Source of the DNA: a virus
Taxonomy: Duplodnaviria > Heunggongvirae > Uroviricota > Caudoviricetes
Virus record (IMG/VR): IMGVR_UViG_2541047816_000004
Location: 1 to 42,267 of that record
Length of the DNA stretch: 42,267 nt
Strand: one strand, 5' to 3'
Part shown: positions 1-42,267 of the stretch, piece by piece
How the letters are laid out: each line of letters starts with the position of its first letter
Numbering within the stretch: the first letter of the stretch is position 1
The notes under the pieces: generated by a model
Seen by the model: only the letters and a program-made list of their open reading frames with translations
Database searches by the model: none
Told to the model about the DNA's origin: nothing
Made by a program: the position numbers and the translations under genes

Positions 1-9
1 TTGTCTCCC

Positions 10-291
10 TCACATCCAGCCACGAAGTTGATGTTCAACTACAACCGCGTATTCATCGAATATTGACGATTTTTTTGCATCATTAATGATGCGCACGTTT
101 ACAAAATATCCATCTTCCTTAACACATACCGGTTCGCCATCTTCAGTCAGTTCTCCGGTTTCTTTGTACACGTTACCTATCACGTCAATAAGAATATCAT
201 CCTGCATCGACTCGTCATCATAATAGCCAATGCTATCCATAAAGGCCGAAAAGTCGGCCCTGTCTGCAAATTTGAGTGTTAAATCTTTCAT
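10..291 (-). CDS. Hypothetical protein immediately downstream of the tail fiber gene (possible fiber accessory/chaperone)
   Basis: 93-aa ORF whose start overlaps the stf stop; acidic; no family recognised. Confidence 0.4.
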   Translation of the reverse strand: MKDLTLKFADRADFSAFMDSIGYYDDESMQDDILIDVIGNVYKETGELTEDGEPVCVKEDGYFVNVRIINDAKKSSIFDEYAVVVEHQLRGWM

Positions 292-2663
292 TAGATTGAC
301 TCCCCCATCTGAGCATCAGTCAATGCCTTGTGCCATATTCTGAAATTCCTGACATGACCAAATAAATGACGCAACCCGGCTGTAGTCTGGCCTCCAATAC
401 GGATAATTGCGGAGTTCTGAATATAGGACCATGTGGCTTTCTTTTCGCTGGATATACGCCCGTTACTTACTGAGCACGTAGACTGATCTGACTTTACACG
501 CATCCCCATAACCATTTTTTCAAGCGATGCGTTTTCGTTTACCCGTCTGTTAGCCAAACCTATATCACAATAAGGAAATCCGTCGTAATCTGTTGAACGA
601 CCGAAGCCAAGAATAATAGCCGCTCCGGTTTGATGACCGCCGGTATCAAAAACACGCGGTGCTGCATTTGGCGTTTTATACCAGTTCTTATGTACCTCAC
701 AAAGAACCGTAAAAGGAAGATTATAAAGATTATTCTTAATTGGAACTGTAACTATATCGCTTGCGCGGGTCGCCGCCGTCGCTCCTGATATAATAAAAGA
801 TGATACACAAGGCCCATCTTCTACTTGTGGGGTGGCCAGATAAATATAGTCACCAGATACGGTTGCCCCGCTCTGCTTAGGAGAATACTGTATCTGAGAG
901 CCTATTTTTAACTCCCCATCAATTGCCTGAATTGTTGCCTCTGCAAAAATCCATCCGGTAGCTTCGTCCTTTCTGACTCTCGCTGTAATTCTTGAGGCAG
1001 CACCGCCTGTCATATTAATTTCAAGCGTTTGTGTATCAATATACGCATCACCAAGAAAAGTTGTTGCGCTACCGTCATATTTATCAAACCGGATACGCAA
1101 CCTTACCTGCAGTTCTGTTTTAAAACGACATGAGGTTGTCACGTGTTTATTATCGCCTGAGACATCAACTGACTTTGTTGCAGCAATTGATGCCATATTA
1201 ATGGCTGAGGTTTGCCCAATCAGAGAATCGTTGCAGACAAACTTTCCATAGGTAAAACCAAAATTATCCGTCCCTGTTTCGGGCACATCCATATTTGACG
1301 ATCGCCCCCAACTGGCAGGGCTTTCCGAATTGAGCATGTAGTTTGTTCTTTGCCCCTCAATAAGCAGGCCATCACGTTCAAATCGTGGCTCGTCAATGGC
1401 AGCCTCTGTCAGCACACCAGATTTGTTAATATAGGTTGCTTTCGATGCACGTTTAAACTTAACAATCTTGTCGCCAGGCATCGTTATTTCATCGTCACCA
1501 ATAACAATTTTTTTATATGATGGCGAAAAGCCCGTAATCATATCCAGCGAATCGTTAAATGGTATCCACACATCAGGCAGCGGCTGTAAGACATATTTAT
1601 ACGGCTCCGCAGCCTGGCTTGCGTACTCTCTGGCTGCATCTTCGCTTGCTTTAGCTGCCGTCTGGCTTGCTGCCGATGCTTTCGCTGAGTTCGCAGCCGC
1701 TGTTTCGCTCACCTTTGCGTTGGTTTCACTGGTTTTTGCTGCTTTTTGACTGTTAGCTGATGCAGTAGCAGAAGCAGCCGCCGCGCTTGCAGAACTGGCT
1801 GCGGCACTCTCGCTTTGGGCCGCTGCATCCTGACTGCTTTTCGCCGCAGTTTCACTGGCTTTGGCATTCGTTTCGCTGGTCTTCGCTGCCGTCTGGCTGG
1901 ACTTTGCGTTAGTTTCACTCGTCTTCGCAGCTTTCTGGCTGTTAGCCGCAGCAGTTGCTGATCCAGCTGCTGAAGTCGCAGAACCGGCTGCCGCGCTCTC
2001 GCTTTGGGCTGCTGCAACCTGGCTGTTTTTTGCCGCAGTTTCACTGGCTTTAGCATTCGTTTCGCTGGTCTTCGCTGCCGTCTGGCTGGACTTTGCGTTG
2101 GTTTCGCTCGTCTTTGCGGCTGTCTCGCTATTTTTCGCGTTGGTTTCTGATTTTTTAGCTGCTGTTGCGGAGTTTGCCGATGCAGTCTGCGAGGCCGCTG
2201 CCGCCTGTGCGCTGTTAGCTGCATTCGTTTCTGAGGTTTTCGCCGCGTTCTTCGATGATGCCGCTGCAGTTTCGGATTTCTTTGCCGCCGCTGCGCTCTG
2301 AGAGGCGGCTTCAGCGTTGCGTGCCGCTTCTTCCACCATCTGCTCAAAGCGGCGCAGTGCCTCCGGTCGGACATCATCCTCCGTCATGGCACCGAGAAAA
2401 TCATTCAGCGTACCTGGTCTGGAACCTTCATAGACGGTAATGGTCCCGGCATGTGAAGGCGGAAAACCTTCAACCAGCAGGGTGACGCTGTACTGACCAT
2501 GCTCAACATCCATGCTGTAACGTCCGGCTTCATCCGGATTTTCAGAGGCCACCGTGTTCACCACCACCGTGCTGCTGGTTCGTCTGGCCTTCAGCACAAT
2601 GGTGCAGTTCTGTACTGGTTTTCCTGTGCCATCTTTAAGCACGCCAGAAATTTTTACTGTCAT
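291..2663 (-). CDS. stf: Side tail fiber protein (Stf-like) with lambda-type N-terminus, Ala/Ser/Thr-rich repeat shaft and non-lambda C-terminal domain
   Basis: N-terminus MTVKISGVLKDGTGKPVQNCTI... matches lambda Stf as I recall it; repeated AAKTSETNAK motifs; 790 aa. Confidence 0.85.
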   Translation of the reverse strand: MTVKISGVLKDGTGKPVQNCTIVLKARRTSSTVVVNTVASENPDEAGRYSMDVEHGQYSVTLLVEGFPPSHAGTITVYEGSRPGTLNDFLGAMTEDDVRPEALRRFEQMVEEAARNAEAASQSAAAAKKSETAAASSKNAAKTSETNAANSAQAAAASQTASANSATAAKKSETNAKNSETAAKTSETNAKSSQTAAKTSETNAKASETAAKNSQVAAAQSESAAAGSATSAAGSATAAANSQKAAKTSETNAKSSQTAAKTSETNAKASETAAKSSQDAAAQSESAAASSASAAAASATASANSQKAAKTSETNAKVSETAAANSAKASAASQTAAKASEDAAREYASQAAEPYKYVLQPLPDVWIPFNDSLDMITGFSPSYKKIVIGDDEITMPGDKIVKFKRASKATYINKSGVLTEAAIDEPRFERDGLLIEGQRTNYMLNSESPASWGRSSNMDVPETGTDNFGFTYGKFVCNDSLIGQTSAINMASIAATKSVDVSGDNKHVTTSCRFKTELQVRLRIRFDKYDGSATTFLGDAYIDTQTLEINMTGGAASRITARVRKDEATGWIFAEATIQAIDGELKIGSQIQYSPKQSGATVSGDYIYLATPQVEDGPCVSSFIISGATAATRASDIVTVPIKNNLYNLPFTVLCEVHKNWYKTPNAAPRVFDTGGHQTGAAIILGFGRSTDYDGFPYCDIGLANRRVNENASLEKMVMGMRVKSDQSTCSVSNGRISSEKKATWSYIQNSAIIRIGGQTTAGLRHLFGHVRNFRIWHKALTDAQMGESI
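1790..2290. repeat. Intragenic tandem repeats (~187-bp period) encoding the Ala-rich fiber shaft
   Basis: Near-identical blocks beginning around 1806 and 1993 (cgctctcgctttgggc...gtctggctggactttgcgtt). Confidence 0.7.
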
Positions 2664-2676
2664 ACTTTTCCACCAA

Positions 2677-2710
2677 TAAAAAAAGCCCGCAGCAGTGACG
2701 CCACGGGCTT
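2677..2710 (-). terminator. Hairpin plus T-run on minus strand between lom and stf
   Basis: agcccg...cgggct stem followed by T-run on minus strand. Confidence 0.45.
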
Positions 2711-2814
2711 CAGGACAGTGTAACTTTACGTTTCCTCAAACGCAGTTCACCCCATAAGGTGGATGAACCTGCGTATCATAACAATATTTACAGAAGATAA
2801 ATCGGCGTCTGTTG

Positions 2815-3414
2815 TCAGAAACGGTATCCGATACCAACAATAAATGCATCCGTTCGCCAGTCGCCACTGCCGGAGCCTTCATAAGCAATATCAATGGCCA
2901 CGGATTCGGTCGGGTTAAACTGCACGCCAGCTCCCCACGCCAGAGACGTGTTGCTGTGGCGATCGTCATCACTTCCGGTCAGCACATCGTGCGTTTTCCC
3001 CTTGTTGTCAGTTACGCGGAGATAATCCCCGGAGAACGTCGACACACGGCTGTAAGCCACACCTGCCATCGCATAAGCACTGAACCATTCATTCACGCGT
3101 ACAGACGGCCCCGCCATCATGCTGAACCAGCGGTTACGCACTGAATCTTCATGCCAGCGGGTATCGCTGTAATGCGTTTTTTGCTCATCTTTGGCATTGG
3201 CATAACTGAATGACGTCACCAGCCCCAGCGTGTCCGTAAATTCATAACGGTATTTCACGTTAATGCCCTTCAGGCCATCACTGCCTGGCATATCAGTATG
3301 GGTCTGAAGATACCCGGCGCTTAGTGTGGACTGATGCTCTGCTGCACTCGCTGGCGTAGCAGCGGCGACCTGCCAGACTACTGCGGACAAAATAACAGCA
3401 CATAATGTACGCAT
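2815..3414 (-). CDS. lom: Outer membrane protein Lom (Ail/Lom family)
   Basis: Signal peptide plus C-terminal IAYEGSGSGDWRTD...GYRF, matching lambda Lom as recalled. Confidence 0.85.
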   Translation of the reverse strand: MRTLCAVILSAVVWQVAAATPASAAEHQSTLSAGYLQTHTDMPGSDGLKGINVKYRYEFTDTLGLVTSFSYANAKDEQKTHYSDTRWHEDSVRNRWFSMMAGPSVRVNEWFSAYAMAGVAYSRVSTFSGDYLRVTDNKGKTHDVLTGSDDDRHSNTSLAWGAGVQFNPTESVAIDIAYEGSGSGDWRTDAFIVGIGYRF

Positions 3415-3435
3415 AATTACCTCTCGCTTTTCTGC

Positions 3436-3462
3436 AATAAAAAAGGCGCCATTTCTGGCGCC
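3436..3462 (-). terminator. Intrinsic terminator downstream of J (tJ-like)
   Basis: ggcgcc-atttct-ggcgcc hairpin followed by T-run on minus strand. Confidence 0.6.
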
Positions 3463-3481
3463 CGTATCTGGGTTATAAAAT

Positions 3482-6400
3482 TCAGCTAATCGTGATGCCT
3501 GCAGTGGCTTTCTTCATCACCACAACCAGCAAATCGCTGATACTTGCTGTGGGATACCAGTTATTTACCAGCCATGCTGACACCGAAAACTCCAGTGTCA
3601 TGTGACCGTGACCGGCAGGCATATCAATAACACCACTGTAAATCAGCGTATTATCCAGCGCGGTACGGTTATAAATTTCAGCACCGTTTTTCCGTACTAT
3701 CAGGCGGCATGACGAATAAATATCGTTATTCTCCCGCTCATGTTTAGCGCCGCTGAATGCCACCGCCGGAATAACAATCTGCCGGTCAAACGGCTGATCG
3801 TCATAAACCCTGACGGTGATGGTCCCTGATGGCCACCGTTCCGGTGCACGGGAGTCCCGGGGGAAAGCTTTGCCCACTGTTTTAACGAGATCGCCTTCAA
3901 TCTGGTTGGCGGACAATTTTCCCAGAACCCGACAGTTCTCGTTAATCGTGACGTTGTTGAGCGCCCCGGAGTTCGCATTCACGTTACCGCTGATATCGGC
4001 ATTTTTCGCCGTCAGCCGCCCGTCCGGTGTCAGGGAAAATGCCGGAGGATTACCGCCACTGGTAATGGTCGGAGCCGTCAGGCGTTTCAGGAACACGTCG
4101 TTCATGAATATCTGATCGCCCTGACCAACAAACATCGGCTTTGTGTTGCCATTCGCAGGATTAATCATCGCAATCCTGTCTGCCGCCAGCAGCACCTGAC
4201 TCTGCATACCGTCGGGGGTGTTCTCAATACCGGCACCAATACCCGCGATATAAAGGCGTCCATCCTGCATCTGCTGCAGCTTCACAGCCCACATGCTGTT
4301 CAGGTTATTATTTGTATCAACCTGAACCTTCTGTATCTGCTGGATTGCCGCACTCTGGTCTTCCAGTTTCTTATTGACAGTCTGCGTGATTTCATTGCTG
4401 ACATCCGTAATGGACGTCCTGATTTCAGCCAGGTCAGGCGCAAGCTGACCGTTATCAATCTGCGTCCACAGCTCCTGAGCCAGATGTGTTTTCCCTATCT
4501 CTCCTTTGAAAAAATCCAGGTAACCTTCCGCATCATCGCTCGCCCGGCCGACAGCCTCCACGAATGCCGATTTGCCAACGGTGTTCACACTGCGAACGTA
4601 AAAATAATAATCATGACCCGGCTTAATATTGATACTGGCAGCTATCCAGTACAGCGCCGTGCCAAGATAGCTGGCTGTGGTTTCAACCTGCCTGATATCC
4701 GCAATCCGCTTTTCCGAGAACCAGAACTCAAACTGTACCGTCGGATCATAAACGGCAAGATGCGGCGTGGCGGTTATCTGAAAATAGCCCGGCGTCAGCT
4801 CAATCTGCGACGGTGCTGCCGGTGCGGCAATCCGGAACGATACCGACGCCGGATCGCCCTGCTGCCCCCAGGCATTTGCCGCCCGGACCGTCAGTCTGTA
4901 GTTTCCCAGCGCCAGTTGCCTGAAGCGGTATGTGGTTTCCGTCGTCCGGGCCGTGCTGACCAGCCGCTCACTGCCGTCATCCGCTGCCACGGTCAGGCGA
5001 AGCATAAAGCTCACCCCCTTCACCACCTTCGGCGTATCCCAGCGCGCCAGCACCTGGTATTCCCCGCTGTCTGCGGTGACTTCTGCGGTCAGGTGCTGCA
5101 CTGCTGGCGGCGTGACACCGTTCACCGTTCCGCTCTGGTCGCCGTCAAAGTGCGCCCCGTTATCCACGATGGCTTCTTTCTCCGGCACATGCTGCACGGC
5201 AGTGATGGCATACGTGCCGTCATCGTTCTCACGGATACTCACACAGCGGAACAGGCGCTGGCGCAGCGTCGGCAGCTTCAGCCCCCATACGCTGTATTCG
5301 GCAACACCGTCAGGAACACGGCTCACTTTTACCTTCACGCCGTCGGTGACGGACTGAACCTCCACGCTGACCGGATTGCCACTTCCGTCAACCAGGCTTA
5401 TCAGCGTGGTACCGGAGGATGGCAGCGTGATTTCACGGTCGAGCGTCAGCGTCCGGGTCTGGCTGTTCACCGCCAGCACGCGACCACCGATGCTGATACC
5501 GGCATAGTCATCATCACAGATTTCAATGACATCGCCCGGTACATGGCGAAGCCCTTCGGCACCCACGCTGAAGTCCACGGTCTGCGTTTCCAGCAGTTCC
5601 GTTTTAATCAGCCACAGCCCGGCGCGGTGCGCCTGCCCCCGGCTGGTACAGCCAAAGGCATCCATCTTCGTGACGTTACGACCGTAACGGAGAATGGCCT
5701 GCGTATCTTCAACAAGCTCTGTCGCCGTCTCCCAGCCGTTATCCGGGTCAATCCAGTTCACCTCAACGGCATTATGGCGGTCCTTCAGGGCGCTGAAGCT
5801 GTAGCGGAACGGCGCGCCATCATCCGGCATCACCACATTACTGCGGTTATAGGTCCACACCTTATCCGACGGTCGGTCCTGCACGAACGTCAGCGTCTGC
5901 CCGTTCCATACCGGCATACAGCGCATCGCCGAACAGAAATCACTGAGCACATCCCACGCCTTACGCTGTGTGGTCAGGTAAGCGTTACAGGTGATGCGCG
6001 GCTCCGTACCACCAAAGCCATCCGGCACTGACTGATCGCAATACTGGCCGATGACATACAGCGCCCATTTGTCCACATCCGCCGCACCAAGACGTTTCCC
6101 CATGCCGTAGCGCGGGTGGGTCAGCATATCCCACAGACACCAGGCCATGTTGTTGCTGTATGCCGGTTTAAACGTCCCGTCCCAGATACCGCTGTATTGC
6201 CGCGTCTGCGGGTTATAGTTCGATGGCACCTGCAGAATGCGCCCGCGAAGATGATAATTACGGCTCACCTGCTGGCTGCCGAACTGTTCCGAGTCCACCT
6301 GCACGCCGACCAGTGCCGTGTTCGGGTAGCACTGTTTCACATCGATGATTTCAGTGTATGACGACCAGAGCGTTTTGTTCTGCAGCTGGTCTGTGGTGCT

Positions 6401-6961
6401 GTCCGGCGTCATCCTGCGCATCCGGATATTGAACGGTCGCGGCGGCAGGTTATCCACCACCACCGAGGCCAGATACTGCGACGTGGTTTTGCCCTTAATG
6501 GTGATGTCTTTTTCCGTCACCCAGCCACCGTTACGTTGTATCTGAACCAGCAGGCGGACTTCCGACGGATTCCGGTCACCCTTTGAGGTGGTTTCCACCA
6601 GTGCCTGCACACCGAAGGTAAAGCGCAGACGGTCGATGTTTGCAGACGTGATGGTCCGGGTGATCGGCGTGTCGTATTTCACTTCCGTACCCAGCACCGT
6701 CTCGGAACCGGAGGATTCAAATCCCTCCGGCGGTGTCTGCTCCTGCTCACCTGCCCGGAACACCACCGTGACACCGGAGATGTTGGTATTCCCCTCACTG
6801 TCCAGCACCGGTGTACTGTTCAGCAGCACGCTTTTTAATCCATCCACCGGACCTTCAACCGGCCCTTCGCTGATGGCATCGATCACACTCAGCAGCTGCG
6901 TGGACTTCAGGTTGTCCCTCGCTTCGCGCGGGGTATGCCCCTTACTGCTTCCTTTACCCAT
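3482..6961 (-). CDS. J: Host specificity / central tail fiber protein J
   Basis: 1159 aa; N-terminal two-thirds lambda J-like; C-terminal receptor-binding end differs in length from lambda J (1132 aa). Confidence 0.95.
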
Positions 6962-6971
6962 TCCTCACACT

Positions 6972-7002
6972 CCATAAACAACAAAGCCGCCCAAAAGGCG
7001 GC
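6972..7002 (-). terminator. Intrinsic terminator after the inserted lipoprotein gene, just upstream of the J RBS
   Basis: gccgcc-caaaa-ggcggc hairpin followed by TTTGTTGTTTAT on minus strand. Confidence 0.55.
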
Positions 7003-7027
7003 TCATGAGTTACGGCAGGATTAACTA

Positions 7028-7366
7028 TTATTTACATGCATTAACACTATCAGCAAAAATTTTTGGCGTTAATGCTGGTACACGTTCATAAAGAGTAAAA
7101 CTACTGCCATTTCCTGCTTTTTTGATATCAAGCACAACATCATATCCCCCCATAGCCTGTGGAACTAAAAGGCTTACCCCATTCTCAATAGGAAGGGATG
7201 TTATAGGTGTTCCATTACCAGCCCATTGTCTGGATATGCAGCCTGACAATTCATCAATATTTTTTAATGAATTACCTTCCATTACAGGTTTTCCGGATTT
7301 TACGTAATCCAAAGACTTACATCCTGTTAAGGCAATAATCGTGCAGAATAAAATCGTTTTGTTCAT
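7028..7366 (-). CDS. Small lipoprotein inserted between tail genes I and J
   Basis: MNKTILFCTIIALTGC lipobox signal; AT-rich; lambda has no gene here; ATG at M5 of track ORF. Confidence 0.5.
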   Translation of the reverse strand: MNKTILFCTIIALTGCKSLDYVKSGKPVMEGNSLKNIDELSGCISRQWAGNGTPITSLPIENGVSLLVPQAMGGYDVVLDIKKAGNGSSFTLYERVPALTPKIFADSVNACK

Positions 7367-7438
7367 ATAGCTAACCAATAGAATAATTATCAGTGTTCGA
7401 TATAAATATTAAATCAGTTAGAACATGAGTAAATAATA

Positions 7439-8080
7439 TTACCGCCCAATTACCACAACCTGACCACCATCCCCTTCATCTGCCGTGCTGATCTCCTGAG
7501 ATGCCACACGTGACCCCACGCGCATTTCACCGTACAGAACAGGCAGGACATTGCCCTGGGCAACCATGTTATCCAGTGAGGAGAAATAGGTGTTCTGTTT
7601 GCCGTTATCCGTTGTCTGTGTACGGGGAGTTCTGGCTTTCGGTGCCAGCATCTGCGCCACACCACCAAGCGTCATCGCCGCACCCATTGAAAAGAGAATG
7701 TCACTGAAAGCGATACTGATCCCCGGCATCCAGATTGCCGTAGCAATCAACGCCGCACCCAGCACCGCCTGAAACACACCGCCACTTTTTGCTCCCGCAA
7801 GACGCGGCACGATGTGGATCACGGCACCATTTGCCAGCGGCTCATTAAGACGGGATGATAATTCGGTTTCTCCTGCATCCCGCCCGGCAATCCGTACCTG
7901 ATACCAGCCATCGCTCAGTTTCTGACGAAACGCCGGGAGCTGTGTGGCCAGTGCCCGGATGGCTTCAGCCCCCGTTTTCACACGAAGGTCGATGCGGCGG
8001 CCAAATCGTTGCAAATCCCCGTAAAGGCAGATGCGTGCCATTCCCGGTGACGCCAGAGGGAGTGTGTGCGTCGCTGCCAT
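7439..8080 (-). CDS. I: Tail assembly protein I
   Basis: MAATHTLPLASPGMARICLYGDLQRFGRRIDLRV... matches lambda I as recalled. Confidence 0.9.
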   Translation of the reverse strand: MAATHTLPLASPGMARICLYGDLQRFGRRIDLRVKTGAEAIRALATQLPAFRQKLSDGWYQVRIAGRDAGETELSSRLNEPLANGAVIHIVPRLAGAKSGGVFQAVLGAALIATAIWMPGISIAFSDILFSMGAAMTLGGVAQMLAPKARTPRTQTTDNGKQNTYFSSLDNMVAQGNVLPVLYGEMRVGSRVASQEISTADEGDGGQVVVIGR

Positions 8081-8721
8081 TTGTCGGTATACCTCTCTCG
8101 TTTACTCAGTTGTTCAGGAATATGGTGCAGCAGCTCACCGTCGCCGCAGTAAATGGCGGCGTGATTCGGCACCGATGAACCAAAACAGCACAGCAGCACA
8201 TCGCCCGGCTGCGCCTCTGTCAGTGCGACACGGTAAAAACCAGTAGCCTCCATATTGTCAAGATAGAGATTCTGACCGTGACGCCACCAGTCATCCCCGC
8301 GATGAAAATCCGGCATCTCAATCCCCGCCAGATGGTAAGCATCCCGGAACAGCGTGTAACAGTCCGTCACCCCGTGCTCAAAGAGCCGCCCGGTGAGATG
8401 CGGCACACAGCGGAATTTATGAATCGCCCCCCGGCAGACCAGCCACCACGGCAAATCACTCTGCACCTGCAACCGCCGGTCGGCCTCACTCAGCCAGGGC
8501 AGACCACCGGGATGGCTGTGCACCAGCGCCACAATCTCACCCTGCATTTCTGCCCGCAGCCAGTCCTCCGGCGACATCCGGAAATACGCCTCCGGCTCAC
8601 CGGAGATATTTACGCAGGGAAGATATCTGTCTCCCTCCGGCGTTCTCACCACAAAGCCGCACGACTCCGCTGGCGCACATCGCCGGGCGTGCGCCAGAAT
8701 CGCTGATTCTGTCTCTGTCAT
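7978..8721 (-). CDS. K: Tail tip assembly protein K (JAMM/MPN + NlpC/P60-type)
   Basis: HSHPGGLPWLSEAD JAMM motif; lambda K annotated start corresponds to internal M49 (~8577). Confidence 0.9.
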   Translation of the reverse strand: MTETESAILAHARRCAPAESCGFVVRTPEGDRYLPCVNISGEPEAYFRMSPEDWLRAEMQGEIVALVHSHPGGLPWLSEADRRLQVQSDLPWWLVCRGAIHKFRCVPHLTGRLFEHGVTDCYTLFRDAYHLAGIEMPDFHRGDDWWRHGQNLYLDNMEATGFYRVALTEAQPGDVLLCCFGSSVPNHAAIYCGDGELLHHIPEQLSKRERYTDKWQRRTHSLWRHREWHASAFTGICNDLAAASTFV

Positions 8722-8726
8722 GGGAT

Positions 8727-9425
8727 TTACTGCGAAAGTTTGTCAATGGAAAGGAAGCCGCCAAAGTTGCCGACGTTATTGCGAAACTTACAGCCACTCA
8801 GGCATTTGCTGCATTTATCCTTCGTGATATCGGTTGTCGGCTGGTCATATTCATCCGCGACAGCCGGACCGTGATAACCGCACTCATCACCGCGATAGGT
8901 CCAGGTGCAGGTGTTGGCCAGCATGATACGTCCCGGAAAAACAGCGCCATCCGTTTCCGTCGGCGTGGACAGTACAAAGGAGGCACTGACCGCGCTCAGT
9001 TCGCTGCACTGCTCGATGCGCCAGCGGCTGATCACCTCCTGCTCCGGATCGGCGTCGCTGTTTCCGTTGACGAAGTTCACCGCATCCAGAAAACGGGCAT
9101 AAACCTTACGCCTGACCACCGTTCCGCCGACCAGACTCTGCAGGTCTTCCGCCATCCCGGTGACCATACCGTACAGGTTAGAAACCGTCAGCGTGGGGCG
9201 CGTACTGGTACCTTTGCCATTCAGTTCGAAACCACTCCCCTGAATGGGATACGCCTGATACTGTCGCCCCTGCCAGGTGACCGGCTCACCTTTTTCGTTC
9301 TGCTCATTACAGAAAAAATAACGTTCTCCACCAACCTCTGTCAGATCGATTTCCCAGAGCACCACGCAGGCAGACTGCTCCGCACGGGTGCATTCATTCA
9401 GTGTTTCCTGTCGGATATCCTGCAT
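8727..9425 (-). CDS. L: Tail tip protein L
   Basis: 232 aa, same length as lambda L; MQDIRQETLNECTRAEQSA... Confidence 0.9.
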   Translation of the reverse strand: MQDIRQETLNECTRAEQSACVVLWEIDLTEVGGERYFFCNEQNEKGEPVTWQGRQYQAYPIQGSGFELNGKGTSTRPTLTVSNLYGMVTGMAEDLQSLVGGTVVRRKVYARFLDAVNFVNGNSDADPEQEVISRWRIEQCSELSAVSASFVLSTPTETDGAVFPGRIMLANTCTWTYRGDECGYHGPAVADEYDQPTTDITKDKCSKCLSGCKFRNNVGNFGGFLSIDKLSQ

Positions 9426-9754
9426 CAGTTCACCACCTGTTCAAACTCTGCGCTGAACTCAACACGCAACATACTGACCCGCGACGACCATTTTGCGCAG
9501 GTCACCTTTATCTGCCGCCAGTCATAAGGCGGCGTCCACAGAAAGGCTTTCCAGCCTCCGTGCTCTGCCAGAAACGATTCCAACGCCGTGGCCTCCCAAC
9601 GGGGGACAGAAATCGTCACGCTGTACGTTTTCAGGTTGGCATTCAGCCCGGCAGGCGCGCGCTGGGAATAGCCATCACCAAAGCGCACCTTCCTGACGGA
9701 AGGAGCCGAAGCCACATCCATACCGGGTTTCACTTTCCAGCGGAAGGTTTTCAT
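9425..9754 (-). CDS. M: Tail tip protein M
   Basis: 109 aa as in lambda M; position between H and L. Confidence 0.9.
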   Translation of the reverse strand: MKTFRWKVKPGMDVASAPSVRKVRFGDGYSQRAPAGLNANLKTYSVTISVPRWEATALESFLAEHGGWKAFLWTPPYDWRQIKVTCAKWSSRVSMLRVEFSAEFEQVVN

Positions 9755-12312
9755 CGTCCACCTCCGGAGAACAGACCACCATCACGCATCTGCCCGGTCA
9801 CAACATCCATTGCCGCCTTGCGGGCCATGTCATACACTGCCTTCAGCATCTGTGGACCTGGCAGACCATTCGTGCCGTCGTTATTAATCACCACATGGTT
9901 ATTCTGCTCAAACTTCCCGGACGCCTGCGACCGGCTGTCCGCCAGGCTGCCCGGTGTACCGACATAACCACCGGTGGCATAGCCGCGCATCAGCCGGTAG
10001 AGATTCCCCACGCCAATCCGGCTGGTTGCCTCCTTCGTGAAGACAAATTCACCACGGTGAACAATCCCCGCTGGCTCATATTTGCCGCCGGTTCCCGTAA
10101 ATCCCCCTGTCGCAAAATGGAATTTCGCCGCAGCTGCCTGAATGGCTGTACCGCCTGACGCGGATGCGCCGCCACCAACAGCCCCGCCAATGGCGCTGCC
10201 GATACTCCCGACAATCCCCACCATTGCCTGCTTAAGCAGAATTTCTGTCATCATGGACAGCACGGATCGGGTGAAGCTGCGCCAGTTTTGTTCACTGCCG
10301 GTCAGCATCGCCGCCATATTCTGTGCAATACCATCAAAGGTCTGCGTGGCTGCACTTTTAACCTGCGACATACTGTCCGTGGCGCTCTCTTCCCACTCAC
10401 TCCAGCCTGACTTGAGGCCTGCCATCCAGCTCCCGCGAAGCTGGTCTTCAGCTGCCCAGGTCTTTTTCTGCTCTGACATGACGTTATTCAGCGCCAGCGG
10501 ATTATCGCCATACTGTTCCTTCAGACGCTGTTCCGTGGCGTCCCGCGCTGCCTGCCGGTCAGTCAGCCCCCGGTTTTTCGCATCAATGGCTGCCCGTTTT
10601 GCCCGTTGTTGCTGTGCGAATTTATCCGCCTGCTGCGCCAGCGCATTCAGGTGCTCCTGATACGTGACCTTATCGCCAAGTGCAGCCAGCTGGCGTTTGT
10701 ACTCCAGCGTCTCGTCTTTATGCGCCAGCAGGGATTTCTCCTGTGCGGACAGCTGGCGACGTTGTGCCGCCTCCTCCAGTACCGCGAACTGACTTTCTGC
10801 CTTCCACAAATCCCGGCGCTGCTGGCTGATTTTCTCATTCGCTCCGGCATGCTTCTCCAGTGTCCGGAGTTCTGCCTGAAGCGTCAGCAGGGCAGCATGA
10901 GCACTGTCTTCCTGACGATCGCCCGCAGACACCTTCACGCCGGACTGTTTCGGCTTTTTCAGCGTCGCTTCATAATCCTTTTTCGCCGCCGCCATCAGCG
11001 TGTTGTAATCTGCCTGCAGGATTTTCCCGTCTTTCAGTGCCTTGTTCAGTTCTTCCTGACGGGCGGTATATTTCTCCAGCGGCGTCTGCAGCCGTTCGTA
11101 AGCCTTCTGCGCCTCTTCGGTATATTTCAGCCGTGACGCTTCGGTATCGCTCTGCTGCTGCGCATTTTTGTCCTGTTGACTCTGCTGTTCAGCCTTCTTT
11201 CGGGCGGCTTCAAGCGCAAGACGGGCCTTTTCACGATCATCCCAGTAACGCGCCCGCGCTTCATCGTTAACAAAATAATCATCCTTGCGCAGATTCCAGA
11301 TGTCGTCCGCTTTCTTAAACGCAGCCTCTGCCTTAATCAGCATCTCCTGAGCGGTATCAGGACGACCAATATCCAGCACCGCATCCCACATGGATTTGAA
11401 TGCCCGTGCTGTCCTGTCTGCCCAGGTTTCCAGCGTGCCCATGTTCTCTTTCAGGCGTCGGGTCTGGTCATCAAACCCTTTCGTTGCGGCCTCGTTCGCC
11501 GCCTGCAATGCCCCGGCTTCATCGCCGGAACGCTGCAACTGAGCAACATACGCAATCTGCTCCGCCGTCACGTTATGGAACTGGCGCGCCATCGCCGTCA
11601 GCCCCGACGTCGGGTCAGTGGTCAGCTTCCCGAAGGCTTCAGCGACCTTGTCCACCTCCACACCGGATGCAGAGGAGAAACGCGCCACACTCTGGCTGAT
11701 GGACGCAATCTGAGCCTCACCGCTTACCCCCGCCTTAACCAGTGCACTGAGTGACTCGCTGGTCTGGTTAAACGTCAGCCCTGCAGCCTGCCCGGCTCTG
11801 GACAGGACCAGCATACGATCTGCCGTCAGTCCCGCCTGATTACCGGAAAGGACCAGCGTTTTGTTGAAATCGGACAGGGTTGAGTTACCCTGATACCAGG
11901 CATACGCCAGCGCACCGGTCGCCACCGCCAGCGAGGTGGCCCCGACCATCGGCAGGGTGATCGCACCGGCAAGCCCCCGGAACATGGGGATCATCCCGCC
12001 GAAGGAGTCCTTAACCTGACCACCCTGTTGCAGCAGGATCAGCCACGGGCTTTGCCCGCCTGCAAGCTGCGTGGCCACGTCGGTGAACTGTGCAGGCAGC
12101 ATACGCATGGCGGCTTTATACTGCCCGACGGAAATCCCCGCTTTCTGTGCAGCCAGCGCCTGTCGGCTCAGCGACTGTTCAACGACTGCCGCTGTTTTTT
12201 TCGCATCACTTTCCGTACCGGAAAAATGACGCCTGACTCTGGCCATCTGCTCGTCAAATCTGGCCGCATCCAGACTTAAATCAACGACCAGATCGCCTAC
12301 CGGTTCAGCCAT
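9751..12312 (-). CDS. H: Tail tape measure protein H
   Basis: 853 aa as in lambda H; coiled-coil rich. Confidence 0.95.
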   Translation of the reverse strand: MAEPVGDLVVDLSLDAARFDEQMARVRRHFSGTESDAKKTAAVVEQSLSRQALAAQKAGISVGQYKAAMRMLPAQFTDVATQLAGGQSPWLILLQQGGQVKDSFGGMIPMFRGLAGAITLPMVGATSLAVATGALAYAWYQGNSTLSDFNKTLVLSGNQAGLTADRMLVLSRAGQAAGLTFNQTSESLSALVKAGVSGEAQIASISQSVARFSSASGVEVDKVAEAFGKLTTDPTSGLTAMARQFHNVTAEQIAYVAQLQRSGDEAGALQAANEAATKGFDDQTRRLKENMGTLETWADRTARAFKSMWDAVLDIGRPDTAQEMLIKAEAAFKKADDIWNLRKDDYFVNDEARARYWDDREKARLALEAARKKAEQQSQQDKNAQQQSDTEASRLKYTEEAQKAYERLQTPLEKYTARQEELNKALKDGKILQADYNTLMAAAKKDYEATLKKPKQSGVKVSAGDRQEDSAHAALLTLQAELRTLEKHAGANEKISQQRRDLWKAESQFAVLEEAAQRRQLSAQEKSLLAHKDETLEYKRQLAALGDKVTYQEHLNALAQQADKFAQQQRAKRAAIDAKNRGLTDRQAARDATEQRLKEQYGDNPLALNNVMSEQKKTWAAEDQLRGSWMAGLKSGWSEWEESATDSMSQVKSAATQTFDGIAQNMAAMLTGSEQNWRSFTRSVLSMMTEILLKQAMVGIVGSIGSAIGGAVGGGASASGGTAIQAAAAKFHFATGGFTGTGGKYEPAGIVHRGEFVFTKEATSRIGVGNLYRLMRGYATGGYVGTPGSLADSRSQASGKFEQNNHVVINNDGTNGLPGPQMLKAVYDMARKAAMDVVTGQMRDGGLFSGGGR

Positions 12313-12739
12313 ACCGGACTCCTCCTGCGATCCCTTCTGATACTGTCATCAGCATTACGTCATCCTCCGTCATGCCCGCCATATCCGGGGAAGCGGGGAT
12401 AACTTCATTTCCGTCCGGGTCAAAGCGGACGCCTCCGGTAAGCCCTGCCGCTTTCTGCATCAGCACATCATCTTCAGGCTCTTCGTCATCCTCACGCCGG
12501 TTCAGCAAACTGAAATCCAGCGGATGCATATCCGGATCGCTGAAAAACAGGCTGAGCACAGTGTACGTCAGCCCGGAAAAGTGCATATCCAGCAGAACAT
12601 CATGAAAATAATGGGTACTGTAAAAGCGGTGCCAGTCGGCATACTCCGTGGATGACATCCCGGCAAGCATGGCGCGCCAGTCAGGTCGCCCCATCTCTCG
12701 CGCCAGTTTCAGGGCAAAACTCAGCTCACCGTCGAACAC
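12305..12739 (-). CDS. T: T portion of the G-T tail assembly chaperone (expressed by -1 frameshift from G)
   Basis: ORF in -1 frame overlapping the 3' end of G. Confidence 0.8.
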   Translation of the reverse strand: MFDGELSFALKLAREMGRPDWRAMLAGMSSTEYADWHRFYSTHYFHDVLLDMHFSGLTYTVLSLFFSDPDMHPLDFSLLNRREDDEEPEDDVLMQKAAGLTGGVRFDPDGNEVIPASPDMAGMTEDDVMLMTVSEGIAGGVRYG

Positions 12740-13143
12740 TTTCCCGCAGAAACAGGCTCTGCAGGCCCGGCGTCCTCTGTCTGGTCAGGGGCATCATTCA
12801 CCACAAACTCATACATTCCGGACAGCCGGTACACCACGTTTTCAGCATGAGAAATTGCCTCTGTAGGCCAGGTGGTAAGCACTTCCTGCTCAATCTGTTT
12901 AACGGCTTCATTCATGGACGGCATCTGCGTCTTCTTCGGATGGTTATGCCACAGGGACATCGCCACCACAAAAGCGCCGGTTCTGATGGCGTCTTCCACA
13001 GTAAACTTCCGGTTGCTGTCTGACTCCGCCTGTTCTGCCTGCCGTTTCATCAGGGCGAGATGCTCAATACGCTGTAGGGCTGACAGTTCAGAAAGCGTGA
13101 CGGTCACGCCGTTATGTTCAAATGATTCGGTTTTCAGGAACAT
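12721..13143 (-). CDS. G: Tail assembly chaperone G
   Basis: 140 aa as in lambda G; MFLKTESFEHNGVTVTLSELSALQRIEHLALMKRQ. Confidence 0.9.
   Translation of the reverse strand: MFLKTESFEHNGVTVTLSELSALQRIEHLALMKRQAEQAESDSNRKFTVEDAIRTGAFVVAMSLWHNHPKKTQMPSMNEAVKQIEQEVLTTWPTEAISHAENVVYRLSGMYEFVVNDAPDQTEDAGPAEPVSAGKCSTVS
12740..12746 (-). other. Programmed -1 ribosomal frameshift slippery heptamer GGGAAAG at G/T junction
   Basis: Minus-strand GCGGGAAAGTG read from the sequence at the G/T overlap. Confidence 0.75.
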
Positions 13144-13158
13144 CGCTGACTCTCCGGA

Positions 13159-13899
13159 TTAACTGGCGGTGACGGTGATTTCTGCAACCGCAGCAAACTC
13201 ACCATTACCGGATACGACCGGAATGTTGACCTTGCCTGCAGCAACGCCGTTCACGGTGATGGTCATACCACTGACCGACACGGTGGCTTTTGTTTTATCC
13301 GCAGACACCGCACGGAAGCTCTTGTCGGTTGCGCCTTCCGGCTGGAATGCCACGGTCAGCGTGGTGCTCTGCCCTTTCACTACGGAAGCACTGGCTGGCG
13401 TTACCGTCATGCCGGTGGCCGCCGTCACCGTGCTGCGATCTTCTGCCATCGACGGGCGTCCCACATTGGTGACCTTCACCGTGCGGGTAATCACTTCCTT
13501 CGCCGTCACCGCCTTACCGATACTGCTGACCCAGCCACGGAACACATCGACCGTGCCGTTCGGGAAGCGGATTTTATAGGCACGGGTATCACCTTCATTA
13601 AACCACGCCAGCAGCGCCTGCTGCCCCTGCTCTCCGGGCATCCACGCCAGCGTGAAGCTGGTATCTCCGGCTGACTTCTGCCCCTGTCCGGTCGCGGTCC
13701 AGTCCGCATCTTCATCATCGAGATAACTGTCGTCATAGGACTCAGCGGTCAGTTCGCCGGGCGTCAGGTCTTTAACTTTAGCCAGACGCGACCAGTCAAC
13801 GTCTGAAAGCGGGTTCGCATAAGGGTCACCGTTCCCCTTATAAACCCACAGTGTGGTCCCGGCACCTTTCACCGGCATTGTTGGATTTGGTACAGGCAT
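13159..13899 (-). CDS. V: Major tail tube protein V
   Basis: [22 protein letters not shown]...; start at M11 of track ORF; Ig-like C-terminal domain. Confidence 0.9.
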
Positions 13900-13906
13900 A
13901 GCGTCC

Positions 13907-14302
13907 TCACATTTCATAGGTAATGACATAAGTCAGATCGGCTGAACTCCACAGGCCCGCATCATCGTCGCGCCGGTAGTCATAGCCACTGGCCACCATA
14001 CTGGTGATCAAATCTGACAGTGCCGGGATATCGCTCATCACCGGATAAATCCGGGACTCCATCCACGAATCCAGCTCTGAATCCGGCACCTGAGCAGGCA
14101 GGAAAACTTCAATATGCAGCTCCGCCTGCCAGGTATCGCTGTCCAGCTCTTCGCCCGTGTATTCAGCGCCGGTGAGATAAACGGCAATTGCCGGAAAATC
14201 CGCCTCATCAAAAACAGCGGGGCGACCATCAAAAAGCGTCGCCCCGGTGTCATGCTTCTCCAGTGCATCCAGTACGGCTGCACGGAGTTCAGTATGTTTC
14301 AT
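13907..14302 (-). CDS. U: Tail terminator protein U
   Basis: 131 aa as in lambda U; [33 protein letters not shown]. Confidence 0.9.
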
Positions 14303-14877
14303 CGCTTTATTACCATTCTCAGTTGATGCTGCAGCGCATAGCCCAGCTCTTTCGGAAGACGTTCACGCCGTATCCGTTCAATATTCTGTTTAAACGCCGT
14401 GGTAAGCGGCACCGCCATCGGGATTTTCACCACATCAATGGGGTAACGGTTTTTCCCGGCCACACGCTGCATGACATGCCACCGCCCATTTTTCAGTTGC
14501 TGAATAAACGCGCCGGGAATACGACGGTTACCCACCACAAGCACGCTGCCGCCACCTTTCAGGGATGAACGCTGCCCCTTTTTACGACGCCTGCGGCGGG
14601 ACAGGACAACCCGCGCATTACCCAGCTTGATTACGGGCAAATCCCCCCGGTTAACTTTGATTCTGGCCTGCGGATTTTTGACCGTGGCCCTTTTCAGCCT
14701 GGCCCTTTCCTTTACCAGTTTCCGGCGTACCTTTGTCTCACGGGCAACCTGTGACGCAGACTGCGATATCACGGATGAAGCAACGCGGTTAATGGCCATT
14801 GCGGCGGCACCAGGCACCGCCGTTTTGCTGATACGGCTGAGGTTTTCAACGGCCTGCTCAAGACCTTTTATGGCCAT
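14299..14877 (-). CDS. Z: Tail completion protein Z
   Basis: 192 aa as in lambda Z; lambda gene order. Confidence 0.9.
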   Translation of the reverse strand: MAIKGLEQAVENLSRISKTAVPGAAAMAINRVASSVISQSASQVARETKVRRKLVKERARLKRATVKNPQARIKVNRGDLPVIKLGNARVVLSRRRRRKKGQRSSLKGGGSVLVVGNRRIPGAFIQQLKNGRWHVMQRVAGKNRYPIDVVKIPMAVPLTTAFKQNIERIRRERLPKELGYALQHQLRMVIKR

Positions 14878-14888
14878 ACATCCCCCTT

Positions 14889-15242
14889 TCAGCGGCGACG
14901 GTTAACGGCAGGCGGTACGCCCCGCCCAAGCCAGAGATGACAGCTTCCACCATCATCCGGCGAAACCCGGTCTATCCAGAAGTTTTCCTCACCGATGGTC
15001 AGCGTGTCTCCACGCCGCAGCTGCCGCACATCATCAGTCCGGACAAACAGGGACGGGCTGGAGCCTTCAACGCGCACGCCCTGTCCGGCATAGCTGATAT
15101 TTTCAGGGTCATCAAAAACACCACGTATTACTGCGCCGGACTGCTCACCGGATGTCATGGTGGCTGACGTTCCCATGTACCCGCGTATCGTTTCATCGGC
15201 GCGGACAATGGCAGCATCGAACAGGTTATCGAAATCAGCCAC
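14889..15242 (-). CDS. FII: Head-tail joining protein FII
   Basis: 117 aa as in lambda FII. Confidence 0.9.
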   Translation of the reverse strand: MADFDNLFDAAIVRADETIRGYMGTSATMTSGEQSGAVIRGVFDDPENISYAGQGVRVEGSSPSLFVRTDDVRQLRRGDTLTIGEENFWIDRVSPDDGGSCHLWLGRGVPPAVNRRR

Positions 15243-15253
15243 AGCGCCTCCCG

Positions 15254-15649
15254 TTATTGCATTCTGGCCAGGCCGCGCTCTGTCATTTCGGCTGCCACAC
15301 CGGCAGAGACACGAAACGCCGTTCCCGGCAGCACAAATGCCACAGGTTCATCCCGCGTGGCGTGAAGTGCATCGGTATGCAGCGTCACCAGTGCCACAAC
15401 CGTGACCAGAACAGCCGTATCAGTCACGGTATCCGTCTGTGCTGATACCACCTCATTTTCATGTCCGGTCAGCGCATTTTCCGGGCTGACAGACGTGTCC
15501 TGACCGGCTCCGTCATCCTTGTCATCAAGCTCCTCTTCCAGCTCTGCCACACGGAGCGCCAGTTCTTCTTTCGTCCCCGTCAGGCTGACATCACGGTTCA
15601 GTTGCTCACCCAGCGACCGGAGACGGGCAATCAGTTCATCTTTCGTCAT
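15254..15649 (-). CDS. FI: DNA packaging protein FI
   Basis: MTKDELIARLRSLGEQLNRDVSLTGTKEELALRVAELEEELDD; start at M14 of track ORF. Confidence 0.85.
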   Translation of the reverse strand: MTKDELIARLRSLGEQLNRDVSLTGTKEELALRVAELEEELDDKDDGAGQDTSVSPENALTGHENEVVSAQTDTVTDTAVLVTVVALVTLHTDALHATRDEPVAFVLPGTAFRVSAGVAAEMTERGLARMQ

Positions 15650-15690
15650 GGACTCCTCCACAGAGAGAAAATGGCCCCGAAGGGCCATGA

Positions 15691-16716
15691 TTACGCCAGT
15701 TGAACGGACACGAACTCATCAGGATCAGCCAGCAGCATCAGCGGTGCTGACTGAATCATGGTGAACTCACGCGCCGGATCGCCGCTGGTCACCCAGTTTT
15801 TCGGGTAGCGGGCAGAAGCGTTAATACCTTCGCGCTGTGCGTCCGCATCCTGAATGCAGCCATAGGTGCGCAGACCGCGAGCCTGAGTGTTCCCCAGCAC
15901 CATCGTGTTGTCCGGCAGAAAGTTCTTTTTGACGCCGTTTTCCACGTACTGTCCGGAATACACGACGATGGCCACATCGCCATACATCCCCTTATAGGAC
16001 ACCGCTTTGCCCAGGTCTTTCACCGCTGTCTCCAGCTCGGAATGAGAGCCGCGACGGGTATCCAGCTTCTCCCTGACGGCTTTGAAGGAACGGAACAGCG
16101 CCCAGCCTTTCGGATCAAAAACGATAATATTCACCACACCGCTGGCGTTCAGCGCGTAGGCTTCGATATCGTCGGTCGGGTCATACGTGGACTTGTCGCG
16201 CTTGCTCCACTCCGTGCTGCCGGACTGCGTGATGTTATTCGCTTCACTGCGACCCATATCCACCTCAACCGGATCGAAGGCTTCACCGGTCATGGTGTAT
16301 TTGCCCTTAAGCACGGCAGAAACGGCCTGCATCTCTTCGACCTGAGCAATGGCCAGCTCTTCGTCTCGCATGTTCTGCATGATGATGCGACGGCGGCGGT
16401 AAGCCGGGTCCGCCAGATTCTTCGGATCTTCATCCGGCAGGCGACGCAGGGTCATCTGCGGATTCACCTCATGCTTGGGCTTGACATATCCCGGTGTAAA
16501 TTCAGAGGTGGAGCCGCCACGGGAGCGGATAACCTCACCGGAAACAATCGGCGAAACGTACAGCGCCATGTTTACCAGTCCCGGAATTTGTGAGAGATAG
16601 ACTTTCTCCGTGGTGAAGGGATAGCTCTCACGGAAAAAGAGACGCAGAAACAGCGGATCAAACTTAAATTTCTGCTCATTTGCCGCCAGCAGTTGGGCGG
16701 TTGTGTACATCGACAT
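15691..16716 (-). CDS. E: Major capsid protein E
   Basis: 341 aa as in lambda E; MSMYTTAQLLAANEQKFKFDPLFLRLFFRESYPF. Confidence 0.95.
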   Translation of the reverse strand: MSMYTTAQLLAANEQKFKFDPLFLRLFFRESYPFTTEKVYLSQIPGLVNMALYVSPIVSGEVIRSRGGSTSEFTPGYVKPKHEVNPQMTLRRLPDEDPKNLADPAYRRRRIIMQNMRDEELAIAQVEEMQAVSAVLKGKYTMTGEAFDPVEVDMGRSEANNITQSGSTEWSKRDKSTYDPTDDIEAYALNASGVVNIIVFDPKGWALFRSFKAVREKLDTRRGSHSELETAVKDLGKAVSYKGMYGDVAIVVYSGQYVENGVKKNFLPDNTMVLGNTQARGLRTYGCIQDADAQREGINASARYPKNWVTSGDPAREFTMIQSAPLMLLADPDEFVSVQLA

Positions 16717-16770
16717 AAAAAATCCCGTAAAAAAAGCCGCACATGCGGCCTTTAGTGATGAAGGGTCAGG

Positions 16771-17103
16771 TTAAACGATGCTGATTGCCGTTCCGGCAAA
16801 CGCGGTCCGTTTTTTCGTCTCGTCGCTGGCAGCCTCCGGCCAGAGCACATCCTCATAACGGAACGTGCCGGACTTGTAGAACGTCAGCGTGTTGCTGGTC
16901 TGGTCAGCAGCAACCGCAAGAATGCCAACGGCAGCACCGTCGGTGGTGCCATCCCACGCAACCAGCTTACGGGTGGAGGTGTCCAGCATCAGCGGGGTCA
17001 TTGCAGGCGCTTTCGCACTCAATCCGCCGGGCGCGGTTGCGGTATGAGCCGGGTCACTGTTGCCCAGCGGCTGGTAATGGGTAAAGGTTTCTTTGCTCGT
17101 CAT
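16771..17103 (-). CDS. D: Capsid decoration protein D
   Basis: [42 protein letters not shown]; start at M3 of track ORF. Confidence 0.9.
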
Positions 17104-17112
17104 AAACATCCC

Positions 17113-17718
17113 TTACACTGGTGTGTTCAGCAAATCGTTAACGGCATCAGATGCCGGGTTACCTGCAGCCAGCGGTGCCGGTGCCCCCTGCATCAGACGA
17201 TCCAGCGCAGTGTCACTGCGCGCCTGTGCACTCTGTGGTGCTGCGGCCAGAATGCGGCGGGCCGTTTCCACGGTCATACCGGGGGTTTCGGCCAGCACGC
17301 GGGCCTGTTCTTCGCGTCCGTGAGCCTCCTCACAGTTGAGGATCCCCATAATGCGGCTGTTTTCTGCCGCAACCGCAGCGGTGATCTGCGCGTTCACGTC
17401 CGGCTGCGCCGCGCTGGCGTTTTCGCCCTCCGTCGCTGGCACCACGTCAGTAACGTCAGCCTGCGAAGCAGTGGCTGAAACAGTTGTTGATTGAGTCTCT
17501 TTGGTCATTCGCCCTCCTGAGAGACGGGATTTACGTGCATCCAGTGCATCACGCATAACGGTGATCGCATCGGTGCTGTTGACAAGTTCATCAGCCAGTC
17601 CGGCATCAATGGCCTCCTGACCGCTGTACACTGCAGCCTCGGTATCCAGCACAGCCTGCACGGACAGGCCGATATATGCCGACACCTTCTGCGCAAACAT
17701 CTGGCGGGTTGCATCCAT
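17113..17718 (-). CDS. nu3: Scaffolding protein Nu3 (in-frame C-terminal segment of C)
   Basis: In-frame ATG at lambda-equivalent position (MDATRQMFAQ...), 606 bp as in lambda. Confidence 0.7.
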   Translation of the reverse strand: MDATRQMFAQKVSAYIGLSVQAVLDTEAAVYSGQEAIDAGLADELVNSTDAITVMRDALDARKSRLSGGRMTKETQSTTVSATASQADVTDVVPATEGENASAAQPDVNAQITAAVAAENSRIMGILNCEEAHGREEQARVLAETPGMTVETARRILAAAPQSAQARSDTALDRLMQGAPAPLAAGNPASDAVNDLLNTPV

Positions 17719-18412
17719 CCGGGACTGCAGTGTCTCCCGGACGTCATCCGGAAGATGGCTGTAGGGGTTGCCATCCACCTTATGGCTGCCGCTGTAAATC
17801 AGCGTGATTTCCACGCCCTGTTTCTCCAGCGCAGCACCGTAATTACTGTGAGCCATCATGACGCCGATGGAGCCTGTCCGGGCGGTCTGCGTGACCAGAC
17901 GCCGGGAGGCGGCGCTGGCAAGCAGCTGCCCTGCACTGCAGTTCATGTCATTGGCCAGCGCCCATACCGGCTTTATGTCACGCACACGGGCGATGATGTC
18001 AGCGCAGTCAAATGCCCCTGCCACCATCCCGCCTGGCGTATCCATATCGAGCAGAATGCCGTCCACCATCGGGTCGCTGGCAGCCTGTTGCAGACGGGCG
18101 ATAATGCCGTTGTAACCGGTCATCCCCGAATACGGCTGCAGCGCTCGCGTCCGGCTGACCAGCGTACCGGACACCGGCAGCACGGCGATGCCGTTCATGA
18201 CCTGATAATTGCGGGCCTGTCGTGGTCCGTCATCATCACCGGATAACGCCAGCGCCGCGGGTGCCTCTCCGGCAGTCAGGCTGTCGCCGGACACCGCATC
18301 CGTCAGGCGACTGATCCCAAGCTGGCCTGCAAGCGCACAAAAGAAAACCCGCGCATAGGCGGGTTCAAGCATCAGCGGCTCATTAAAAGCCATGCTGGCA
18401 ATATGCGGGAGA

Positions 18413-18432
<20 letters not shown>
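17113..18432 (-). CDS. C: Capsid assembly protease C (S49 family), probable GTG start
   Basis: Track ORF extended upstream; lambda-equivalent start (V)TAELRNLPHIASMAF gives 439 aa. Confidence 0.85.
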
Positions 18433-22102
<3,670 letters not shown>

Positions 22103-22128
<26 letters not shown>

Positions 22129-22648
22129 TCAGCAACCCCGGTATCAGTTCATCCAGCGCGGCTGCTTTGTTCATGGCTTTGATGATATCCCGTTTCAGGA
22201 AATCAACATGTCGGTTTTCCAGTTCCGGAAAACGCCGCTGCACCGACAGGGGGATCCCGTCGAGAATACTGGCAATTTCACCTGCGATCCGCGACAGCAC
22301 GAAAGTACAGAATGCGGTTTCCACCACTTCAGCGGAGTCTCTGGCATTCTTCAGTTCCTGTGCGTCGGCCTGCGCACGCGTAAGTCGATGGCGTTCGTAC
22401 TCAATAGTTCCTGGCTGGAGATCTGCCTCGCTGGCCTGCCGCAGTTCTTCAACCTCCCGGCGCAGCTTTTCGTTCTCAATTTCAGCATCCCTTTCGGCAT
22501 ACCATTTTATGACGTCGGCAGAGTCATAAAGCACCTCATTACCCTTCCCACCGCCTCGCAGAACGGGCATTCCCTGCTCCTGCCAGTTCTGAATAGTACG
22601 GATACTCGCGCCGAAAATGTCAGCCAGCTGCTTTTTGTTGACTTCCAT
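22103..22648 (-). CDS. nu1: Terminase small subunit Nu1
   Basis: 181 aa; MEVNKKQLADIFGASIRTIQNWQEQGMPVLRGGGKGNEVLYD matches lambda Nu1 as recalled. Confidence 0.95.
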
Positions 22649-22825
22649 TGTTCATTCCACGGACAAAAACAGAGAAAGGAAACGACAGAGGCCAAAAAGC
22701 CCGTTTTCAGCACCTGTCGTTTCCTTTCTTTTCAGAGGGTATTTTAAATAAAAACATTAAGTTATGACGAAGAAGAACGGAAACGCCTTAAACCGGAAAT
22801 TTTTCATAAATAGCGAAAACCCGCG

Positions 22826-22837
22826 AGGTCGCCGCCC
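22826..22837. other. cos: cosN 12-nt cohesive-end site (aggtcgccgccc = reverse complement of GGGCGGCGACCT), cosB toward nu1, cosQ to the right
   Basis: Exact 12-mer followed by cgtaacctgtcggatcaccggaaaggacc, the reverse complement of the lambda right end as recalled. Confidence 0.85.
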
Positions 22838-23036
22838 CGTAACCTGTCGGATCACCGGAAAGGACCCGTAAAGCGATAATGATTATCATCTACATATCAC
22901 AACGTGCGTGGAGGCCATCAAACCACGTCAAATAATCAATTATGACGCAGGTATCGTATTAATTGATCTGCATCAACCTAACGTAAAAACAACTTCAGAC
23001 AATACAAATCAGCGACACTGAATACAGGGCAACCTC

Positions 23037-23270
23037 ATGTCAACGAAGAACAGAACCCGCAGAACAACAACCCGCAACATCCGCTTTCCTAACCAAATGA
23101 TTGAACAAATTAACATCGCTCTTGTTCAAAAAGGGTCCGGGAATTTCTCAGCCTGGGTCATTGAAGCCTGCCGCCGGAGACTGTGCTCAGAAAAAAGAGT
23201 TTCGCCTGAAGCAAACAAAGAAAAGAGTGACATTACTGAATTGCTCAGAAAACAGGTCAGACCAGATTGA
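23037..23270 (+). CDS. Small basic hypothetical protein encoded next to cosQ
   Basis: 77-aa ORF MSTKNRTRRTTTRNIRFPNQMIEQINIAL...; DNA closely matches lambda right-end sequence as recalled. Confidence 0.4.
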   Translation: MSTKNRTRRTTTRNIRFPNQMIEQINIALVQKGSGNFSAWVIEACRRRLCSEKRVSPEANKEKSDITELLRKQVRPD

Positions 23271-23327
23271 AGCAATTTAGATAATCGTGCAGACTACGCC
23301 CCCTCATATCACATGGAAGGTACTACA

Positions 23328-23738
23328 ATGGCTCAGGTTGCCATTTTTAAACAAATATTCGATAAAGTGCGAAATAATTTAAACTATCACTGGTTTTATT
23401 CTGAACTAAAACGTCACAATGTTTCACATTACATTTACTATTTAGCCACAGAGAATATTCATCTTGTTCTTGAAAACGATAATACGGTTTTAATAAAAGG
23501 ACAGGGTAAGGTTGTAAATGTAAGATTTTCAAAAAATAAATGCCTTATAGAAGCCACCTTAAAAGGATTCAAATCAGGAGAGTTATCATTTTACGAATAC
23601 AGGAAAAATCTTGCTACAGCAGGGGTTTTCAGATGGATTACAAATATCCACGAAAACAAAAGGTATTACTATACCTTTGATAATTCATTACTCTTTACTG
23701 AGAACATTCAGAACACTACACAAATATTTCCGCACTAA
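23328..23738 (+). CDS. YbcV/YdfO-like (DUF1398) prophage protein
   Basis: [17 protein letters not shown]...[29 protein letters not shown] resembles YbcV/YdfO as recalled. Confidence 0.6.
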
Positions 23739-24045
23739 ATCATAACGTCCGGTTTCTTCCGTGCCAGAACCGGACTCGCTGGCATGATGAAATATGTGTA
23801 CCCGGTAACCCCGGTGTGCATCGTTTTTGATTATTCCCCCACACTTGTGCAGAAGGAGTTCCCCGTCAGGCTACAGTCATAATTAATGCAAGAGTACAGC
23901 GACGATACAGCGCACAGAAATAAATCAGGTATCCATTGACTTCACAAAGACGGTGCATAGCATCGACAGGAGTAATTGCGTAAATTGAACTCTTGGCACA
24001 CTTTAGCCACCGGCGAATCTTCAGCGGATTATCCTTGGCCGGTTT

Positions 24046-24510
24046 TTATCTGAGGCATTGCTCTCGAATGTATAGCTGTGCCCCTTCAAGTTGTTTTTGC
24101 ATTATTATCAGTCGCGCTCTGAGGGTGAAATAATCCCGTTCAGCGGTGTCTGCCAGTCGGGGGGAGGCTGCATTATCCACGCCGGAGGCGGTGGTGGCTT
24201 CACGCACTGACTGACAGACTGCTTTGATGTGCAACCGACGACGACCAGCGGCAACATCATCACGCAGAGCATCATTTTCAGCTTTCGCATCAGCTAACTC
24301 CTTCGTGTATTTTGCATCGAGCGCAGCAACATCACGCTGACGCATCTGCATGTCAGTAATTGCCGCGTTCGCCAGCTTCAGTTCTCTGACATTTTTGTCG
24401 CGCTGGGCTTTGTAGGTAATGGCGTTATCACGGTAATGATTCAGCCACAGACTAAGCGCACCACAGGCCACCAGCAGGGCAATGATGACCACGCACAGTA
24501 CGCGGTTCAT
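24046..24510 (-). CDS. Rz: Spanin inner-membrane subunit Rz
   Basis: [45 protein letters not shown] matches lambda Rz as recalled. Confidence 0.9.
24108..24290 (-). CDS. Rz1: Spanin outer-membrane lipoprotein Rz1, embedded in Rz in the +1 frame
   Basis: [20 protein letters not shown] lipobox plus proline-rich [16 protein letters not shown]. Confidence 0.85.
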
Positions 24511-24808
24511 TTCACCACCAGCGTATCTGACCGATGAAATAACCGGAGGCCATAATCACAAACACCAGCCAGATAAGAATGAACTTCCAGGTGGATAATT
24601 TTTCAGCCATCACTCGAATCTCCCGAATCAGTTTGCTAAAATCAAACACACTTTCTCCTTTGACTTTTCCGGAGTCAGGAAACACAAAACCCCGCTTGGT
24701 GCCAACAAACGGGGTTTTTACTTTTATTCACTTACGTTTCGCCACTTCGCAGGATTTCATGTTATCCGCCCGCGTGGCCATGCCTTATTTTTCAGCAAAA
24801 TATTCTGC

Positions 24809-25342
24809 TTATCTGTCGATACCCCAGCACGCCAGCGCGCTCTCCTGGTCACGACGGGATACCTGACCGTAGCAGTTGTTTGAACGAATACGGCAGTCTC
24901 TGCCACCGTCCTTAATCCACCAGCGAATCGCCTCACACGCTCCCCTGCGATCACCTGCATTAATTCGTTTGTAAAACGTCGACGGGAAACACTTACCGGG
25001 ACCAATGTTGTACGGACAGAATGACGCGATCCCCGCTTTCTGGGGTTCGCTCAATGGCACTTTGATGTTTTTCTCCACCCATGCCAGCGCCTTATCACGC
25101 TCAATGGCGTTGACCTGGTCGCATTTTTCCTTCGACAGTTTCATACCGGGAAAAACGGGTTTTCCATCCACCATCGTGGCCCCCCGACAGATGGTCCAGT
25201 TGCCGGAACCATCGCGGTATGCCGTTGTGTGGTTACCCTCTTTTTCGTCCAGAAACTGGTCAAGTATCTGAGGAGCAGACGCGCCTGCAGCAATCAGCGC
25301 CAGAACAGCAGCTGACAGGCCGTATTTGATTTTTACGCTCAT
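24809..25342 (-). CDS. Endolysin, lysozyme-like (GH24 family) with N-terminal signal-anchor-release (SAR) segment
   Basis: Hydrophobic Gly/Ala-rich N-terminus LSAAVLALIAAGASA followed by lysozyme-like domain. Confidence 0.75.
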   Translation of the reverse strand: MSVKIKYGLSAAVLALIAAGASAPQILDQFLDEKEGNHTTAYRDGSGNWTICRGATMVDGKPVFPGMKLSKEKCDQVNAIERDKALAWVEKNIKVPLSEPQKAGIASFCPYNIGPGKCFPSTFYKRINAGDRRGACEAIRWWIKDGGRDCRIRSNNCYGQVSRRDQESALACWGIDR

Positions 25343-25435
25343 GGATATTTATCAGGATGCTACCAATGAAAGATACTGGAAAGCCAACTGCAAAAAGCTA
25401 ACAACCTGTAATCGAGTTATCAGAACTGTTAATTT

Positions 25436-25696
25436 TTATGGTATACCGCGCCTCTGAACAGGGGCGCGTTTCTGGCAACAGCTCGTCCCCTTCACATAAC
25501 CCGGCAGCAACATCCAGGAAGACCTGGCTGCTGCCTCATAAAACTCCAGCGCGGCACCTTCAACACGGTCCAGCGAGATGTCCAGGTCAAAAATTTCACC
25601 GTCAAAGCGTTTTTTGTCCCGTAACGCTAAAGTTACCGTAACTTTATTCTCAAAATTGCGGATCCCTTTCACAATCAGTTCATAGTTTTGAGTCAT
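25436..25696 (-). CDS. Hypothetical protein between holin and endolysin
   Basis: 86-aa ORF in the late operon; no family recognised. Confidence 0.4.
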   Translation of the reverse strand: MTQNYELIVKGIRNFENKVTVTLALRDKKRFDGEIFDLDISLDRVEGAALEFYEAAARSSWMLLPGYVKGTSCCQKRAPVQRRGIP

Positions 25697-25700
25697 TGAA

Positions 25701-25916
25701 TTACTCTCCCCGTGCAGCCTTACGACGGTCCTCTCTGATTTTGAAATACAGGTTAGTCAGATATGTCAGCAGCCCAAACAGCAGACTCCCCAGCACGCCT
25801 ATTGCCGCCCACTGAGACGGGGAAACCCTGTCCAGCAACTGCAGGAACCAGTAGCCCGTTCCCACCGCTGACGTAGTGTATGACACACCTGTTGTGATTT
25901 TTTCCATCTGGTCCAT
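25701..25916 (-). CDS. Phage-21-type class II holin (pinholin) with dual-start motif
   Basis: [45 protein letters not shown]...[17 protein letters not shown] resembles S21 as recalled. Confidence 0.85.
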
Positions 25917-26223
25917 ACCCCGTCTCCCGTTATCCGGAAGCTGACAACAATAAAAAAGCCACCAGTTAACTACTGATGGCTCTGATAACTCATGCAAGCG
26001 TCTCAGACGATCCACTGACACTATCGGTGAGTTTAACGATACCTTCCATTTGACTGGCTCACTTTTTATGATGATGCCGGTGCATTTATCTCCAGCACCA
26101 GACTTTCTATCTCAACGCCATACGTTGCATTTTTGGTAATATCCGTCAGCGTCAGTGCATTTAGTCCCACTGCCAGACTGTCTTTTATGGCCTGGAATGC
26201 CGGGCCAGTACGATGACGTAGTA

Positions 26224-26427
26224 TCACTCCGGCTCAGTTGCACCGCTGACCACCACATCACCTTCTGCTGCAATCGCCTGCATCAGGGTATAAGGGGTTA
26301 TGGCCACCGGACTACCAAACGGCTGCCAGCCCTCTTTCAGTTTATGTGTCAGCTTTTCCGCAAGATCTGACGGCGGCGCCGCCCTGACAACATCATAGTG
26401 TTTAAATGCCATGGTTCTTTCCACCAT
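26224..26427 (-). CDS. Hypothetical protein upstream of the holin
   Basis: 67-aa ORF with GGTGGAAAG SD-like sequence upstream. Confidence 0.45.
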   Translation of the reverse strand: MVERTMAFKHYDVVRAAPPSDLAEKLTHKLKEGWQPFGSPVAITPYTLMQAIAAEGDVVVSGATEPE

Positions 26428-26672
26428 CTGAAAAATAATTCTTTAAAATGCCTGACATGTAATACAGAAAAAAACACAAAACCATACCTTAAATAAAAAC
26501 CTGATTATCAAGCAGATATGCATGGATAAACTACAAGACGAGATATAAACCACCCTGTATTTAAATAAACAATAAACAACATCAGAAAAATAATTCTGCT
26601 CTATGGTTTAATTCAAAAATATCATTTATACTTTTCAGAACATCACCAGCAAGGCATAAACAAGGAAAGTAA

Positions 26673-27008
26673 ATGAAGTGGATTGTGATTGATACAGTTA
26701 TCCAGCCATCATGCGGAATATCTTTTTCAGTCATATGGAGTAAAATAAAATTAATAATCTGGTATCAATCGGATGCTTTCTTACCTCCTGAAAGTATATT
26801 TACACTGACTCACACAGGCATCATGCTCAATAACAAAGTGCTGCCTGTAACCATTTACAACGTAGTACCATTCAATAAAACATTCTGGAATTTAATCAAA
26901 AACAGCCAGGAATGCCCTACAAATACAGATAACGTATTGAATGAATGCTTTAATAACCGTTGCACTCTGCAAATATGTCCTTATGGACTAAAACAACAAA
27001 GTCCATAA
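26673..27008 (+). CDS. Hypothetical cargo protein, AT-rich, antisense to the late operon
   Basis: 111-aa ORF with AAGGAAAG SD 5 nt upstream of ATG; several Cys; no family recognised. Confidence 0.5.
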
Positions 27009-27455
27009 GGAGTTTACTCACATCTGACAAAATCAATATAAACAGCCCCTCCGGAGAGGGGCTGGAGAGTGGCGCTATGTGCCATTGCATGGTGCCGGGT
27101 GCCTCCCGGTGAATTCAGTACCAGCACCTGAATCCGCGATTATCCCATATACCTACTCGCTGATTGCCCCACCGCACAGGGGGATTCACCATGCCAGTTT
27201 CTTTTAACAAACTCCCCGCAAACCAGACAACAGTCAACCGCCTGAATTGTGAAGTATTTAAAAATTTCTCCCGCTAACTGATACCCGGCTAACAGTCTGG
27301 CGTTTTCTTTTTCAGCAACGGGAAAGCAACAACCACCACACCCGCCACCAGCACACCGTCAGCCAGCACTGACATTATCCGGCTGCTGCAATGCCATTCA
27401 CAAAAACAGTAAGCAATCACTTTTTACCGTAACAGGTGATAATCCAGATATGTAT

Positions 27456-27809
27456 CTACCCCAGATGAGTAATCCGAAGTTCATCCATACCACAGGTCCT
27501 GGCTATTCTGTTGTACTCCTGAACAAGAGCAAATAATTCTGAATTAGCAACCATGAACTCATCGCAAACCCTCTGTATAGCATCACTATTCAGAATAATA
27601 ACGTCTCTTCCCGAAAGACGATCAGGAGTACAGAACAAAACTGTCAAACGGCTGAAGGCCTTTGCTCGTGCTGCATTGACTATATCAATACGCTGCCTAA
27701 GGATGAAACACCCCGACGCCTCATCAATATTCACTCTACCCACACCATATGAATGATAAATATTTAATGCTGAAAAAACCATTAGACCGTATAACAAATA
27801 TTCAATCAA
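27456..27809 (-). CDS. Hypothetical ORF downstream of the tRNA cluster (uncertain)
   Basis: 117-aa ORF with TTG start and no clear SD. Confidence 0.3.
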   Translation of the reverse strand: MIEYLLYGLMVFSALNIYHSYGVGRVNIDEASGCFILRQRIDIVNAARAKAFSRLTVLFCTPDRLSGRDVIILNSDAIQRVCDEFMVANSELFALVQEYNRIARTCGMDELRITHLG

Positions 27810-27919
27810 TACTTAACAGAACTTTTATTTTTGACAAACATATAATATTTTCAACAATATCCTGAGCCAGGTATATTTCAGTATAAGGCTCTGCCGGAAG
27901 GAATCTGGAAGAATGAATA

Positions 27920-27996
27920 TGGCGCGCTGTACTGGATTCGAACCAGTGACCGATTGCTTAGAAGGCAATTGCTCTGTCCGGCTGAGCTAACAACGC
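27920..27996 (-). tRNA. tRNA-Arg (anticodon TCT)
   Basis: Hand-folded cloverleaf: 7-bp acceptor, GCTC/GAGC D-stem, ATTGC/GCAAT anticodon stem, loop CTTCTAA, TTCGAAT T-loop, encoded CCA. Confidence 0.8.
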
Positions 27997-28009
27997 TGAA
28001 TACCGATAA

Positions 28010-28090
28010 TGGACCGCCATCGGGGACCCGCCCCCCGCACCAACAACCCTGTTATCGTGTCGTCTGCTCTTCCTGATAAGCTAATGGCGG
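28010..28090 (-). tRNA. Degenerate tRNA-like sequence (possible tRNA pseudogene)
   Basis: Perfect 7-bp acceptor stem CCGCCAT/ATGGCGG plus T and CCA, D- and T-stems present, but no canonical anticodon arm and aberrant T-loop GGCGGGT. Confidence 0.3.
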
Positions 28091-28097
28091 TTTGTGA

Positions 28098-28173
28098 TGG
28101 TGGCCCTTGCTGGATTTGAACCAGCGACCTGGCGATTATGAGTCGCTCGCTCTCACCACTGAGCTAAAGGGCC
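28098..28173 (-). tRNA. tRNA with CAT anticodon (Ile2-like or Met)
   Basis: GGCCCTTTAGCTCAGTGGTGAGAGCGAGCGACTCATAATCGCC...GGTTCAAATCCAGCAAGGGCCACCA, resembles ileX/ileZ as recalled. Confidence 0.8.
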
Positions 28174-28210
28174 GGGAGCAGAATAATAACGGTCCATAAT
28201 TAATTCCGCA

Positions 28211-28236
28211 ATAAAAAACCCGCTCGGCGGCGGGTT
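28211..28236 (-). terminator. tR-prime-like intrinsic terminator ending the short late leader transcript
   Basis: Minus-strand AACCCGC-CGCCGA-GCGGGTT hairpin followed by TTTTTTATT. Confidence 0.65.
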
Positions 28237-28283
28237 GTAGAAACTCTTCTAACGTCAGGCATAAAACGCCCATCATTATGACG

Positions 28284-28311
28284 AATTTACCACAGATTCC
28301 GGAAAAATCAA
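28284..28311 (-). promoter_or_regulatory. PR-prime-like late promoter (-35 TTGATT, 16-nt spacer, -10 TAAATT), probable qut region
   Basis: Consensus-like hexamers immediately downstream of the Q stop and upstream of the terminator. Confidence 0.5.
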
Positions 28312-28316
28312 CCTTG

Positions 28317-29138
28317 TTACCTAGTTACCTTTTTTAACTGCCGCTCAGCCCATGCTTCTTCAATATCAAACCGGGTCACCAGCGCATCATAGAATTTCTT
28401 AACTGTTTTTTCCCATGACGCGCGTGTTATCTGGTTTGTCACCTCGCATATAGCATTAAATGCCTCCGTTGATGGTAGTCTTTCATAGCCACGACCACCA
28501 CAACGCTGGCAGTCTCTGATAACAGGCATACCACGTTTTACCGACTCTTCACGATGAATGGCGACACCACGCCCACGGCAATCCTTACAGGCGGTGGAAA
28601 CCTCACCCTTTCCGCCACACTCCGGACAGGCAACTTTTACCACCTCCCTGACTTTTTTCCATTCTTCCCAGTAAGACGGATACACACCTTTCGTACACTT
28701 TGCCCATACCGGCGGCTTACCATCCGGATACTGGACCTTGTTTGTAAAAACTACGCTTTCAATAAATTTTTCCCCATAGCAACAAGGGCACTGCTTTTTA
28801 CTCGCTGCGCTGCGGGCATAATCCTCAAAAGCGTACGAAGCCATAATGCGCATCACTAACGGTTTTATTTCTGCCGGAAGTTTTCTCAACGCCGCCACAC
28901 GATCGCACCGACTGAGTGCATAATCTGCCAGTAATTCTGTTGCCCGCGCCCTGTCATTCATACTGATGCCCATTTTCCCCAGGAACGCAGAAAACCCCAT
29001 CTCAGCCCGATTCTGTGTCATGCCCTGCGCGGCCATCACATCAGTGATACTCAGCGCATCTTTTGACGTTGAGGCCGATACATCGGTCAGGCCAGGGGAT
29101 TTTGGGGAGTAGTATTTCGGTAAATCTTCCAGTTTCAT
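28317..29138 (-). CDS. Q: Late antiterminator Q (lambda Q family with Cys-rich insertion)
   Basis: KYYSPKSPGLTDVSASTSKDALSITDVMAAQGM and CxxC pairs; C-terminus ...YDALVTRF..VTR like lambda Q. Confidence 0.8.
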   Translation of the reverse strand: MKLEDLPKYYSPKSPGLTDVSASTSKDALSITDVMAAQGMTQNRAEMGFSAFLGKMGISMNDRARATELLADYALSRCDRVAALRKLPAEIKPLVMRIMASYAFEDYARSAASKKQCPCCYGEKFIESVVFTNKVQYPDGKPPVWAKCTKGVYPSYWEEWKKVREVVKVACPECGGKGEVSTACKDCRGRGVAIHREESVKRGMPVIRDCQRCGGRGYERLPSTEAFNAICEVTNQITRASWEKTVKKFYDALVTRFDIEEAWAERQLKKVTR

Positions 29139-29509
29139 TTTTTGACCTGCTCTTCATGCATTATGGGGTAAATCTTCACCCCCATACGTCCACCAGATAC
29201 TGGCTGACCACGAACGATATTGATTTCATCAAACTGCTCATCGTCCATTAACACTCCCGCATGCGTCAGCGCATCCAGCGGTGCTTTCAGGATATTGTCC
29301 AGGTCGCGACGACGCTTATCCGGTGGCTCTGCAATCACCTTTATCGCCAGCCTTCCGGACAGGCTTAATTTCAGCCGCTGCTGGCGAACAATAAGCGCCA
29401 CAGCCCGGCGATAACGCTTTCCCTCCTCCGAGATAAAATATGTGCTGCCACGGCGTCGCCAGTAAGTGTTCACCGTCGGCGGGTAAGGTAAAACCAAATC
29501 TATGAGCAT
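29135..29509 (-). CDS. rusA: Holliday junction resolvase RusA
   Basis: PDKRRRDLDNILKAPLDALTHAGVLMDDEQ shares the RusA catalytic region motif. Confidence 0.8.
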   Translation of the reverse strand: MLIDLVLPYPPTVNTYWRRRGSTYFISEEGKRYRRAVALIVRQQRLKLSLSGRLAIKVIAEPPDKRRRDLDNILKAPLDALTHAGVLMDDEQFDEINIVRGQPVSGGRMGVKIYPIMHEEQVKK

Positions 29510-29521
29510 CAGTCACCTCTT

Positions 29522-30571
29522 TTACCCAAGCACGCCAGTTGCAAAGGCGTGATCAAGAAAACGAAAAATTAAATCAACCTGAGAACCATGCTTTTGTTCG
29601 AACGCCAGAGGATCCGCATGAAGCTCGTTGTGATGCTCCCGACACAGCGGTAGCGTGAAAATATCGTGAGATTTTGTCCCCATTCCGCCCTGACCATGAC
29701 CAATCAGGTGATGGGGATCGTCGGCTGGCTTACCACAACACGCACACGGCTGTGTCTTCACCCAGCGTGTGTATTTCTCGTTAACCCAGCGGCGACGTTT
29801 AGGTCGTTTCATGAAAGATTCCGGAGACTCAGGATCAACGGCAATGCTGACCACCGTCTTTTCCTGTGGTGGGTTCTGTTGCTGGTGGGCGTGAGGCAGC
29901 GGCGCAATATTTTTTGTGCGCTGTTTCAGTATGCTGGTGGCTGTCTGCTCTCCCGGTATGATGTCGCTCTCGCGGTAAAGCGAGCGGATTTTCTCCGCCG
30001 GTAATCCCAGTGAGCGGCGTAATACAGCCTCCGGTAGTGCGTCCGCTACCTGATTGCAGACCGCCCACCAGGATAATTCAGCCAGAGATAATTCACGCTC
30101 CTGCGTACCGCTTATTGCGTGACCGATGACGTCAATCATCCATGCTGACAGGTTTTGATGAGCAAGTTGCTCGAGTGATTCGGATGTCTGGTCACGCAGC
30201 TGGTTGTCGCAGTGCCAGCACAACACCATTGCGCCGGTACCATAACGGTGAATGACGGTTTCGCTGTGATGATAATCGCCGTGTGGCCACTGGCAGGATT
30301 TAACATGGCGCAGTAACCAGTCAGACAATGCGCCAGCGCCACCAGCAGCACGAATCACTCGTTCGTCGCTGAAAAATGGCAGTAATGATTTATCCTCCGC
30401 CAGCGGCTGGCGAACGGCAGGAACGACCCCGGACGGCAGATTACGCATGCTTTTCGGTTCCGGCTCCACCAGTACCCGGGTATTGTGGAATACCGGCATG
30501 GATTCACGGCCCGGCTTAACGATCACCAGCCCGAGTTCCGGTACCAGAACAGGTCGAAGTAATACCCGCAC
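29522..30571 (-). CDS. DUF968-domain protein (YdfU-like)
   Basis: 349 aa; C-terminal Cys/His-rich CACCGKPADDPHHLIGHGQGGMGTKSHD...LCREHH. Confidence 0.6.
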   Translation of the reverse strand: MRVLLRPVLVPELGLVIVKPGRESMPVFHNTRVLVEPEPKSMRNLPSGVVPAVRQPLAEDKSLLPFFSDERVIRAAGGAGALSDWLLRHVKSCQWPHGDYHHSETVIHRYGTGAMVLCWHCDNQLRDQTSESLEQLAHQNLSAWMIDVIGHAISGTQERELSLAELSWWAVCNQVADALPEAVLRRSLGLPAEKIRSLYRESDIIPGEQTATSILKQRTKNIAPLPHAHQQQNPPQEKTVVSIAVDPESPESFMKRPKRRRWVNEKYTRWVKTQPCACCGKPADDPHHLIGHGQGGMGTKSHDIFTLPLCREHHNELHADPLAFEQKHGSQVDLIFRFLDHAFATGVLG

Positions 30572-30572
30572 G

Positions 30573-30851
30573 TTACCTCCAGATGCGTTGCTGGAATGTG
30601 CGGGACGGACGCGGTGGGCGTTCAGAGTAAGGAAGCCTGACGGAGATTATCCAGTGACGGTAGTCGAGGCTAAGGGCTTTTTTAACCTCGCATCCGCGCC
30701 TGCGGTAACACTGAATGAGCCATTCGGCCTGTTCTTCAGTGCATGGGGGATGCTGGTACCAGTCTGACTTAAATGCGTGAGAATACCGCTCGTGCGTGTG
30801 GGCAAGAACGGTCGAATTATCATGTTTGTAATATTTTGCGTTGCGTGCCAT
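30573..30851 (-). CDS. Hypothetical protein
   Basis: 92-aa ORF tightly packed in the nin-like region. Confidence 0.4.
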   Translation of the reverse strand: MARNAKYYKHDNSTVLAHTHERYSHAFKSDWYQHPPCTEEQAEWLIQCYRRRGCEVKKALSLDYRHWIISVRLPYSERPPRPSRTFQQRIWR

Positions 30852-30917
30852 CGGTTTTCTCCGGTGGCACGGTGTTACTCAGCGGGAGTTCAGCCCCGCG
30901 CAAGATTGTAGATGAGT

Positions 30918-31169
30918 TTATTCTTCTGAAAAAGCAGAAAAGCCAGCTTTTATTCCGATCTCTTTCAATACCTGTAATGAAGTGACAAACTCACCGTCGC
31001 GCAAGATAAATCCGTCCGTCACTCGGGCATCCACAAAATTAATTAACGCAGCCCCATTTTTTTGCAAACACACAATGCGGTAATGACTAACAATATTTCC
31101 ATTTTCAACGCACACAGCATAGAGGCCATCTTCACAAAAAATTTTACGCAGTTCTTCGATGTTCATCAT
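30918..31169 (-). CDS. Hypothetical protein (83 aa; sits where Rem is in Qin-type prophages)
   Basis: 83-aa ORF; lower GC; no family recognised. Confidence 0.4.
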   Translation of the reverse strand: MMNIEELRKIFCEDGLYAVCVENGNIVSHYRIVCLQKNGAALINFVDARVTDGFILRDGEFVTSLQVLKEIGIKAGFSAFSEE

Positions 31170-31385
31170 CAGAATCCTTCCGGATAATTAGCTCTCCCCT
31201 TTAAGGGACCATCCCTCTTATCCCTGCGCGCTACTTAAGTATTTTTGATTCTATTCCGGCACCGTCCAGAACTTCAAATGCGTTGAAAATAAAAACAAAA
31301 ACCCGCCGAAGCGGGTTAAGTGCGGGTGCGTTGAGGATGCCTGACACATCAGAGGTGGCGAGGGATTTCTCCCTCGCCGGGTCTC

Positions 31386-31541
31386 TTACTCCTCAGGTTC
31401 GTAAGCTGTGAAGACAGCGACCTCCGTCTGGCCGGTTCGGAGTCGTACCTCGCAGAGGTCTTTCCTCGTTACCAGTGCCGTCACTATGACGGTTAAACAG
31501 ATGACGATCAGGGCGATTAACATCGCCTTTTGCTGCTTCAT
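31386..31541 (-). CDS. hokD: Hok/Gef-family type I toxin (HokD/RelF-like)
   Basis: MKQQKAMLIALIVICLTVIVTALVTRKDLCEVRLRTGQTEVAVFTAYEPEE, 51 aa, near-identical to HokD as recalled. Confidence 0.85.
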   Translation of the reverse strand: MKQQKAMLIALIVICLTVIVTALVTRKDLCEVRLRTGQTEVAVFTAYEPEE

Positions 31542-32089
31542 AGCCTGCTTCTCCTTGCCTTTCGGCACGTAAGAGGCTAACCTACATGTGTCTAGCATGA
31601 AATTGGCCTCAGATTAATGTTAAGCGTCTTGCAGGACGCGTAATGTTAACTGGGGCTTTTCTCTATCTGCCGTTGGTGTTATGCCCGAGGCAGATAGCCT
31701 CAAGCACCCGCAGCCATTCTACTTAACTACCGTTACCTCGCCAATGTGAAATCAGTCAGAAAGGCGATCCATAAGAACAATAGCAAGACAATAAATCGCC
31801 ATTACAGCCGTAATAGCCAGCGCACATTTGAGAACCAGCACCACAACCTCCTGTATTGGACGTACACCAGTCCTGATGAATATGAGGCTGTCTCGTCAGT
31901 GATTCAATACAACTATTGGGTATAGTTTCTCTGATTTTTTCTGTGGAAATGGGGCTCAACCACTAGTCATTTAATACGCAAAGTCCGATACAAGCTAACC
32001 TTCTAGTCCGCTTTGAGCGAAAAGCGGACGTTGGAAGTTTAAAACTCGCGAACTACTCAGCGTCCATTGATGCGTATTGTGTAACGTGA

Positions 32090-32734
32090 TTAACCACAGA
32101 TGATATTGAAACGTTCTCCGGAAATCTTGACCATAATGTCAGACAGTTCGCTGACGGCATGGGCTTCAGATGATCCCAGAGCGTCAGGCTGAACAGCTAT
32201 TACCGAAGCTCCACTTGCCAGCCCTGCTTTTATACCCGCAGATGCATCCTCAAATACCACGCATTCACCAGGCTCAAGGCCCAAAGCCAAAGCTGCTTTG
32301 ATGTAACCCTCGGGACTTGGTTTTCCCGTCATTACATCTTCTGCACACACCATTACTATGGGTAAGGGGAGATTAGCCGCTTTCATCCTGTTTTCTGCAA
32401 GCATTCTGCCTGCAGAAGTGACAAGTGCCCAGCTATCCGGTGGCAGTTTTGATAAGAGTGCAGCGGCCCCTTTTACTTCAGTAACGCCTTCTGTCATGTT
32501 GATTTCAACCTCTTCGAGTGAGGCCGCGATTTTATTGGTTTTCTCACCTGCACCAATAAAATGCGTCAGTGTATCAATCGTTTGCCGCCCGTGTGCGTAA
32601 GCAATCACAGCCTGAGTATCAAGACCGTATTCTGCACAAAAATCTCTCCAGACGCTTTCCACTACGGCTGTTGAATCAACCAGCGTACCGTCCATATCGA
32701 ATAAAAAACCCTTAGCGTTGAATATCATTGCCAT
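32090..32734 (-). CDS. HAD-superfamily hydrolase/phosphatase
   Basis: N-terminal FDMDGTLVDS (DxDGT) motif and C-terminal FEDASAGIKAG. Confidence 0.8.
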   Translation of the reverse strand: MAMIFNAKGFLFDMDGTLVDSTAVVESVWRDFCAEYGLDTQAVIAYAHGRQTIDTLTHFIGAGEKTNKIAASLEEVEINMTEGVTEVKGAAALLSKLPPDSWALVTSAGRMLAENRMKAANLPLPIVMVCAEDVMTGKPSPEGYIKAALALGLEPGECVVFEDASAGIKAGLASGASVIAVQPDALGSSEAHAVSELSDIMVKISGERFNIICG

Positions 32735-32757
32735 TCCTTAATGGTTGCAGAAGAAAG

Positions 32758-33396
32758 TTAATCAAACCATGTTTTTTCATCACCTTTCGCTACTCTCAGG
32801 CTGACAGCAATCTGCTCAGGCACAATTCTTGAAAGCGACAATTCAGGCAGGTCGTTGACATCAAAAAAATCAGCATCGAGTGACTCATGGCTGATTGACA
32901 GGCTGCCACCTACTTCTTCACAGAGAAAAATCAGCTTGTAAACATGCCAGGGTAAAGGCGGATGGCCGTGAAGATTACGATCCCAAACTCCCAATAGTTT
33001 AGTCACTCTGACTTTTAATCCGGTTTCTTCTTCGACTTCTCGACGCACAGCTTCAGAAGGTGTATCTCCAACATCTGCCCATCCGCCAGGAAGACTCCAT
33101 AATCCATCTGCAGCCTCTTTCACCATCAGAATACGATTATTACGCAGGATAAACGCACGCACATCTGTTTTGGGCGTCGCGTAACCCGTTTCCGATACAT
33201 GAAACAAATCATTGCGGCTAATATCAAACTGCGAACTCAGCAGTCCAGCGGCAATTTCACGCAAGGCTTCATAGCGTTCCTTGTCAAAGACGTCTTTTGA
33301 ATAGGTCAGGCCTGACTGCGCGAGGGCCTTTAGTCTCTGGGCAACAAAAATAAGCTTTTCTTGGGTCAACACTTCAGACATGTTTTTCATCTTCAT
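32758..33396 (-). CDS. NUDIX hydrolase with N-terminal extension
   Basis: Nudix box GGWADVGDTPSEAVRREVEEETGL. Confidence 0.8.
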   Translation of the reverse strand: MKMKNMSEVLTQEKLIFVAQRLKALAQSGLTYSKDVFDKERYEALREIAAGLLSSQFDISRNDLFHVSETGYATPKTDVRAFILRNNRILMVKEAADGLWSLPGGWADVGDTPSEAVRREVEEETGLKVRVTKLLGVWDRNLHGHPPLPWHVYKLIFLCEEVGGSLSISHESLDADFFDVNDLPELSLSRIVPEQIAVSLRVAKGDEKTWFD

Positions 33397-33592
33397 TTAT
33401 GTATTCAGAGTTCCTGTTAAGGATACTGCTCAATTCAATGAAGAATAACAAATGCATCTGGCACCTGCTATGTCCGCTTCTGGCACAAAGCGGACAACCA
33501 CGCCAGATCTACCCTGTGCCATGAAAAATGAGAATGTCAATTCACTCCTGAACTAATGCTTTTTAATCTAGTAACGTCTAAAATACCTAACA

Positions 33593-33994
33593 TTATCCCT
33601 GATAAAATGCCAGTATGCGCTGCATAACTTCACTCATCCGGCACTCGCGACAGATTATGTTTAGGCGACTGTCGTAGCGACGTATTTCTCCATCAGGTAA
33701 CGACCAGATAAGGTCCGGATCAACCACAGCTGTTTTCTTCACCTTTGCCCTCGATAGTTTTTTGCGGGCGTTTTGCCAGTCCTTACGCGCCTGTTCAGAC
33801 GGGAATAACCCGTAGCCGGAGTTGTATACATCGCCACTGGCTACCAGCTCTCTGGCAAGAACGCTCATCAGATATCTAGTCGCACCTGTTTTAGCTTCCA
33901 GTTGCCGTAACGTCTCACGACCGCTCTGGCGCACGAGTTCCACCACCTGCCCTTTAATTTTTTCCCGCTCTTCTTGTGTAAAAACTTTTGCCAC
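33593..33994 (-). CDS. Hypothetical protein, possible winged-helix DNA-binding
   Basis: 133-aa ORF between replication gene and NUDIX cassette. Confidence 0.4.
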   Translation of the reverse strand: MAKVFTQEEREKIKGQVVELVRQSGRETLRQLEAKTGATRYLMSVLARELVASGDVYNSGYGLFPSEQARKDWQNARKKLSRAKVKKTAVVDPDLIWSLPDGEIRRYDSRLNIICRECRMSEVMQRILAFYQG

Positions 33995-34034
33995 AAGTCC
34001 CCCTTAAAATTACCTCATGACCTGAAATCAAAAC

Positions 34035-35000
34035 TTATCCTCTGAAACCAGGCGGAATTTCTGTATCCGGTTCAGAAATATGATTCACACAACGCTGTAC
34101 AGGTGAACGTCCCAGGCGGATGACCAGTTCGTCCCATTTTTCGCGGAGTTTTGACGGGCTCATGATGTTTTTTACCCAGAATGGATCCCGCTGTACCCGA
34201 CCAAACATTTCGCAAATTTGTCTGTGGCTTCTGCCATCCAGCATCCGCATTGTGCGCACGTCATTGGCCCAGGCTGTCCAGTTAGGCTCTTTTGGTCGCA
34301 TGATCTCTCCATCGTCGCTGGCAGCCTGTTCGTAAAGGTTCACGATCCGCCCCCAAATCCACTGCGCACACGCCAAATCCTCCCTGCTACCCCACTGGCG
34401 TTTTTTCACACTAAACACAACCGCGTCGGGGTTCCGGGTTAAAAAATCCTGTTCAGTCGTCTGCGGGTCCGGTTGCGAAGCTTCCGGACGAAAAGTGTTT
34501 TTATTCTCTGTAGTAATCTCTGTTGTATTCTCTGTAAGATCATCAGGCCATTTTGACCCGATGACATTGGGTCGTTTTGAACCAATGGAGCGTTTCATTT
34601 TGACCTCTTCCATCGTGTCATTTTGACCTGATGGAGCGGCGCATTTTGAACCGATGGATTCGTTCAATTTGCCACCATCTAAAAGCTCGCTCCCATAGTT
34701 GATCGTGTAGAAATTGGTCATATCGCGCTTTGATTTATTGAGCTTTTCACAACGCAAAAGCCCCTGCGTTTTCAGACTTGCAAACGCGCGTTTTAACGTT
34801 GACTCTGACCAGAATGGGAACTGTTCCAGCCATTGTTCCGTTGTGTTATAAATCCAGCGAACACCATCACATTCCATACCGGAGTTGGTATCTCTCAACC
34901 AGTAGTGCAGTTGTTGCAAAACAATGGCTTCGTTTAAGCCGATTTTCATTGCCAGCTGCGTGTTTATAACCAGTGGGCGTTCAGCAAAAAGAAGACTCAT
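34035..35000 (-). CDS. Replication initiator (O-like replisome-organiser N-terminus, iteron-encoded linker, DnaT-like C-terminus)
   Basis: N-terminal LVINTQLAMKIGLNEAIVLQQLHYW; internal IGSK repeats; C-terminal ...HISEPDTEIPPGFRG resembles DnaT C-terminus as recalled. Confidence 0.7.
   Translation of the reverse strand: MSLLFAERPLVINTQLAMKIGLNEAIVLQQLHYWLRDTNSGMECDGVRWIYNTTEQWLEQFPFWSESTLKRAFASLKTQGLLRCEKLNKSKRDMTNFYTINYGSELLDGGKLNESIGSKCAAPSGQNDTMEEVKMKRSIGSKRPNVIGSKWPDDLTENTTEITTENKNTFRPEASQPDPQTTEQDFLTRNPDAVVFSVKKRQWGSREDLACAQWIWGRIVNLYEQAASDDGEIMRPKEPNWTAWANDVRTMRMLDGRSHRQICEMFGRVQRDPFWVKNIMSPSKLREKWDELVIRLGRSPVQRCVNHISEPDTEIPPGFRG
34549..34685. repeat. Origin iterons (5-6 copies of a ~20-bp ATTTTGA(A/C)C-NGATGGA unit) with adjacent AT-rich region
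   Basis: Direct repeats read from the sequence inside the initiator gene, followed by AT-rich 34495-34545. Confidence 0.7.
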
Positions 35001-35490
35001 AATTCCATCCAGCTTTTTGTTGGTATTGCTGTCGATACGCAAGCTTGAAAGCAATTGCTTTTTCTATAAGTTCGTCAGTTTCACGATCTACAACGGCAGG
35101 ATCTGCAAAAAGCAGTCCAGATTCCACCACATCGCCATATTCTTTATTTAACCCGGCGATCATGTACGTAATACTTTTTTCACGATACAACCTGAAATCA
35201 CTAATCCGGATAGCCTCCATAATTGCAGGCACTAGCGCTGTGAACTTTTCACGCTTATCCCTGGTGTCGATAGCCTTCCAGCGTTCGAATATCTTCACTC
35301 GATTAACGCTAAGCGCTCGCTGATCAACCGCGCCACCTTCATATGTGACACGCTGAACATCGATGTTCGGGCGCTCTTTCAAAGCCCAGAATGCTTCAGT
35401 GATTAATATCGTCGCCTGCTCCTGTGTCATTCCTGGTCGACATATCCAGGCATCCAGAGCCTCACGAGCCTGTTCAGGAGTGATTTTCAT
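34981..35490 (-). CDS. Hypothetical protein in the cII-equivalent position
   Basis: 169-aa ORF immediately downstream of the Cro-like gene. Confidence 0.45.
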   Translation of the reverse strand: MKITPEQAREALDAWICRPGMTQEQATILITEAFWALKERPNIDVQRVTYEGGAVDQRALSVNRVKIFERWKAIDTRDKREKFTALVPAIMEAIRISDFRLYREKSITYMIAGLNKEYGDVVESGLLFADPAVVDRETDELIEKAIAFKLAYRQQYQQKAGWNYESSFC

Positions 35491-35701
35491 TGTTCAACCG
35501 CCCCGTCCGCTTCGTCTTACGATATTCGTCATAAACTTTGGGATCATACTGAAGCTCCCCGCCAGATGCCTCCTGTAGACGCATCGCGCGACCTTCAGGA
35601 ACCAGTATCCCCCAGGCAGCAACACTTGCCAGTCTCACTCCTGCGGCATTGGCAAGCTTTGTTTTGCTGCCAAAAAAAGTAATTGCGTCAACTTTAAGCA
35701 T
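35474..35701 (-). CDS. dicC: DicC-like Cro-type HTH regulator
   Basis: FGSKTKLANAAGVRLASVAAWG...EGRAMRLQEASGGELQYDPKVYDEYRKTKR resembles DicC as recalled; divergent from the repressor. Confidence 0.75.
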   Translation of the reverse strand: MLKVDAITFFGSKTKLANAAGVRLASVAAWGILVPEGRAMRLQEASGGELQYDPKVYDEYRKTKRTGRLNNENHS

Positions 35702-35714
35702 CAAAGCCCCCTCT

Positions 35715-35732
35715 TGTTAGACTTTTCTAACA
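35715..35732. promoter_or_regulatory. Operator palindrome TGTTAGA-CTTT-TCTAACA in the dicC-dicA intergenic region
   Basis: Perfect 7-bp inverted repeat read from the sequence. Confidence 0.6.
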
Positions 35733-35781
35733 TTATTGTGCGCGGGATACCTAAGTCAAGAAAAATTAGAATTACCTAACT

Positions 35782-36189
35782 ATGGATACAAGAACCCTAG
35801 GCCAGCGAGTTCTGGCGCGACGAAAAGAATTACGCTTAACACAACGAGAAGCTGCGCGCCTCGCTGGAGTTGCTCACGTCACAATTTCACAATGGGAAAG
35901 AGACGAAACCCAGCCAGTCGGAAAACGATTGTTTGCTTTAGCGGATGCTCTGAAGTGCTCACCTACATGGCTAATGTTTGGTGATGAAGACAAGGCACCA
36001 GTGCCTGCACAAGAACTTCATGTGGAAACAGAGCTAACTCCCAACCACAAAGAATTGATCGAATTATTCGATGCTCTTCCATCTTCCGAGCAGGAAGCCT
36101 TGCTGTCTGAAATGCGCGCAAGAGTAGAAAACTTCAACAAACTCTTCGAAGAAATGCTTAAAGCGCGTAAAAATAAATCAATAAAATAA
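35782..36189 (+). CDS. dicA: DicA-like XRE-family HTH repressor (no peptidase domain)
   Basis: LRLTQREAARLAGVAHVTISQWERDETQP HTH; C-terminal ...RARVENFNKLFEEMLKARKN resembles DicA as recalled. Confidence 0.8.
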   Translation: MDTRTLGQRVLARRKELRLTQREAARLAGVAHVTISQWERDETQPVGKRLFALADALKCSPTWLMFGDEDKAPVPAQELHVETELTPNHKELIELFDALPSSEQEALLSEMRARVENFNKLFEEMLKARKNKSIK

Positions 36190-36225
36190 CATTCTTTTCA
36201 AGTGATTAGTTGCGCCCACTCTTTT

Positions 36226-36245
36226 TGTTAGACCAACCTAACAAA
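36226..36245. promoter_or_regulatory. Operator palindrome TTGTTAG-ACCAAC-CTAACAA downstream of dicA (plus a weaker copy at ~36262-36278)
   Basis: Perfect 7-bp inverted repeat with the same half-site as the upstream operator. Confidence 0.55.
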
Positions 36246-36357
36246 AAACACTTGCCTCTCATGTTAGGTTATTCTAAATTACTTTCCATCAAGACACCGC
36301 ACGGTGTTCTCAGCAAACAGTTCCGCTACCCCGGCGTTAAGGGGAAATGAGGTCAGC

Positions 36358-36513
36358 ATGGATACTATCGATCTTGGCAACAACGAATCTCTGGTATGAG
36401 GCGTGTTTCCCAACCAAGACGGCACGTTCACCGCGATGACGTATACCAAAAGCAAAACGTTTAAAACCGAAGCTGGCGCGCATCGCTGGCTGGAAAGAAA
36501 TTCAGGTGAGTGA
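36358..36513 (+). pseudogene. ydfA: ydfA-like small ORF (51 codons) interrupted by an in-frame TGA at codon 14
   Basis: MDTIDLGNNESLV-TGA-GVFPNQDGTFTAMTYTKSKTFKTEAGAHRWLERNSGE read in one frame; depends on exact base calls. Confidence 0.4.
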
Positions 36514-36514
36514 T

Positions 36515-36643
36515 ATGGATTTCGACGCAATCATGGAAAAGGCTTACGAAGAATACTTCGAAGGCCTTGCCGAAGGCGAAGAAGCTCTCAGCTTCAGCGA
36601 ATTTAAACAGGCGCTTTCCAGTTCGGCAAAAGCTAACAACTGA
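36515..36643 (+). CDS. ydfB: ydfB-like small protein (42 aa)
   Basis: MDFDAIMEKAYEEYFEGLAEGEEALSFSEFKQALSSSAKANN. Confidence 0.5.
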   Translation: MDFDAIMEKAYEEYFEGLAEGEEALSFSEFKQALSSSAKANN

Positions 36644-36650
36644 GAGGTTT

Positions 36651-36770
36651 ATGATGGAATTGAGAGTTTGTTTCAAACTCTCAATAAACCAGAGGCAGGT
36701 AAGGAGCGTTAAATTATTGCTTGAAAGCAATAAGATCACTCAATCTCACCGCTATAGGCATTCCATCTGA
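36651..36770 (+). CDS. ydfC: ydfC-like small ORF (start uncertain)
   Basis: MMELRVCFKLSINQRQVRSVKLLLESNK...; overlaps the 86-aa track ORF 36510-36770. Confidence 0.35.
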   Translation: MMELRVCFKLSINQRQVRSVKLLLESNKITQSHRYRHSI

Positions 36771-36797
36771 GCATGAGGGTACGCCAGAAAATATCGT

Positions 36798-37268
36798 TTA
36801 TGTGCAAAACACAGTATGGATTTTCGTCGGGAAGGAGTTGCCCTTCCATGGGGAGCAAAATATTAGCAGATACCAGTTTTTTATATCAGAATCATTGCGT
36901 ACAGCATGGATCACAGGATAGTTCCTCGATAATGCCGTAATAAGAATTTTTTTCTGACCCGCAGTCAAGGAATCGATAACTGCATTGATATGACTGATTG
37001 TTTTTTGTTCTCTTGTATTGTTCCGGTGACTTCGCCAGACCTTACGAAGAAATAAAGCTAAACGTTGGAGATTTATAGCCAGCACAAAAGAAAAGGCAAA
37101 AACGAATACCGGGTAAATATAAGGAATGCTGATTTTGTCTTGAACATACTCCGGTACAGAATCAGGCATAAAGAGCAATATCAAAACAAAGATAATAAGC
37201 ATATACATAAGGCGCTCTAAGGGTTCGTTACTGAATAACTTGCTCAACAAGCCGAATACATCAGGCAT
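36798..37268 (-). CDS. Membrane protein encoded antisense within the early-left operon (candidate superinfection-exclusion / abortive-infection protein)
   Basis: 156 aa, two predicted TM helices (MYMLIIFVLILLF..., YIYPVFVFAFSFVLAI); strongly AT-rich. Confidence 0.5.
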   Translation of the reverse strand: MPDVFGLLSKLFSNEPLERLMYMLIIFVLILLFMPDSVPEYVQDKISIPYIYPVFVFAFSFVLAINLQRLALFLRKVWRSHRNNTREQKTISHINAVIDSLTAGQKKILITALSRNYPVIHAVRNDSDIKNWYLLIFCSPWKGNSFPTKIHTVFCT

Positions 37269-37579
37269 ATTAATAACTCTCTACTGTAAGGGTATTAAAA
37301 TGCTATCACAGACTCTCGCTGTAGGGGTATAGCCGAGACCACCGAGCCTGAAGTGGTAAAAAGACAGGCACACAACACGAAAGCGCACGGCGAGGCTGTT
37401 AGTTCATAAATGGTCTGTCGTTAAATTTTCGTCGACCGTGCGCTTCCGGTTGTGGCAATCCGCGAAATGGCGCGGCGGTAAGTATGGCGGGGTTATTCCT
37501 TCCCCGTTGAGGACACCGGGTTGTCAGGTTGACCATACGCTTAAGTGACAACCCCGCTGCAGCGCCCTCTGTTATCAAT

Positions 37580-37632
37580 TTTCTGGTGACGTTTGGCGGT
37601 ATCAGTTTTACTCCGTGACTGCTCTGCCGCCC
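37580..37632 (+). ncRNA. dicF: DicF small RNA
   Basis: tttctggtgacgtttggcggtatcagttttactccgtgactgctctgccgccc followed by TTTTT, matching the 53-nt DicF as recalled. Confidence 0.75.
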
Positions 37633-37811
37633 TTTTTAAAGTGAATTTTGTGATGCGGTGAATGCGGCTGAGCGCACGCGGAACAGTTAAAACCGAAAAC
37701 TGTGTTATGGGTGGATTCTCTGTATCCGGCGTTAATTGTTAACTGGTTAACGTCACCTGGAGGCACCAGGCACCGCATCAACAAAGTTCATTTGTAAAAA
37801 TGGAGATAATT

Positions 37812-38033
37812 ATGATTGCTCATCACTTCGGAACTGATGAGATTCCTCGTCAGTGCGTGACTCCCGGTGATTATGTTATTCATAAAGGAAGAACATATAT
37901 TGCTTCGGTAAACAACATTAAAAAACAACGGCTCTATATTCGTGATTTTTCCACACAACACTGTATTAAGGAAACCATGATTAAAGTCTTCCTTGGTCGT
38001 GATGGTTTACCTGTAAAAGCAGAGTCATGGTGA
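37812..38033 (+). CDS. Hypothetical small protein in the dicB-equivalent position (not DicB-like)
   Basis: GGAG SD before ATG; 73 aa [15 protein letters not shown]... Confidence 0.45.
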
Positions 38034-38156
38034 GCAGTAATAAAATAACTGCCACAATACGACATTCAGCTTAATGAATACATCAGATTTGATTCTTATA
38101 TGCCAGCAATGGCAGGGATTTGTTCACCCTTAAATCTGTAATGAGGTTAAAACAAA

Positions 38157-40631
38157 ATGAGTAAAGTCTTTATTTGCGCCGCCATTCCTGACGAACAGGC
38201 AATTAAGGAAGAAGGTGCAGTTGCTGTAGCCACTGCCATCGAAGCTGGTGACGAACGCCGCGCCCGAGCCAAATTTACCTGGCAATTCCTGGAGCAATAT
38301 CCGGCTGCTCAGGACTGTGCTTATAAATTTCTTGTCTGCGAGGATAAACCCGGCATGGCCCGCCCTGCCCTTGATTCCTGGGATACCGAATATATGCAGG
38401 AAAACCGCTGGGATGAGGGATCGTCTTCCTTTGTCCCGGTCGAACCAGAGCCGAATACAGAAATTGTTAACTTTAATCAGTTATCCGACGACAAACAGGC
38501 CGCTGTTCTCGTTAAGTTTGGCGCACATGAAAACGTCACCGTGGATATGGTCATCAACGCAAGCGGGCTTCTTGGCGATGACGACATGATGACCTTTGAC
38601 GGACACCTCGCAGAGGCAATTATCCGGACTAAAGAAATTAACGCCATGTATCCGGAACGTCAGATTGAATACATCAACGATGCCAGACGTGATTTAAAAC
38701 CAACCGCCAAATGGCCCGACGTTCAGGCATATTTTCTCGACCGTAAAAAACGCATGGAAAAGGAGCGCAAAGAAGGTGGTGCATATGCTTCTGTTGTTGA
38801 TCTTGCCCGTGCCAGCGTCAACCGGCAGAACACTGAAAACTCAGTAGCAAAAATCAACCCTGTCACTACTGCCATTCGTCGCGAATACAAGCAGACATGG
38901 AAAACACTGGATGATGAACTGGCCTATGCTCTGTGGCCTGGGGACATTGATGCCGGAAACATTGACGGCAGCATCCATCGCTGGGCAAAAAATGAAGTTA
39001 TCGACAACGACCGCGAAGACTGGAAGCGTATCTCGGCATCAATGCGCAAACAGCCTGATGCCCTTCGCTACGACCGCCAGACTATTTTTGGCCTTGTCCG
39101 TGAACGTCCGATCGACATTCACAAAGACCCTGTGGCACTGAACAAATACATTACTGAATACCTGACTACAAAGGGCGTGTTTGAAGATGAAGGAACAAAT
39201 CAGAGCGCAACTGATACTCTCTCGTCGCCAGTACCAGAAACTGATGCAGTGGAAACGGCAATTCCGGACAACGAAAAAACCGAATGCAAAGTGGAAATCG
39301 AACCATCTGTAGAGCGTGAGGGGCCGTTCTACTTCCTCTTCACCGACAAGGATGGCGAAAAATACGGTCGCGCAAACAAACTTTCTGGTCTGGATAAGGC
39401 ACTGGCTGCCGGGGCTACTGAAATCACGAAAGAAGAATATTTCGCCCGCAAAAACGGTACATACTCAGGTTCACAACAAAATACTGGTGCATCTGACACG
39501 ACCGCACAACCAGAGCCGGTAAAAGTTACCGCTGACGAAGTAAACAAAATTATGCAGGCAGCCAATATCAGCCAGCCTGACGCCAATCAGCTGCTTGCAG
39601 TATCACGTGGTGAATTTGTTGCAGGGATTAGCGACCCGAACGATCCGAAATGGGTGAAGGGGATTGAAACCCGCGATTCTGTGAACCAGAACCAGCAAGA
39701 AACGGAACAGAACGACCAGAAAGCGGAACAAAACAGCCCAAATGCGTTACAAAACGAGCCAGAAACGAAACAACCTGAGCCAGTAGCGCAACAGGAAGCG
39801 GAAAAAGTCTGCACCGCCTGTGGTCAGACCGGCGGCGGCAACTGCCCTGATTGTGGTGCGGTGATGGGCGACGCAACATACCAGGAAACATTCGATGAAG
39901 AGAATCAGGCTGAAGTTCAGGAAAATGATCCGGAGGAAATGGAAGGCGCTGAACATCCACACAAGGAGAATGCTGGCAGCGCTCAGGACCACGCCAGCGA
40001 TAATGAAACTGGCGAGACGGCAGATTCCTTAATTGCGGTGAACGGTCATCACGTTATCACATCCACCAGCAGAGTGTGGCACCATCTGATGATCGACCTT
40101 GAAACGATGGGAACAAATCCTGATGCGCCAATCAACTCTATTGGCGGTAAATTCTTTGATCCCGAAACCGGAGAGATGGGGCCGGAATTTAGCAAGACCA
40201 TCGATCTGGATACTGCTGGCGGAGTCATTGATCGTGACGTCATTAAATGGTGGCTTAAGCAATCACGCGAGGCGCAATCTGCCATTCTGACCGATGAAAT
40301 CCCGTTAGATGATGCACTACTGCAATTGCGGGAATTTATCGACGAAAACTCCGGTGAATTTTTTGTTCAGGTCTGGGGAAATGGAGCCAACTTCGACAAC
40401 GTGATTTTACGCCGTTCATACGAACGGCAGGGGATCCCCTGCCCGTGGCGTTATTGCAACGATCGCGATGTGCGCACAATCGTTGAGCTGGGAAAAACCC
40501 TGAACTTCGATGCCAGAACGGATATTCCATTCGACGGTGAGCGCCACAATGCACTTGATGACGCCCGTTACCAGGCAAAATACGTTTCAGCTATCTGGCA
40601 AAAACTGATCCCGAGTCAGGCTGATTTTTAA
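38157..40631 (+). CDS. RecE-like protein with C-terminal DEDDh (DnaQ-like) 3'-5' exonuclease domain
   Basis: SRGEFVAGISDPNDPKWVKGIETRD resembles RecE as recalled; C-terminal MIDLETMG, GNGANFDN, HNALDDA exonuclease motifs. Confidence 0.65.
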   Translation: MSKVFICAAIPDEQAIKEEGAVAVATAIEAGDERRARAKFTWQFLEQYPAAQDCAYKFLVCEDKPGMARPALDSWDTEYMQENRWDEGSSSFVPVEPEPNTEIVNFNQLSDDKQAAVLVKFGAHENVTVDMVINASGLLGDDDMMTFDGHLAEAIIRTKEINAMYPERQIEYINDARRDLKPTAKWPDVQAYFLDRKKRMEKERKEGGAYASVVDLARASVNRQNTENSVAKINPVTTAIRREYKQTWKTLDDELAYALWPGDIDAGNIDGSIHRWAKNEVIDNDREDWKRISASMRKQPDALRYDRQTIFGLVRERPIDIHKDPVALNKYITEYLTTKGVFEDEGTNQSATDTLSSPVPETDAVETAIPDNEKTECKVEIEPSVEREGPFYFLFTDKDGEKYGRANKLSGLDKALAAGATEITKEEYFARKNGTYSGSQQNTGASDTTAQPEPVKVTADEVNKIMQAANISQPDANQLLAVSRGEFVAGISDPNDPKWVKGIETRDSVNQNQQETEQNDQKAEQNSPNALQNEPETKQPEPVAQQEAEKVCTACGQTGGGNCPDCGAVMGDATYQETFDEENQAEVQENDPEEMEGAEHPHKENAGSAQDHASDNETGETADSLIAVNGHHVITSTSRVWHHLMIDLETMGTNPDAPINSIGGKFFDPETGEMGPEFSKTIDLDTAGGVIDRDVIKWWLKQSREAQSAILTDEIPLDDALLQLREFIDENSGEFFVQVWGNGANFDNVILRRSYERQGIPCPWRYCNDRDVRTIVELGKTLNFDARTDIPFDGERHNALDDARYQAKYVSAIWQKLIPSQADF

Positions 40632-40700
40632 TGTTCAACCATCGCCGGTTGTAACTGGTATTCTGCAACCGGCGCTCATCTGAAGTAAGAGATAAAAGCA

Positions 40701-40952
40701 ATGAGCGAAGTAGTCATGATTGTCTCTCCCGGTAAATGGGTATCCGAAGAACAGCTAATTGCACTGAAAGGAATAAAAAAGGGAACGCTAAAAAAAGCCA
40801 GGGAAAAATCGTTTATGGAAGGAAGAGAGTATAAGCATGTCGCCCATGACTGTATGCCATGGGATAACAGCCCATGCTTTTACAACCTGGAAGAAATTGA
40901 CCGCTGGATTGAGCGCCAGGCATTAGCAAGACCAAGACGCCATCTTACTTGA
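40701..40952 (+). CDS. xis: Excisionase-like protein
   Basis: 83-aa basic protein immediately upstream of int. Confidence 0.6.
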   Translation: MSEVVMIVSPGKWVSEEQLIALKGIKKGTLKKAREKSFMEGREYKHVAHDCMPWDNSPCFYNLEEIDRWIERQALARPRRHLT

Positions 40953-40986
40953 CTAAAAGCCACACTAACCAATGAGAGAAGCTGAA

Positions 40987-42267
40987 ATGAAATATCCGAC
41001 AGGCGTGGAAAACCATGGAGGAAAATTGCGTATCTGGTTTGTTTATAAAGGTGTAAGAGTCAGAGAAAATCTGGGGGTTCCTGACACGGCAAAAAACAGG
41101 CGCATTGCAGGTGAGCTGCGCGCCTCTGTTTGTTACGCAATAAAAACTGGTGTTTTCGACTATGCAAAACAGTTTCCCTCCTCACACAATCTGGAAAAAT
41201 TTGGTGAGGCCCGACAAGATTTAACCATAAAGGAACTGGCTGAAAAATTTCTGGCACTGAAAGAAACGGAAGTCGCAAAAACGTCACTCAACACGTACCG
41301 TGCCGTCATCAAAAATATTCTGAGCATAATCGGTGAAAAAAATCTTGCATCGTCGATTAATAAAGAAAAATTGCTGGCGGTACGTAAAGAGTTACTTACT
41401 GGATACCAGATCCCCAAAAGTAATTATATTGTTACGCAACCGGGGAGATCGGCTGTCACCGTAAATAATTACATGACAAATCTTTACGCCGTGTTCCAGT
41501 TTGGTGTTGATAACGGTTACCTGGCAGATAATCCGTTTAAGGGGATCTCGCCATTAAAGGAATCAAGAACCATTCCTGATCCTCTTTCACGGGAGGAATT
41601 TATCCGTCTTATCGACGCCTGCAGGAATCAGCAGGCCAAAAATTTATGGTGCGTTTCTGTTTATACAGGCATTCGCCCTGGTGAGCTGTGCGCGCTTGGC
41701 TGGGAGGACATAGATCTGAAAAATGGAACAATGATGATCAGAAGAAATTTAGCAAAAGATCGTTTTACGGTACCGAAAACACAGGCTGGTACCAATCGGG
41801 TAATTCACCTTATCAAGCCTGCAATCGACGCTCTCAGGAATCAGATGACACTAACGAGGCTGAGCAAAGAGCATATTATTGACGTTCACCTCAGAGAGTT
41901 TGGCAGAACAGAAAAACAAAAATGCACCTTTGTTTTTCAACCTGAAGTGTCAGCGAGAGTAAAAAATTATGGTGACCATTTTACCGTTGACTCAATAAGG
42001 CAGATGTGGGACGCAGCGATAAAGCGCGCTGGCCTCCGCCACCGCAAATCATATCAGTCGAGACATACTTATGCCTGCTGGTCGCTGACAGCCGGTGCCA
42101 ACCCGGCATTCATAGCAAACCAGATGGGACATGCAGATGCGCAAATGGTGTTTCAGGTATACGGGAAATGGATGTCTGAAAACAATAATGCACAGGTAGC
42201 CCTGTTAAATACACAGCTAAGCGAGTTTGCCCCAACCATGCCCCAAAACAAGGCGACGCAAAATTAA
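40987..42267 (+). CDS. int: Tyrosine-recombinase integrase
   Basis: Catalytic-region motifs (…RHTYACW…) at the prophage end; stop at the last base of the window; ATG with GAGAGAAG SD-like sequence upstream. Confidence 0.85.
   Translation: MKYPTGVENHGGKLRIWFVYKGVRVRENLGVPDTAKNRRIAGELRASVCYAIKTGVFDYAKQFPSSHNLEKFGEARQDLTIKELAEKFLALKETEVAKTSLNTYRAVIKNILSIIGEKNLASSINKEKLLAVRKELLTGYQIPKSNYIVTQPGRSAVTVNNYMTNLYAVFQFGVDNGYLADNPFKGISPLKESRTIPDPLSREEFIRLIDACRNQQAKNLWCVSVYTGIRPGELCALGWEDIDLKNGTMMIRRNLAKDRFTVPKTQAGTNRVIHLIKPAIDALRNQMTLTRLSKEHIIDVHLREFGRTEKQKCTFVFQPEVSARVKNYGDHFTVDSIRQMWDAAIKRAGLRHRKSYQSRHTYACWSLTAGANPAFIANQMGHADAQMVFQVYGKWMSENNNAQVALLNTQLSEFAPTMPQNKATQN

Follow-up and report, generated by a model that had tools for sequence, protein, structure and literature searches.

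What a small lipoprotein gene is doing between two tail tip genes of a lambda-like E. coli prophage is the question raised by the locus described here. The locus lies in a 42,267-nucleotide stretch of viral DNA (IMG/VR record IMGVR_UViG_2541047816_000004), referred to below as the window, in which all features of the region formed by gene I, the lipoprotein open reading frame (ORF) and gene J are on the minus strand. An earlier note on this DNA had described an AT-rich insert between I and J, where lambda has no such gene, had assigned to it a lipoprotein of about 112 aa and a terminator of its own, and had proposed that the product blocks the phage's own receptor in the manner of Cor and Llp.

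The two flanking genes are readily recognized. The upstream neighbour, gene I (7439..8080, minus strand; ORF list), encodes a tail tip protein of 213 aa that matches Pfam Lambda_tail_I (E 4.4e-24) and ends in a TAA stop codon at 7439-7441. The downstream neighbour, gene J (3482..6961, minus strand), encodes the 1159-aa tail tip and host-specificity protein with six J-specific Pfam domains, including FNIII-A_GpJ, Phage-tail_3, Ig_J, Phage_Tail_Tip and Ig_GpJ_C, and is preceded by its ribosome-binding site (RBS), GGAGTGTGAGGA, at 6962-6973. The spacer between I and J measures 477 nt in the window versus 60 nt in lambda, cdtI and mEp332, and the GC content is 0.34-0.39 across 7000-7450 versus approximately 0.57 in I and J. 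Alignment to the insert-free phages cdtI and mEp332, with both flanks matching, delimits an inserted cassette of ~428 bp (~7011..7438, minus strand; GC 0.34, or 0.343 to three places) that landed after the stop codon of I and before a hairpin resident in the I-J spacer. Compared with lambda, where the earlier note had already found no such gene, and with cdtI and mEp332, this AT-rich DNA is an accessory insertion. Two attributes of a moron in the sense of Juhala and Hendrix are present, namely extra DNA between genes that are adjacent in related phages and a base composition unlike that of the surrounding genes (GC 0.34 versus 0.57), and homologues of the lipoprotein gene in other genomic slots likewise have a GC content below that of their flanking genes. 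The first 72 nt of the cassette (7367..7438, minus strand), 5' of the lipoprotein ORF, form an AT-rich leader with only weak promoter-like matches. An Rfam scan of 6700-7700 returned a single GcvB-like match, which at 19 bits (E 0.1) fell short of the gathering score of 42 and was taken as chance.

The third attribute, a transcription terminator of its own, is where the earlier description of the locus needs revision. A terminator-like hairpin with a T-rich tail is indeed present directly 5' of the J RBS (6974..7004, minus strand; hairpin scan and fold), with a stem at 7004..6984 of 9 bp including 6 G-C pairs, followed by TGTTGTTTAT, and a fold z-score of -3.1. However, lambda, cdtI and mEp332 have a homologous hairpin (AAACCGCC-nnnn-GGCGGTTT, then TGTC(A/G)TTTATGGAG) yet no lipoprotein gene, and the distance from the hairpin to the ATG of J is equal in the window and in these three phages. 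Since gene-free relatives have the homologous hairpin in the same place, it belongs to the lambda-type I-J spacer itself and did not come with the insert, and the cassette in the window ends without a terminator of its own. Homologues in the slots between K and I and between T and the tape measure gene have terminator-like hairpins of their own: AACCCGTCTTATGACGGGTT followed by T7 in Klebsiella (also picked up by the hairpin scan), ACCCGCTCCGGCGGGT followed by T7 in Enterobacter, and GGCCCGCCTTGTGCGGGC followed by TTTTC in a metagenomic phage.

The lipoprotein ORF (7028..7366, minus strand; ORF list) comprises 112 codons and a stop. It starts with ATG, and the precursor begins MNKTILFCTIIALTG|CKS. 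An alternative TTG four codons upstream would give 116 aa; the MNK/MKK position is the start in all homologues. The signal peptide and lipobox occupy 7319..7366 (minus strand; Cys16 codon at 7319-7321), and the lipobox, L-T-G-C, conforms to the bacterial consensus [LVI][ASTVI][GAS]C with a sorting residue at +2, here Lys. LTG|C16 also satisfies the PROSITE-type rule, with Lys3 in the n-region and an uncharged h-region, so that lipidation is predicted and the earlier assignment of a lipoprotein signal is borne out. In Lol sorting, Asp at +2 is the inner-membrane retention signal, and the Lys found here carries no such signal. Because Lgt/Lsp processing is predicted at Cys16 and the +2 residue is Lys and not Asp, the ORF should encode a prolipoprotein whose mature part (97 aa, 10.3 kDa, pI 7.9) sits on the periplasmic face, in the inner leaflet, of the outer membrane. 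Two further cysteines are family-invariant in the alignments, Cys43 (codon 7238..7240, minus strand) and the penultimate residue Cys111 (codon 7034..7036, minus strand), and paired invariant cysteines in an exported protein suggest that the two probably form a disulfide. As the conserved positions (the two Cys, a Gly turn and a Trp) look structural and none looks catalytic, a binding protein is more likely than an enzyme.

The lipoprotein belongs to PHROG 914, a family of unknown function (E 7.3e-33, residues 1-112 against profile positions 1-118 of 118). Neither the window protein, searched against Pfam (at E up to 1), NCBIfam and PADLOC, nor its distant relatives matched a family; the sole hit of these searches was VirB7 at E 0.08, a signal-peptide artefact. 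The label 'YceK' given by JGI to some distant members was likewise set aside, with no Pfam match in any of the 25 distant members scanned. A tblastn search of the window protein against 50,697 phage records gave no match, and other family members as queries recovered distant members in phiAH14a, Fraca and LMessi only. A literature search on the accession, locus tags and PHROG identifier found nothing, and the public names for the protein are 'hypothetical protein', 'Lipoprotein' and 'Phage protein'. RefSeq annotation is inconsistent, at 112 aa or 84 aa, and often leaves out the signal peptide.

Despite its anonymity the family is sizeable and well conserved in its key positions. Homologues at 44-62% identity occur in Klebsiella, Enterobacter, Citrobacter, Salmonella, Kluyvera and Jejubacter, and an exhaustive profile search yielded 125 cluster representatives at E < 1e-3, almost all of 105-125 aa. 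In 25 aligned members, whose identity to the window protein is 21-52%, four positions do not vary: Cys16, Cys43, Gly63 and Cys111. A lipobox is found in 138/149 family proteins; none of these 138 has Asp at +2, and 130 of them have a Cys among the last four residues. At the population level, 55/58 IMG/VR copies are intact and a few are frameshifted, and the 13 alleles among the 55 intact E. coli copies differ by 11 synonymous and 6 non-synonymous changes (pN/pS 0.16). The invariant Cys and Gly residues, the near-universal lipobox and the low pN/pS show that the ORF is a real gene under purifying selection. PHROG 914 is an uncharacterised lipoprotein family of a kind already known, that of prophage tail-operon cargo encoding an envelope lipoprotein.

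To place the gene in a wider context, we surveyed its distribution and the slots that its relatives occupy. The 601-bp region is complete in 334/5426 complete E. coli genomes, while a further 4086 genomes match the I and J flanks only and lack the insert. Carriers include O104:H4 strain 2011C-3493, in a prophage in ompW, next to trp, and the exact protein sequence is found on at least 1000 contigs. A scan of species-representative genomes recovered one locus only, in Kluyvera; most reference genomes therefore lack the gene, which is accessory. The E. coli allele occupies the I|J slot (59 IMG/VR loci), the Klebsiella and Kluyvera types the K|I slot (4 IMG/VR loci for this slot), and the Enterobacter type the slot between chaperone T and the tape measure gene of an HK97-like prophage (6 IMG/VR loci for this slot), while the K. 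oxytoca type directly follows a giant J and is the last gene of its prophage. Metagenomic phages have a family member between K (with variable cargo, DUF6414 or DUF4760) and I, as does Escherichia phage Fraca, which has a separate gene annotated cor downstream of J. Some distant members are found at a prophage end, after the lysis genes. In Pseudomonas phage phiAH14a the homologue gp33, whose annotated start removes the signal peptide, lies in the early-left operon downstream of the repressor, beside a second I copy (gp32) that is 79% identical to the I of the tail module (gp84). Chromosomal homologues occur in Dyella-like Xanthomonadales in the conserved synteny PpnN - X - GspH - UvrB.

All of the enterobacterial copies examined are found within lambda-type tail modules or at the J end of such a module, and in all tail-module contexts the lipoprotein gene has the orientation of the tail genes. 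Across the IMG/VR loci the insert is 97.7-99.8% identical at the nucleotide level, compared to 87-100% for I, 90-97% for K and 92-98% for J; the insert is less diverged than its neighbours and has therefore spread across backbones. Together, these patterns describe a widespread small lipoprotein domain with chromosomal versions that is repeatedly captured into accessory slots of lambda-type tail modules.

The J proteins encoded next to the insert bear directly on what it may do. The same lipoprotein (99-100% identical) is encoded upstream of at least four types of J C-terminus; these J proteins are 89-98% identical over their first 900 residues and mutually 15-65% identical over the C-terminal 170 aa. 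No lambda/LamB-type C-terminus was found among the J proteins downstream of the lipoprotein. The C-terminal 172 aa of the window J are ~98% identical to those of the J proteins of the VT1-Sakai and PPompW prophages, yet none of the 50,697 phage records encodes the lipoprotein. Moreover, the gene adjoins J at its 5' end, a long way from the end that encodes the receptor-binding domain. Since one and the same protein accompanies at least four types of J receptor-binding domain, the lipoprotein is not tuned to the receptor of its phage.

Prophage-conferred exclusion needs lysogenic expression. A search of the coding strand upstream of the lipoprotein ORF gave no sigma-70 consensus promoter, and neither did a search of three other contexts. 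The best relaxed match in the window is TTAATA-15 nt-GATAAT at 7412..7386 (9/12, short spacer), and the Shine-Dalgarno sequence of the ORF is poor. Any autonomous expression in the lysogen is therefore conjectural, and the sequence guarantees transcription only by way of the late tail operon.

Our best guess, to which we give a probability of roughly 40%, is that the lipoprotein is a receptor-independent phage-exclusion or envelope factor. This reading joins the predicted location on the periplasmic face, the occupation of exclusion-gene slots and the indifference to the J domain. Relatives occupy four slots, and two of these are home to proven exclusion genes elsewhere among phages: cor and the validated Lpp021/Lpp010 lie downstream of J (PMC11893012), and the exclusion moron gp15 of HK97 lies between T and the tape measure gene (PMC3594210). 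Exclusion of other phages is for this reason the most plausible kind of function. Such 'guilt by slot' is weak evidence, as the same slots also hold non-defence cargo.

In a receptor-independent mechanism, the gene would be transcribed at least with the late tail operon, and its product, facing the periplasm from the outer membrane, would disrupt either a step that lambda-type infections have in common or a shared component of the envelope. It would leave unblocked the particular receptor that the J of its own phage recognises. One specific form of this mechanism, which we regard as improbable, is that the lipoprotein traps the first tail tip proteins to cross the outer membrane, either the gpI plug or a gpI-bound C-terminal piece of the tape measure protein (gpH), such that the trans-envelope channel would not form. 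In lambda, a gpI trimer plugs the tail tip, and its hydrophobic helices have been proposed to insert in the outer membrane upon receptor binding (PMC11101478, PMC12617516). Trapping of gpI or the gpH piece would explain the repeated adjacency of the lipoprotein gene to I (directly upstream of it in four lineages and directly downstream of it in the window), the presence of a second I copy beside the phiAH14a homologue, and the indifference to the J domain. Several observations weigh against the exclusion or envelope factor as a whole: no similarity to a validated exclusion protein was detected in the PDB sequence search or in the comparisons to the cor product of Fraca and to Lpp021, PADLOC returned no hit, a consensus promoter was found in none of the four contexts, and the chromosomal homologues of Xanthomonadales in conserved synteny point to a non-phage role of the fold.

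A rather unlikely alternative, although the strongest of those considered, is that the lipoprotein has no phage target and acts in host fitness or lysogenic conversion, as Bor does. Small and periplasmic, it would then bind a ligand or lipid and change envelope properties, for instance serum or detergent resistance or stress tolerance. The predicted structure bears on this possibility. An AlphaFold2 model built from a 20-sequence alignment (pLDDT 86.5, pTM 0.77) predicts that the mature protein is a compact two-layer alpha/beta domain, with a short helix followed by strand-helix-four strands-helix. The best fold match in BFVD is the uncharacterised protein of Pseudomonas phage phiAH14a, itself a family member; a Foldseek search of the PDB gave no match below E 1e-3, and a PDB sequence search gave no relative, only noise at the level of the signal peptide. 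Among the fold neighbours, modules that bind ligands or lipids predominate (Flpp3, START/Aster, Bet v1 and CoxG), which favours a host-fitness role. So do the chromosomal members in conserved synteny in Dyella and its relatives, which show that the fold has a non-phage role, the presence of the gene in pathogenic lineages such as O104:H4, and an AT-richness shared with many conversion genes. Against such a role, the enterobacterial copies examined are confined to the tail module or its J end, and the protein has no Pfam Lambda_Bor match.

It is unlikely that the lipoprotein is a late-expressed helper of the phage's own cycle, such as a partner of I or a lysis or release factor that, for example, prevents loss of progeny on envelope debris. 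The co-orientation of the gene within the late operon and its lack of a consensus promoter would fit such a helper, as would its position immediately upstream of I in the Klebsiella, Kluyvera, Fraca and metagenome lineages and downstream of I in the window, and the phiAH14a homologue that travels with a second copy of I. However, the gene is dispensable, being absent from lambda, cdtI, mEp332 and most E. coli I-J junctions (4086 flank matches versus 334 with the insert), and tails assemble in the cytoplasm whereas the lipoprotein is predicted to be exported.

The explanation favoured by the earlier note, taken here to mean that a Cor/Llp-type lipoprotein binds the periplasmic face of the outer-membrane receptor of its own J so that J binding is lost, was downgraded after the survey of J C-termini, and we now consider it quite unlikely. 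An outer-membrane-type lipoprotein encoded within a tail tip gene cluster does invite this reading, and validated precedents exist in Llp acting on FhuA (PMC9586334), Rtp45 acting on LptDE (PMC12685063) and Lpp021/Lpp010 (PMC11893012). The step from a location beside the receptor-binding gene to blockage of that receptor nevertheless fails here: the protein accompanies several J types, as described above, its relatives occupy the K|I and T|tape measure slots as well as the slot downstream of J, and Fraca has a family member in addition to its cor gene. The resemblance to Cor and Lpp021 is confined to the signal peptide, which is all that aligned when the family profile was compared to the annotated cor product of Fraca and to validated Lpp021. 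Neither Llp nor Rtp45 is among the fold matches listed or was found by the PDB sequence search. The validated receptor blockers Llp, Rtp45 and Lpp021/Lpp010 have precursors of 60-82 aa, genes that adjoin the receptor-binding gene at its 3' end, and a distribution that tracks the receptor (PMC9586334, PMC12685063, PMC11893012). The window lipoprotein has none of these three properties, and the specific analogy to Cor and Llp is therefore not supported.

Finally, a decaying or non-functional ORF on a foreign DNA fragment, as might be suggested by the missing promoter and strong RBS, the inconsistent RefSeq lengths and the few frameshifted copies, is highly improbable given the predominance of intact copies under purifying selection, the retention of the signal peptide, lipobox and two Cys down to 21% identity, and the confident structure model.

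Exclusion and conversion functions are known to be carried as prophage cargo in tail operons, and few families of such cargo have been characterised. Relatives in PHROG 914 are common, occurring in Klebsiella, Enterobacter, Citrobacter, Salmonella, Kluyvera and Pseudomonas phages and, within E. coli, in the O104:H4 outbreak lineage among the 334 carriers. If the lipoprotein does exclude phages, it would act after receptor binding and from the outer-membrane side, which would bear on host range in phage therapy against Enterobacteriaceae. To our knowledge, no mechanism has been described for post-receptor-binding exclusion from the outer-membrane side. If it is instead a conversion factor, pathogenic E. 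coli would have in it a candidate modifier of the envelope or of virulence. Two corrections are also of general use, namely that the I-J hairpin is a conserved lambda feature and that RefSeq often annotates the gene without its signal peptide.

The closest known systems each differ from the lipoprotein. Flpp3, the DUF3568 lipoprotein of Francisella (PDB 6pny, 9nlt), is only 6-12% identical, with a Foldseek E of only 9e-3, and neither a Pfam profile match nor close structural identity assigns the window protein to that family. Bor confers serum resistance, and Bor/Iss of lambda resembles the window lipoprotein in being a small prophage-encoded outer-membrane lipoprotein carried as accessory cargo. 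However, Bor lies near the lysis genes, and Pfam Lambda_Bor did not match the window protein at E up to 1, so that it falls outside the Bor/Iss family.

The exclusion lipoproteins show a similar mixture of likeness and difference. Cor (phi80, N15, T1 and HK022), Llp (T5) and Rtp45 (Rtp) are, like the window protein, phage-encoded lipoproteins of the outer-membrane inner leaflet with genes in the tail or receptor-binding region. Their mature forms are of ~6-7 kDa (~60 aa), whereas that of the window protein, at 10.3 kDa and 97 aa, is predicted to be globular alpha/beta with a probable disulfide and is larger than all known exclusion lipoproteins. They also track the receptor-binding protein, and the window lipoprotein does not: it does not co-vary with the J receptor-binding domain, and no resemblance in sequence or fold to a validated member was found. 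Lpp021 and Lpp010 of the mEpimmI coliphages share with it a place in the structural gene cluster of phages with K-I-J tail tips (PMC11893012). They are of 72 and 82 aa, respectively, and are encoded just downstream of J on the opposite strand, and the exclusion that they have been shown experimentally to confer follows the receptor, OmpA or LamB (PMC11893012).

HK97 gp15 offers a parallel of another kind, as accessory DNA in a tail operon that confers exclusion without receptor blocking and that has chromosomal relatives (YebO), as does the window family (Cumby et al. 2012; PMC3594210). The Enterobacter homologue of the lipoprotein gene occupies exactly the gp15 slot. In contrast to the window protein, gp15 is an inner-membrane protein and not a lipoprotein. 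The gp15 gene has its own promoter and terminator, and its expression from the prophage is known. Set against these systems, the window lipoprotein differs in structure from the known exclusion lipoproteins and is not coupled to receptor specificity.

The site between tail genes K and I is a cargo hotspot of lambda-type tail modules. The genes lying directly upstream of the lipoprotein gene differ between otherwise syntenic phages (compared loci L015, 6910-7963; L097, 1335-1844; and L099, 23548-24180), and they include DUF6414 and DUF4760 genes, a gene for a cysteine-rich protein of 210 aa (gp82) and small ORFs, none of which had a PADLOC match. Pseudomonas phage phiAH14a (NC_074659.1), compared here in two regions (L023, 7001-7948, and L099, 22701-25310), carries tail-tip gene I twice, as gp32 and gp84, which are 79% identical. 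Downstream of the repressor, within the early-left operon, gp32 is accompanied by gp33, a homologue of the window lipoprotein, and in the tail module the K-I site is occupied by gp83, a different lipoprotein of 140 aa whose likeness is limited to the signal peptide and the motif following the cysteine. The annotated start of gp33 cuts off its signal peptide.

Downstream of the insert, the host-specificity gene J is strongly mosaic among the IMG/VR loci (L025-L082). Residues 1-900 are 89-98% identical to those of the window J, but over the last 170 residues, at the C-terminus, the proteins form at least four types sharing 15-65% identity, with total protein lengths of 1084, 1131/1132, 1137 and 1159/1160 aa. 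Several J genes in this set are truncated. In the prophage of E. coli O104:H4 2011C-3493 (L001) and strain AR_0017 (L103), which is integrated in ompW, adjoining the trp operon, J is followed (about 24000-30300) by an Ail/Lom family gene, a side tail fibre gene with its assembly gene and, on the opposite strand, a class I SAM-dependent methyltransferase gene. The O104:H4 tail protein gene at the major tail protein position (L001, 13562-14312) is annotated as frameshifted, and this copy therefore may not make functional tails.

The 60-bp I-J spacers of lambda, cdtI and mEp332 contain a G+C-rich hairpin and T-run conserved in all three (lambda L022, 15440-15505; loci L020 and L021), found in the window at 6974-7004 on the minus strand. 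This element looks like an intrinsic terminator, which would be read through by Q-modified polymerase; it may act in RNA stability or insulate J in the prophage. The hairpin stands midway through the late operon. An Rfam scan also gave a sub-threshold match to GcvB (E 0.1; 19 bits, with the gathering score at 42) that covers the hairpin and the 3' half of the ORF (6976-7201, minus strand). This match is most probably due to chance, as AT-rich sequence runs into a terminator there.

The E. coli lipoprotein gene is annotated in RefSeq in two forms, as a 112-aa protein in O104:H4 (WP_001332187.1; L001, 20136-20474) and as an 84-aa protein without the signal peptide in AR_0017 (WP_001300316.1; L103, 20219-20473), and the 84-aa form masks the lipoprotein nature of the product. 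A distant family member of 111 aa, with the lipobox LLMGC, lies between K and I in Escherichia phage Fraca (LR597645.1; L024, 6965-7300), an isolated member of the Hendrixvirinae. Fraca also has a gene annotated as cor, which is located downstream of J (12543-12776), apart from the family member.

Follow-up and report, generated by a model that had tools for sequence, protein, structure and literature searches.

iraL, a predicted STnc100-family sRNA gene, a tciB remnant and a conserved 92-codon gene in the accessory zone of a lambdoid Escherichia coli prophage

Layout of the late region

The analysed stretch of DNA, referred to as the window, comprises 42,267 nt of a lambdoid E. coli prophage, the late operon of which lies on the minus strand. 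The features located in and around the cargo zone are listed below in the direction of the late operon.

28317-29138, minus strand: Q (PF03589)
28217-28236, minus strand (late operon): tR'-like terminator (terminator scan)
28098-28173, minus strand: tRNA-Ile2 (CAT), the first late-region tRNA after Q and tR' (ARAGORN, which labels it Met)
27920-27996, minus strand: tRNA-Arg (TCT), upstream edge of the cargo slot (ARAGORN; Rfam tRNA, 68 bits)
27735-27919, minus strand: AT-rich (30.3% GC) leader/promoter zone of orf92 (composition, promoter scan)
27456-27734, minus strand: orf92, conserved core of 92 codons with a GTG start (coding signal, relatives, model)
27421-27448, minus strand: deletion joint, where the final ~20 nt of tciA meet the start region of tciB (alignment with phage JLK-2012, 24 of 28 positions identical)
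27289-27420, minus strand: 43-aa DUF3927 ORF, a tciB remnant (PF13064; phrog_1470, TciB-like; WP_000562553.1)
27034-27223, minus strand: predicted STnc100-family sRNA gene (Rfam RF02076), full length (cmscan)
27043-27064, minus strand: hairpin, predicted intrinsic terminator of STnc100 (terminator scan, folds, Rfam model positions 178-206)
26673-27008, plus strand, against the late operon: iraL, 111 aa, RssB anti-adaptor by identity to CFT073 IraL
26428-26672, plus strand: iraL control region, 28.2% GC (RACE sequence of PMC4045071, promoter alignment)
26066-26427, minus strand: stump of nanS-p (yjhS, sialate O-acetylesterase), downstream edge of the cargo zone (PF08410, phrog_143, blastn)
25701-26021, minus strand (late operon): class II holin (PF04971)

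A sequence identical to the first tRNA is given as tRNA-Ile in RefSeq, and it matches the Rfam tRNA model with 72.5 bits. Rfam matches below the threshold, namely Trp_leader at 28210-28316, Plastid-ycf2 and Yar_3, were taken as chance.

The sequence-only reading of this DNA had described about 1.4 kb of uncharacterised, AT-rich cargo at the position equivalent to stx. Q, tR', two tRNAs, the cargo and the holin were all located in this order, which confirms an accessory (“moron”) zone bounded by the PR'/tRNA cluster and the lysis cassette, the place of stx in Stx phages. In Stx2 phages, STnc100 is found about 75 nt downstream of stx2 (PMC12370729), and because it follows stx2 directly, the strict slot, from the tRNAs to STnc100, is assigned here to orf92 and the tciB remnant, whereas iraL follows one slot later, flanked by the STnc100 terminator and the start of the deleted nanS-p. 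The AT-richness was found as well, with 39.3% GC in the region as opposed to 51.3% in the window, but it is patchy: the blocks of low GC content (iraL upstream region, 28.2%; iraL coding sequence, 34.8%; stretch from tRNA-Arg to orf92, 30.3%) stand beside blocks of high GC content at 27034-27223 (55.3%) and 27289-27420 (50.8%). Low-GC DNA that has its own promoter and opposes the late operon makes up a part of the zone. A promoter scan gave six sigma70-like sites in the region compared to 4.9 ± 2.2 in shuffled sequences, i.e., no excess. At least eight complete E. coli genomes carry the entire 1.5 kb with 100% identity, and 863 of 5426 cover at least 80% of it.

The downstream boundary consists of a nanS-p stump, in which a 67-aa DUF1737 ORF and a 53-aa ORF lie on either side of an internal deletion of ~1.5 kb. 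In a blastn comparison with yjhS of JLK-2012, positions 26193-26405 correspond to its 5' end and positions 25700-26208 to its 3' end together with the holin. The DUF1737 ORF, which the sequence-only reading had not recognised as a nanS-p stump, matches the first 58 of 634 positions of phrog_143 and is a pseudogene according to PGAP. A full-length NanS-p of about 620-650 aa was rejected, as no more than ~70 codons from its beginning and ~140 nt from its end are left.

The iraL gene and its control region

As had been described, a 111-aa ORF (26673-27008) lies on the strand opposite to the late operon, with a good Shine-Dalgarno sequence, AAGGA at 26664-26668, upstream of its ATG. The protein was said to match nothing recognisable; however, its 111 residues are all identical to those of IraL (c1429; same RefSeq protein, WP_000871291.1), a protein annotated at the potB prophage in uropathogenic E. 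coli CFT073, and the ORF product scores 162 bits against NCBIfam NF007393 (IraM; cut-off 121), with residues 1-110 aligned to positions 1-113 of the 114 in the profile. Hryckowian et al. assign a gene to iraL at an identity of at least 95% to CFT073 iraL over the whole coding region, and the gene described here lies within this limit. In CFT073, IraL was characterised by experiment as an RssB anti-adaptor that makes RpoS more stable during log phase (Hryckowian et al., 2014; PMC4045071). Judged by its sequence, the 111-aa gene is IraL, an RssB anti-adaptor predicted to stabilise RpoS, with the activity taken from the literature on the identical CFT073 protein.

The promoter-like sequence noticed upstream of the ORF also proved correct, as the RACE-mapped iraL leader, ACATCACCAGCAAGGCATAAACAAGGAAA, was located in the window together with a -10 element, TATACT, at 26627-26632. 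The transcription start equivalent to the CFT073 5'-RACE end is position 26640. Compared to CFT073, the promoter has a 1-nt deletion in the putative -35/spacer (TTTACA to TTTA-A), and two bases of the leader just before the ATG are changed from CC to GT; because of these two differences, the promoter strength could differ from that in CFT073. The surrounding prophage is likewise similar to that of CFT073, with the same order of Q, tRNAs, DUF3927, iraL, DUF1737 and holin and 97.3% DNA identity over 25461-28215, whereas two features of CFT073, namely the IS200C at its tR' and its intact third tRNA, are absent or disrupted in the window.

The paralogue IraM of E. coli K-12 (b1160), for which the structural mechanism of an RssB anti-adaptor was shown (PMC10844676), belongs to the same NF007393 family and has 62% amino acid identity to IraL. 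Residues 1-78 of IraL match the IraM chain in PDB entry 8TWD (crystallised IraM core, with RssB) with an E-value of 9e-32, and this N-terminal 78-residue RssB-binding core aligns free of gaps. The order of iraM and ycgX (DUF1398) in K-12 is collinear with that of iraL and DUF1398 in the window. In contrast, no similarity was found outside the coding sequence, and IraL has a C-terminal extension of four residues. The two genes are also described as differing in regulation, with iraM induced by Mg2+ starvation and iraL acting in log phase (PMC4045071, PMC10844676). An assignment to iraM proper, i.e., at least 95% identity together with the iraM control region, was rejected at 62% amino acid identity, 70.6% nucleotide identity and no similarity upstream of the ATG.

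The hairpin and the STnc100 element

The strong hairpin, previously placed at about 27039-27062, is real and consists of a 9-bp stem with seven GC pairs and a 4-nt loop, although it lies a few bases off, at 27043-27064. The minus strand continues as UUUAUAUUGAUUUU, and a U-tract is present on the minus strand only. The 81 nt around the hairpin, taken on the plus strand, fold better than 200 of 200 shuffled sequences (z = -3.6). In the cmscan search, the minus strand matched STnc100 over all model positions (1-206 of 206) with 130.5 bits compared to a gathering threshold of 47 and an E-value of 1.3e-29. All structural parts expected of the family are found in the window copy, namely the closing stem (GCAUGGUG/CACCAUGC), a pair of inner GC hairpins and, at the 3' end, the terminator with its U-tract; a single U-U mismatch lies in the first of the inner hairpins. 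Out of nine aligned STnc100 copies, all nine have the closing stem and the inner hairpins and seven have the terminator, and the closing stem shows one compensatory change, from G-C to A-U. On these grounds, the hairpin is identified as the terminator of STnc100, a curated Rfam sRNA family, with the element as a predicted gene in this prophage. The sRNA to which the hairpin belongs had been overlooked before.

STnc100 elements also follow the cargo cassettes in ten related loci, the loci L003, L006 and L010 have two copies each, and one is found between the tRNAs and nanS in phage phi296 (Sepvirinae, Traversvirus), where the sequence of the terminator hairpin is the same as in the window. The 5' two-thirds of the element are kept in mEp460 and JLK-2012, with a different 3' end. 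Other STnc100 copies are transcribed in EHEC (EDL933, Sakai), one of them with a Northern blot signal, and EcOnc27, an Hfq-binding sRNA that overlaps STnc100, originates immediately downstream of stx2 (PMC5331693, PMC12711010). The position after the cargo and before nanS-p is shared with EcOnc27/sRNA103 and the related PasD sRNAs of EHEC/EPEC prophages. The copy described here differs in that it is preceded by orf92 and the tciB remnant instead of stx2 and that it converges with iraL, the stop codon of which is 26 nt from the sRNA 3' end. In the sigma70 scan of the region, no STnc100 promoter was found, only weak 9/12 matches.

The tciA-tciB remnant

The 43-aa ORF upstream of STnc100, which was not mentioned in the sequence-only reading, matches PF13064 (DUF3927) with 95.6 bits (cut-off 25). 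Its C-terminal 28 residues are identical to TciB of JLK-2012. The 5' part of tciB carries small deletions of about 20 nt in total and a new start, and the first hydrophobic segment is lost so that only the second remains. Apart from the short stretch in the deletion joint, the rest of tciA (~430 bp) is absent from the window. The intact order orf92-tciA-tciB-holin is found in the loci L015 and L016. In comparison with the tciA-tciB genes of P1 and JLK-2012, which encode a TerB protein and a DUF3927 membrane peptide, the 43-aa ORF is identical in protein sequence to JLK-2012 TciB over two-thirds of its length, at the 3' end, and the tci cassette of P1 is also associated with a phage tRNA cluster; the window differs in the deletion of tciA and the rearranged 5' part of tciB. 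A full TciB of about 50-54 aa with two hydrophobic segments, translationally coupled to a TerB-domain tciA upstream, was rejected, tciA being deleted and one hydrophobic segment lost. For the Tci proteins themselves, functions are assigned by homology only.

The conserved core of the 117-aa ORF

The 117-aa minus-strand ORF exists at 27456-27809 with a TTG start, but it is over-extended, as only its last 92 codons, named here orf92, are conserved. The part upstream of this core is out of frame in the divergent allele of locus L010 and is modelled with a pLDDT below 50. It belongs to the zone at 27735-27919, which also contains a weak sigma70-like site, TTGAAA-16-AAAAAT (27854-27827), that is not above the shuffle expectation. 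The sigma70 scan found no promoter for orf92 beyond weak 9/12 matches, and the GTG is preceded by a weak Shine-Dalgarno-like sequence only.

Compared with the L010 allele, which is 61% identical, orf92 shows a dN/dS of 0.26 with 24, 22 and 44 differences at the three codon positions. The conservation ends at the stop codon and at the GTG, and the antisense ORFs over orf92 are not conserved. With this coding signature, orf92 is a conserved, predicted protein-coding gene of the phage, with a predicted helical hairpin, that was missed by standard annotation. Its DNA is present in 1314 of 5426 complete E. coli genomes; PGAP left it unannotated in SCU-125 and CFT073, and the feature is missing in 28 of 30 sampled rows. 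An exhaustive profile search of 1.84 billion representatives gave only 21 related proteins, all short and unnamed. Those spanning the whole core have 91-95 aa, relatives of 92-95 aa occur in Citrobacter, and the length-matched relatives reach down to about 32-40% identity. In Citrobacter braakii, the relative heads an intact tciA-tciB-holin cassette. The genome scan yielded three species-level genomes, one of them a “Bacillota” MAG contig with enterobacterial-looking gene content, and a tblastn search of 50,697 phage records only mEp460_ev081, where the gene is unannotated.

The claim that the 117-aa ORF matches nothing holds as to function. It does not hold for phrog_2873 (unknown function), which orf92 matches end to end over 108 positions with an E-value of 3.8e-70, although 16 residues at the N-terminus of this profile lack conservation in the divergent allele. 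No family was found for orf92 in Pfam or NCBIfam, a RHIM match of 12.8 bits being below the threshold and disregarded, and no PADLOC defence model matched orf92, IraL, the tciB remnant, TciA or the Citrobacter relative of orf92. The AlphaFold2 model, built from a shallow alignment of 13 sequences with a pLDDT of 70, consists of a two-helix hairpin (residues 28-60 and 75-106). In the Foldseek searches of the PDB and BFVD, no match reached an E-value of 0.001 or below, and the hits were generic two-helix hairpins only; the top matches were efflux-pump adaptor hairpins and designed helical bundles. Homology searches and structure prediction, as suggested for both ORFs, thus led to IraL for the 111-aa ORF and to no more than phrog_2873 and a generic helical hairpin for the 117-aa ORF, so that a known protein was matched by one of the two ORFs. 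Most likely, orf92 encodes a cytoplasmic phage accessory protein. The third gene of tciABC in P1 was ruled out as a counterpart, since tciC of P1 has 35 aa and is unrelated.

Alternative explanations

Judging by its RefSeq name, the 111-aa gene could be taken for the K-12 iraM orthologue, which would make it an anti-adaptor gene induced via PhoP upon Mg2+ starvation and not one of the log-phase IraL type. PGAP and NCBIfam both use the label “anti-adapter protein IraM”, and the product shares the fold family and 62% identity with K-12 IraM. We consider this very unlikely, as the protein is identical to IraL and not to IraM, the nucleotide identity to K-12 iraM is limited to the coding region, and the region upstream is unrelated to that of iraM and carries the RACE-mapped iraL leader instead. 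In addition, iraL and iraM matches, each at least 95% identical to their own query, form groups that do not overlap (Hryckowian et al., PMC4045071). The hairpin, in turn, lies 35 nt past the iraL stop codon and could be a bidirectional terminator for iraL and the convergent phage genes, with the STnc100 match representing a recombination linker instead of a working sRNA. The recurrence of STnc100 at cassette edges, including the loci with two copies, fits such a shuffling of cargo; the negative promoter scan and the different 3' ends of the elements in mEp460 and JLK-2012 also speak for this explanation. A role as the iraL terminator is not favoured because the plus strand lacks a U-tract, so that termination of iraL there would be inefficient, and a full-length match with the family stems intact, together with the abundant transcripts of other copies in EHEC and the binding of EcOnc27 to Hfq, argues for an sRNA. 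The linker explanation is therefore rather unlikely, and STnc100 is preferred here as a predicted sRNA gene with its own terminator. The terminator role and the sRNA role are not mutually exclusive.

For orf92, it has to be considered that the frame is open by chance, in DNA that is non-coding or decaying, which would leave no gene between tRNA-Arg and the DUF3927 ORF. The silence of PGAP in SCU-125, CFT073 and 28 of the 30 sampled genomes, the TTG or GTG start with a weak Shine-Dalgarno sequence, the lack of a Pfam, NCBIfam or PADLOC family and the clear decay of the neighbouring tciA and tciB all agree with this. Nevertheless, a chance frame would hardly stay open across an allele of 61% identity with low dN/dS and doubled third-position changes, have length-matched relatives as far as C. 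braakii, and be conserved exactly between GTG and stop codon, while the antisense ORFs are not kept; we regard it as improbable and retain orf92 as a gene. Finally, the locus could encode an analogue of Stx, as a secreted toxin or virulence factor not described before, for which only the position and the low GC content speak. The Cys-containing ORF is the cytoplasmic IraL, orf92 lacks a hydrophobic N-terminus (judged by eye) and is predicted to fold into a soluble helical hairpin, searches of the cargo zone with Pfam, NCBIfam, PHROGs and PADLOC gave no toxin or defence family, and no signal peptide is apparent in the genes from the tRNAs to the lysis cassette, the N-termini being judged by eye only. 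This explanation can practically be dismissed.

Proposed model and significance

Taken together, the region is very probably a mosaic accessory zone in a lambdoid prophage belonging to the “potB-island” type of CFT073, which consists of four separate cassettes, two of them well known. Identities, families, architecture and the coding signature of orf92 were computed here, what is said on the biochemical activity of IraL, and on other STnc100 copies being transcribed and binding Hfq, comes from the literature, and we infer the expression timing, the insulation, the antisense effects and any role of orf92. In the model, iraL would be read from its own sigma70 promoter against the late operon and could therefore be expressed in the lysogen. 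IraL would bind the adaptor RssB and block the delivery of sigma-S (RpoS) to ClpXP, which should raise RpoS and the general stress response during growth, a form of lysogenic conversion. The STnc100 hairpin would end the sRNA as well as lysogen-stage transcription from the upstream cargo, and in this way insulate nanS-p and the lysis genes. After induction, the Q-modified RNA polymerase is expected to pass this terminator and to run antisense over iraL, whereas read-through RNA from iraL would be complementary to STnc100. Because of this late antisense transcription and the convergent read-through, the RpoS-boosting iraL could be coupled to the lysis-lysogeny state. The tciB remnant is presumably a decayed piece of a TerB-type tciA-tciB cassette, and orf92 may be expressed as part of the late transcript or, alternatively, from its own weak promoter. 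It is a speculative and doubtful idea that orf92 is an unrecognised accessory protein, perhaps host-modulating or a superinfection or envelope-stress factor, and, as a second and smaller possibility, that iraL is coupled to the lysis-lysogeny state via convergence.

The cargo flagged as unknown can be resolved into a known gene of lysogenic conversion (iraL), an sRNA already known from prophages and two decayed cassettes. A lambdoid prophage would thereby rewire the general stress response of its host, with IraL raising RpoS in growing cells. The increase in RpoS by IraL is linked to the niche adaptation of uropathogenic E. coli and Shigella. Contrary to its description as uncharacterised, the locus is mostly already known, iraL from PMC4045071 and the hairpin from the curated Rfam entry STnc100; nothing overturns the current understanding, and orf92 is the sole part without an assigned function. 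Three small points are added. The first two are the insertion of iraL one slot past the stx slot, between the STnc100 terminator and nanS-p, and a conserved 92-codon gene that is widespread in E. coli and missed by standard annotation. The third is that, in related phages, the cargo cassettes are separated by copies of STnc100, which may serve as shared joints for cargo exchange.

As a side observation, orf92, present in about a quarter of the complete E. coli genomes, sits in the exact stx slot and is under purifying selection while tciA and tciB decay.

Organisation of the late region

The window is a lambdoid prophage with its late operon on the minus strand, and the features of this region are listed below in phage sense.

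Features of the late region, with the evidence for each call in brackets
29135-29509, minus: RusA
28317-29138, minus: antiterminator Q (PF03589, E 2.6e-55)
28236-28217, minus: tR'-like terminator (terminator scan)
28098-28173, minus: tRNA-Ile2(CAT) (tRNA call and RefSeq annotation)
27920-27996, minus: tRNA-Arg(TCT) (tRNA call and RefSeq annotation)
27456-27809, minus: 117-aa ORF with TTG start (open reading frame)
27456-27734, minus: orf92, 92 codons with GTG start (conserved core of the 117-aa ORF)
27289-27420, minus: 43-aa DUF3927 ORF, tciB remnant (alignment with tciB of phage JLK-2012)
27034-27223, minus: STnc100, RF02076, full length (Rfam 130.5 bits, gathering score 47, E 1.3e-29)
27043-27064, minus: hairpin, STnc100 terminator (terminator scan, folds, Rfam)
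26673-27008, plus: iraL, 111-aa ORF (identity with the CFT073 protein)
26224-26427, minus: DUF1737 ORF, 67 aa, after the cargo DNA
26066-26427, minus: nanS-p/yjhS stump (67-aa DUF1737 ORF and the following 53-aa ORF)
25701-26021, minus: P21-type class II holin
24809-25342, minus: lysozyme
24046-24510, minus: Rz

The order Q, tR', tRNAs, cargo DNA, DUF1737 ORF and holin agrees with the sequence-only reading, which had put an AT-rich cargo locus after the late tRNAs and ahead of the holin. Its AT-richness is real (39.3% GC as opposed to 51.3% for the window) but patchy, as the low-GC blocks 26428-26672 (28.2%), 26673-27008 (34.8%) and 27735-27919 (30.3%) are separated by blocks of 50.8-55.3% GC. 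While that reading is thus largely confirmed, the label “uncharacterised” is not, because both IraL and STnc100 have been described before and many sequenced E. coli carry this sequence. According to a megablast search of 5,426 complete E. coli genomes, 26400-27920 is present at full length and 100% identity in at least eight and is covered to at least 80% in 863.

Two differences from the uropathogenic strain CFT073 concern the tRNA end of the region. Between Ile2 and Arg-TCT, CFT073 carries a third tRNA (Arg). An equally long stretch takes its place in the window (27997-28097, minus), with the anticodon-arm region replaced; neither ARAGORN nor Rfam called a tRNA there, and it probably represents an argN-like pseudo-tRNA that has been disrupted. 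In addition, the T-tract of the tR'-like terminator, which directly follows Q, carries an IS200C insertion in CFT073 (L005, about 21560-22270) but not in the window (about 28210-28215), which therefore shows the PR'-tR'-tRNA arrangement uninterrupted.

The 111-aa ORF is iraL

The 111-aa protein had been reported to match nothing recognised, which did not hold. It is annotated as “anti-adapter protein IraM” in matching complete E. coli genomes, scores 162 bits against NCBIfam NF007393 (cut-off 121), is 62% identical to K-12 IraM and, over residues 1-78, matches the IraM core of crystal structure 8TWD (E 9e-32). At the sequence level, the decisive comparison for naming it iraL is that with CFT073, whose prophage adjoining potC/potD has the gene order of the window, is 97.3% identical to 25461-28215 at the DNA level and encodes WP_000871291.1, identical in 111/111 residues. 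IraL is described as an IraM paralogue (58.9% identity) encoded on the “potB genomic island” of CFT073, where it binds RssB and protects RpoS from degradation in log phase (PMC4045071, Hryckowian et al.). The paralogue IraM contacts both RssB domains, remodels the RssB helical linker and blocks sigma-S binding (PMC10844676). In CFT073, a shift to 37 °C raises iraL mRNA, and IraL levels are higher in a fur mutant.

The reported 5'-RACE end of iraL mRNA, ACATCACCAGCAAGGCATAAACAAGGAAACCA (PMC4045071), is found in the window starting at 26640, with a -10 element TATACT at 26627-26632 upstream of iraL. Relative to CFT073, the window allele lacks 1 nt of the likely -35 element and reads GT instead of CC immediately ahead of the ATG, a position that is polymorphic among strains. 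Since the putative -35 (26604-26612) also varies, being TTTACA in CFT073, TTTATA in phage 640R1 and shortened by 1 nt in the window and ECMA0423, promoter strength may differ between lysogens. Promoter and locus alignment revealed no similarity between the upstream regions of iraL and K-12 iraM.

In K-12, iraM and ycgX (DUF1398; L004, 3681-5108) have the order and relative orientation of iraL (26673-27008, plus) and the prophage DUF1398 gene (23313-23738, plus), with about 70% nucleotide identity confined to the coding regions. The two K-12 genes are separated by about 700 bp that contain no lysis cassette, and the iraM locus thus has the look of a remnant of this kind of lambdoid late region.

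STnc100 and its possible role in cargo exchange

The hairpin, also taken to be uncharacterised, belongs to the sRNA family STnc100, forming the 3' end of the full-length RF02076 match. UUUAUAUUGAUUUU comes next on the minus strand, while the terminator scan and folds gave no U-tract after the hairpin on the plus strand. Nine copies from related loci retain the family's closing stem (GCAUGGUG/CACCAUGC) together with the two inner GC hairpins, and one of them has a compensatory change in that stem. In Stx2 phages, STnc100 follows the stx2 operon at a distance of about 75 nt (PMC12370729), the Hfq-binding sRNA EcOnc27/sRNA103 overlaps it (PMC12711010), and the PasD sRNAs of EPEC prophages are related to it (bioRxiv 10.64898/2026.05.13.724894). 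EDL933 has eleven copies, nearly all with RNA-seq reads and one seen on a Northern blot (PMC5331693). The PGAP “hypothetical protein” pseudogene at 27079-27207 (plus) and the short plus-strand ORFs called there by phage annotators are probably artefacts, as this stretch is wholly antisense to STnc100.

With STnc100 as landmark, the strict stx-equivalent slot extends from the tRNAs to STnc100 and contains orf92 and the tciB remnant. The “stx-equivalent position” holds for these two, but the iraL module (about 630 bp, 28-35% GC, roughly 26414-27043) lies one interval further on, between the STnc100 terminator and the nanS-p start. Phage mEp460_ev081 shares 27086-27920 at 99% identity and carries a “TolA” protein gene and another ORF in place of iraL, so that, judged from this alignment, the interval is itself an exchange point. 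In the Sepvirinae (Traversvirus) phage phi296, STnc100 lies directly between the tRNAs and nanS. In ten related loci every cargo cassette is followed by STnc100, sometimes twice per locus, with two copies apiece after successive late-region cassettes in L003, L006 and L010. This recurrence suggests that the STnc100/terminator unit doubles as a conserved joint for cassette exchange by recombination.

iraL and STnc100 are convergent, their 3' ends 26 nt apart. From this layout and the established behaviour of lambdoid Q antitermination, we infer that in the lysogen iraL would be driven by its own promoter, while the STnc100 terminator would halt phage-sense transcription ahead of iraL and the lysis genes. 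Q-modified polymerase would pass the terminator once the prophage is induced and transcribe iraL antisense.

orf92 and the remnants of its cassette

An orf92 relative is the first gene of the cassette orf92 - tciA (TerB domain) - tciB (DUF3927) - holin in Citrobacter braakii and in one MAG contig. The 2.7-kb contig JAEWMQ010000075.1 (L015), labelled as a Bacillota MAG, carries all four at 62% identity or more to the enterobacterial versions and probably represents enterobacterial phage DNA that was binned wrongly, not Bacillota sequence. In the window, only the last ~20 nt of tciA remain and about 20 nt are missing from the 5' part of tciB, the C-terminal 28 residues of the 43-aa ORF being identical to JLK-2012 TciB. 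The DUF1737 ORF is the 5' stump of nanS-p/yjhS, which compared with JLK-2012 has an internal deletion of about 1.5 kb, flanked by the 67-aa and 53-aa ORFs, and whose 3' end runs straight into the holin region.

The 117-aa minus-strand ORF exists as described, but only the 92 codons from the GTG at 27734 are conserved. Upstream of this shared GTG, frame-breaking indels separate the two orf92 alleles, and the 5' extension is out of frame in L010, a locus with the divergent allele, and has a pLDDT below 50. The seven most distant relatives retrieved are 91-106 aa long (5/7 of them 91-95 aa). For these reasons the gene is taken as 92 codons, 27456-27734, and named orf92. Over the last 92 codons, the alleles differ by 24/22/44 changes at the three codon positions (dN 0.30, dS 1.13, ratio 0.26). 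Where E. coli carries the divergent allele, orf92 remains intact beside a degenerate tciB region, and this comparison speaks for selection acting on orf92 by itself.

That the 117-aa ORF resembles nothing recognised was borne out with respect to function, since profile, PHROG, Foldseek and PADLOC searches gave no informative homologue. From residue 10 onwards it matches phrog_2873, function not assigned (E 3.8e-70). A word-indexed search of 5.8 billion proteins returned 23 matches, the named ones all from Escherichia or Shigella and including the divergent allele (about 57-61% identical), and a profile search run exhaustively over 1.84 billion representatives only 21 proteins. The AlphaFold2 model has two long helices (28-60 and 75-106, ORF numbering; mean pLDDT 70, pTM 0.60), for which Foldseek found nothing significant in the PDB or BFVD; PADLOC gave no match. 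orf92 DNA is present in 1314/5426 complete E. coli genomes and only one deposited phage genome. PGAP leaves it unannotated in SCU-125 and CFT073, and 28 of 30 sampled matches had no annotated feature. This small conserved gene thus looks genuine but is nearly always passed over by annotation. In other E. coli prophages (L006, L007-L011) the divergent allele lies immediately downstream of a gene for a 241-aa AraC-family (HTH_18) regulator, and in several of these contigs an IS3-family element just upstream of the GTG replaces the non-conserved 5' extension.

What the first reader, a model, noticed from the sequence alone, without database searches (positions are those of the whole stretch)
31752..31841. 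Unannotated 29-codon hydrophobic ORF with a perfect AGGAGG SD upstream of hokD
Minus-strand CAGGAGGTTGTG-GTG starts an ORF encoding MLVLKCALAITAVMAIYCLAIVLMDRLSD, a single predicted TM helix, which resembles type I toxins or small membrane regulators. A 9-bp-stem inverted repeat lies just downstream at about 31650-31690. It is below the ORF-track size cutoff.
Basis: seen in the sequence. Interest (0 to 1): 0.45.

Follow-up and report, generated by a model that had tools for sequence, protein, structure and literature searches.

The report
Small membrane-protein gene beside prophage hok
The 29-codon reading frame is very probably a real gene for a tiny single-helix membrane protein that sits just upstream of the hok/sok toxin locus in nearly every Escherichia prophage copy sampled; a relative is translated in E. 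coli O157:H7, its function is unknown, and it does not look like a classic type I toxin.

Summary
On the minus strand, AGGAGG (31852-31847), a 5-nt spacer and GTG (31841) open a 29-codon ORF that ends at TGA 31754-31752, 8 nt before the -35 box of the hok promoter.

It is very probably a real gene:
- The frame, start and Shine-Dalgarno survive in about 140 related loci.
- Two diverged alleles switch GTG to ATG.
- The only indels inside the ORF are whole codons.
- Pairwise dN/dS is 0.18-0.49.
- The antisense ORF and an upstream extension are broken in relatives.
- AlphaFold gives one helix (pLDDT 92).

It belongs to an Escherichia/Shigella-only family. That family includes the 34-aa ECs_5710 (XECs145) of O157:H7 Sakai, which has published ribosome-profiling support (RCV 4.35 in LB).

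Most sampled family members lie 42-81 nt upstream of a hok mRNA leader (A-type 107/121, B-type 110/111). Many hok loci lack the ORF or carry a truncated copy.

The "downstream inverted repeat" is the first stem of the hok leader, not a terminator for the ORF. I found no antisense RNA and no occluded Shine-Dalgarno, and there is no similarity to Hok, so the type I toxin reading is weak.

Most likely it is a small inner-membrane accessory protein, possibly linked to Hok. Function is unproven.

The parts
31752..31841 (-). Small ORF (A-type): GTG start, 29 codons, TGA stop. Product: MLVLKCALAITAVMAIYCLAIVLMDRLSD.
   Evidence: Frame, length and stop are kept in relatives. dN/dS is 0.18-0.49. Predicted as a single helix, residues 2-29, pLDDT 92.4.
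31847..31852 (-). Shine-Dalgarno AGGAGG, 5 nt before the GTG start.
   Evidence: Relatives keep a purine-rich Shine-Dalgarno at the same spacing: AGGAGG, AGGAGA, GGGGG, GGAGGC, GGAGA.
31716..31744 (-). hok promoter (TTGGCG, 17-nt spacer, TAGAAT). The -35 box begins 8 nt after the small ORF's stop codon.
   Evidence: It is the only sigma-70-like site found in 31300-32150. It lies immediately upstream of the hok leader's 5' end.
31536..31709 (-). hok mRNA 5' leader, the target region of Sok.
   Evidence: Rfam RF01794, 118 bits, E = 4.5e-28. Inverted repeat.
31589..31659 (+). Sok antisense RNA. Position inferred by homology to the annotated sokW of phage 933W.
   Evidence: Coordinates mapped from AF125520 sokW (using the match offsets). 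This is an inference, not a measurement.
31386..31598 (-). mok/hokD reading frame. The mok ATG is at 31598 and the hokD CDS is 31541..31386.
   Evidence: RefSeq annotates the identical hokD in 99.8%-identical genomes.
32006..32029 (-). 9-bp-stem hairpin (GTCCGCTTT / AAAGCGGAC) at the left edge of the conserved module of hairpin, spacer, small ORF and hok. Variable cargo lies upstream of it.
   Evidence: In about 100 of 144 ORF-bearing loci, homology to the window begins at 32019-32035. Sequence.

Best explanation
The ORF is a genuine protein-coding gene for a 29-residue, single-helix inner-membrane protein.

Family. It is the 'A-type' allele of a small protein family found only in Escherichia and Shigella. 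The 'B-type' allele is the 34-aa ECs_5710 (XECs145) of E. coli O157:H7 Sakai prophage Sp6.

Location. The gene lies in the early-right (replication/nin) region of a Qin/DicA-type lambdoid prophage. It sits at the right-hand edge of a variable cargo slot, which here holds NUDIX and HAD genes. It ends 8 nt before the -35 box of the hok/sok promoter.

Shown:
- The ORF, its Shine-Dalgarno and its start codon are conserved.
- It is under purifying selection at the protein level.
- Nearly all sampled copies lie next to hok.
- A homologue is translated in growing cells.

Inferred:
- It is translated from read-through of the upstream early or cargo transcript, or from a weak local promoter.
- It inserts into the inner membrane, probably N-out/C-in. 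This is judged from the acidic N-tail and the Arg-containing C-tail of the B-type.
- It acts through helix-helix packing, with small residues spaced every 3-4 positions and an invariant Tyr-Cys-Leu core. It behaves as a membrane-embedded accessory or modulator, not as a silenced toxin.

Open question. Because the family is hardly ever seen away from hok, while hok often occurs without it, my leading guess is that its partner or context is Hok itself, for example tuning Hok insertion or toxicity during prophage life. I give that about 0.25. It is about equally likely that it is an independent small membrane 'moron' kept beside hok only by tight physical linkage.
For: Sequence and conservation:
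- ORF, Shine-Dalgarno and spacing are as described.
- The region is present at 80% coverage or more in 1835 of 5426 complete E. coli genomes and in 4 sequenced phages.
- The same frame and stop are kept in 14 of 15 BLAST-selected loci and in more than 120 IMG/VR prophage contigs.
- GTG becomes ATG in two diverged alleles, the pINV type and the L184 type.
- The only indels inside the ORF are one-codon events. One-nucleotide indels and an in-frame TGA occur just upstream.

Selection:
- 21 synonymous against 22 non-synonymous variants, where a synonymous fraction of 0.30 is expected (p = 0.007). No such excess appears in the other frames, apart from a smaller rise in the antisense frame that shares the wobble positions.
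- Nei-Gojobori omega is 0.18 for window vs pINV (p = 0.004). For pINV vs B-type, pS is 0.77 and pN is 0.28 (p = 0.002).

Homology and position:
- B-type homologues show 47-54% amino-acid identity, with bridging intermediates, and occupy the same slot.
- A-type: 107 of 121 loci have the hok leader 35-42 nt after the stop. B-type: 110 of 111 have it 74-81 nt after the stop. A further variant is also next to hok.

Translation of the homologue:
- XECs145 in Sakai has RIBOseq RPKM 346, RCV 4.35 and coverage 0.99 in LB, and was classed 'real' and 'inner membrane' (PMC5597208 S2/S3 Tables).
- It is now annotated as ECs_5710 directly upstream of mok/hok.

Structure:
- AlphaFold predicts a single helix over residues 2-29, pLDDT 92.4. 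The hydrophobicity score is 2.58.
Against: - There is no direct expression or translation data for this allele. The Ribo-seq evidence concerns a homologue with 47-54% identity. Its published ORF call (54 aa) also covers upstream sequence, and multi-mapping among the Sakai prophages was not checked.
- The family is narrow and young. An exhaustive profile search of 1.84 billion representative proteins gave only 22 hits, all from the same family. The selection statistics therefore rest on few substitutions, and part of the sample was ascertained with a coding-aware pattern. For codons outside that pattern, p is only 0.06.
- The gene is dispensable. In hok-anchored loci, foreign DNA joins inside the ORF at six or more different positions. 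About 20% of such loci keep only the 3' end, and about 45% (the 933W type, plus K-12 Qin) lack it entirely.
- The strongly conserved 3' end also lies just upstream of the hok -35 box, so some of that conservation could be constraint on promoter DNA.
- No partner, phenotype or promoter has been demonstrated.
Confidence: 0.72

Rival explanations
1. It is a self-standing membrane toxin of the type I kind: a hydrophobic peptide whose translation is normally repressed by an antisense RNA and which damages the membrane when expressed.
For: - It is 29 aa, very hydrophobic and a single helix, similar in size to TisB and ZorO (own knowledge).
- It lies next to a bona fide type I system.
- It is on a prophage.
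Against: - No Rfam family and no antisense promoter lie over or beside the ORF.
- Sok maps about 90 nt away, on the far side of the hok promoter.
- The Shine-Dalgarno is perfect and is not held in a significantly stable fold (z = -1.4 and -0.4).
- The homologue is among the better-translated novel ORFs in exponentially growing Sakai cells (RCV 4.35).
- There is no similarity to Hok/Gef or any toxin model.
Confidence: 0.1
2. It is not a functional gene. It is a chance or decaying ORF that persists because it is physically welded to the hok promoter and has had little time to diverge. The conservation reflects hitch-hiking and constraint on promoter DNA.
For: - Distribution is narrow, Escherichia and Shigella only.
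- The ORF is truncated at many different junctions, or absent, in a large share of hok loci.
- PGAP usually does not call it.
- The part nearest the hok -35 box is the most conserved.
- The selection signal is only borderline in the unbiased codons (p = 0.06).
Against: - Synonymous sites between the old alleles are saturated while the protein is kept (pS 0.77 against pN 0.28).
- The B-type keeps the LM(D/E)RL tail with different codons, 32 nt further from the promoter.
- GTG/ATG start switches and whole-codon indels are seen.
- The Shine-Dalgarno is kept in every allele.
- The antisense frame and the upstream extension do decay: stops or lost starts in at least 22 of 75 loci.
- There is Ribo-seq signal on the homologue.
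Confidence: 0.13
3. The region acts as RNA or DNA rather than as protein. Possibilities are a structured 5' extension or upstream promoter element of hok, or a small RNA.
For: - It lies directly upstream of the hok promoter.
- Read-through transcripts would carry it as a 5' extension of the hok mRNA (inference).
- The 3' fragment is retained in truncated loci.
Against: - There is no Rfam hit over 31745-31900.
- Folding energy does not differ from shuffled sequences.
- The substitution pattern is codon-phased in exactly one frame.
- hok loci function without it in phage 933W and on plasmids. Plasmid R1 hok/sok has no such element (own knowledge).
Confidence: 0.05

Closest known systems
ECs_5710 / XECs145 (E. 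coli O157:H7 Sakai, prophage Sp6; RefSeq WP_001278460.1-type 34-aa 'hypothetical protein')
   Same: - It is homologous: 47-54% identity, a shared ALA(I/V).AV..(I/V)YCL...LM(D/E)RL core, and intermediates that bridge the two types.
- It has the same single helix.
- It occupies the same slot directly upstream of the hok promoter in a lambdoid prophage.
- Its translation is supported by RIBOseq (PMC5597208).
   Different: - It has an acidic 5-residue N-terminal extension (MSDDI).
- It uses an ATG start.
- Its stop is 74-81 nt from the hok leader, against 42 nt here.
- The nucleotide sequences are too diverged for blastn to align.
- Its function is equally unknown.
Type I toxins (Hok/Gef, TisB, ZorO, Ldr, Ibs, ShoB)
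   Same: A small, hydrophobic, single-helix, membrane-directed peptide on a mobile element.
   Different: - No cognate antisense RNA was found.
- It has a strong, accessible Shine-Dalgarno.
- Its homologue is translated during normal growth.
- No sequence or profile similarity was detected.
Small inner-membrane modulators of larger proteins (AcrZ, MgrB, MgtS, KdpF, CydX; a functional class, recalled from own knowledge)
   Same: It is 50 aa or shorter, has one transmembrane helix with a face of small residues, and is expressed in growing cells.
   Different: It is prophage-borne, restricted to one genus, and has no known partner. This is a resemblance in kind, not homology.
Mok (modulator of killing), the leader reading frame of hok
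   Same: A short reading frame upstream of hok on the same strand.
   Different: Mok lies inside the hok mRNA and overlaps hok, so that its translation is coupled to hok's. This ORF ends 42 nt before the hok mRNA 5' end, upstream of the hok promoter.

Membership tests
ECs_5710/XECs145 small-protein family (uncharacterised, hok-adjacent) | Full-length sequence similarity with the conserved (I/V)YCL...LM(D/E)RL core. | tested here: met
   - A joint profile retrieves both types at E = 1e-10 to 1e-15 among 5.8 billion sequences.
- Pairwise BLASTP gives E = 1e-5.
- Bridging sequences are P0091 and P0094.
- The alignment has 7 invariant columns.
ECs_5710/XECs145 small-protein family (uncharacterised, hok-adjacent) | Located immediately upstream of a hok/sok promoter in a lambdoid prophage. 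| tested here: met
   - In the window, the stop at 31752 lies 8 nt from the -35 box.
- A-type: 107 of 121 loci. B-type: 110 of 111 loci.
- Also seen in Sakai and in L352.
ECs_5710/XECs145 small-protein family (uncharacterised, hok-adjacent) | Translated in vivo. | not testable with these tools
   Evidence exists only for the B-type homologue in Sakai (PMC5597208). There are no data for this allele.
Type I toxin-antitoxin toxin | Small hydrophobic membrane peptide. | tested here: met
   The 19-residue Kyte-Doolittle mean is 2.58. AlphaFold predicts a helix over residues 2-29.
Type I toxin-antitoxin toxin | Cognate antisense or overlapping small-RNA antitoxin. | tested here: inconclusive
   No Rfam family and no promoter-like site lie on the opposite strand over 31745-31900. 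Sok maps elsewhere. The absence of a consensus match does not exclude a novel small RNA.
Type I toxin-antitoxin toxin | Translation kept off in growing cells (occluded Shine-Dalgarno or a stable mRNA fold). | tested here: not met
   The fold z-scores are -1.4 and -0.4. The homologue has RCV 4.35 in LB.
Type I toxin-antitoxin toxin | Toxic on over-expression. | not testable with these tools
   This needs an induction experiment.
Hok/Gef (Pfam PF01848) | Match to the Hok/Gef profile or to Hok sequence. | tested here: not met
   There is no Pfam hit at E of 10 or below. BLASTP against the window's own HokD finds no alignment.
Mok-type leader ORF of hok | Lies within the hok mRNA and overlaps the hok start, allowing translational coupling. 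| tested here: not met
   The ORF ends at 31752. The hok leader starts at 31709 and its promoter is at 31744-31716.
Small inner-membrane modulator proteins (functional class) | 50 aa or shorter, with a single transmembrane helix. | tested here: met
Small inner-membrane modulator proteins (functional class) | A defined larger membrane-protein partner. | not testable with these tools
   This needs pull-down or two-hybrid experiments.

The most novel reading that the evidence does not exclude
The family is a dedicated third component of prophage hok/sok loci. In this reading it is a small membrane protein, encoded just upstream of the hok promoter, that physically modulates Hok. It might damp or time Hok insertion or pore formation during lysogeny or induction, or confer allele-specific immunity. 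That would explain why it is almost never found away from hok, while hok can exist without it.
Probability: 0.2. Interest if true: 0.6.

Novelty: new member of a known kind. Interest (0 to 1): 0.36.

Why it matters
hok/sok is the textbook type I toxin-antitoxin system and has been treated as a self-contained unit of hok, mok and sok. This work shows that a conserved small membrane-protein gene, translated at least in its Sakai homologue, sits against the hok promoter in about a third of complete E. coli genomes (1835 of 5426). It also occurs as a relic on Shigella virulence plasmids. NCBI's annotation pipeline usually skips it.

If the protein works with Hok, it would add a protein component to a system thought to be regulated only by RNA. 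If it does not, it is still one more validated case for the catalogue of prophage small membrane proteins, and a concrete example of inconsistent small-ORF annotation. Either way the claim can be tested with one point mutant and one tagged construct.

Tried and rejected
- Family libraries. Pfam, NCBIfam, PHROGs and PADLOC gave no meaningful hit for A- or B-type peptides.
I worked round this with a concatenated query and with an alignment headed by an N-extended B-type sequence.
- Longer ORF. A 68-aa form appears in some gene calls. I rejected it because the window has an in-frame TGA and a 1-nt indel upstream, and the extension differs between loci.
- Antisense ORF. The 59-aa ORF at 31746-31925 (+), called as CDS in phage HannyBb, has stop codons or lost start codons in at least 22 of 75 loci.
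- Structured RNA or small RNA. There is no Rfam hit and no significant folding z-score.
- Relation to Hok. None was found.
- Small hydrophobic ORF upstream of 933W-type hok. This turned out to be the C-terminal part of the 156-aa L0139, with no similarity to this family.
- Other genera. The GTDB species scan found only Escherichia ruysiae, Shigella flexneri and three short contigs filed under non-Escherichia MAG bins, which I take to be misbinned. The exhaustive profile search found 22 proteins, all of the same family; the six looked up by source were all E. coli.
- Literature. Searches by peptide string, locus tag and topic found nothing on function.
- Own promoter. A candidate TTGAAT, 17-nt spacer, CATATT lies at about 31907-31879, found by eye. 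It scores 8 of 12, below the scan threshold, and is removed by the cargo junctions at 31884 and 31867 in some loci that keep the ORF. I therefore do not rely on it.
- Other AGGAGG-led short ORFs in the window (17606 and 41167) lie inside larger genes or have no support.

Full report
**1. The observation**

AGGAGG lies at 31852-31847, followed by TTGTG, a GTG at 31841, 29 sense codons and a TGA at 31754-31752. The product is (M)LVLKCALAITAVMAIYCLAIVLMDRLSD.

An in-frame GTG three bases upstream (31844) is too close to the Shine-Dalgarno and is GTC in many relatives, so 31841 is the start.

Within the 42-kb window only six AGGAGG motifs are followed by a start codon at 4-9 nt. Only 4 of 255 ORFs of 25-40 codons are as hydrophobic; this ORF's 19-residue Kyte-Doolittle mean is 2.58. 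The combination is therefore unlikely to be chance.

**2. Surroundings**

The window is 99.8% identical to E. coli chromosomal prophages of the Qin/DicA type. The gene order there is dicA, dicC, ydaT-like, O, DUF977, NUDIX, HAD, hokD, rem, ydfU and Q, all on the window's minus strand.

- Rfam's sok/hok-leader model matches 31709..31536 at 118 bits.
- The only sigma-70-like site in the region is TTGGCG, 17-nt spacer, TAGAAT at 31744..31716.
- The small ORF therefore ends 8 nt before the hok -35 box and 42 nt before the hok mRNA 5' end.
It is the first stem of that hok leader, not a terminator for the ORF.
- By homology to the annotated sokW of phage 933W, Sok maps to about 31589-31659 on the plus strand and does not reach the ORF.

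**3. Distribution and the cargo slot**

- The 171-nt ORF region occurs at 80% coverage or more in 1835 of 5426 complete E. coli genomes. It is unannotated in every full-length match listed.
- It also occurs in four sequenced phages: mEp460_ev081, Evi, Tritos and HannyBb.
- The genes upstream of it differ from locus to locus. They include NUDIX+HAD, a YobI NTPase, QueH, a SEC-C protein, IS1, other hypothetical proteins, or DUF977 directly.
- In about 100 of 144 ORF-bearing loci, homology to the window starts at a hairpin at 32029-32006.
- The ORF therefore belongs to the conserved right-hand flank (hairpin, spacer, ORF, hok) of a variable cargo slot.
- In K-12 Qin the cargo is relBE, and it cuts right up to hokD, so K-12 lacks the ORF at this locus.

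**4. Is it a gene?**

*Frame conservation.* Fourteen of 15 BLAST-selected loci keep the frame, length and stop. So do more than 120 IMG/VR prophage contigs.

*Diverged alleles.*
- The Shigella pINV allele is MLVLKGTLAIAAVMTIYCLIVVLMERFSD. It is 75% identical at the nucleotide level and has an ATG start behind AGGAGG.
- The L184-type allele is MLVLKCSLTIAVVRAIYCSVILMDRLSD. It has an ATG start, GGAGGC, and a deletion of exactly one codon.
- The L352 allele is MLAALKGFVAILAVVAIYCLVVVLMDRLSD. It has an insertion of exactly one codon.

*Contrast with flanking and alternative frames.*
- The sequence just upstream carries a 1-nt indel and, in the window, an in-frame TGA. The 68-aa extended calls seen in some records are therefore not conserved.
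- The antisense 59-aa ORF has stops or lost starts in at least 22 of 75 loci.

*Substitution pattern.*
- Across 33 haplotypes there are 21 synonymous and 22 non-synonymous variants, against an expected synonymous fraction of 0.30 (p = 0.007).
- None of the other five frames shows such an excess, apart from a smaller rise in the antisense frame that shares the wobble positions.
- Restricted to codons outside the ascertainment pattern, p is 0.06. The population-level signal is therefore modest.
- Pairwise Nei-Gojobori estimates are clearer. Window vs pINV gives omega 0.18 (p = 0.004). pINV vs B-type gives pS 0.77 and pN 0.28 (p = 0.002).

*RNA and structure.* RNA folding of the region does not differ from shuffled sequences. 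AlphaFold2 on the family alignment gives one helix over residues 2-29, mean pLDDT 92.4.

**5. The family**

A tblastn search of plasmids turned up a RefSeq-annotated 34-aa 'hypothetical protein', WP_001278460.1, with sequence MSDDISLVMEGALAVIAVVGVYCLVVFLMERLGN. It occupies the same slot upstream of hokD and sits behind GGGAGGG.

- This B-type is 47-54% identical to the window's A-type.
- The two are bridged by intermediates such as MSEDILLAMEGALAVAAVMAIYCLVVFLIDRSGG.
- The identical A-type peptide is already in GenBank as 'hypothetical/membrane protein' (OSK45992.1, EGI50483.1). Close A-type variants are also deposited, including ACT39199.1 of REL606 and one RefSeq 'MULTISPECIES' entry.
- No curated family covers it.
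- The family is narrow. A GTDB species scan found only E. ruysiae, S. flexneri and three short contigs filed under non-Escherichia MAG bins, which I take to be misbinned.
- An exhaustive profile search of 1.84 billion representative proteins found 22 hits, all of this family; the six looked up by source were all E. coli.

**6. Experimental support from the literature**

Hücker et al. 2017 (PLoS One, PMC5597208) list the B-type of O157:H7 Sakai as novel gene XECs145.

| Condition | RNA RPKM | RIBOseq RPKM | RCV | Coverage |
|---|---|---|---|---|
| LB | 79.1 | 346.1 | 4.35 | 0.99 |
| BHI control | 121.3 | 150.1 | 1.14 | 0.84 |
| BHI cold/osmotic stress | 73.3 | 1.1 | 0.01 | 0.37 |

- It was predicted to be an inner-membrane protein and was classed 'real' by their classifier.
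- In the current Sakai record it is ECs_5710, directly upstream of mok/hok (ECs_1520) in prophage Sp6.
- Caveats: their ORF call is an N-extended 54-aa form, and I did not check for multi-mapping among the Sakai prophages.

**7. Link to hok**

- Of 121 A-type loci with enough flank, 107 have the hok leader 35-42 nt after the stop. The rest are one deletion lineage and the pINV relic.
- Of 111 B-type loci, 110 have the hok leader 74-81 nt after the stop.
- The reverse does not hold. In a hok-leader-anchored sample, roughly one third of loci carry the intact ORF. This is an approximate figure: 26 of the first 80 loci listed were also in the ORF scan.
- About 20% keep only its 3' end, joined to foreign DNA at six or more different positions inside the ORF. 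About 45% (the 933W type) diverge at the hok -10 box.
- The ORF is therefore dispensable for hok, but it is hardly ever seen without hok.
- The hok leader downstream of the A-type window and of the one B-type locus I read (L229) is nearly identical, while the ORFs are saturated at synonymous sites. Two old alleles have therefore each stayed beside hok. This fits either a functional tie or very tight physical linkage with hok acting as a recombination arm.

**8. Mechanism**

*Shown.* This is a conserved coding ORF with a strong Shine-Dalgarno. It encodes one hydrophobic helix. Nearly all sampled copies lie next to hok. A homologue is translated in growing cells.

*Inferred.*
- It is expressed from read-through of the early or cargo transcript, or from a weak local promoter.
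- It inserts into the inner membrane.
- It acts by helix packing. Small residues recur every 3-4 positions, Tyr-Cys-Leu is invariant, and the juxtamembrane motif (D/E)R is conserved.

*Type I toxin reading.* It is weakened by five points:
- No antisense RNA or antisense promoter was found.
- The Shine-Dalgarno is accessible.
- The homologue is well translated.
- There is no similarity to Hok.
- The ORF lies outside the hok mRNA, so it is not a Mok-like coupling frame.

*Estimates.* I put about 0.72 on 'real small membrane-protein gene of the ECs_5710 family'. Within that, I put about 0.25 on a Hok-linked role and about the same on an unrelated accessory role. I put 0.10 on a toxin, 0.13 on a non-functional ORF and 0.05 on an RNA or DNA element.

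**9. Novelty and verdict**

The ORF is real. The peptide itself is already deposited, and a homologue was flagged by ribosome profiling in 2017, so the gene is not new. No function, family description or note of its near-constant hok adjacency turned up in the literature I could search.

It is a new, well-supported member of the known kind 'prophage small membrane proteins'. There is a modest chance that it is a protein component of hok/sok loci. Interest is moderate.

Noticed in passing
L229 2370-2447; also L148, L157, L165 and L218 (ends 41 nt before the hok leader): There is a second, different family of small hydrophobic ORFs, with sequences MSRPDAFAGVAIAIAFLVYVICRWG and MTWPEAFTTVGIALAVALVVYSICRWG. 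In L229 its ATG overlaps the stop of the upstream 187-aa gene (ATGA), and it sits immediately before the B-type ORF. In other loci it takes the slot next to hok. It has no family hit.
   Followed up: partly
window 32090-33396 (-) and the equivalent position in L004-L015, L227: The slot between the replication/DUF977 genes and the small-ORF-plus-hok module is a variable cargo site. It holds NUDIX+HAD here. Elsewhere it holds a YobI P-loop NTPase, QueH, a SEC-C protein, IS1, or relBE (in K-12). The window's NUDIX protein matches the PADLOC candidate defence model PDC-S07 at E = 6.6e-10.
   Followed up: partly
L228 (pWR501, NC_002698.1 220153-220239) and 133 other Shigella/EIEC virulence plasmids: An intact diverged copy of the small ORF (ATG start, AGGAGG) lies 294 nt upstream of icsP. 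It is followed by a degenerate hok promoter and leader stub. The peptide is 100% identical in 134 plasmid records. This prophage relic sits inside the long icsP upstream region.
   Followed up: partly
window 32006-32029: A perfect 9-bp-stem hairpin (GTCCGCTTT-TCGCTC-AAAGCGGAC) with no U-tract marks the point where homology between cargo-variant loci begins. It could be a recombination boundary or a factor-dependent terminator.
   Followed up: no
hok-anchored IMG/VR loci, e.g. L015, L160, L184, L221, L222: Foreign DNA joins the hok module at six or more different positions inside the small ORF (codons about 16-24). Another join lies at the hok -10 box (933W type), and in K-12 Qin relE abuts hokD directly. 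The right edge of the cargo slot is therefore ragged, which suggests illegitimate rather than site-specific exchange.
   Followed up: partly
window 31296-31377 (-): There is a sub-threshold Rfam match to isrK (25.6 bits against a gathering score of 50) over the two hairpins just after the hokD stop. This is most likely the hok mRNA 3' fold-back and terminator region, not an IsrK homologue.
   Followed up: no
L003 2954-3243 (phage HannyBb CDS0048 and CDS0049): The HannyBb annotation calls two 'hypothetical proteins' on the strand opposite to the small ORF. That antisense frame is broken in many related loci, so these calls are probably spurious while the real small gene is missed.
   Followed up: yes

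Follow-up and report, generated by a model that had tools for sequence, protein, structure and literature searches.

Defence and accessory genes in the hotspots of P2, P4 and lambdoid phages turn over faster than the phages themselves, and the recombination process behind this is described as 'still need to be elucidated' (Moura de Sousa 2026 preprint). A caudoviral genome of 42,267 nucleotides (IMG/VR record IMGVR_UViG_2541047816_000004; the whole stretch is called the window here) harbours a NUDIX and a HAD hydrolase gene between two matching palindromes, which raises the question of what the palindromes do and what the genes between them are for. A preliminary description had proposed a counter-defence cassette. 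The borders are a stronger result than this reading and may reveal the way in which accessory and defence genes are exchanged among phages. We regard it as evenly balanced that positions 32006–33495 form an interchangeable cargo cassette that occupies an accessory-gene slot in a lambdoid prophage of the Rac/Qin type, that the slot undergoes directional exchange and that its present cargo acts as a two-step drain. The features of the region are the following:

31386–31709, minus strand: hokD/sok type I toxin-antitoxin locus, flanking the slot on the left as part of the backbone
32006–32029, plus strand: border site of class A, GTCCGCTT TGAGCGAA AAGCGGAC, on the hokD side, pointing into the cassette
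32015–33487, minus strand: cargo proper (the travelling part), with 7 mismatches in 1473 nt against the P2-like phage P2_4C9
32090–32734, minus strand: HAD-IA phosphatase gene, 214 aa (HAD_2, 2.2e-22)
32758–33396, minus strand: NUDIX hydrolase gene, 212 aa, with an N-terminal helical domain (Pfam Nudix_N, 7.6e-18; NUDIX, 7.9e-19)
33472–33495, minus strand: border site of class B, reading GTCCGCTT TGTGCCAG AAGCGGAC on that strand, on the DUF977 side, pointing into the cassette
33593–33994, minus strand: DUF977 gene at the end of the replication module, flanking the slot on the right as part of the backbone

Palindromes bordering the gene pair

Both palindromes exist, the left one exactly where it had been placed and the right one a single base further right than the 33471–33494 first given. 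Read on the plus strand, the right palindrome is GTCCGCTT CTGGCACA AAGCGGAC. The pattern GTCCGCTT-N8-AAGCGGAC was found just twice across the 42-kb window with up to two mismatches allowed, against a chance expectation of 0.01, and two matches were obtained in none of 100 shuffled sequences. For each palindrome as single-stranded DNA, the folding energy lies between −9 and −11 kcal/mol (z about −4). Both hydrolase genes are likewise present as described, separated by exactly 23 bp. The lower GC content ascribed to the cassette holds when it is compared with the window (0.464 versus 0.513), but the dip is small next to its flanks (0.501 in the 2 kb to the left, 0.471 in the 2 kb to the right). 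The AT-rich upstream region had been called promoter-like, but no sigma-70 consensus match was found in it. A simple, strict scan for sigma-70 promoters and for terminators, the hallmark of morons, detected neither for the cassette.

Neither palindrome was called as an intrinsic terminator. A T run is missing from both, and the sequences adjoining downstream are TAGAAGG and AACCACG or their complements. A role as terminator or RNA element is also ruled out by the variable orientation of the cargo relative to the sites, as transcription runs toward site B in P2 and in the opposite direction in the window. Furthermore, no Rfam family matched the palindromes at E values up to 1.

One cargo in several backbones, many cargos in one slot

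The sequence from one palindrome centre to the other is found again, with 99.3% identity, in unrelated phages and islands, which bears out the earlier view of a discrete cassette for which the palindromes matter. Searching other prophages for the gene pair and its palindromes, as had been suggested, we found this 1.49-kb block in at least five unrelated backbones. Identical or nearly identical cargo is present in the lambdoid slot between DUF977 and hokD, in the P2-like slot between gpG and gpFI (the Z/fun hotspot), at the end of a lambdoid prophage near paoD, in an integrase island and in one further contig (L101). The P2-like slot is flanked by the tail-fibre assembly gene G and the sheath gene FI, and it is between these that Peduovirus P2_4C9 and phage 10W harbour the cargo at 99.3% identity. 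Similarity between backbones begins and ends inside the palindrome loops, where few informative positions limit the resolution at which a crossover can be mapped; identity falls there from 49–50 of 50 bases to 11–16 of 50. The outer arm and the loop stay with the prophage backbone, and the inner arm, together with the final base of the loop, stays with the cargo. Cargos other than NUDIX and HAD likewise occur in more than one backbone and follow the same pattern. A homologous gene pair (80% and 72% identical) in an integrase island lacks the palindromes. Absence from such homologues had been named as evidence against the cassette, and in this one case it was found; it indicates that the palindromes belong to the slot system rather than to the gene pair.

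The lambdoid slot accommodates at least eight different cargos, that is at least seven besides NUDIX and HAD and several of them defence-like, behind shared half-sites. Its invariant borders read 'GTCCGCTT TGAGCGA' and 'TGGCACA AAGCGGAC', and variation begins at the last loop base even when the inner arm is degenerate. Several inner arms have decayed; unrelated slot cargos of 32–48% GC all bear an inner arm. In P2, the fun(Z) gene is bracketed by sites in the same way as the genes of the window, and P2 fun(Z), L-413C, pro147 and P2_4E6b share the outer arm and loop. The P2 sites are confined to this hotspot; none was found at the second P2 hotspot, old/tin. Known functional sites of P2 do not account for them, as the Ogr activator site, the attP core and the replication origin lie elsewhere or differ in sequence. 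The hexamer AAGCGG, which is the arm of the border site, is reported to be common to primosome assembly sites. Yersinia phage P37 was considered as an example of an empty site, but the whole slot is missing there, including about 100 bp of flanks, so that it is not a simple unoccupied site.

Collected across loci, the sites follow the consensus AT GTCCGCTT TGNGYSAR AAGCGGAC AT, which is kept, loop included, at GC contents of 39–71%. They are polar and fall into two classes by their loop, TGAGCGAR (A) and TGTGCCAR (B). Unique oriented sites comprised 54 of class B, 43 of class A and one hybrid. Neighbouring sites that face inward combine A with B in 44 of 46 pairs, many of which are copies of one slot and hence not independent events. 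Tandem arrays of cassettes were also found, as were site doublets and sites in the same orientation within a locus. In E. coli the sites are rare and confined to mobile elements: any match occurs in 1787 of 5426 genomes, at a median of one place. In the chromosomes of Alphaproteobacteria the motif is a high-copy, co-oriented intergenic palindrome, and it is high-copy in Xanthomonadales as well; in these two groups, 8 kb can contain as many as 14 sites.

A short, conserved border site common to P2-like and lambdoid slots marks the exact edges of a cargo found in five backbones. A polar site of two heterospecific classes offers a concrete, mutable handle on the question of hotspot recombination. 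It also serves as a cheap cargo finder, since anything between inward-facing A and B sites is a candidate accessory or defence module.

Proposed exchange of cargo between slots

In our model, a slot would be defined by a polar palindromic site of 24 bp that is present twice, both copies pointing inward, and is made up of an arm of 8–9 bp, a conserved asymmetric loop and a second arm. Cargo would be swapped by a double crossover, one in each loop, with a replicon bearing the same pair of sites, and the P2-like Z/fun slot would be one such exchange partner. Owing to their different loops, the A and B ends should be unable to recombine with each other, so that exchange would be directional and the slot never empty. 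The crossover would most likely be made by a site-specific or hairpin-specific enzyme acting in trans, on a site whose geometry resembles that of tyrosine recombinase sites. In its widest form, the proposal is that a dedicated system of cassette exchange is common to temperate phages from unrelated families, in effect an "integron without an integron", in which accessory and defence genes lie between heterospecific polar 24-bp sites related to an alphaproteobacterial REP-like element and are swapped directionally by a putative host- or phage-encoded enzyme of this kind. We put this forward tentatively and consider it rather doubtful as a whole.

Such exchange might also occur without a dedicated enzyme. 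The palindromes would then be structural, REP-like hairpins with another role, and the swaps would come from rare homologous recombination by phage or host functions (RecET of Rac-type prophages, Red or RecA) followed by selection, with the crossovers falling in the palindromes as the sole sequence common to the slots. We regard this as a serious possibility, although it falls somewhat short of an even chance. The absence of A/B hybrids is equally expected where identity is required, and the prophage family of the window has a gene for a RecE-type exonuclease. Moreover, clustering of 746 open reading frames within 400 bp of sites at about 240 loci revealed no recurrent recombinase or transposase, and none is encoded in the cassette. 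The behaviour of the motif in Alphaproteobacteria and Xanthomonadales is itself REP-like, and an active double-strand recombinase would fit poorly with its high-copy, co-oriented occurrence in alphaproteobacterial chromosomes. The length of shared sequence speaks on both sides. Minimal pairing segments are 23–27 bp for Red-beta and 31–34 bp for RecA (PMC3945230), and the identity common across a junction, at most 15–28 nt, is at or under these values. A perfect site of 24–28 bp lies just within the Red-beta segment, but uninterrupted identity between different backbones is often only about 15 nt, and each swap needs two such rare events. Homologous recombination also leaves unexplained why unrelated cargos of 32–48% GC all bear inner arms, why the asymmetric loop is conserved across GC ranges typical of whole phyla, and why variation starts at the last loop base despite a degenerate inner arm.

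Among the enzymes considered for the proposed site-specific exchange, a serine invertase would predict A/B hybrids and inversions, because the central GC is common to both loops, and neither was seen. Ends of the IS200/IS605 type would need the same loop in both hairpins on one strand, which is not the case.

The arrangement resembles integron attC cassettes in being made of short, promoter-poor units of one to three genes with imperfect palindromes as borders, which occur in tandem arrays with junction sites that are hybrid between neighbouring units. Unlike integrons, the slots lie inside phage genomes and come without an IntI gene or attI; an attC cassette has one site at its 3′ end, whereas two inward-pointing 24-bp sites of different class are present here. 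Integron core sites have the form RYYYAAC ... GTTRRRY; these are absent from the site consensus, and no integrase lies beside the arrays. The pdif modules of Acinetobacter plasmids are bordered by inverted XerC/XerD sites of about 28 bp (arm, spacer of 6–8 bp, arm), and a given module occurs in more than one replicon, as does the cassette of the window. However, there is no sign of an involvement of Xer at the sites of the window, whose sequence is not known to resemble dif, cer or pdif.

REP elements and REPINs with their RAYT transposases are similar in that a short GC-rich palindrome is intergenic, reaches high copy numbers in some Proteobacteria and forms doublets and co-oriented series. 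The differences are that the motif is rare in E. coli and limited there to mobile elements, and that the cargo takes along only half of each palindrome. The 5′ tetranucleotide GTAG or GTGG of REP is absent, the flanking consensus being merely A-T. No RAYT or transposase recurred within 400 bp of the sites, in a sample that could easily miss one RAYT per genome. The sfx sites of the R64 shufflon, recognised by Rci, provide another parallel, as the class B loop contains GTGCCAA, the exact 7-bp sfx core. An sfx site is asymmetric, one of its arms being conserved and the other free (PMC4176322, PMC11852207), which resembles the conserved outer and decaying inner arm of the window-type sites. In contrast, the arms of the window sites show no relation to TCCGGTACGTGG, the right arm of sfx, their conserved arm is found on the opposite side of the core, and shufflons invert segments whereas the slots would exchange them. 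No match to the conserved 12-bp right arm TCCGGTNNGTGG was found, nor an rci gene near the sites.

A precedent for transfer between phage families is the sopE cassette, which is common to the P2-like SopEPhi and to lambda-like Salmonella phages, according to PMC7725340, which cites Mirold et al. 2001. As in our case, a small accessory cassette is found both in the P2-like gpG–gpFI region and in lambdoid phages; unlike our case, SopEPhi (AY319521) has no intact site of the window type, only a possible remnant. A Hin/Gin-type invertase gene adjoins one P2-like slot (L066), and SopEPhi contains a fragment of such a gene. The P2 Z/fun and related phage defence hotspots correspond to the slot system in their locus between G and FI, in their rapid cargo turnover and in the presence of nearly identical cargo in other elements. 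The words palindrome, inverted repeat and hairpin appear in neither Rousset 2022 nor the Moura de Sousa 2026 preprint. A literature search for the literal site sequences returned only unrelated primers and shRNAs; Nilsson et al. 2004 (Mol Biol Evol 21:1) or Mirold et al. 2001 (J Mol Biol 312:7) may have described repeats at the loci concerned.

Possible function of the NUDIX and HAD pair

The NUDIX protein contains a REVEEE Nudix box and an LPELS motif. Its box GWADVGDTPSEAVRREVEEETGL matches that of the Nudix superfamily (GX5EX7REUXEEXGU) with the catalytic glutamates, the first E being replaced by D as in its own subfamily. The nearest solved relatives, aligned over the full length, are CDP-Chase of B. 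cereus (3q1p; 7e-50) and the UDP-X diphosphatase of S. pneumoniae (4hfq; 2e-37). In terms of activity, this subfamily is defined by hydrolysis of CDP-choline or UDP-X together with a 3′–5′ RNA exonuclease function. Members of this subfamily have 200–210 aa, an N-terminal helix-loop-helix domain, an LPXLS motif and the box variant GXarXsm[E/D]UX2[S/T]X2EX3KEUXEEXGU (PMC3655063). The window protein shows these sequence features, the box fitting but for K to R, and shares domain architecture and motifs with the characterised enzymes; by sequence, it is a member of the CDP-Chase/UDP-X diphosphatase subfamily. The gene pair is of modest interest; it extends a subfamily described as Gram-positive only to enterobacteria and phages. 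In the HAD protein, the motifs of subfamily IA are intact: DMDGT (I), VTSAG (II), GKPSPEGY (III) and FEDASAG (IV). It scores above the cut-off of TIGR01509. The YfbT (HxpA)-type sugar phosphatases are the nearest named family, with the same domain architecture and motifs; against the corresponding equivalog model NF008610 the protein reaches 188.3 bits (1.2e-55), below the curated cut-off of 282 bits, which indicates a paralogue and not YfbT itself.

These assignments suggest that the pair is a two-step drain of a nucleotide-activated precursor. The compound split by the Nudix enzyme would be a nucleoside-diphosphate-X, most likely an NDP-sugar or NDP-alcohol with a pyrimidine base, and the products NMP and X-phosphate; the phosphatase would then strip the phosphate from X-phosphate and make the loss irreversible. 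We infer the substrates of both enzymes from their relatives: those of the 3q1p and 4hfq enzymes are CDP-choline and UDP-linked cell-wall precursors (PMC3655063).

These substrates stand against the earlier proposal that the pair counters host defence by destroying ADP-ribose-derived or cyclic-nucleotide immune messengers or NAD-related metabolites. Support for it comes from the solved relative 3o8s and several database homologues labelled 'ADP-ribose pyrophosphatase', and a sugar phosphatase could, in our view, plausibly act on ribose-5-phosphate. However, the labels are annotation only, the two characterised relatives prefer CDP- or UDP-linked substrates, and the models for ADPR-specific NudE/NudF and for NAD diphosphatase gave no score near their cut-offs. 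In addition, slot cargo is mostly of the defence and not of the anti-defence type, and of the 1511 P2 elements surveyed in one study of P2-like phages, just 28 had anti-defence genes, which that study left out of its main analysis (10.64898/2026.02.27.708500). A match to housekeeping genes had been named as a finding that would count against the proposal, and a result of this kind was obtained: relatives of the NUDIX gene at 67–84% identity occur in single copy in the chromosomes of other Enterobacterales, Cedecea and Leclercia among them, outside phages and with no HAD partner. We therefore consider counter-defence very unlikely. NAD reconstitution of the NARP type was also checked and is unrelated.

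A module for anti-phage defence or lysogenic conversion would put the drain to a different use. By consuming UDP-glucose, UDP-GlcNAc or a CDP-alcohol, specific substrates that are our own suggestion, it could modify a receptor on the cell surface or leave incoming T-even phages without the donor they need to glucosylate their DNA. The company in the slot agrees with this: co-cargos include P2 Fun(Z), which blocks T5 according to the record annotation, PDC-S39 (3e-102), a SIR2/ThsA-like gene with an adenosine deaminase, and a HEPN protein. The CDP-choline and UDP-linked envelope precursors used by the characterised NUDIX relatives also point in this direction. In PADLOC-DB 2.0 the NUDIX protein matched only the candidate PDC-S07 (6.6e-10), a weak match that reflects generic similarity of the Nudix domain, and the HAD protein matched no system. 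The literature searched held no phenotype data, and the chromosomal orthologues resemble housekeeping genes. Overall, a defence or conversion role seems unlikely, and we give the same low standing to the view that the cargo is a metabolic passenger with no role for the phage, captured from palindrome-flanked chromosomal genes of another enterobacterium. In line with such capture, contig L254 contains an 84%-identical NUDIX gene on its own, flanked by two B-type sites and in the company of LysR, GST and dehydrogenase genes; NUDIX relatives at 67–70% identity are ordinary chromosomal genes as well. The cassette is also rare, with at least 80% of a 1.7-kb query (cassette and flanks) present in 19 of 5426 complete E. 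coli genomes and the region found in other contexts in three more. On the other hand, the cargo is intact at 99% identity or more in five backbones, the catalytic motif sets of both enzymes are complete, and the two genes have been kept together as a unit in the integrase island at 72–80% identity.

Layout of the cassette in its host prophage

The window is a Rac/Qin-type lambdoid prophage of E. coli. The cassette and its surroundings (1.7 kb) recur with 100% identity in several complete E. coli chromosomes, where the minus-strand neighbours are annotated, in order, as YdaT-like, replication protein O, DUF977, NUDIX, HAD, hokD, rem, DUF968, RusA and antiterminator. The slot and its flanks comprise:

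31386-31709, minus strand: hokD/sok locus, one flank, directly adjoining the slot
32006-32029: left palindrome
32090-32734, minus strand: HAD gene
32758-33396, minus strand: NUDIX gene
33472-33495: right palindrome
33593-33994: DUF977, the other flank

As claimed in the preliminary description, the NUDIX and HAD genes form a two-gene unit, located on the minus strand with a gap of 23 bp, and matching palindromes are present on both sides, the right one being shifted by one base from its first placement. The proposed lower GC content was found as a slight dip (0.464 in the cassette versus 0.513 in the window). The upstream region described as promoter-like yielded no match to a sigma-70 consensus promoter, and neither border palindrome qualifies as an intrinsic terminator. 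The hokD toxin ORF is accompanied by a sok-type antisense RNA (Rfam sok, E = 2e-27), and a weak isrK-like match lies at 31296-31377.

Border sites and the exchange of cargo

Comparison of loci showed that cargo and backbone recombine within the 24-bp border sites, that the two ends differ and that the arrangement is common to unrelated phage families. A search for the same pair and palindromes elsewhere, as had been proposed, led to P2-like phages and other backbones. Positions 32005-33495, and nothing beyond, are found with 99.3% identity in the P2-like phages P2_4C9 and 10W of the phage collection, between the tail-fibre assembly gene G and the sheath gene FI, where P2 carries fun(Z). In an ungapped comparison, 49-50 of 50 bases were identical in each internal block, against 16/50 and 11/50 just outside; three of the 10 internal differences affect outer-arm positions or the first base of a loop. 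The same cargo was observed at the end of a different lambdoid prophage, near paoD, in an integrase island, where the HAD gene harbours an internal deletion, and on contig L101, each time with different flanks. The cassette is rare, as at least 80% of a 1.7-kb query (cassette and flanks) was found in 19 of 5426 complete E. coli genomes, with the cassette region in other contexts in 3 further ones. At least four other cargos are common to different backbones in the same manner.

The pattern GTCCGCTT-N8-AAGCGGAC has two matches in 42 kb, which are the two borders alone (0.01 expected), and each palindrome folds well in single-stranded form. With the loop used to set the orientation, the site consensus reads AT GTCCGCTT TGNG(C/T)(C/G)AR AAGCGGAC AT, with the backbone 5′ and the cargo 3′. 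The border sites have a polarity and come in two kinds: among the unique sites of enterobacterial-type loci, 43 carry the class A loop TGAGCGAR, 54 the class B loop TGTGCCAR and one a hybrid loop. In the window, A is on the hokD side and B on the DUF977 side. Inward-facing neighbour pairs combine A and B in 44 of 46 cases, a count that includes many copies of the same slot and hence fewer independent events. Cassettes also stand in tandem arrays, with an A site and a B site, 11-18 bp apart, between one unit and the next.

On the left, the sequence of the outer arm and of most of the loop depends on the backbone (lambdoid slot, GTCCGCTT T; P2_4C9, GTCTGCTT G; other backbones, GTCTGTTA, GTCTGCTA or CTCCGCTG), and GAGCGAA AAGCGGAC is linked to the cargo; the right junction is the mirror image. 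At least eight different inserts of 0.87-4.1 kb were recovered from the lambdoid slot (E. coli genomes and ~30 viral contigs), all within the invariant borders 'GTCCGCTT TGAGCGA' and 'TGGCACA AAGCGGAC', and variability starts at the last loop base, also with the degenerate inner arms CAACGGAA, AAACAGCC and GACTATAT. P2 fun(Z) is bracketed by the same two junctions, and such sites occur in the entire P2 genome at this hotspot only. In L-413C, pro147 and P2_4E6b, outer arm and loop are kept, with the inner arm present or absent. The slot is entirely missing in Yersinia phage P37 (L258).

Imperfect inverted repeats of ~45 bp (..CTGACA..ATAGC..AATCTGACAG) lie outside the sites of the P2-like slot (L001, 3940-4001 and 5492-5545); P37 lacks these together with the slot, as if the whole slot were an insertion. 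The P2-like IMG/VR contig L066 (2901-5759) contains a Hin/Gin-type invertase gene between the A site and FI, and SopEPhi (AY319521, L262) an invertase fragment at the matching place (about 27775-28022), with only a possible A-site remnant (GTCC..TTTTCGCTCA). A 2.9-kb cargo of the lambdoid slot (IMG/VR contigs L035 and L110) harbours an IS110-family transposase gene (425 aa) near its right end, and the inner arm of its site B is replaced (GACTATAT followed by TTGGCACA AAGCGGAC). IS110/IS1111 elements target REP and attC hairpins. In a Qin-type prophage (L263, E. coli CP128592, 3502-4516), flxA, next to relBE-hokD, resembles such a cassette, since a degenerate A-type site comes after it and a B-type site falls within the annotated 'ydfV' ORF, which may be spurious. 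A three-cassette array (L122, 7457-7654) beside isrK and C4 antisense RNA genes (P1/P7-type immunity region) shows the sites in a further backbone type.

Publications already describe the hotspots, the fast replacement of their cargo and its near-identical copies in other mobile elements (PMC9122126; 10.64898/2026.02.27.708500), and sopE (cited in PMC7725340) is a precedent for cassette transfer between P2-like and lambdoid phages. In the literature searched, in which older work is incompletely covered, no earlier account was found of the border palindromes, of their polarity or of their division into two classes, and we provisionally regard these as new.

The motif outside these phages and the route of exchange

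In a one-genome-per-species scan, the motif was found at no fewer than 120 loci, and the matches listed are mostly from Alphaproteobacteria (Pseudolabrys, Xanthobacteraceae, Sphingomonas, Rhizobium), Xanthomonadales and other Proteobacteria. There it is a high-copy intergenic palindrome between ordinary chromosomal genes (up to 14 copies per 8 kb), co-oriented within each locus and frequently in doublets 45 or 91 bp apart. On four alphaproteobacterial MAG contigs (L203, L238, L156 and L220), 8-14 co-oriented copies per 8 kb with direct doublets were seen, and spurious ORFs through these palindromes yield recurring peptides, e.g. GPKRTF and PKADI. E. coli shows the opposite, with any motif match in 1787 of 5426 genomes at a median of 1 place and a maximum of 7, some on plasmids. 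On an enterobacterial contig, a Nudix gene of 84% identity stands alone between two B-type sites, which suggests capture of the cargo from a genome whose chromosomal genes are bordered by such sites.

Tyrosine-recombinase core sites have inverted arms around an asymmetric centre that is identical between partners, and the border sites resemble them in geometry (here 8-10 bp inverted arms and a 6-8 bp asymmetric centre). The class B loop (P2, NC_001895, 15335-15358, and related sites) contains GTGCCAA; this equals the 7-bp core of the R64 shufflon sfx site, the target of the Rci tyrosine recombinase, whereas the arms are unrelated. Two heterospecific sites would allow directional cassette exchange without excision, which fits the lack of empty or pseudogenised hotspots reported in 10.64898/2026.02.27.708500. 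Uninterrupted identity between backbones at the junctions spans about 15-28 nt, at or below the minimal pairing segments of Red-beta (23-27 bp) and RecA (31-34 bp) (PMC3945230). This makes us lean towards an enzyme-catalysed exchange, and it weighs against homology-driven exchange at a REP-like hairpin. The latter is nevertheless a serious rival, since among about 240 loci no recombinase gene recurring near the sites was found, which counts against an enzyme, and since so high a motif copy number is difficult to square with an active double-strand recombinase in Alphaproteobacteria.

The two enzymes and the role of the cargo

The Nudix protein shares its N-terminal helical domain, LPELS motif and Nudix-box variant with the CDP-Chase/UDP-X diphosphatase subfamily, whose two characterised members hydrolyse CDP-choline and UDP-linked peptidoglycan precursors (PMC3655063). 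This subfamily has been described as confined to Gram-positive bacteria (PMC3655063); plain chromosomal orthologues of the Nudix gene exist, and the subfamily proved widespread in Cedecea, Leclercia, Enterobacter, Pantoea, Kluyvera and others, where it is represented by a single chromosomal gene (proteins P0009-P0120, loci L250-L253). All four catalytic motifs are present in the HAD protein, which is nearest to YfbT-type sugar phosphatase and yeast glycerol-3-phosphatase, with a score below the equivalog cut-off. The Nudix enzyme would thus convert NDP-X to NMP and X-phosphate, from which the HAD enzyme would release X and phosphate. In a palindrome-free integrase island, the two genes are adjacent and in the same order (80% and 72% identity), indicating a functional unit older than the present cassette. 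Absence of the palindromes from homologous cassettes had been named as evidence against the proposed module: this more distant pair lacks them, whereas the 99.3% copies are bordered by them.

The cargo may serve defence, surface conversion or nothing phage-related. Nothing points to the counter-defence against ADP-ribose or cyclic-nucleotide signals proposed in the preliminary description, as the characterised Nudix relatives prefer other substrates. Co-cargos are defence-like, namely PDC-S39, a SIR2/ThsA-like gene with an adenosine deaminase, a HEPN protein and Fun(Z). One lambdoid-slot cargo (L037, L012 and L041) comprises four genes encoding SIR2, an ITPase/HAM1-like protein, adenosine deaminase and a TetR regulator. 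This nucleotide-centred set gave no match to a complete known system; its SIR2 protein is ThsA-like (9e-32) and its adenosine deaminase CARF_ADA-like (1e-35).

Follow-up and report, generated by a model that had tools for sequence, protein, structure and literature searches.

The window, by which we mean the whole 42,267-nt stretch of E. coli prophage DNA analysed (IMG/VR record IMGVR_UViG_2541047816_000004), carries a replication initiator gene on the minus strand at positions 34035-35000, with its ATG at 35000, its TAA at 34035-34037, and a product of 321 aa that terminates in ...VNHISEPDTEIPPGFRG. A longer ORF with a TTG start at 35054 was rejected as the true gene, since the ATG at 35000 is the start in PGAP and in all the deposited phage annotations. 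Upstream in the same operon lies a YdaT/CII-like gene (34981-35490, minus strand; Pfam YdaT_toxin; PHROG 163, 'CII-like transcriptional activator') that shares 20 nt with the start of the initiator gene, preceded by a Cro-like gene (35474-35704, minus strand; Pfam P22_Cro, PGAP annotation), which is the first of the rightward early operon reading through the origin. A CI-type repressor gene (35782-36189, plus strand; Pfam HTH_3 and Phage_CI_repr, PGAP annotation) is oriented divergently. Downstream, the initiator stop is separated by 40 nt (33995-34034), here termed the empty loader slot, from a DUF977/Ren-like gene (33593-33994, minus strand; Pfam DUF977, E 6e-27; PHROG 142, 'Ren-like exclusion protein') that occupies the position of ren in lambda (O-P-ren). 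By itself the initiator gene is ordinary: it belongs to a common and already catalogued family of lambdoid initiators, has counterparts of 96-99% identity among deposited phages and in E. coli genomes, is named 'phage replication protein O' by PGAP in an E. coli chromosome of 99.5% identity, and already bears the RAST label 'Primosomal protein I'.

A preliminary description of this DNA had proposed an O-like initiator that carries origin iterons in its own coding sequence and ends like DnaT; all three proposals held up, the last over a short distance. The protein matched PHROG 391 ('replication initiation O-like') over its full length (E 4.2e-92; residues 17-321 against profile positions 11-298 of 298), and a Pfam search returned no family even at E values up to 10. 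Its N-terminal domain (residues ~10-110; 34671-34973, minus strand), presumed to bind the iterons, has a winged-helix fold of the DnaD-N/RepA_N kind. This domain is not detectably that of lambda O, residues 1-134 of which gave no tblastn alignment to the initiator, and neither Phage_rep_O nor HTH_36, the latter present in some relatives, was matched in Pfam at E up to 10. A linker (residues ~112-173; 34482-34667, minus strand) follows that is predicted to be disordered (AF2 pLDDT 36-59, with no secondary structure), and the helical C-domain (residues ~175-298; 34107-34478, minus strand; AF2 pLDDT >90) is homologous to that of lambda O, with residues 135-270 of the latter aligning by tblastn to window positions 34562-34119 at 34% identity over 148 aa (E 1.4e-22) and 11 columns of the alignment invariant. 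In lambda O, the C-terminal domain is the part classically assigned to contact with P. The predicted layout is lambda O-like, in the succession of N-terminal DNA-binding domain, linker and C-domain as well as in the gene order (cro, cII-like, O, loader slot, ren-like), and it is the last ~20 residues that set the protein apart: lambda O ends in ...LDLTNTDWIYGVDL, and ...ISEPDTEIPPGFRG stands in its place in the initiator.

The linker-coding DNA consists of the iterons and an adjoining A+T-rich stretch, so that the array sits between the parts of the gene that encode the N- and C-domains. Six units of 23-24 bp were recognised at 34541-34679 (repeat families D1, D2 and I1), each partly palindromic (CATC...GATG), and five of them hold the core TTTTGAMC (at 34551, 34575, 34598, 34621 and 34644). 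An 18-mer iteron consensus allowing up to 3 mismatches matched four times, always within the gene, compared to 0.02 matches expected from shuffled sequences. The position of the core motif is kept in relatives with the same N-domain, and the spacing is similar to that of the in-gene iterons of lambda, whose units sit 20-24 bp apart. The adjoining stretch (34495-34540; repeat family D4), which contains two copies of TTnTATTCTCTGTA and is a candidate unwinding element, is only moderately A+T-rich, with a GC content of 0.37-0.40 against 0.45-0.58 in its flanks. With respect to transcription it comes after the iterons, an arrangement shared with the A+T-rich region of lambda. The initiator probably binds the iterons, and unwinding would take place at the A+T-rich stretch beside them.

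The C-terminal tail (residues 302-321, QRCVNHISEPDTEIPPGFRG; 34038-34097, minus strand) is of DnaT type, with 14 of its 20 residues (70%) identical to E. coli DnaT 160-179 (pairwise BLASTP, E 1e-7), and the terminal peptide ...PDxxIPxGFRG-COOH of DnaT is present in it; among 107 DnaT orthologues, PD..IP.GFRG is nearly invariant at the C-terminus. Comparison by phmmer with the DnaT chains in the PDB (2ru8, 6aep and 9zbt) aligned residues 301-321 only, the NCBIfam DnaT model NF002770 aligned residues 302-321 only (16.3 bits, the cut-off being 201), and PF17948 (DnaT), carried by all listed DnaT orthologues, was absent from the initiator by Pfam search. The C-domain of the initiator showed no detectable homology to that of DnaT, nor was a counterpart found of the three-helix bundle (DnaT residues 84-153), to which ssDNA and PriA bind, while BLASTP against the whole of DnaT found no similarity outside the tail, the N-terminal oligomerisation domain of DnaT being absent. 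The detectable likeness to DnaT is confined to this short tail, which was disordered in the AF2 monomer model. E. coli DnaT, moreover, is a restart factor, whereas the initiator is presumed to bind an origin and has no dnaC next to it in this prophage.

That no P-, DnaC- or DnaB-like gene follows the initiator, as the preliminary description had noted, was corroborated by annotation and by searches of the whole window. The PGAP annotation names none from the integrase to Q, and tblastn with E. coli DnaC, a phage DnaC-like protein, lambda P and DnaB produced no match with an E value under 0.4. The deposited phage HannyBb, whose complete 45-kb genome is near-identical and has the same module, lacks homologues of DnaC, P and DnaB throughout, the early region of mEp460_ev081 has no loader or helicase, and PhiR42_1 shares the loader-less arrangement. 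The earlier reading of a single-gene module is thus true of this prophage but is not fixed for the initiator, since in about half of the contigs sampled a dnaC-like gene comes next after a near-identical initiator that has this tail. In relatives, the slot holds either a lambda-P-type gene (contig L204) or a dnaC-like gene with DUF1627 (L021 and L210), with L021 having 1.56 kb exactly there. Loader-less 'initiator only' phage modules, in which helicase and loader come from the host, were reportedly described by Weigel and Seitz in FEMS Microbiol Rev in 2006, and the window and HannyBb are like them in having a single initiator gene and no helicase or helicase-loader gene.

Judged from comparisons with sister phages, the tail behaves as a mosaic unit of its own, with DNA homology breaking exactly at its edges. 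Homology to the P-type sister (L204) ends at 34110, just before the tail codons; with a type-B initiator it is limited to 34097-34026; and with the dnaC-bearing sister (L021) it is broken only by the 1.56-kb insert. At least three different pre-tail domains, and several N-domains, occur with an identical 20-aa tail.

A search by C-domain alignment gave only relatives of at least 90% identity, and the diversity considered here came from exact-protein look-ups and a scan seeded with lambda P; the loci are mostly Enterobacterales prophages, which makes the counts non-independent. Among the matches listed, Trp-rich tails ended all 76 initiators encoded upstream of diverse lambda-P-type loaders and the GFRG ending none (0/76). 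The tails of these P-partnered initiators have the form HWNxxEAWENTL or DxxNTDWIxGVxL, two subtypes that track two P subfamilies. The pattern extends to close relatives: a protein 73% identical to the initiator, in the same cI-cro-ydaT context, has a Trp tail and is followed by Phage_lambda_P, as are P0141 and P0260, which also have Trp tails. Conversely, among the matches listed for all fetched loci (286 GFRG-tailed ORFs), P followed none, a DnaC-like gene lay directly downstream of 165, and 109 had no loader. When proteins were clustered at 70% identity, again among the matches listed, there were 22 Trp-tail clusters, all with P, and seven GFRG clusters, none with P and four mixing dnaC-bearing and loader-less members.

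Where a DnaC-like gene follows a GFRG tail, its start lies a few bases at most from the preceding stop, an arrangement also seen in dnaT-dnaC and ydaU-ydaV. Among the matches listed in species-representative genomes, dnaT was followed by dnaC within 2-6 nt in 74 cases out of 74 (the gap in E. coli K-12 is 2 nt), other GFRG-tailed proteins had a DnaC-like gene next in 27 cases and none in four, and matches outside the Enterobacterales were few, none of them C-terminal; listed largely within that order, these matches bear little on taxonomic range. The Rac prophage of E. coli K-12 (ydaS-ydaT-ydaU-ydaV) offers a parallel, with Cro/YdaS-like and YdaT-like genes upstream of YdaU, which terminates in the same tail as the initiator (...LPDSAIPPGFRG), and with the dnaC-like ydaV beginning 6 nt later; it differs in that YdaU has a DUF1376 body and no lambda-O-type C-domain, and in that the DnaC-like gene is missing from the window. 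Among the matches listed, tail type co-varies strictly with loader type, although the tail codons adjoin the loader gene, so that linkage during mosaic exchange could yield some of this co-variation without contact.

We consider it somewhat probable that the gene encodes a lambda O-like initiator whose tail docks DnaC-type loaders, here the host DnaB-DnaC. The winged-helix N-domain would bind the five to six in-gene iterons, and in place of the Trp-rich tail of P-paired initiators the protein has the terminal peptide shared by host DnaT and Rac YdaU ([DE]xx[IV]PxGFRG-COOH). Sister phages have a dnaC-like gene of their own immediately behind the tail; that gene is missing from this prophage, as it is from HannyBb, mEp460_ev081 and PhiR42_1, having been either lost or never acquired. 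Once assembled at the origin, the initiator would then recruit the host DnaB-DnaC complex through its tail, and DnaC would load DnaB onto the opened A+T-rich DNA. Because its relatives suggest that the tail docks DnaC-type loaders, the phage probably borrows the host DnaB-DnaC; both the contact of the tail with DnaC (or with DnaB-DnaC) and the use of host DnaC by this prophage are predicted from the comparative evidence. The authors of the preprimosome structure state that DnaB/DnaC recruitment 'remains unknown', and the DnaT tail is unmodelled there (PMC13377028); Ducos et al. 2026 prefer the N-domain of DnaT as recruiter of DnaB/DnaC, which counts against docking by the tail; and no DnaT-DnaC interaction is documented (PMC5778457). 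In the literature searched, we found no reports of an interaction between the DnaT tail and DnaC, nothing described as 'DnaT-like' and nothing on mEp460 replication.

The preliminary description had gone further and suggested that the phage recruits the host primosome by mimicry of DnaT. The need for host factors follows from the lack of a helicase or loader gene and stands; the part that concerns recruitment of PriA/PriB is not supported, no counterpart of the three-helix bundle having been detected. In its fuller form, this alternative holds that the DnaT-like end imitates DnaT in the restart primosome, so that the initiator engages host PriA/PriB at the phage origin and, by way of these, DnaB-DnaC. 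The tail is indeed common to the initiator and a preprimosome component, its role in DnaT carries no structural assignment, and the phage linker is acidic, like the DnaT linker that binds PriB (PMC13377028). In DnaT, however, PriA is contacted by the 84-153 three-helix bundle and PriB by the acidic linker (PMC13377028) around D66/D70, and the initiator has no detectable bundle and is similar to DnaT by BLASTP in the tail only, so nothing points to recruitment of PriA/PriB. The text of the preprimosome paper names no DnaT residues contacting PriA, and its Methods fitted only residues 84-153 (4OU7) (PMC13377028). Many unrelated phage proteins bear the tail beside dnaC-like genes, and among the matches listed it is never paired with P; this further counts against such a role, because PriA/PriB binding would not predict the pattern, and we regard the alternative as unlikely. 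Self-association is a slightly slimmer prospect: the tail would serve oligomerisation of the initiator at the origin, by analogy with what was proposed for trimerisation of DnaT, with the helicase recruited through the C-domain or another surface. According to later accounts of Szymanski 2013 (PMC5314882, PMC5778457), DnaT without its last 18 residues formed dimers instead of trimers and the tail may thus act in self-association, at least as those accounts summarise the work, and conservation of the tail in DnaT orthologues would fit. A generic oligomerisation peptide, however, should be neither missing from every P-paired initiator among the matches listed (0/76) nor placed directly before dnaC-like genes on unrelated protein bodies, and the AF2 monomer model left the tail undocked on the initiator's own domains.

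Two further explanations concern the empty slot, and we hold both to be very improbable. The module could be a defective remnant from which the dnaC-like gene was deleted, leaving a prophage unable to replicate alone, as might be supposed from the presence of dnaC-like and DUF1627 genes at exactly this junction in sister contigs and from a frameshift in the tape-measure gene of the near-identical prophage of strain CU37RT-2; yet the loader-less arrangement occurs in deposited complete phages (HannyBb, 45 kb) and is shared by mEp460_ev081 and PhiR42_1, and it recurs in the 109 of 286 tail-bearing loci among the matches listed, divergent lineages included. Alternatively, the DUF977/Ren-like protein could be an unrecognised helicase loader, given that its gene is always close to the initiator and that its N-terminus reads as DNA-binding-like. 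This candidate was rejected, since the same gene lies downstream in relatives that have lambda P (L204) or a DnaC-like loader (L210, L021) and therefore does not substitute for one; the protein also matches the Ren-like family, and in other loader-less GFRG lineages DUF977 is not directly downstream.

Docking of a DnaC-type loader by the tail may extend beyond this prophage. We find it plausible, if short of probable, that [DE]xx[IV]PxGFRG-COOH is a portable dock for DnaC-type loaders, that Trp tails serve P likewise, that the DnaT tail is a missing link and that dnaT-dnaC is a domesticated pair. We infer this tail-loader rule, and its implications for DnaT, from the pattern of tails and neighbouring genes, and a published case may count against it. 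DopC of Cellvibrionales and Oceanospirillales was described in silico as having an O-like HTH N-terminus and a DnaT C-terminal element (Brezellec et al. 2017, PMC5509034), yet it pairs this 'DnaT C-ter motif' with a lambda-P-like partner, DopE (PMC5509034). The HHpred match of DopC was to the DnaT C-domain (2ru8) (PMC5509034), and the gene for DopC resides in the chromosome, has no iterons and is paired with DopE, unlike the initiator, which is encoded by a prophage with iterons and no P-like gene. The literature searched yielded nothing on an 'initiator-solo' class and no specific peptide tied to host-loader recruitment in loader-less phages.

These phages constitute a natural experiment, in which one initiator body is found with a loader slot that holds lambda P, a dnaC-like gene or nothing, and the switching of the last 20 residues with loader type provides a simple, testable rule for the initiator's choice of helicase loader. 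If the rule is true, phage initiators of several unrelated architectures would, like Rac YdaU and host DnaT, rely on this one terminal peptide, Trp-rich tails would play the equivalent role for lambda-P-type loaders, and loader-less phages would capture the host DnaB-DnaC through the tail. The dnaT-dnaC operon would then be a domesticated phage initiator-loader pair, and the near-invariant tail of DnaT would link the PriA-PriB-DnaT preprimosome to DnaB-DnaC. The C-terminal tail is, in this sense, a candidate for how DnaT brings DnaB-DnaC to replication restart, the question left by the 2026 preprimosome structures.

The prophage is a lambdoid element of E. coli whose insertion site adjoins rspB (the Qin site), and a copy at 99.5% identity is present in the PGAP-annotated strain CU37RT-2. 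Genes in that copy run in the order integrase, excisionase, exonuclease, kil, sieB, CI-type repressor, Cro and a YdaT-family (CII-like) protein, followed by ‘phage replication protein O’, DUF977, NUDIX, HAD, hokD, rem, DUF968, RusA and Q, and then by the lysis, head and tail genes. The region singled out in the preliminary description is exactly the PGAP ‘replication protein O’ gene (minus strand; ATG at 35000, TAA at 34035–34037), which encodes the 321-aa initiator. The initiator module was found at 96–97% identity in the deposited phages mEp460_ev081, PhiR42_1 and HannyBb.

Several accessory features surround this module. Relatives of the 824-aa ‘exonuclease’ (38157–40631, plus strand) contain the Pfam families Exonuc_VIII, YdfE and Rv2179c-like (3'-5' exonuclease). 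In the leftward early region, the DicF antisense sRNA (37581–37632, plus strand; Rfam RF00039, 76.7 bits) adjoins a truncated dicB and kil, an arrangement as in Qin/Rac-type prophages. A pair of cargo genes (32090–33396, minus strand) separates the ren-like gene from hok: one encodes a NUDIX hydrolase that includes a Nudix_N domain, the other a hydrolase of the HAD family. Different genes occupy this spot in mEp460_ev081 and HannyBb. Between the replication and Q regions, the hok-type toxin ORF (31386–31709, minus strand; hokD in PGAP) and the sok antitoxin RNA (31536–31709; RF01794, 118 bits) constitute a type I toxin-antitoxin pair. Downstream of the Q antiterminator lie tRNA-Arg(TCT) and a CAT-anticodon tRNA (tRNA-Ile in PGAP) at 27920–27996 and 28098–28173, and the STnc100 sRNA (27034–27223, 130 bits), all on the minus strand.

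The initiator had no Pfam match and was matched over its full length by PHROG 391, ‘replication initiation O-like’ (4e-92). The AlphaFold2 model (108 homologues as input, mean pLDDT 78) predicted a winged-helix N-domain (residues ∼10–110), a disordered linker (112–173), a confidently modeled helical C-domain (175–298) and a disordered tail (300–321). The preliminary description had reported a DnaT-like C-terminus and placed origin iterons within the coding sequence, and both observations were borne out, the former for the tail only. BLASTP against E. coli DnaT (from the K-12 record) aligned 14 of 20 residues as identical at DnaT 160–179 and nothing else, and alignments from phmmer against the PDB and from the NCBIfam DnaT model were likewise limited to the last 20–21 initiator residues. 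The iterons (34541–34679) are 23–24-bp units, five with the core TTTTGAMC, at a spacing similar to that in lambda; an 18-mer consensus gave four matches at ≤3 mismatches, all within this interval (0.02 expected). They are followed in the direction of transcription by a moderately A+T-richer segment (34495–34540, GC 0.37–0.40), and together these sequences encode the linker.

The absence of a P-, DnaC- or DnaB-like gene, also proposed originally, held up: no helicase loader is named in the PGAP annotation of the CU37RT-2 copy, tblastn of the 42-kb window with E. coli DnaC, a phage DnaC-like protein, lambda P and DnaB found nothing, and the complete HannyBb genome likewise has no loader. The DUF977 product was considered as a loader and rejected, being a Ren homologue also found where loaders exist.

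Comparison across related loci revealed that, among the matches listed, tail types separate completely by loader type, in both directions. These counts are non-independent; many of the loci are E. coli prophages. Tail-bearing viral loci of the initiator's own family, where downstream sequence sufficed, carried a dnaC-like gene in at least 29 cases (starting ∼6 nt past the stop, with products 39–51% identical to E. coli DnaC) and no loader in at least 25; for a second family with a different pre-tail C-domain the numbers were at least 11 and 30. P0034, a protein 73% identical to the initiator in the same cI-cro-ydaT context, ends in ...GDWNSADGWED and is followed by Phage_lambda_P; the related P0141 and P0260 also have Trp-rich tails, each with a lambda-P gene behind it. 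P0130 ends in ...VPPGFRG ahead of an IstB/DnaC-like gene, and P0045, P0038, P0234, P0126 and P0133 bear GFRG-type tails without a loader. Among 80 diverse viral loci seeded on lambda-P-type loaders (L211–L290, 34–69% identity), the upstream initiators ended in HWNxxEAWENTL or DxxNTDWIxGVxL in 76 of 76 scorable cases, and in GFRG in none. The two Trp-tail subtypes sit on different C-domains, each on more than one kind, and pair with two P subfamilies, one each. With initiators clustered at 70% identity, 22 of 22 Trp-tail clusters had P and none of seven GFRG clusters did (four of the seven mixing dnaC-bearing and loader-less members), among the matches listed. In species-representative bacterial genomes, dnaT was followed by dnaC within 2–6 nt in all 74 matches listed, and other GFRG-tailed proteins with varied bodies preceded a DnaC-like gene in at least 27 cases and none in at least four. 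Over all fetched loci, at least 286 GFRG-tailed ORFs included at least 165 with a DnaC-like gene, at least 109 without a loader, 12 too near a contig end and, among the matches listed, none with P.

The tail also behaves as a portable unit. Scanning viral contigs for E-P-D-x-x-I-P-P-G-F-R-G-stop recovered it on three kinds of protein: the initiator's own family; proteins whose pre-tail C-domain is of another type and whose N-domains are of two or more kinds; and 271-aa proteins in which the C-domain is genuinely of the DnaT type. Proteins of the last kind in L040, L050, L056, L071, L081 and L111 join an unrelated N-domain to this C-domain and tail (WQQKLARS...EPDSEIPPGFRG). In these six contigs the next ORF is RuvC-like or resembles a small nuclease, and no dnaC-like gene follows. 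The proteins appear to be phage-borne relatives of the C-terminal half of DnaT. Single-linkage clustering of the pre-tail region over all fetched loci placed DnaT orthologues and ‘type B’ phage initiators in one class, a hint that the two C-domains may be distantly related. In Rac of E. coli K-12, YdaU ends in ...LPDSAIPPGFRG and the dnaC-like ydaV begins 6 nt on. DNA homology breakpoints coincide with the edges of the tail codons. The lambda-P-bearing sister locus L204 matches the window at 80% identity from 35600 down to 34110 and then ends, and a type-B initiator matches only 34097–34026 and the DUF977 gene. L021, with the same initiator and a dnaC-like gene, matches to 34039 and restarts at 33997, the intervening 1.56-kb insert encoding the dnaC-like protein and DUF1627. 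A DUF1627 protein (∼240–260 aa) usually follows the dnaC-like gene in L015, L021, L210, L293, L295 and others, and lies directly after the initiator in some loader-less lineages.

The main caveat to a functional reading is that the tail codons are physically linked to the loader gene, which by itself could produce some of the co-variation. In the loader-less cases, the tail is retained with no dnaC next to it. A role for the tail in self-association does not predict the exclusion of GFRG from P-partnered initiators, and the idea that the module is a defective remnant is contradicted by complete phage genomes that also have no loader. The preliminary description had favored recruitment of the host primosome through a DnaT-mimicking domain, taken here to mean recruitment of PriA/PriB. 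This model is not supported: the initiator lacks the DnaT bundle with which PriA makes contact, and BLASTP showed no similarity outside the tail, as would be expected for a counterpart of the acidic linker through which DnaT contacts PriB.

The initiator family itself is already catalogued, as PHROG 391, as ‘replication protein O’ in PGAP and, for mEp460_ev081, as ‘Primosomal protein I’ in RAST. Weigel & Seitz (2006) reportedly classified loader-less initiator modules. An O-like N-terminus with a DnaT C-terminal element was noted earlier in DopC (PMC5509034), whose partner, the P-like DopE, makes it a possible exception to the tail-loader rule. That dnaC came from phages is an earlier argument (PMC5109545, citing Wrobel & Wegrzyn 2002). 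Neither the tail-loader rule nor docking of DnaC by the DnaT tail was found in the searchable literature, and we infer both as a new reading.

We propose that transcription from the cro promoter would pass through ydaT and the initiator gene, and that initiator dimers, by analogy with lambda O, would bind the partly palindromic iterons within the gene and open the adjoining A+T-richer DNA. The disordered C-terminal peptide would then bring in a DnaC-type loader bearing DnaB. It could instead contact DnaB inside the DnaB-DnaC complex. The co-variation of Trp-tail subtypes with P subfamilies favors recognition of the loader by the tails over recognition of the host helicase, which stays constant. 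In phages with their own dnaC-like gene, its product is the likely partner of the tail; in this prophage, with its empty slot at 33995–34034, the partner would be host DnaB-DnaC. The repeated presence and absence of dnaC-like genes behind near-identical initiators, together with complete loader-less phage genomes, fit a phage dnaC that may be dispensable because the host has one.

What the first reader, a model, noticed from the sequence alone, without database searches (positions are those of the whole stretch)
36798..37268. AT-rich membrane-protein gene antisense to the dicA-ydfABC-dicF operon
A 156-aa protein with two N-terminal TM helices is inserted on the opposite strand between ydfC and dicF, in very AT-rich DNA. 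Prophage-expressed membrane proteins in immunity regions (SieB-, Rex-like) commonly mediate superinfection exclusion or abortive infection.
Basis: inference. Interest (0 to 1): 0.55.

Follow-up and report, generated by a model that had tools for sequence, protein, structure and literature searches.

The report
Frameshifted sieB phage-exclusion gene
The ORF is a real and already annotated copy of sieB, the prophage abortive-infection gene known from phages P22 and lambda, but this copy has lost one base in an A-run, which cuts off the conserved C-terminal domain, so it is probably a decaying allele and not a new defence gene.

Summary
A 156-codon ORF lies at 36798..37268 (-), in AT-rich DNA (38.6% GC against 51.3% for the window). 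It has two N-terminal TM helices and runs antisense to dicA-ydfA-ydfB-dicF-kilR. One detail is wrong: ydfC is absent, and a 715-bp sieB module (36644..37358) replaces it.

The SieB guess is correct. The ORF matches Pfam SieB (50 bits, cut-off 26) and PHROG 6399 (1e-31). It is 42% identical to lambda SieB. It has the same antisense position as sieB in P22, lambda and K-12 Rac. Its upstream region is homologous to the mapped P22 sieB promoter. RefSeq already names the identical protein SieB.

New here: the window allele is frameshifted. An A7 run is A6 (36877..36882), so residues 131-156 are out of frame and the 46 conserved C-terminal residues are lost. The subfamily norm is 177 aa. An AlphaFold model shows that the break splits the cytoplasmic C-terminal domain. 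The allele is real (209 contigs). Both A7 runs of the gene are hit by frameshifts in natural alleles. It is most likely an impaired or decaying Abi gene.

Side finding: the conserved leader upstream of sieB precedes at least 27 unrelated cargo families, always at this same antisense slot in lambdoid prophages.

The parts
36798..37268 (-). sieB ORF as it reads in the window (156 codons plus stop). Codons 1-130 are native SieB; codons 131-156 are an out-of-frame tail.
   Evidence: ORF list; Pfam SieB 50.2 bits; PHROG 6399 E=1.3e-31, matching only aa 3-117; alignment with the 177-aa allele
36876..36882 (-). Frameshift site. The sense strand reads ATA AAA AAC, with an A6 run at 36877..36882 where intact alleles have A7. 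In frame 0 this forms the heptamer A_AAA_AAC, and a -1 slip here would re-enter the native frame.
   Evidence: DNA alignment with EC261 sieB, a single 1-nt gap in the A run; reading of the sequence; literature on A_AAA_AAC
36736..36876 (-). Remnant of the native C-terminal coding region (46 codons plus stop, LVSANILLPMEGQLLPDENPYCVLHINDIFWRTLMLRWNAYSGEIE). In the window it lies in the -1 frame relative to the ORF.
   Evidence: ORF 36736..36858; translation of the intact allele; this segment is conserved in Yersinia, Citrobacter, Hafnia and lambda SieB
36947..36953 (-). First A7 run of the gene (sense CAG AAAAAAA TTC, codons 105-108). It is intact in the window but is the site of a second, independent class of natural frameshift alleles (118 aa).
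   Evidence: Sequence; alignment of cluster members P0124, P0134 and P0138
37053..37226 (-). Region encoding the membrane hairpin: TM1 at about aa 15-33, an acidic periplasmic loop at aa 35-48, and TM2 at about aa 51-72. TM2 is followed by a basic cytoplasmic helix.
   Evidence: Hydropathy; AlphaFold helices 15-33, 37-46 and 51-99
37200..37202 (-). Codon Met23. It is invariant in 83 SieB homologues and aligns with P22 Met25, the annotated start of Esc, the internal product that inhibits SieB.
   Evidence: P22 annotation of esc 29830..30336; alignments
37269..37310 (-). Predicted sieB promoter and 5' UTR, by homology with P22: TG 37308..37307, -10 TAGCAT 37305..37300, predicted start 37293, SD GAGAG 37281..37277.
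   Evidence: Alignment with the annotated P22 sieB promoter (29690..29720) and RNA start (29727). The simple consensus scan did not call it.
37315..37369 (-). Conserved leader element: GCCTG (37369..37365), inverted repeat ACCAC-N10-GTGGT (37357..37338), and a second hairpin CTCG...CGAG (37337..37315) that encloses the first ACCCCTACAG repeat (37328..37319). The second repeat lies at 37293..37284.
   Evidence: 90% identity to P22 over 37314..37372 although the coding regions show no DNA similarity; 5-way alignment; found upstream of 27 unrelated cargo families
36644..37358 (.). The sieB module as a mosaic block. It replaces the ydfC segment of K-12 Qin.
   Evidence: blastn of the window against K-12 Qin, Rac, FORC_082, EC261, lambda and P22
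37581..37632 (+). dicF sRNA, downstream on the early-left strand. It is context, not part of sieB.
   Evidence: Rfam RF00039, 76.7 bits, full length

Best explanation
The ORF is a copy of sieB, the prophage superinfection-exclusion (abortive-infection) gene of lambdoid phages. It sits in its canonical place, antisense inside the early-left operon: repressor dicA, then ydfA, ydfB, [sieB], dicF, kilR and a recE-like gene.

In the intact family the protein is 177-195 aa. It has a short cytoplasmic N-terminus, a two-helix membrane hairpin, a long basic cytoplasmic helix and a small alpha/beta C-terminal domain. The P22 literature reports three things. The prophage expresses the gene from its own promoter. 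When a heterologous lambdoid phage superinfects, SieB stops macromolecular synthesis midway through the lytic cycle. The resident phage type escapes through Esc, an internal-start product of the same gene, and through the antisense RNA sas.

My inference on mechanism is that the cytoplasmic C-terminal domain senses or docks a phage or host component, and that the membrane hairpin with the N-terminal 24 residues executes the shut-off at the inner membrane.

The window allele has lost one A from an A7 run. The protein therefore ends after residue 130 with 26 unrelated residues and lacks half of the C-terminal domain. Most likely it is an impaired allele in mutational decay that no longer excludes phages. 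The promoter, the start codon, the TM hairpin and the Esc-type Met are still intact.
For: Family membership:
- Pfam SieB 50.2 bits against a cut-off of 26.
- PHROG 6399 'SieB' at E=1.3e-31.
- tblastn gives 42% identity to lambda SieB over aa 3-119.
- RefSeq names the identical protein WP_021538001.1 SieB.

Synteny: P22 sieB lies antisense between ral and gene 24. Lambda sieB lies antisense between orf28/ral and N. Rac sieB lies antisense between ydaF/ydaG and kilS/kilR.

Promoter: the upstream 60 nt are 90% identical to the region of the P22 sieB promoter, which the P22 GenBank record annotates together with an RNA start site.

Frameshift:
- The only indel against the 177-aa EC261 allele is one A in an A7 run.
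- The subfamily is 177 aa in E. coli, Yersinia, Citrobacter and Hafnia.
- The lost C-terminal segment is conserved across genera and in lambda.
- The PHROG match covers aa 3-176 of the intact protein but only aa 3-117 of the window protein.
- In the AlphaFold model of the intact protein (pLDDT 84.4), residue 130 lies inside helix 127-134 of the C-terminal domain, so three strands and the last helix are lost.

The allele is real and the gene is decaying: the exact protein occurs on 209 contigs; shorter variants exist; a second frameshift class hits the other A7 run.

[quoted passage not shown] Esc and sas are described in PMC12197685.
Against: - No expression or phenotype data exist for this allele.
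- PGAP does not flag it as a pseudogene.
- The truncated allele is common (209 contigs). This fits neutrality or clonal spread, but also retained function.
- The TM hairpin and the N-terminus, the parts that distinguish SieB from its inhibitor Esc, are intact, so some activity cannot be excluded.
- SieB is absent from PADLOC and NCBIfam, so there is no independent model-based check.
Confidence: 0.8

Rival explanations
1. The truncated 156-aa protein is still an active exclusion protein. The membrane hairpin, the N-terminus and the first part of the cytoplasmic region would be enough, and the C-terminal half-domain would be dispensable or only modulatory.
For: The promoter, the start codon, both TM helices and the conserved N-terminal SNEPLERLMYM motif are intact. 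The allele is abundant, with the exact sequence on 209 contigs. PGAP treats it as an ordinary CDS.
Against: The lost 46 residues are conserved from E. coli to Yersinia, Hafnia and lambda. The break falls inside a helix of a compact predicted domain. Further truncations and a second frameshift class occur in the same gene, as expected under relaxed selection.
Confidence: 0.17
2. The A-run acts as a switch. Full-length SieB (with K131N) would be made at a low level by -1 ribosomal frameshifting on the in-frame heptamer A_AAA_AAC. Alternatively the gene toggles on and off in the population by slippage at its two A7 runs, in a contingency-locus-like way.
For: The deletion creates A_AAA_AAC exactly in frame 0, and a -1 slip re-enters the native frame at CTG. 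A_AAA_AAC is a proven bacterial frameshift site without a known stimulator. The same A6 frameshift is seen on at least three sequence backgrounds, and the other A7 run is hit independently on two.
Against: In E. coli, A_AAA_AAC is much less shift-prone than A_AAA_AAG. No stimulator lies at the usual 5-9 nt spacing; the GGAAGG/CCTTCC hairpin is about 35 nt away and is also present in intact alleles. A7 tracts are short for true phase variation. All nine complete genomes that carry this prophage type have A6, so no switching is seen within the lineage.
Confidence: 0.06
3. The ORF is not a functional gene of this kind at all: a chance ORF in AT-rich DNA, or a membrane protein with a different role such as a holin or a Rex-like channel.
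For: None beyond the AT-richness and the generic 2-TM architecture.
Against: There are significant family matches, conserved synteny and promoter, and a chance probability for the open frame of about 1e-4. There is no Pfam match to holin or Rex families.
Confidence: 0.01

Closest known systems
SieB of Salmonella phage P22 (with Esc and the sas antisense RNA)
   Same: Same Pfam family, with the same two N-terminal TM helices followed by a cytoplasmic region. Same antisense position in the early-left operon. The 60 nt around and upstream of the annotated P22 sieB promoter are 90% identical. The Met that starts Esc in P22 (Met25) is invariant here (Met23).
   Different: Protein identity is only about 19-23%. 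The window allele is frameshifted and lacks the C-terminal half-domain. The flanking genes are ydfB and dicF/kilR instead of gene 24 and ral. Whether a sas-like RNA exists here was not established.
SieB (git) of phage lambda, 184 aa
   Same: 42% identity over aa 3-119. Same PHROG 6399. Same orientation between the N side and the ral side. Near-identical leader element.
   Different: Lambda SieB keeps its full C-terminal domain (Pfam match 1-143 of 147). The window protein matches only profile positions 1-98.
SieB (b1353) of the K-12 Rac cryptic prophage, 162 aa
   Same: Same slot: antisense between the ydfA-like ydaF and an sRNA plus kilR. The 5' end and leader are 78% identical in DNA. Same PHROG.
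   Different: The alleles differ, and coding DNA similarity is confined to the 5' part. Rac has kilS where the window has dicF. Rac SieB covers profile positions 4-171 of 183, so it is nearly complete, unlike the window allele.
177-aa SieB subfamily (E. coli EC261 WP_050483990.1; Yersinia, Citrobacter and Hafnia homologues)
   Same: 97-99% DNA identity with the E. coli members. This is the direct intact counterpart of the window gene.
   Different: One A fewer in the second A7 run, plus two amino-acid substitutions. In EC261 the prophage has a LexA-family (cI-type) repressor instead of dicA, and has no dicF.
RexB of lambda and other membrane Abi effectors
   Same: These are prophage-expressed inner-membrane proteins of the immunity region that abort infection. 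That is what SieB is thought to work like.
   Different: There is no sequence relationship (no Pfam hit). RexB has four TM helices and needs RexA, whereas SieB acts as a single gene with an internal inhibitor product.

Membership tests
SieB superinfection exclusion protein B (Pfam PF14163 / PHROG 6399) | Significant match to the family profile above the curated threshold | tested here: met
   Pfam 50.2 bits against cut-off 26, E=2.6e-13. PHROG 6399 E=1.3e-31. 42% identity to lambda SieB.
SieB superinfection exclusion protein B (Pfam PF14163 / PHROG 6399) | Two N-terminal transmembrane helices with the bulk of the protein cytoplasmic | tested here: met
   Hydropathy peaks at aa 20-38 and 47-72. 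AlphaFold helices at 15-33 and 51-99. There is a basic stretch after TM2 and an acidic loop between the TMs. The topology is inferred from the positive-inside rule.
SieB superinfection exclusion protein B (Pfam PF14163 / PHROG 6399) | Full-length architecture with an intact conserved C-terminal domain (177-195 aa) | tested here: not met
   A 1-nt deletion in the A7 run puts residues 131-156 out of frame, and 46 conserved residues are lost. Profile matches stop at aa 117-121. The break lies inside the predicted domain. By descent this is a sieB gene; as a protein it is a truncated derivative.
SieB superinfection exclusion protein B (Pfam PF14163 / PHROG 6399) | Position antisense within the early-left (pL-type) operon, between the repressor/N side and the ral/kil side | tested here: met
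   Window gene order. P22, lambda and Rac. 120 viral loci all show the same polarity.
SieB superinfection exclusion protein B (Pfam PF14163 / PHROG 6399) | Own promoter active in the lysogen | tested here: inconclusive
   The upstream region aligns with the annotated P22 promoter and RNA start. The window has TGaTAGCAT at the -10 position. The consensus scan did not call it. Activity is not testable here.
SieB superinfection exclusion protein B (Pfam PF14163 / PHROG 6399) | Internal in-frame start that gives Esc, the inhibitor of SieB | tested here: inconclusive
   Met23 aligns with P22 Met25 (the Esc start) and is invariant in 83 homologues. No SD precedes it, in the window or in P22. Translation from it was not tested.
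SieB superinfection exclusion protein B (Pfam PF14163 / PHROG 6399) | Antisense RNA (sas) that switches translation from SieB to Esc | not tested
   The original paper was not available and the P22 record does not annotate sas. The whole gene is antisense to the dicA-side early transcript, and no discrete sas-like promoter was identified.
SieB superinfection exclusion protein B (Pfam PF14163 / PHROG 6399) | Abortive-infection phenotype against heterologous lambdoid phages | not testable with these tools
   The phenotype is known only for P22 (and lambda) from the literature.
PADLOC / NCBIfam catalogued defence proteins | Match to a catalogued defence-system model | tested here: not met
   There are no hits for the window protein, the intact allele or Rac SieB. 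SieB is simply not modelled in these libraries.

The most novel reading that the evidence does not exclude
sieB may be only one cassette of a hypervariable antisense cargo slot in the early-left operon of lambdoid prophages. The slot is marked by a shared about 60-nt leader: GCCTG-CTTTT, the inverted repeat ACCAC-N10-GTGGT, and a co-varying second hairpin that involves the Shine-Dalgarno region. The same leader precedes at least 27 unrelated small-protein families, nearly all of unknown function. That would mean a common, possibly sas-like or read-through-insulating, control of prophage-expressed accessory or defence genes. Within that frame, the two A7 runs of this sieB could make it a mutationally switchable cassette.
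Probability: 0.3. Interest if true: 0.6.

Novelty: already known. Interest (0 to 1): 0.2.

Why it matters
For the finding itself, little changes. The gene is a known, annotated sieB, and its place in the immunity region is the textbook one.

Two points have practical value. First, the annotation hides that this common E. coli allele is frameshifted, along with a second allele class. Genome surveys that count 'SieB' as a defence gene will therefore over-count functional copies. Second, the SieB mechanism is still unknown. The model obtained here (membrane hairpin, long helix and a small cytoplasmic alpha/beta domain), together with natural truncation alleles, gives ready-made material for structure-function tests.

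The side observation may be more useful. A conserved leader marks a hypervariable antisense cargo slot in lambdoid prophages. It offers a simple sequence handle for collecting candidate prophage-expressed accessory or anti-phage genes.

Tried and rejected
- Chance ORF: rejected by the homology results and the open-frame probability.
- Rex-, holin- or other membrane families: no Pfam support. The only other hit was DUF3290 at E=0.027, below its threshold.
- PADLOC and NCBIfam: no hits, so uninformative.
- Sequencing error as the cause of the frameshift: rejected. The same allele is in 9 complete genomes and 209 contigs from several sources.
- ydfC in the window: searched by tblastn and absent.
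- Rfam at a permissive threshold over 36500..38100: nothing at the sieB leader. The only hits were dicF and a sub-threshold STnc100 hit downstream.
- Consensus promoter and terminator scan: it called neither the sieB promoter nor a terminator for sieB.
- Original P22 papers (Ranade and Poteete 1993): not held in the library. Details of sas and Esc therefore rest on reviews and on the P22 GenBank annotation.
- RNAalifold on 31 type-A leaders: it recovered only the invariant GCCUG/CAGGC stem, with no covariation. The second hairpin was lost to alignment length variation and had to be shown sequence by sequence. Folding energy did not tell which strand carries the structure.
- Chi-like reading of GCTCGGTGG in the leader: considered and dropped, because it is not the Chi octamer.

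Full report
**1. What is there**

The window carries a complete lambdoid prophage. Tail, portal and protease genes occupy the first 20 kb. The immunity region has this order:
- an O-like replication gene, a YdaT-like gene and a dicC/cro-like gene on the minus strand
- dicA (35782..36189), ydfA (36358..36513) and ydfB (36515..36643) on the plus strand
- the ORF in question (36798..37268) on the minus strand
- dicF (37581..37632, Rfam 76.7 bits), a short dicB fragment annotated by PGAP, kilR (37812..38033), an 824-aa RecE-like exonuclease, xis and int on the plus strand

The ORF has 156 codons and 38.6% GC, against 51.3% for the window. It has two hydrophobic segments at about aa 20-38 and 47-72.

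One detail is wrong. No ydfC is present. Against K-12 Qin, homology ends at the stop of ydfB (36643) and resumes at 37359. K-12 has ydfC in that gap, and the window has a 715-bp block with the antisense ORF. The gene replaces ydfC; it is not inserted after it.

**2. What it is**

- The protein matches Pfam SieB (PF14163, 50.2 bits, cut-off 26).
- It matches PHROG 6399 'SieB superinfection exclusion' (E=1.3e-31).
- tblastn finds lambda SieB at 42% identity over aa 3-119.
- Identical DNA in nine complete E. coli genomes is annotated by RefSeq as 'super-infection exclusion protein B', WP_021538001.1.

The position is the canonical one. P22 sieB lies antisense between ral and gene 24. Lambda sieB lies antisense between orf28/ral and N. 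K-12 Rac sieB lies antisense between ydaF/ydaG and the sRNA kilS plus kilR. dicA corresponds to the repressor, and the ydfA..dicF..kilR..recE transcription unit corresponds to the early-left operon.

The 5' flank supports this. Positions 37314..37372 are 90% identical to the region of the annotated P22 sieB promoter, although the coding DNA of the two genes shows no detectable similarity. In the alignment, the P22 -10 TAAACT and RNA start (29727) correspond to TGaTAGCAT (37308..37300) and position 37293 in the window. An SD (GAGAG, 37281..37277) and the ATG follow.

**3. The allele is frameshifted**

Against the 177-aa sieB of strain EC261 (97-99% DNA identity), the only indel is one missing A in an A7 run (window plus-strand T6 at 36877..36882). 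Residues 131-156 of the ORF are therefore out of frame. The native last 46 residues remain readable in the -1 frame (36736..36876).

- The subfamily is 177 aa long in E. coli, Yersinia, Citrobacter and Hafnia.
- The lost segment (consensus LV...VL.P..GQLLP.ENPY..L.I.DIFW..L..RWN.YSGEI) is conserved across these genera and is recognisable in lambda.
- Profile matches cover aa 3-176 of the intact protein but stop at aa 117-121 in the window protein.

The frameshift is not a sequencing artefact. The exact 156-aa protein is on 209 contigs from several sources. The most widely sampled intact 177-aa sequence listed (P0130) is on 403 contigs. The same cluster also holds shorter derivatives; strain SCU-125, for example, is annotated from Met34 only.

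A second, independent frameshift class hits the first A7 run (36947..36953) and gives 118-aa proteins on two sequence backgrounds. The A6 frameshift itself occurs on at least three backgrounds. Recurrent homopolymer frameshifts plus further truncations are what relaxed selection on a mutational hot spot would produce.

**4. How it most likely works**

Known from the literature for P22: the prophage expresses sieB, and superinfecting P22-like phages (but not P22) are aborted because macromolecular synthesis stops midway through the lytic cycle (PMC10883804; PMC6379469). P22 escapes through Esc, a product of the same gene, and through the antisense RNA sas, which switches translation between the two products (PMC12197685). 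The P22 GenBank record annotates esc as starting at codon 25 of sieB.

Shown here:
- The Met that starts Esc in P22 is invariant in 83 homologues and is present in the window (Met23, 37202..37200).
- The loop between the TMs is acidic and the stretch after TM2 is strongly basic. This implies N-in/C-in topology with a cytoplasmic C-terminal domain.

Inferred: the C-terminal domain is the sensing or docking part, and the membrane hairpin plus the first about 22-24 residues (absent from Esc) is the effector. The window allele keeps the promoter, the start codon, the hairpin and Met23 but lacks half of the C-terminal domain. I rate it as most likely impaired (about 0.65-0.7 given that it is sieB). 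Retained activity is the main rival.

A curiosity: the deletion creates the heptamer A_AAA_AAC in frame 0, and a -1 slip there would restore the native frame, giving full-length SieB with K131N. This heptamer is a proven bacterial shift site, but in E. coli it is far weaker than A_AAA_AAG. No stimulator is suitably placed. I give this reading a low probability.

**5. Comparison and novelty**

By descent the gene is a member of the SieB family. Its closest intact counterpart is the 177-aa E. coli/Yersinia subfamily, followed by lambda and Rac SieB (PHROG 6399) and, more distantly, P22 SieB. It is already annotated, so the gene itself is 'already known'. The frameshift, which PGAP does not flag, and the second frameshift class are small additions.

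**6. Side finding: the leader is shared by many unrelated cargo genes**

The conserved leader is not specific to sieB. A scan of viral contigs with ACCACNTCAGGCNNGGTGGT returned the capped maximum of 120 loci.
- After a few chance and duplicate loci were removed, 99 loci had an ORF of at least 60 aa starting 20-200 nt downstream of the motif.
- Those ORFs fall into 27 sequence clusters. SieB is only the largest cluster, with 17 members.
- Representatives of ten other clusters hit only 'unknown function' PHROGs or nothing.

With the motif placed on the plus strand, every recognisable neighbour is on the minus strand. The repressor, N, ydfA and ydfB lie beyond the cargo. dicB, kilR, ydfD, ral, cIII, kil and recE lie before the motif. 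The leader plus cargo therefore always sits antisense at the same point of the early-left operon.

Two leader architectures exist.
- In type A, the ATG follows the motif by about 36-40 nt. A second hairpin pairs a TCCT/TTCT/TGCT-type arm with the Shine-Dalgarno region. Its stem differs between loci in a compensatory way. 'TGgTATnCT' could be an extended -10.
- In type B (sieB and PHROG 1244 cargos), a promoter and a second copy of the loop motif (ACCCCTACAG, or CCCCAACAA in FORC_082) are interposed.

RNAalifold finds only the invariant GCCUG/CAGGC stem. Folding energy does not tell which strand carries the structure. Rfam has no match. What the element does remains unexplained; candidates are a promoter, insulation from read-through transcripts, and a target of a sas-like antisense RNA. 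I did not find it described in the papers I could search, but the search was shallow.

**7. Verdict**

This is an ordinary, known gene in its known place, present here as a frameshifted allele. Interest in the finding as submitted is low. The shared leader and hypervariable slot deserve a separate look.

Noticed in passing
window 37315..37369 (-); loci L010-L129: The about 60-nt leader upstream of sieB consists of GCCTG-CTTTT, the inverted repeat ACCAC-N10-GTGGT and a second hairpin. In lambdoid viral contigs it precedes at least 27 unrelated small-protein families, almost all of unknown function. It always lies antisense at the same point of the early-left operon. The second hairpin pairs with the SD region and its stem co-varies between loci. 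The function of the element is unexplained.
   Followed up: partly
window 36397..36399 (+), within ydfA 36358..36513: ydfA carries an in-frame TGA at codon 14, where AR_0017, EC261 and K-12 have TGC (Cys). None of the complete E. coli genomes matched this 1.6-kb stretch at 100%; the best was 99.9%. It is either a private nonsense mutation of this strain or a sequence error.
   Followed up: partly
L003 2426..2881 (-) (E. coli FORC_082) and similar viral loci: In the same slot, other strains carry an unrelated 151-185-aa protein (PHROG 1244, coiled coil plus CxxC zinc-ribbon motifs). It has weak sub-threshold similarity to SLATT_5 / RT-associated SLATT models (E about 2e-3 to 5e-3). Both copies of the leader repeat are changed together to CCCCAACAA.
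   Followed up: partly
window 37388..37626 versus L006 3917..4049 (K-12 Rac): dicF in the window and the annotated sRNA kilS in Rac occupy the same position, between the sieB leader and kilR. This looks like an exchangeable sRNA slot next to the exchangeable antisense cargo slot.
   Followed up: no
window 37634..37819 (+): There is a sub-threshold but full-length Rfam match to sRNA STnc100 (39.2 bits, gathering score 47, E=1.3e-6). It starts immediately after dicF and runs 8 nt into the kilR coding region.
   Followed up: no
window 37702..37785 (+): PGAP annotates a partial dicB pseudogene here in the identical AR_0017 sequence. tblastn with K-12 DicB finds nothing in the window, and the division inhibitor actually present is kilR. 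The prophage is thus a Qin/Rac mosaic, with dicA-ydfAB-dicF from a Qin type and kilR and the exonuclease from a Rac type.
   Followed up: partly
window 36659..36685 and 36704..36723: Two AT-rich perfect inverted repeats (TTGAGAGTTTG..CAAACTCTCAA and TTATTGCTT..AAGCAATAA) lie between the ydfB stop and the native sieB stop. Neither has a T-run, so the scan does not call them terminators. They may be bidirectional transcript ends for the convergent ydfB and sieB.
   Followed up: no
window 27920..28173 (-): The prophage carries tRNA-Arg(TCT) and tRNA-Met(CAT) genes.
   Followed up: no
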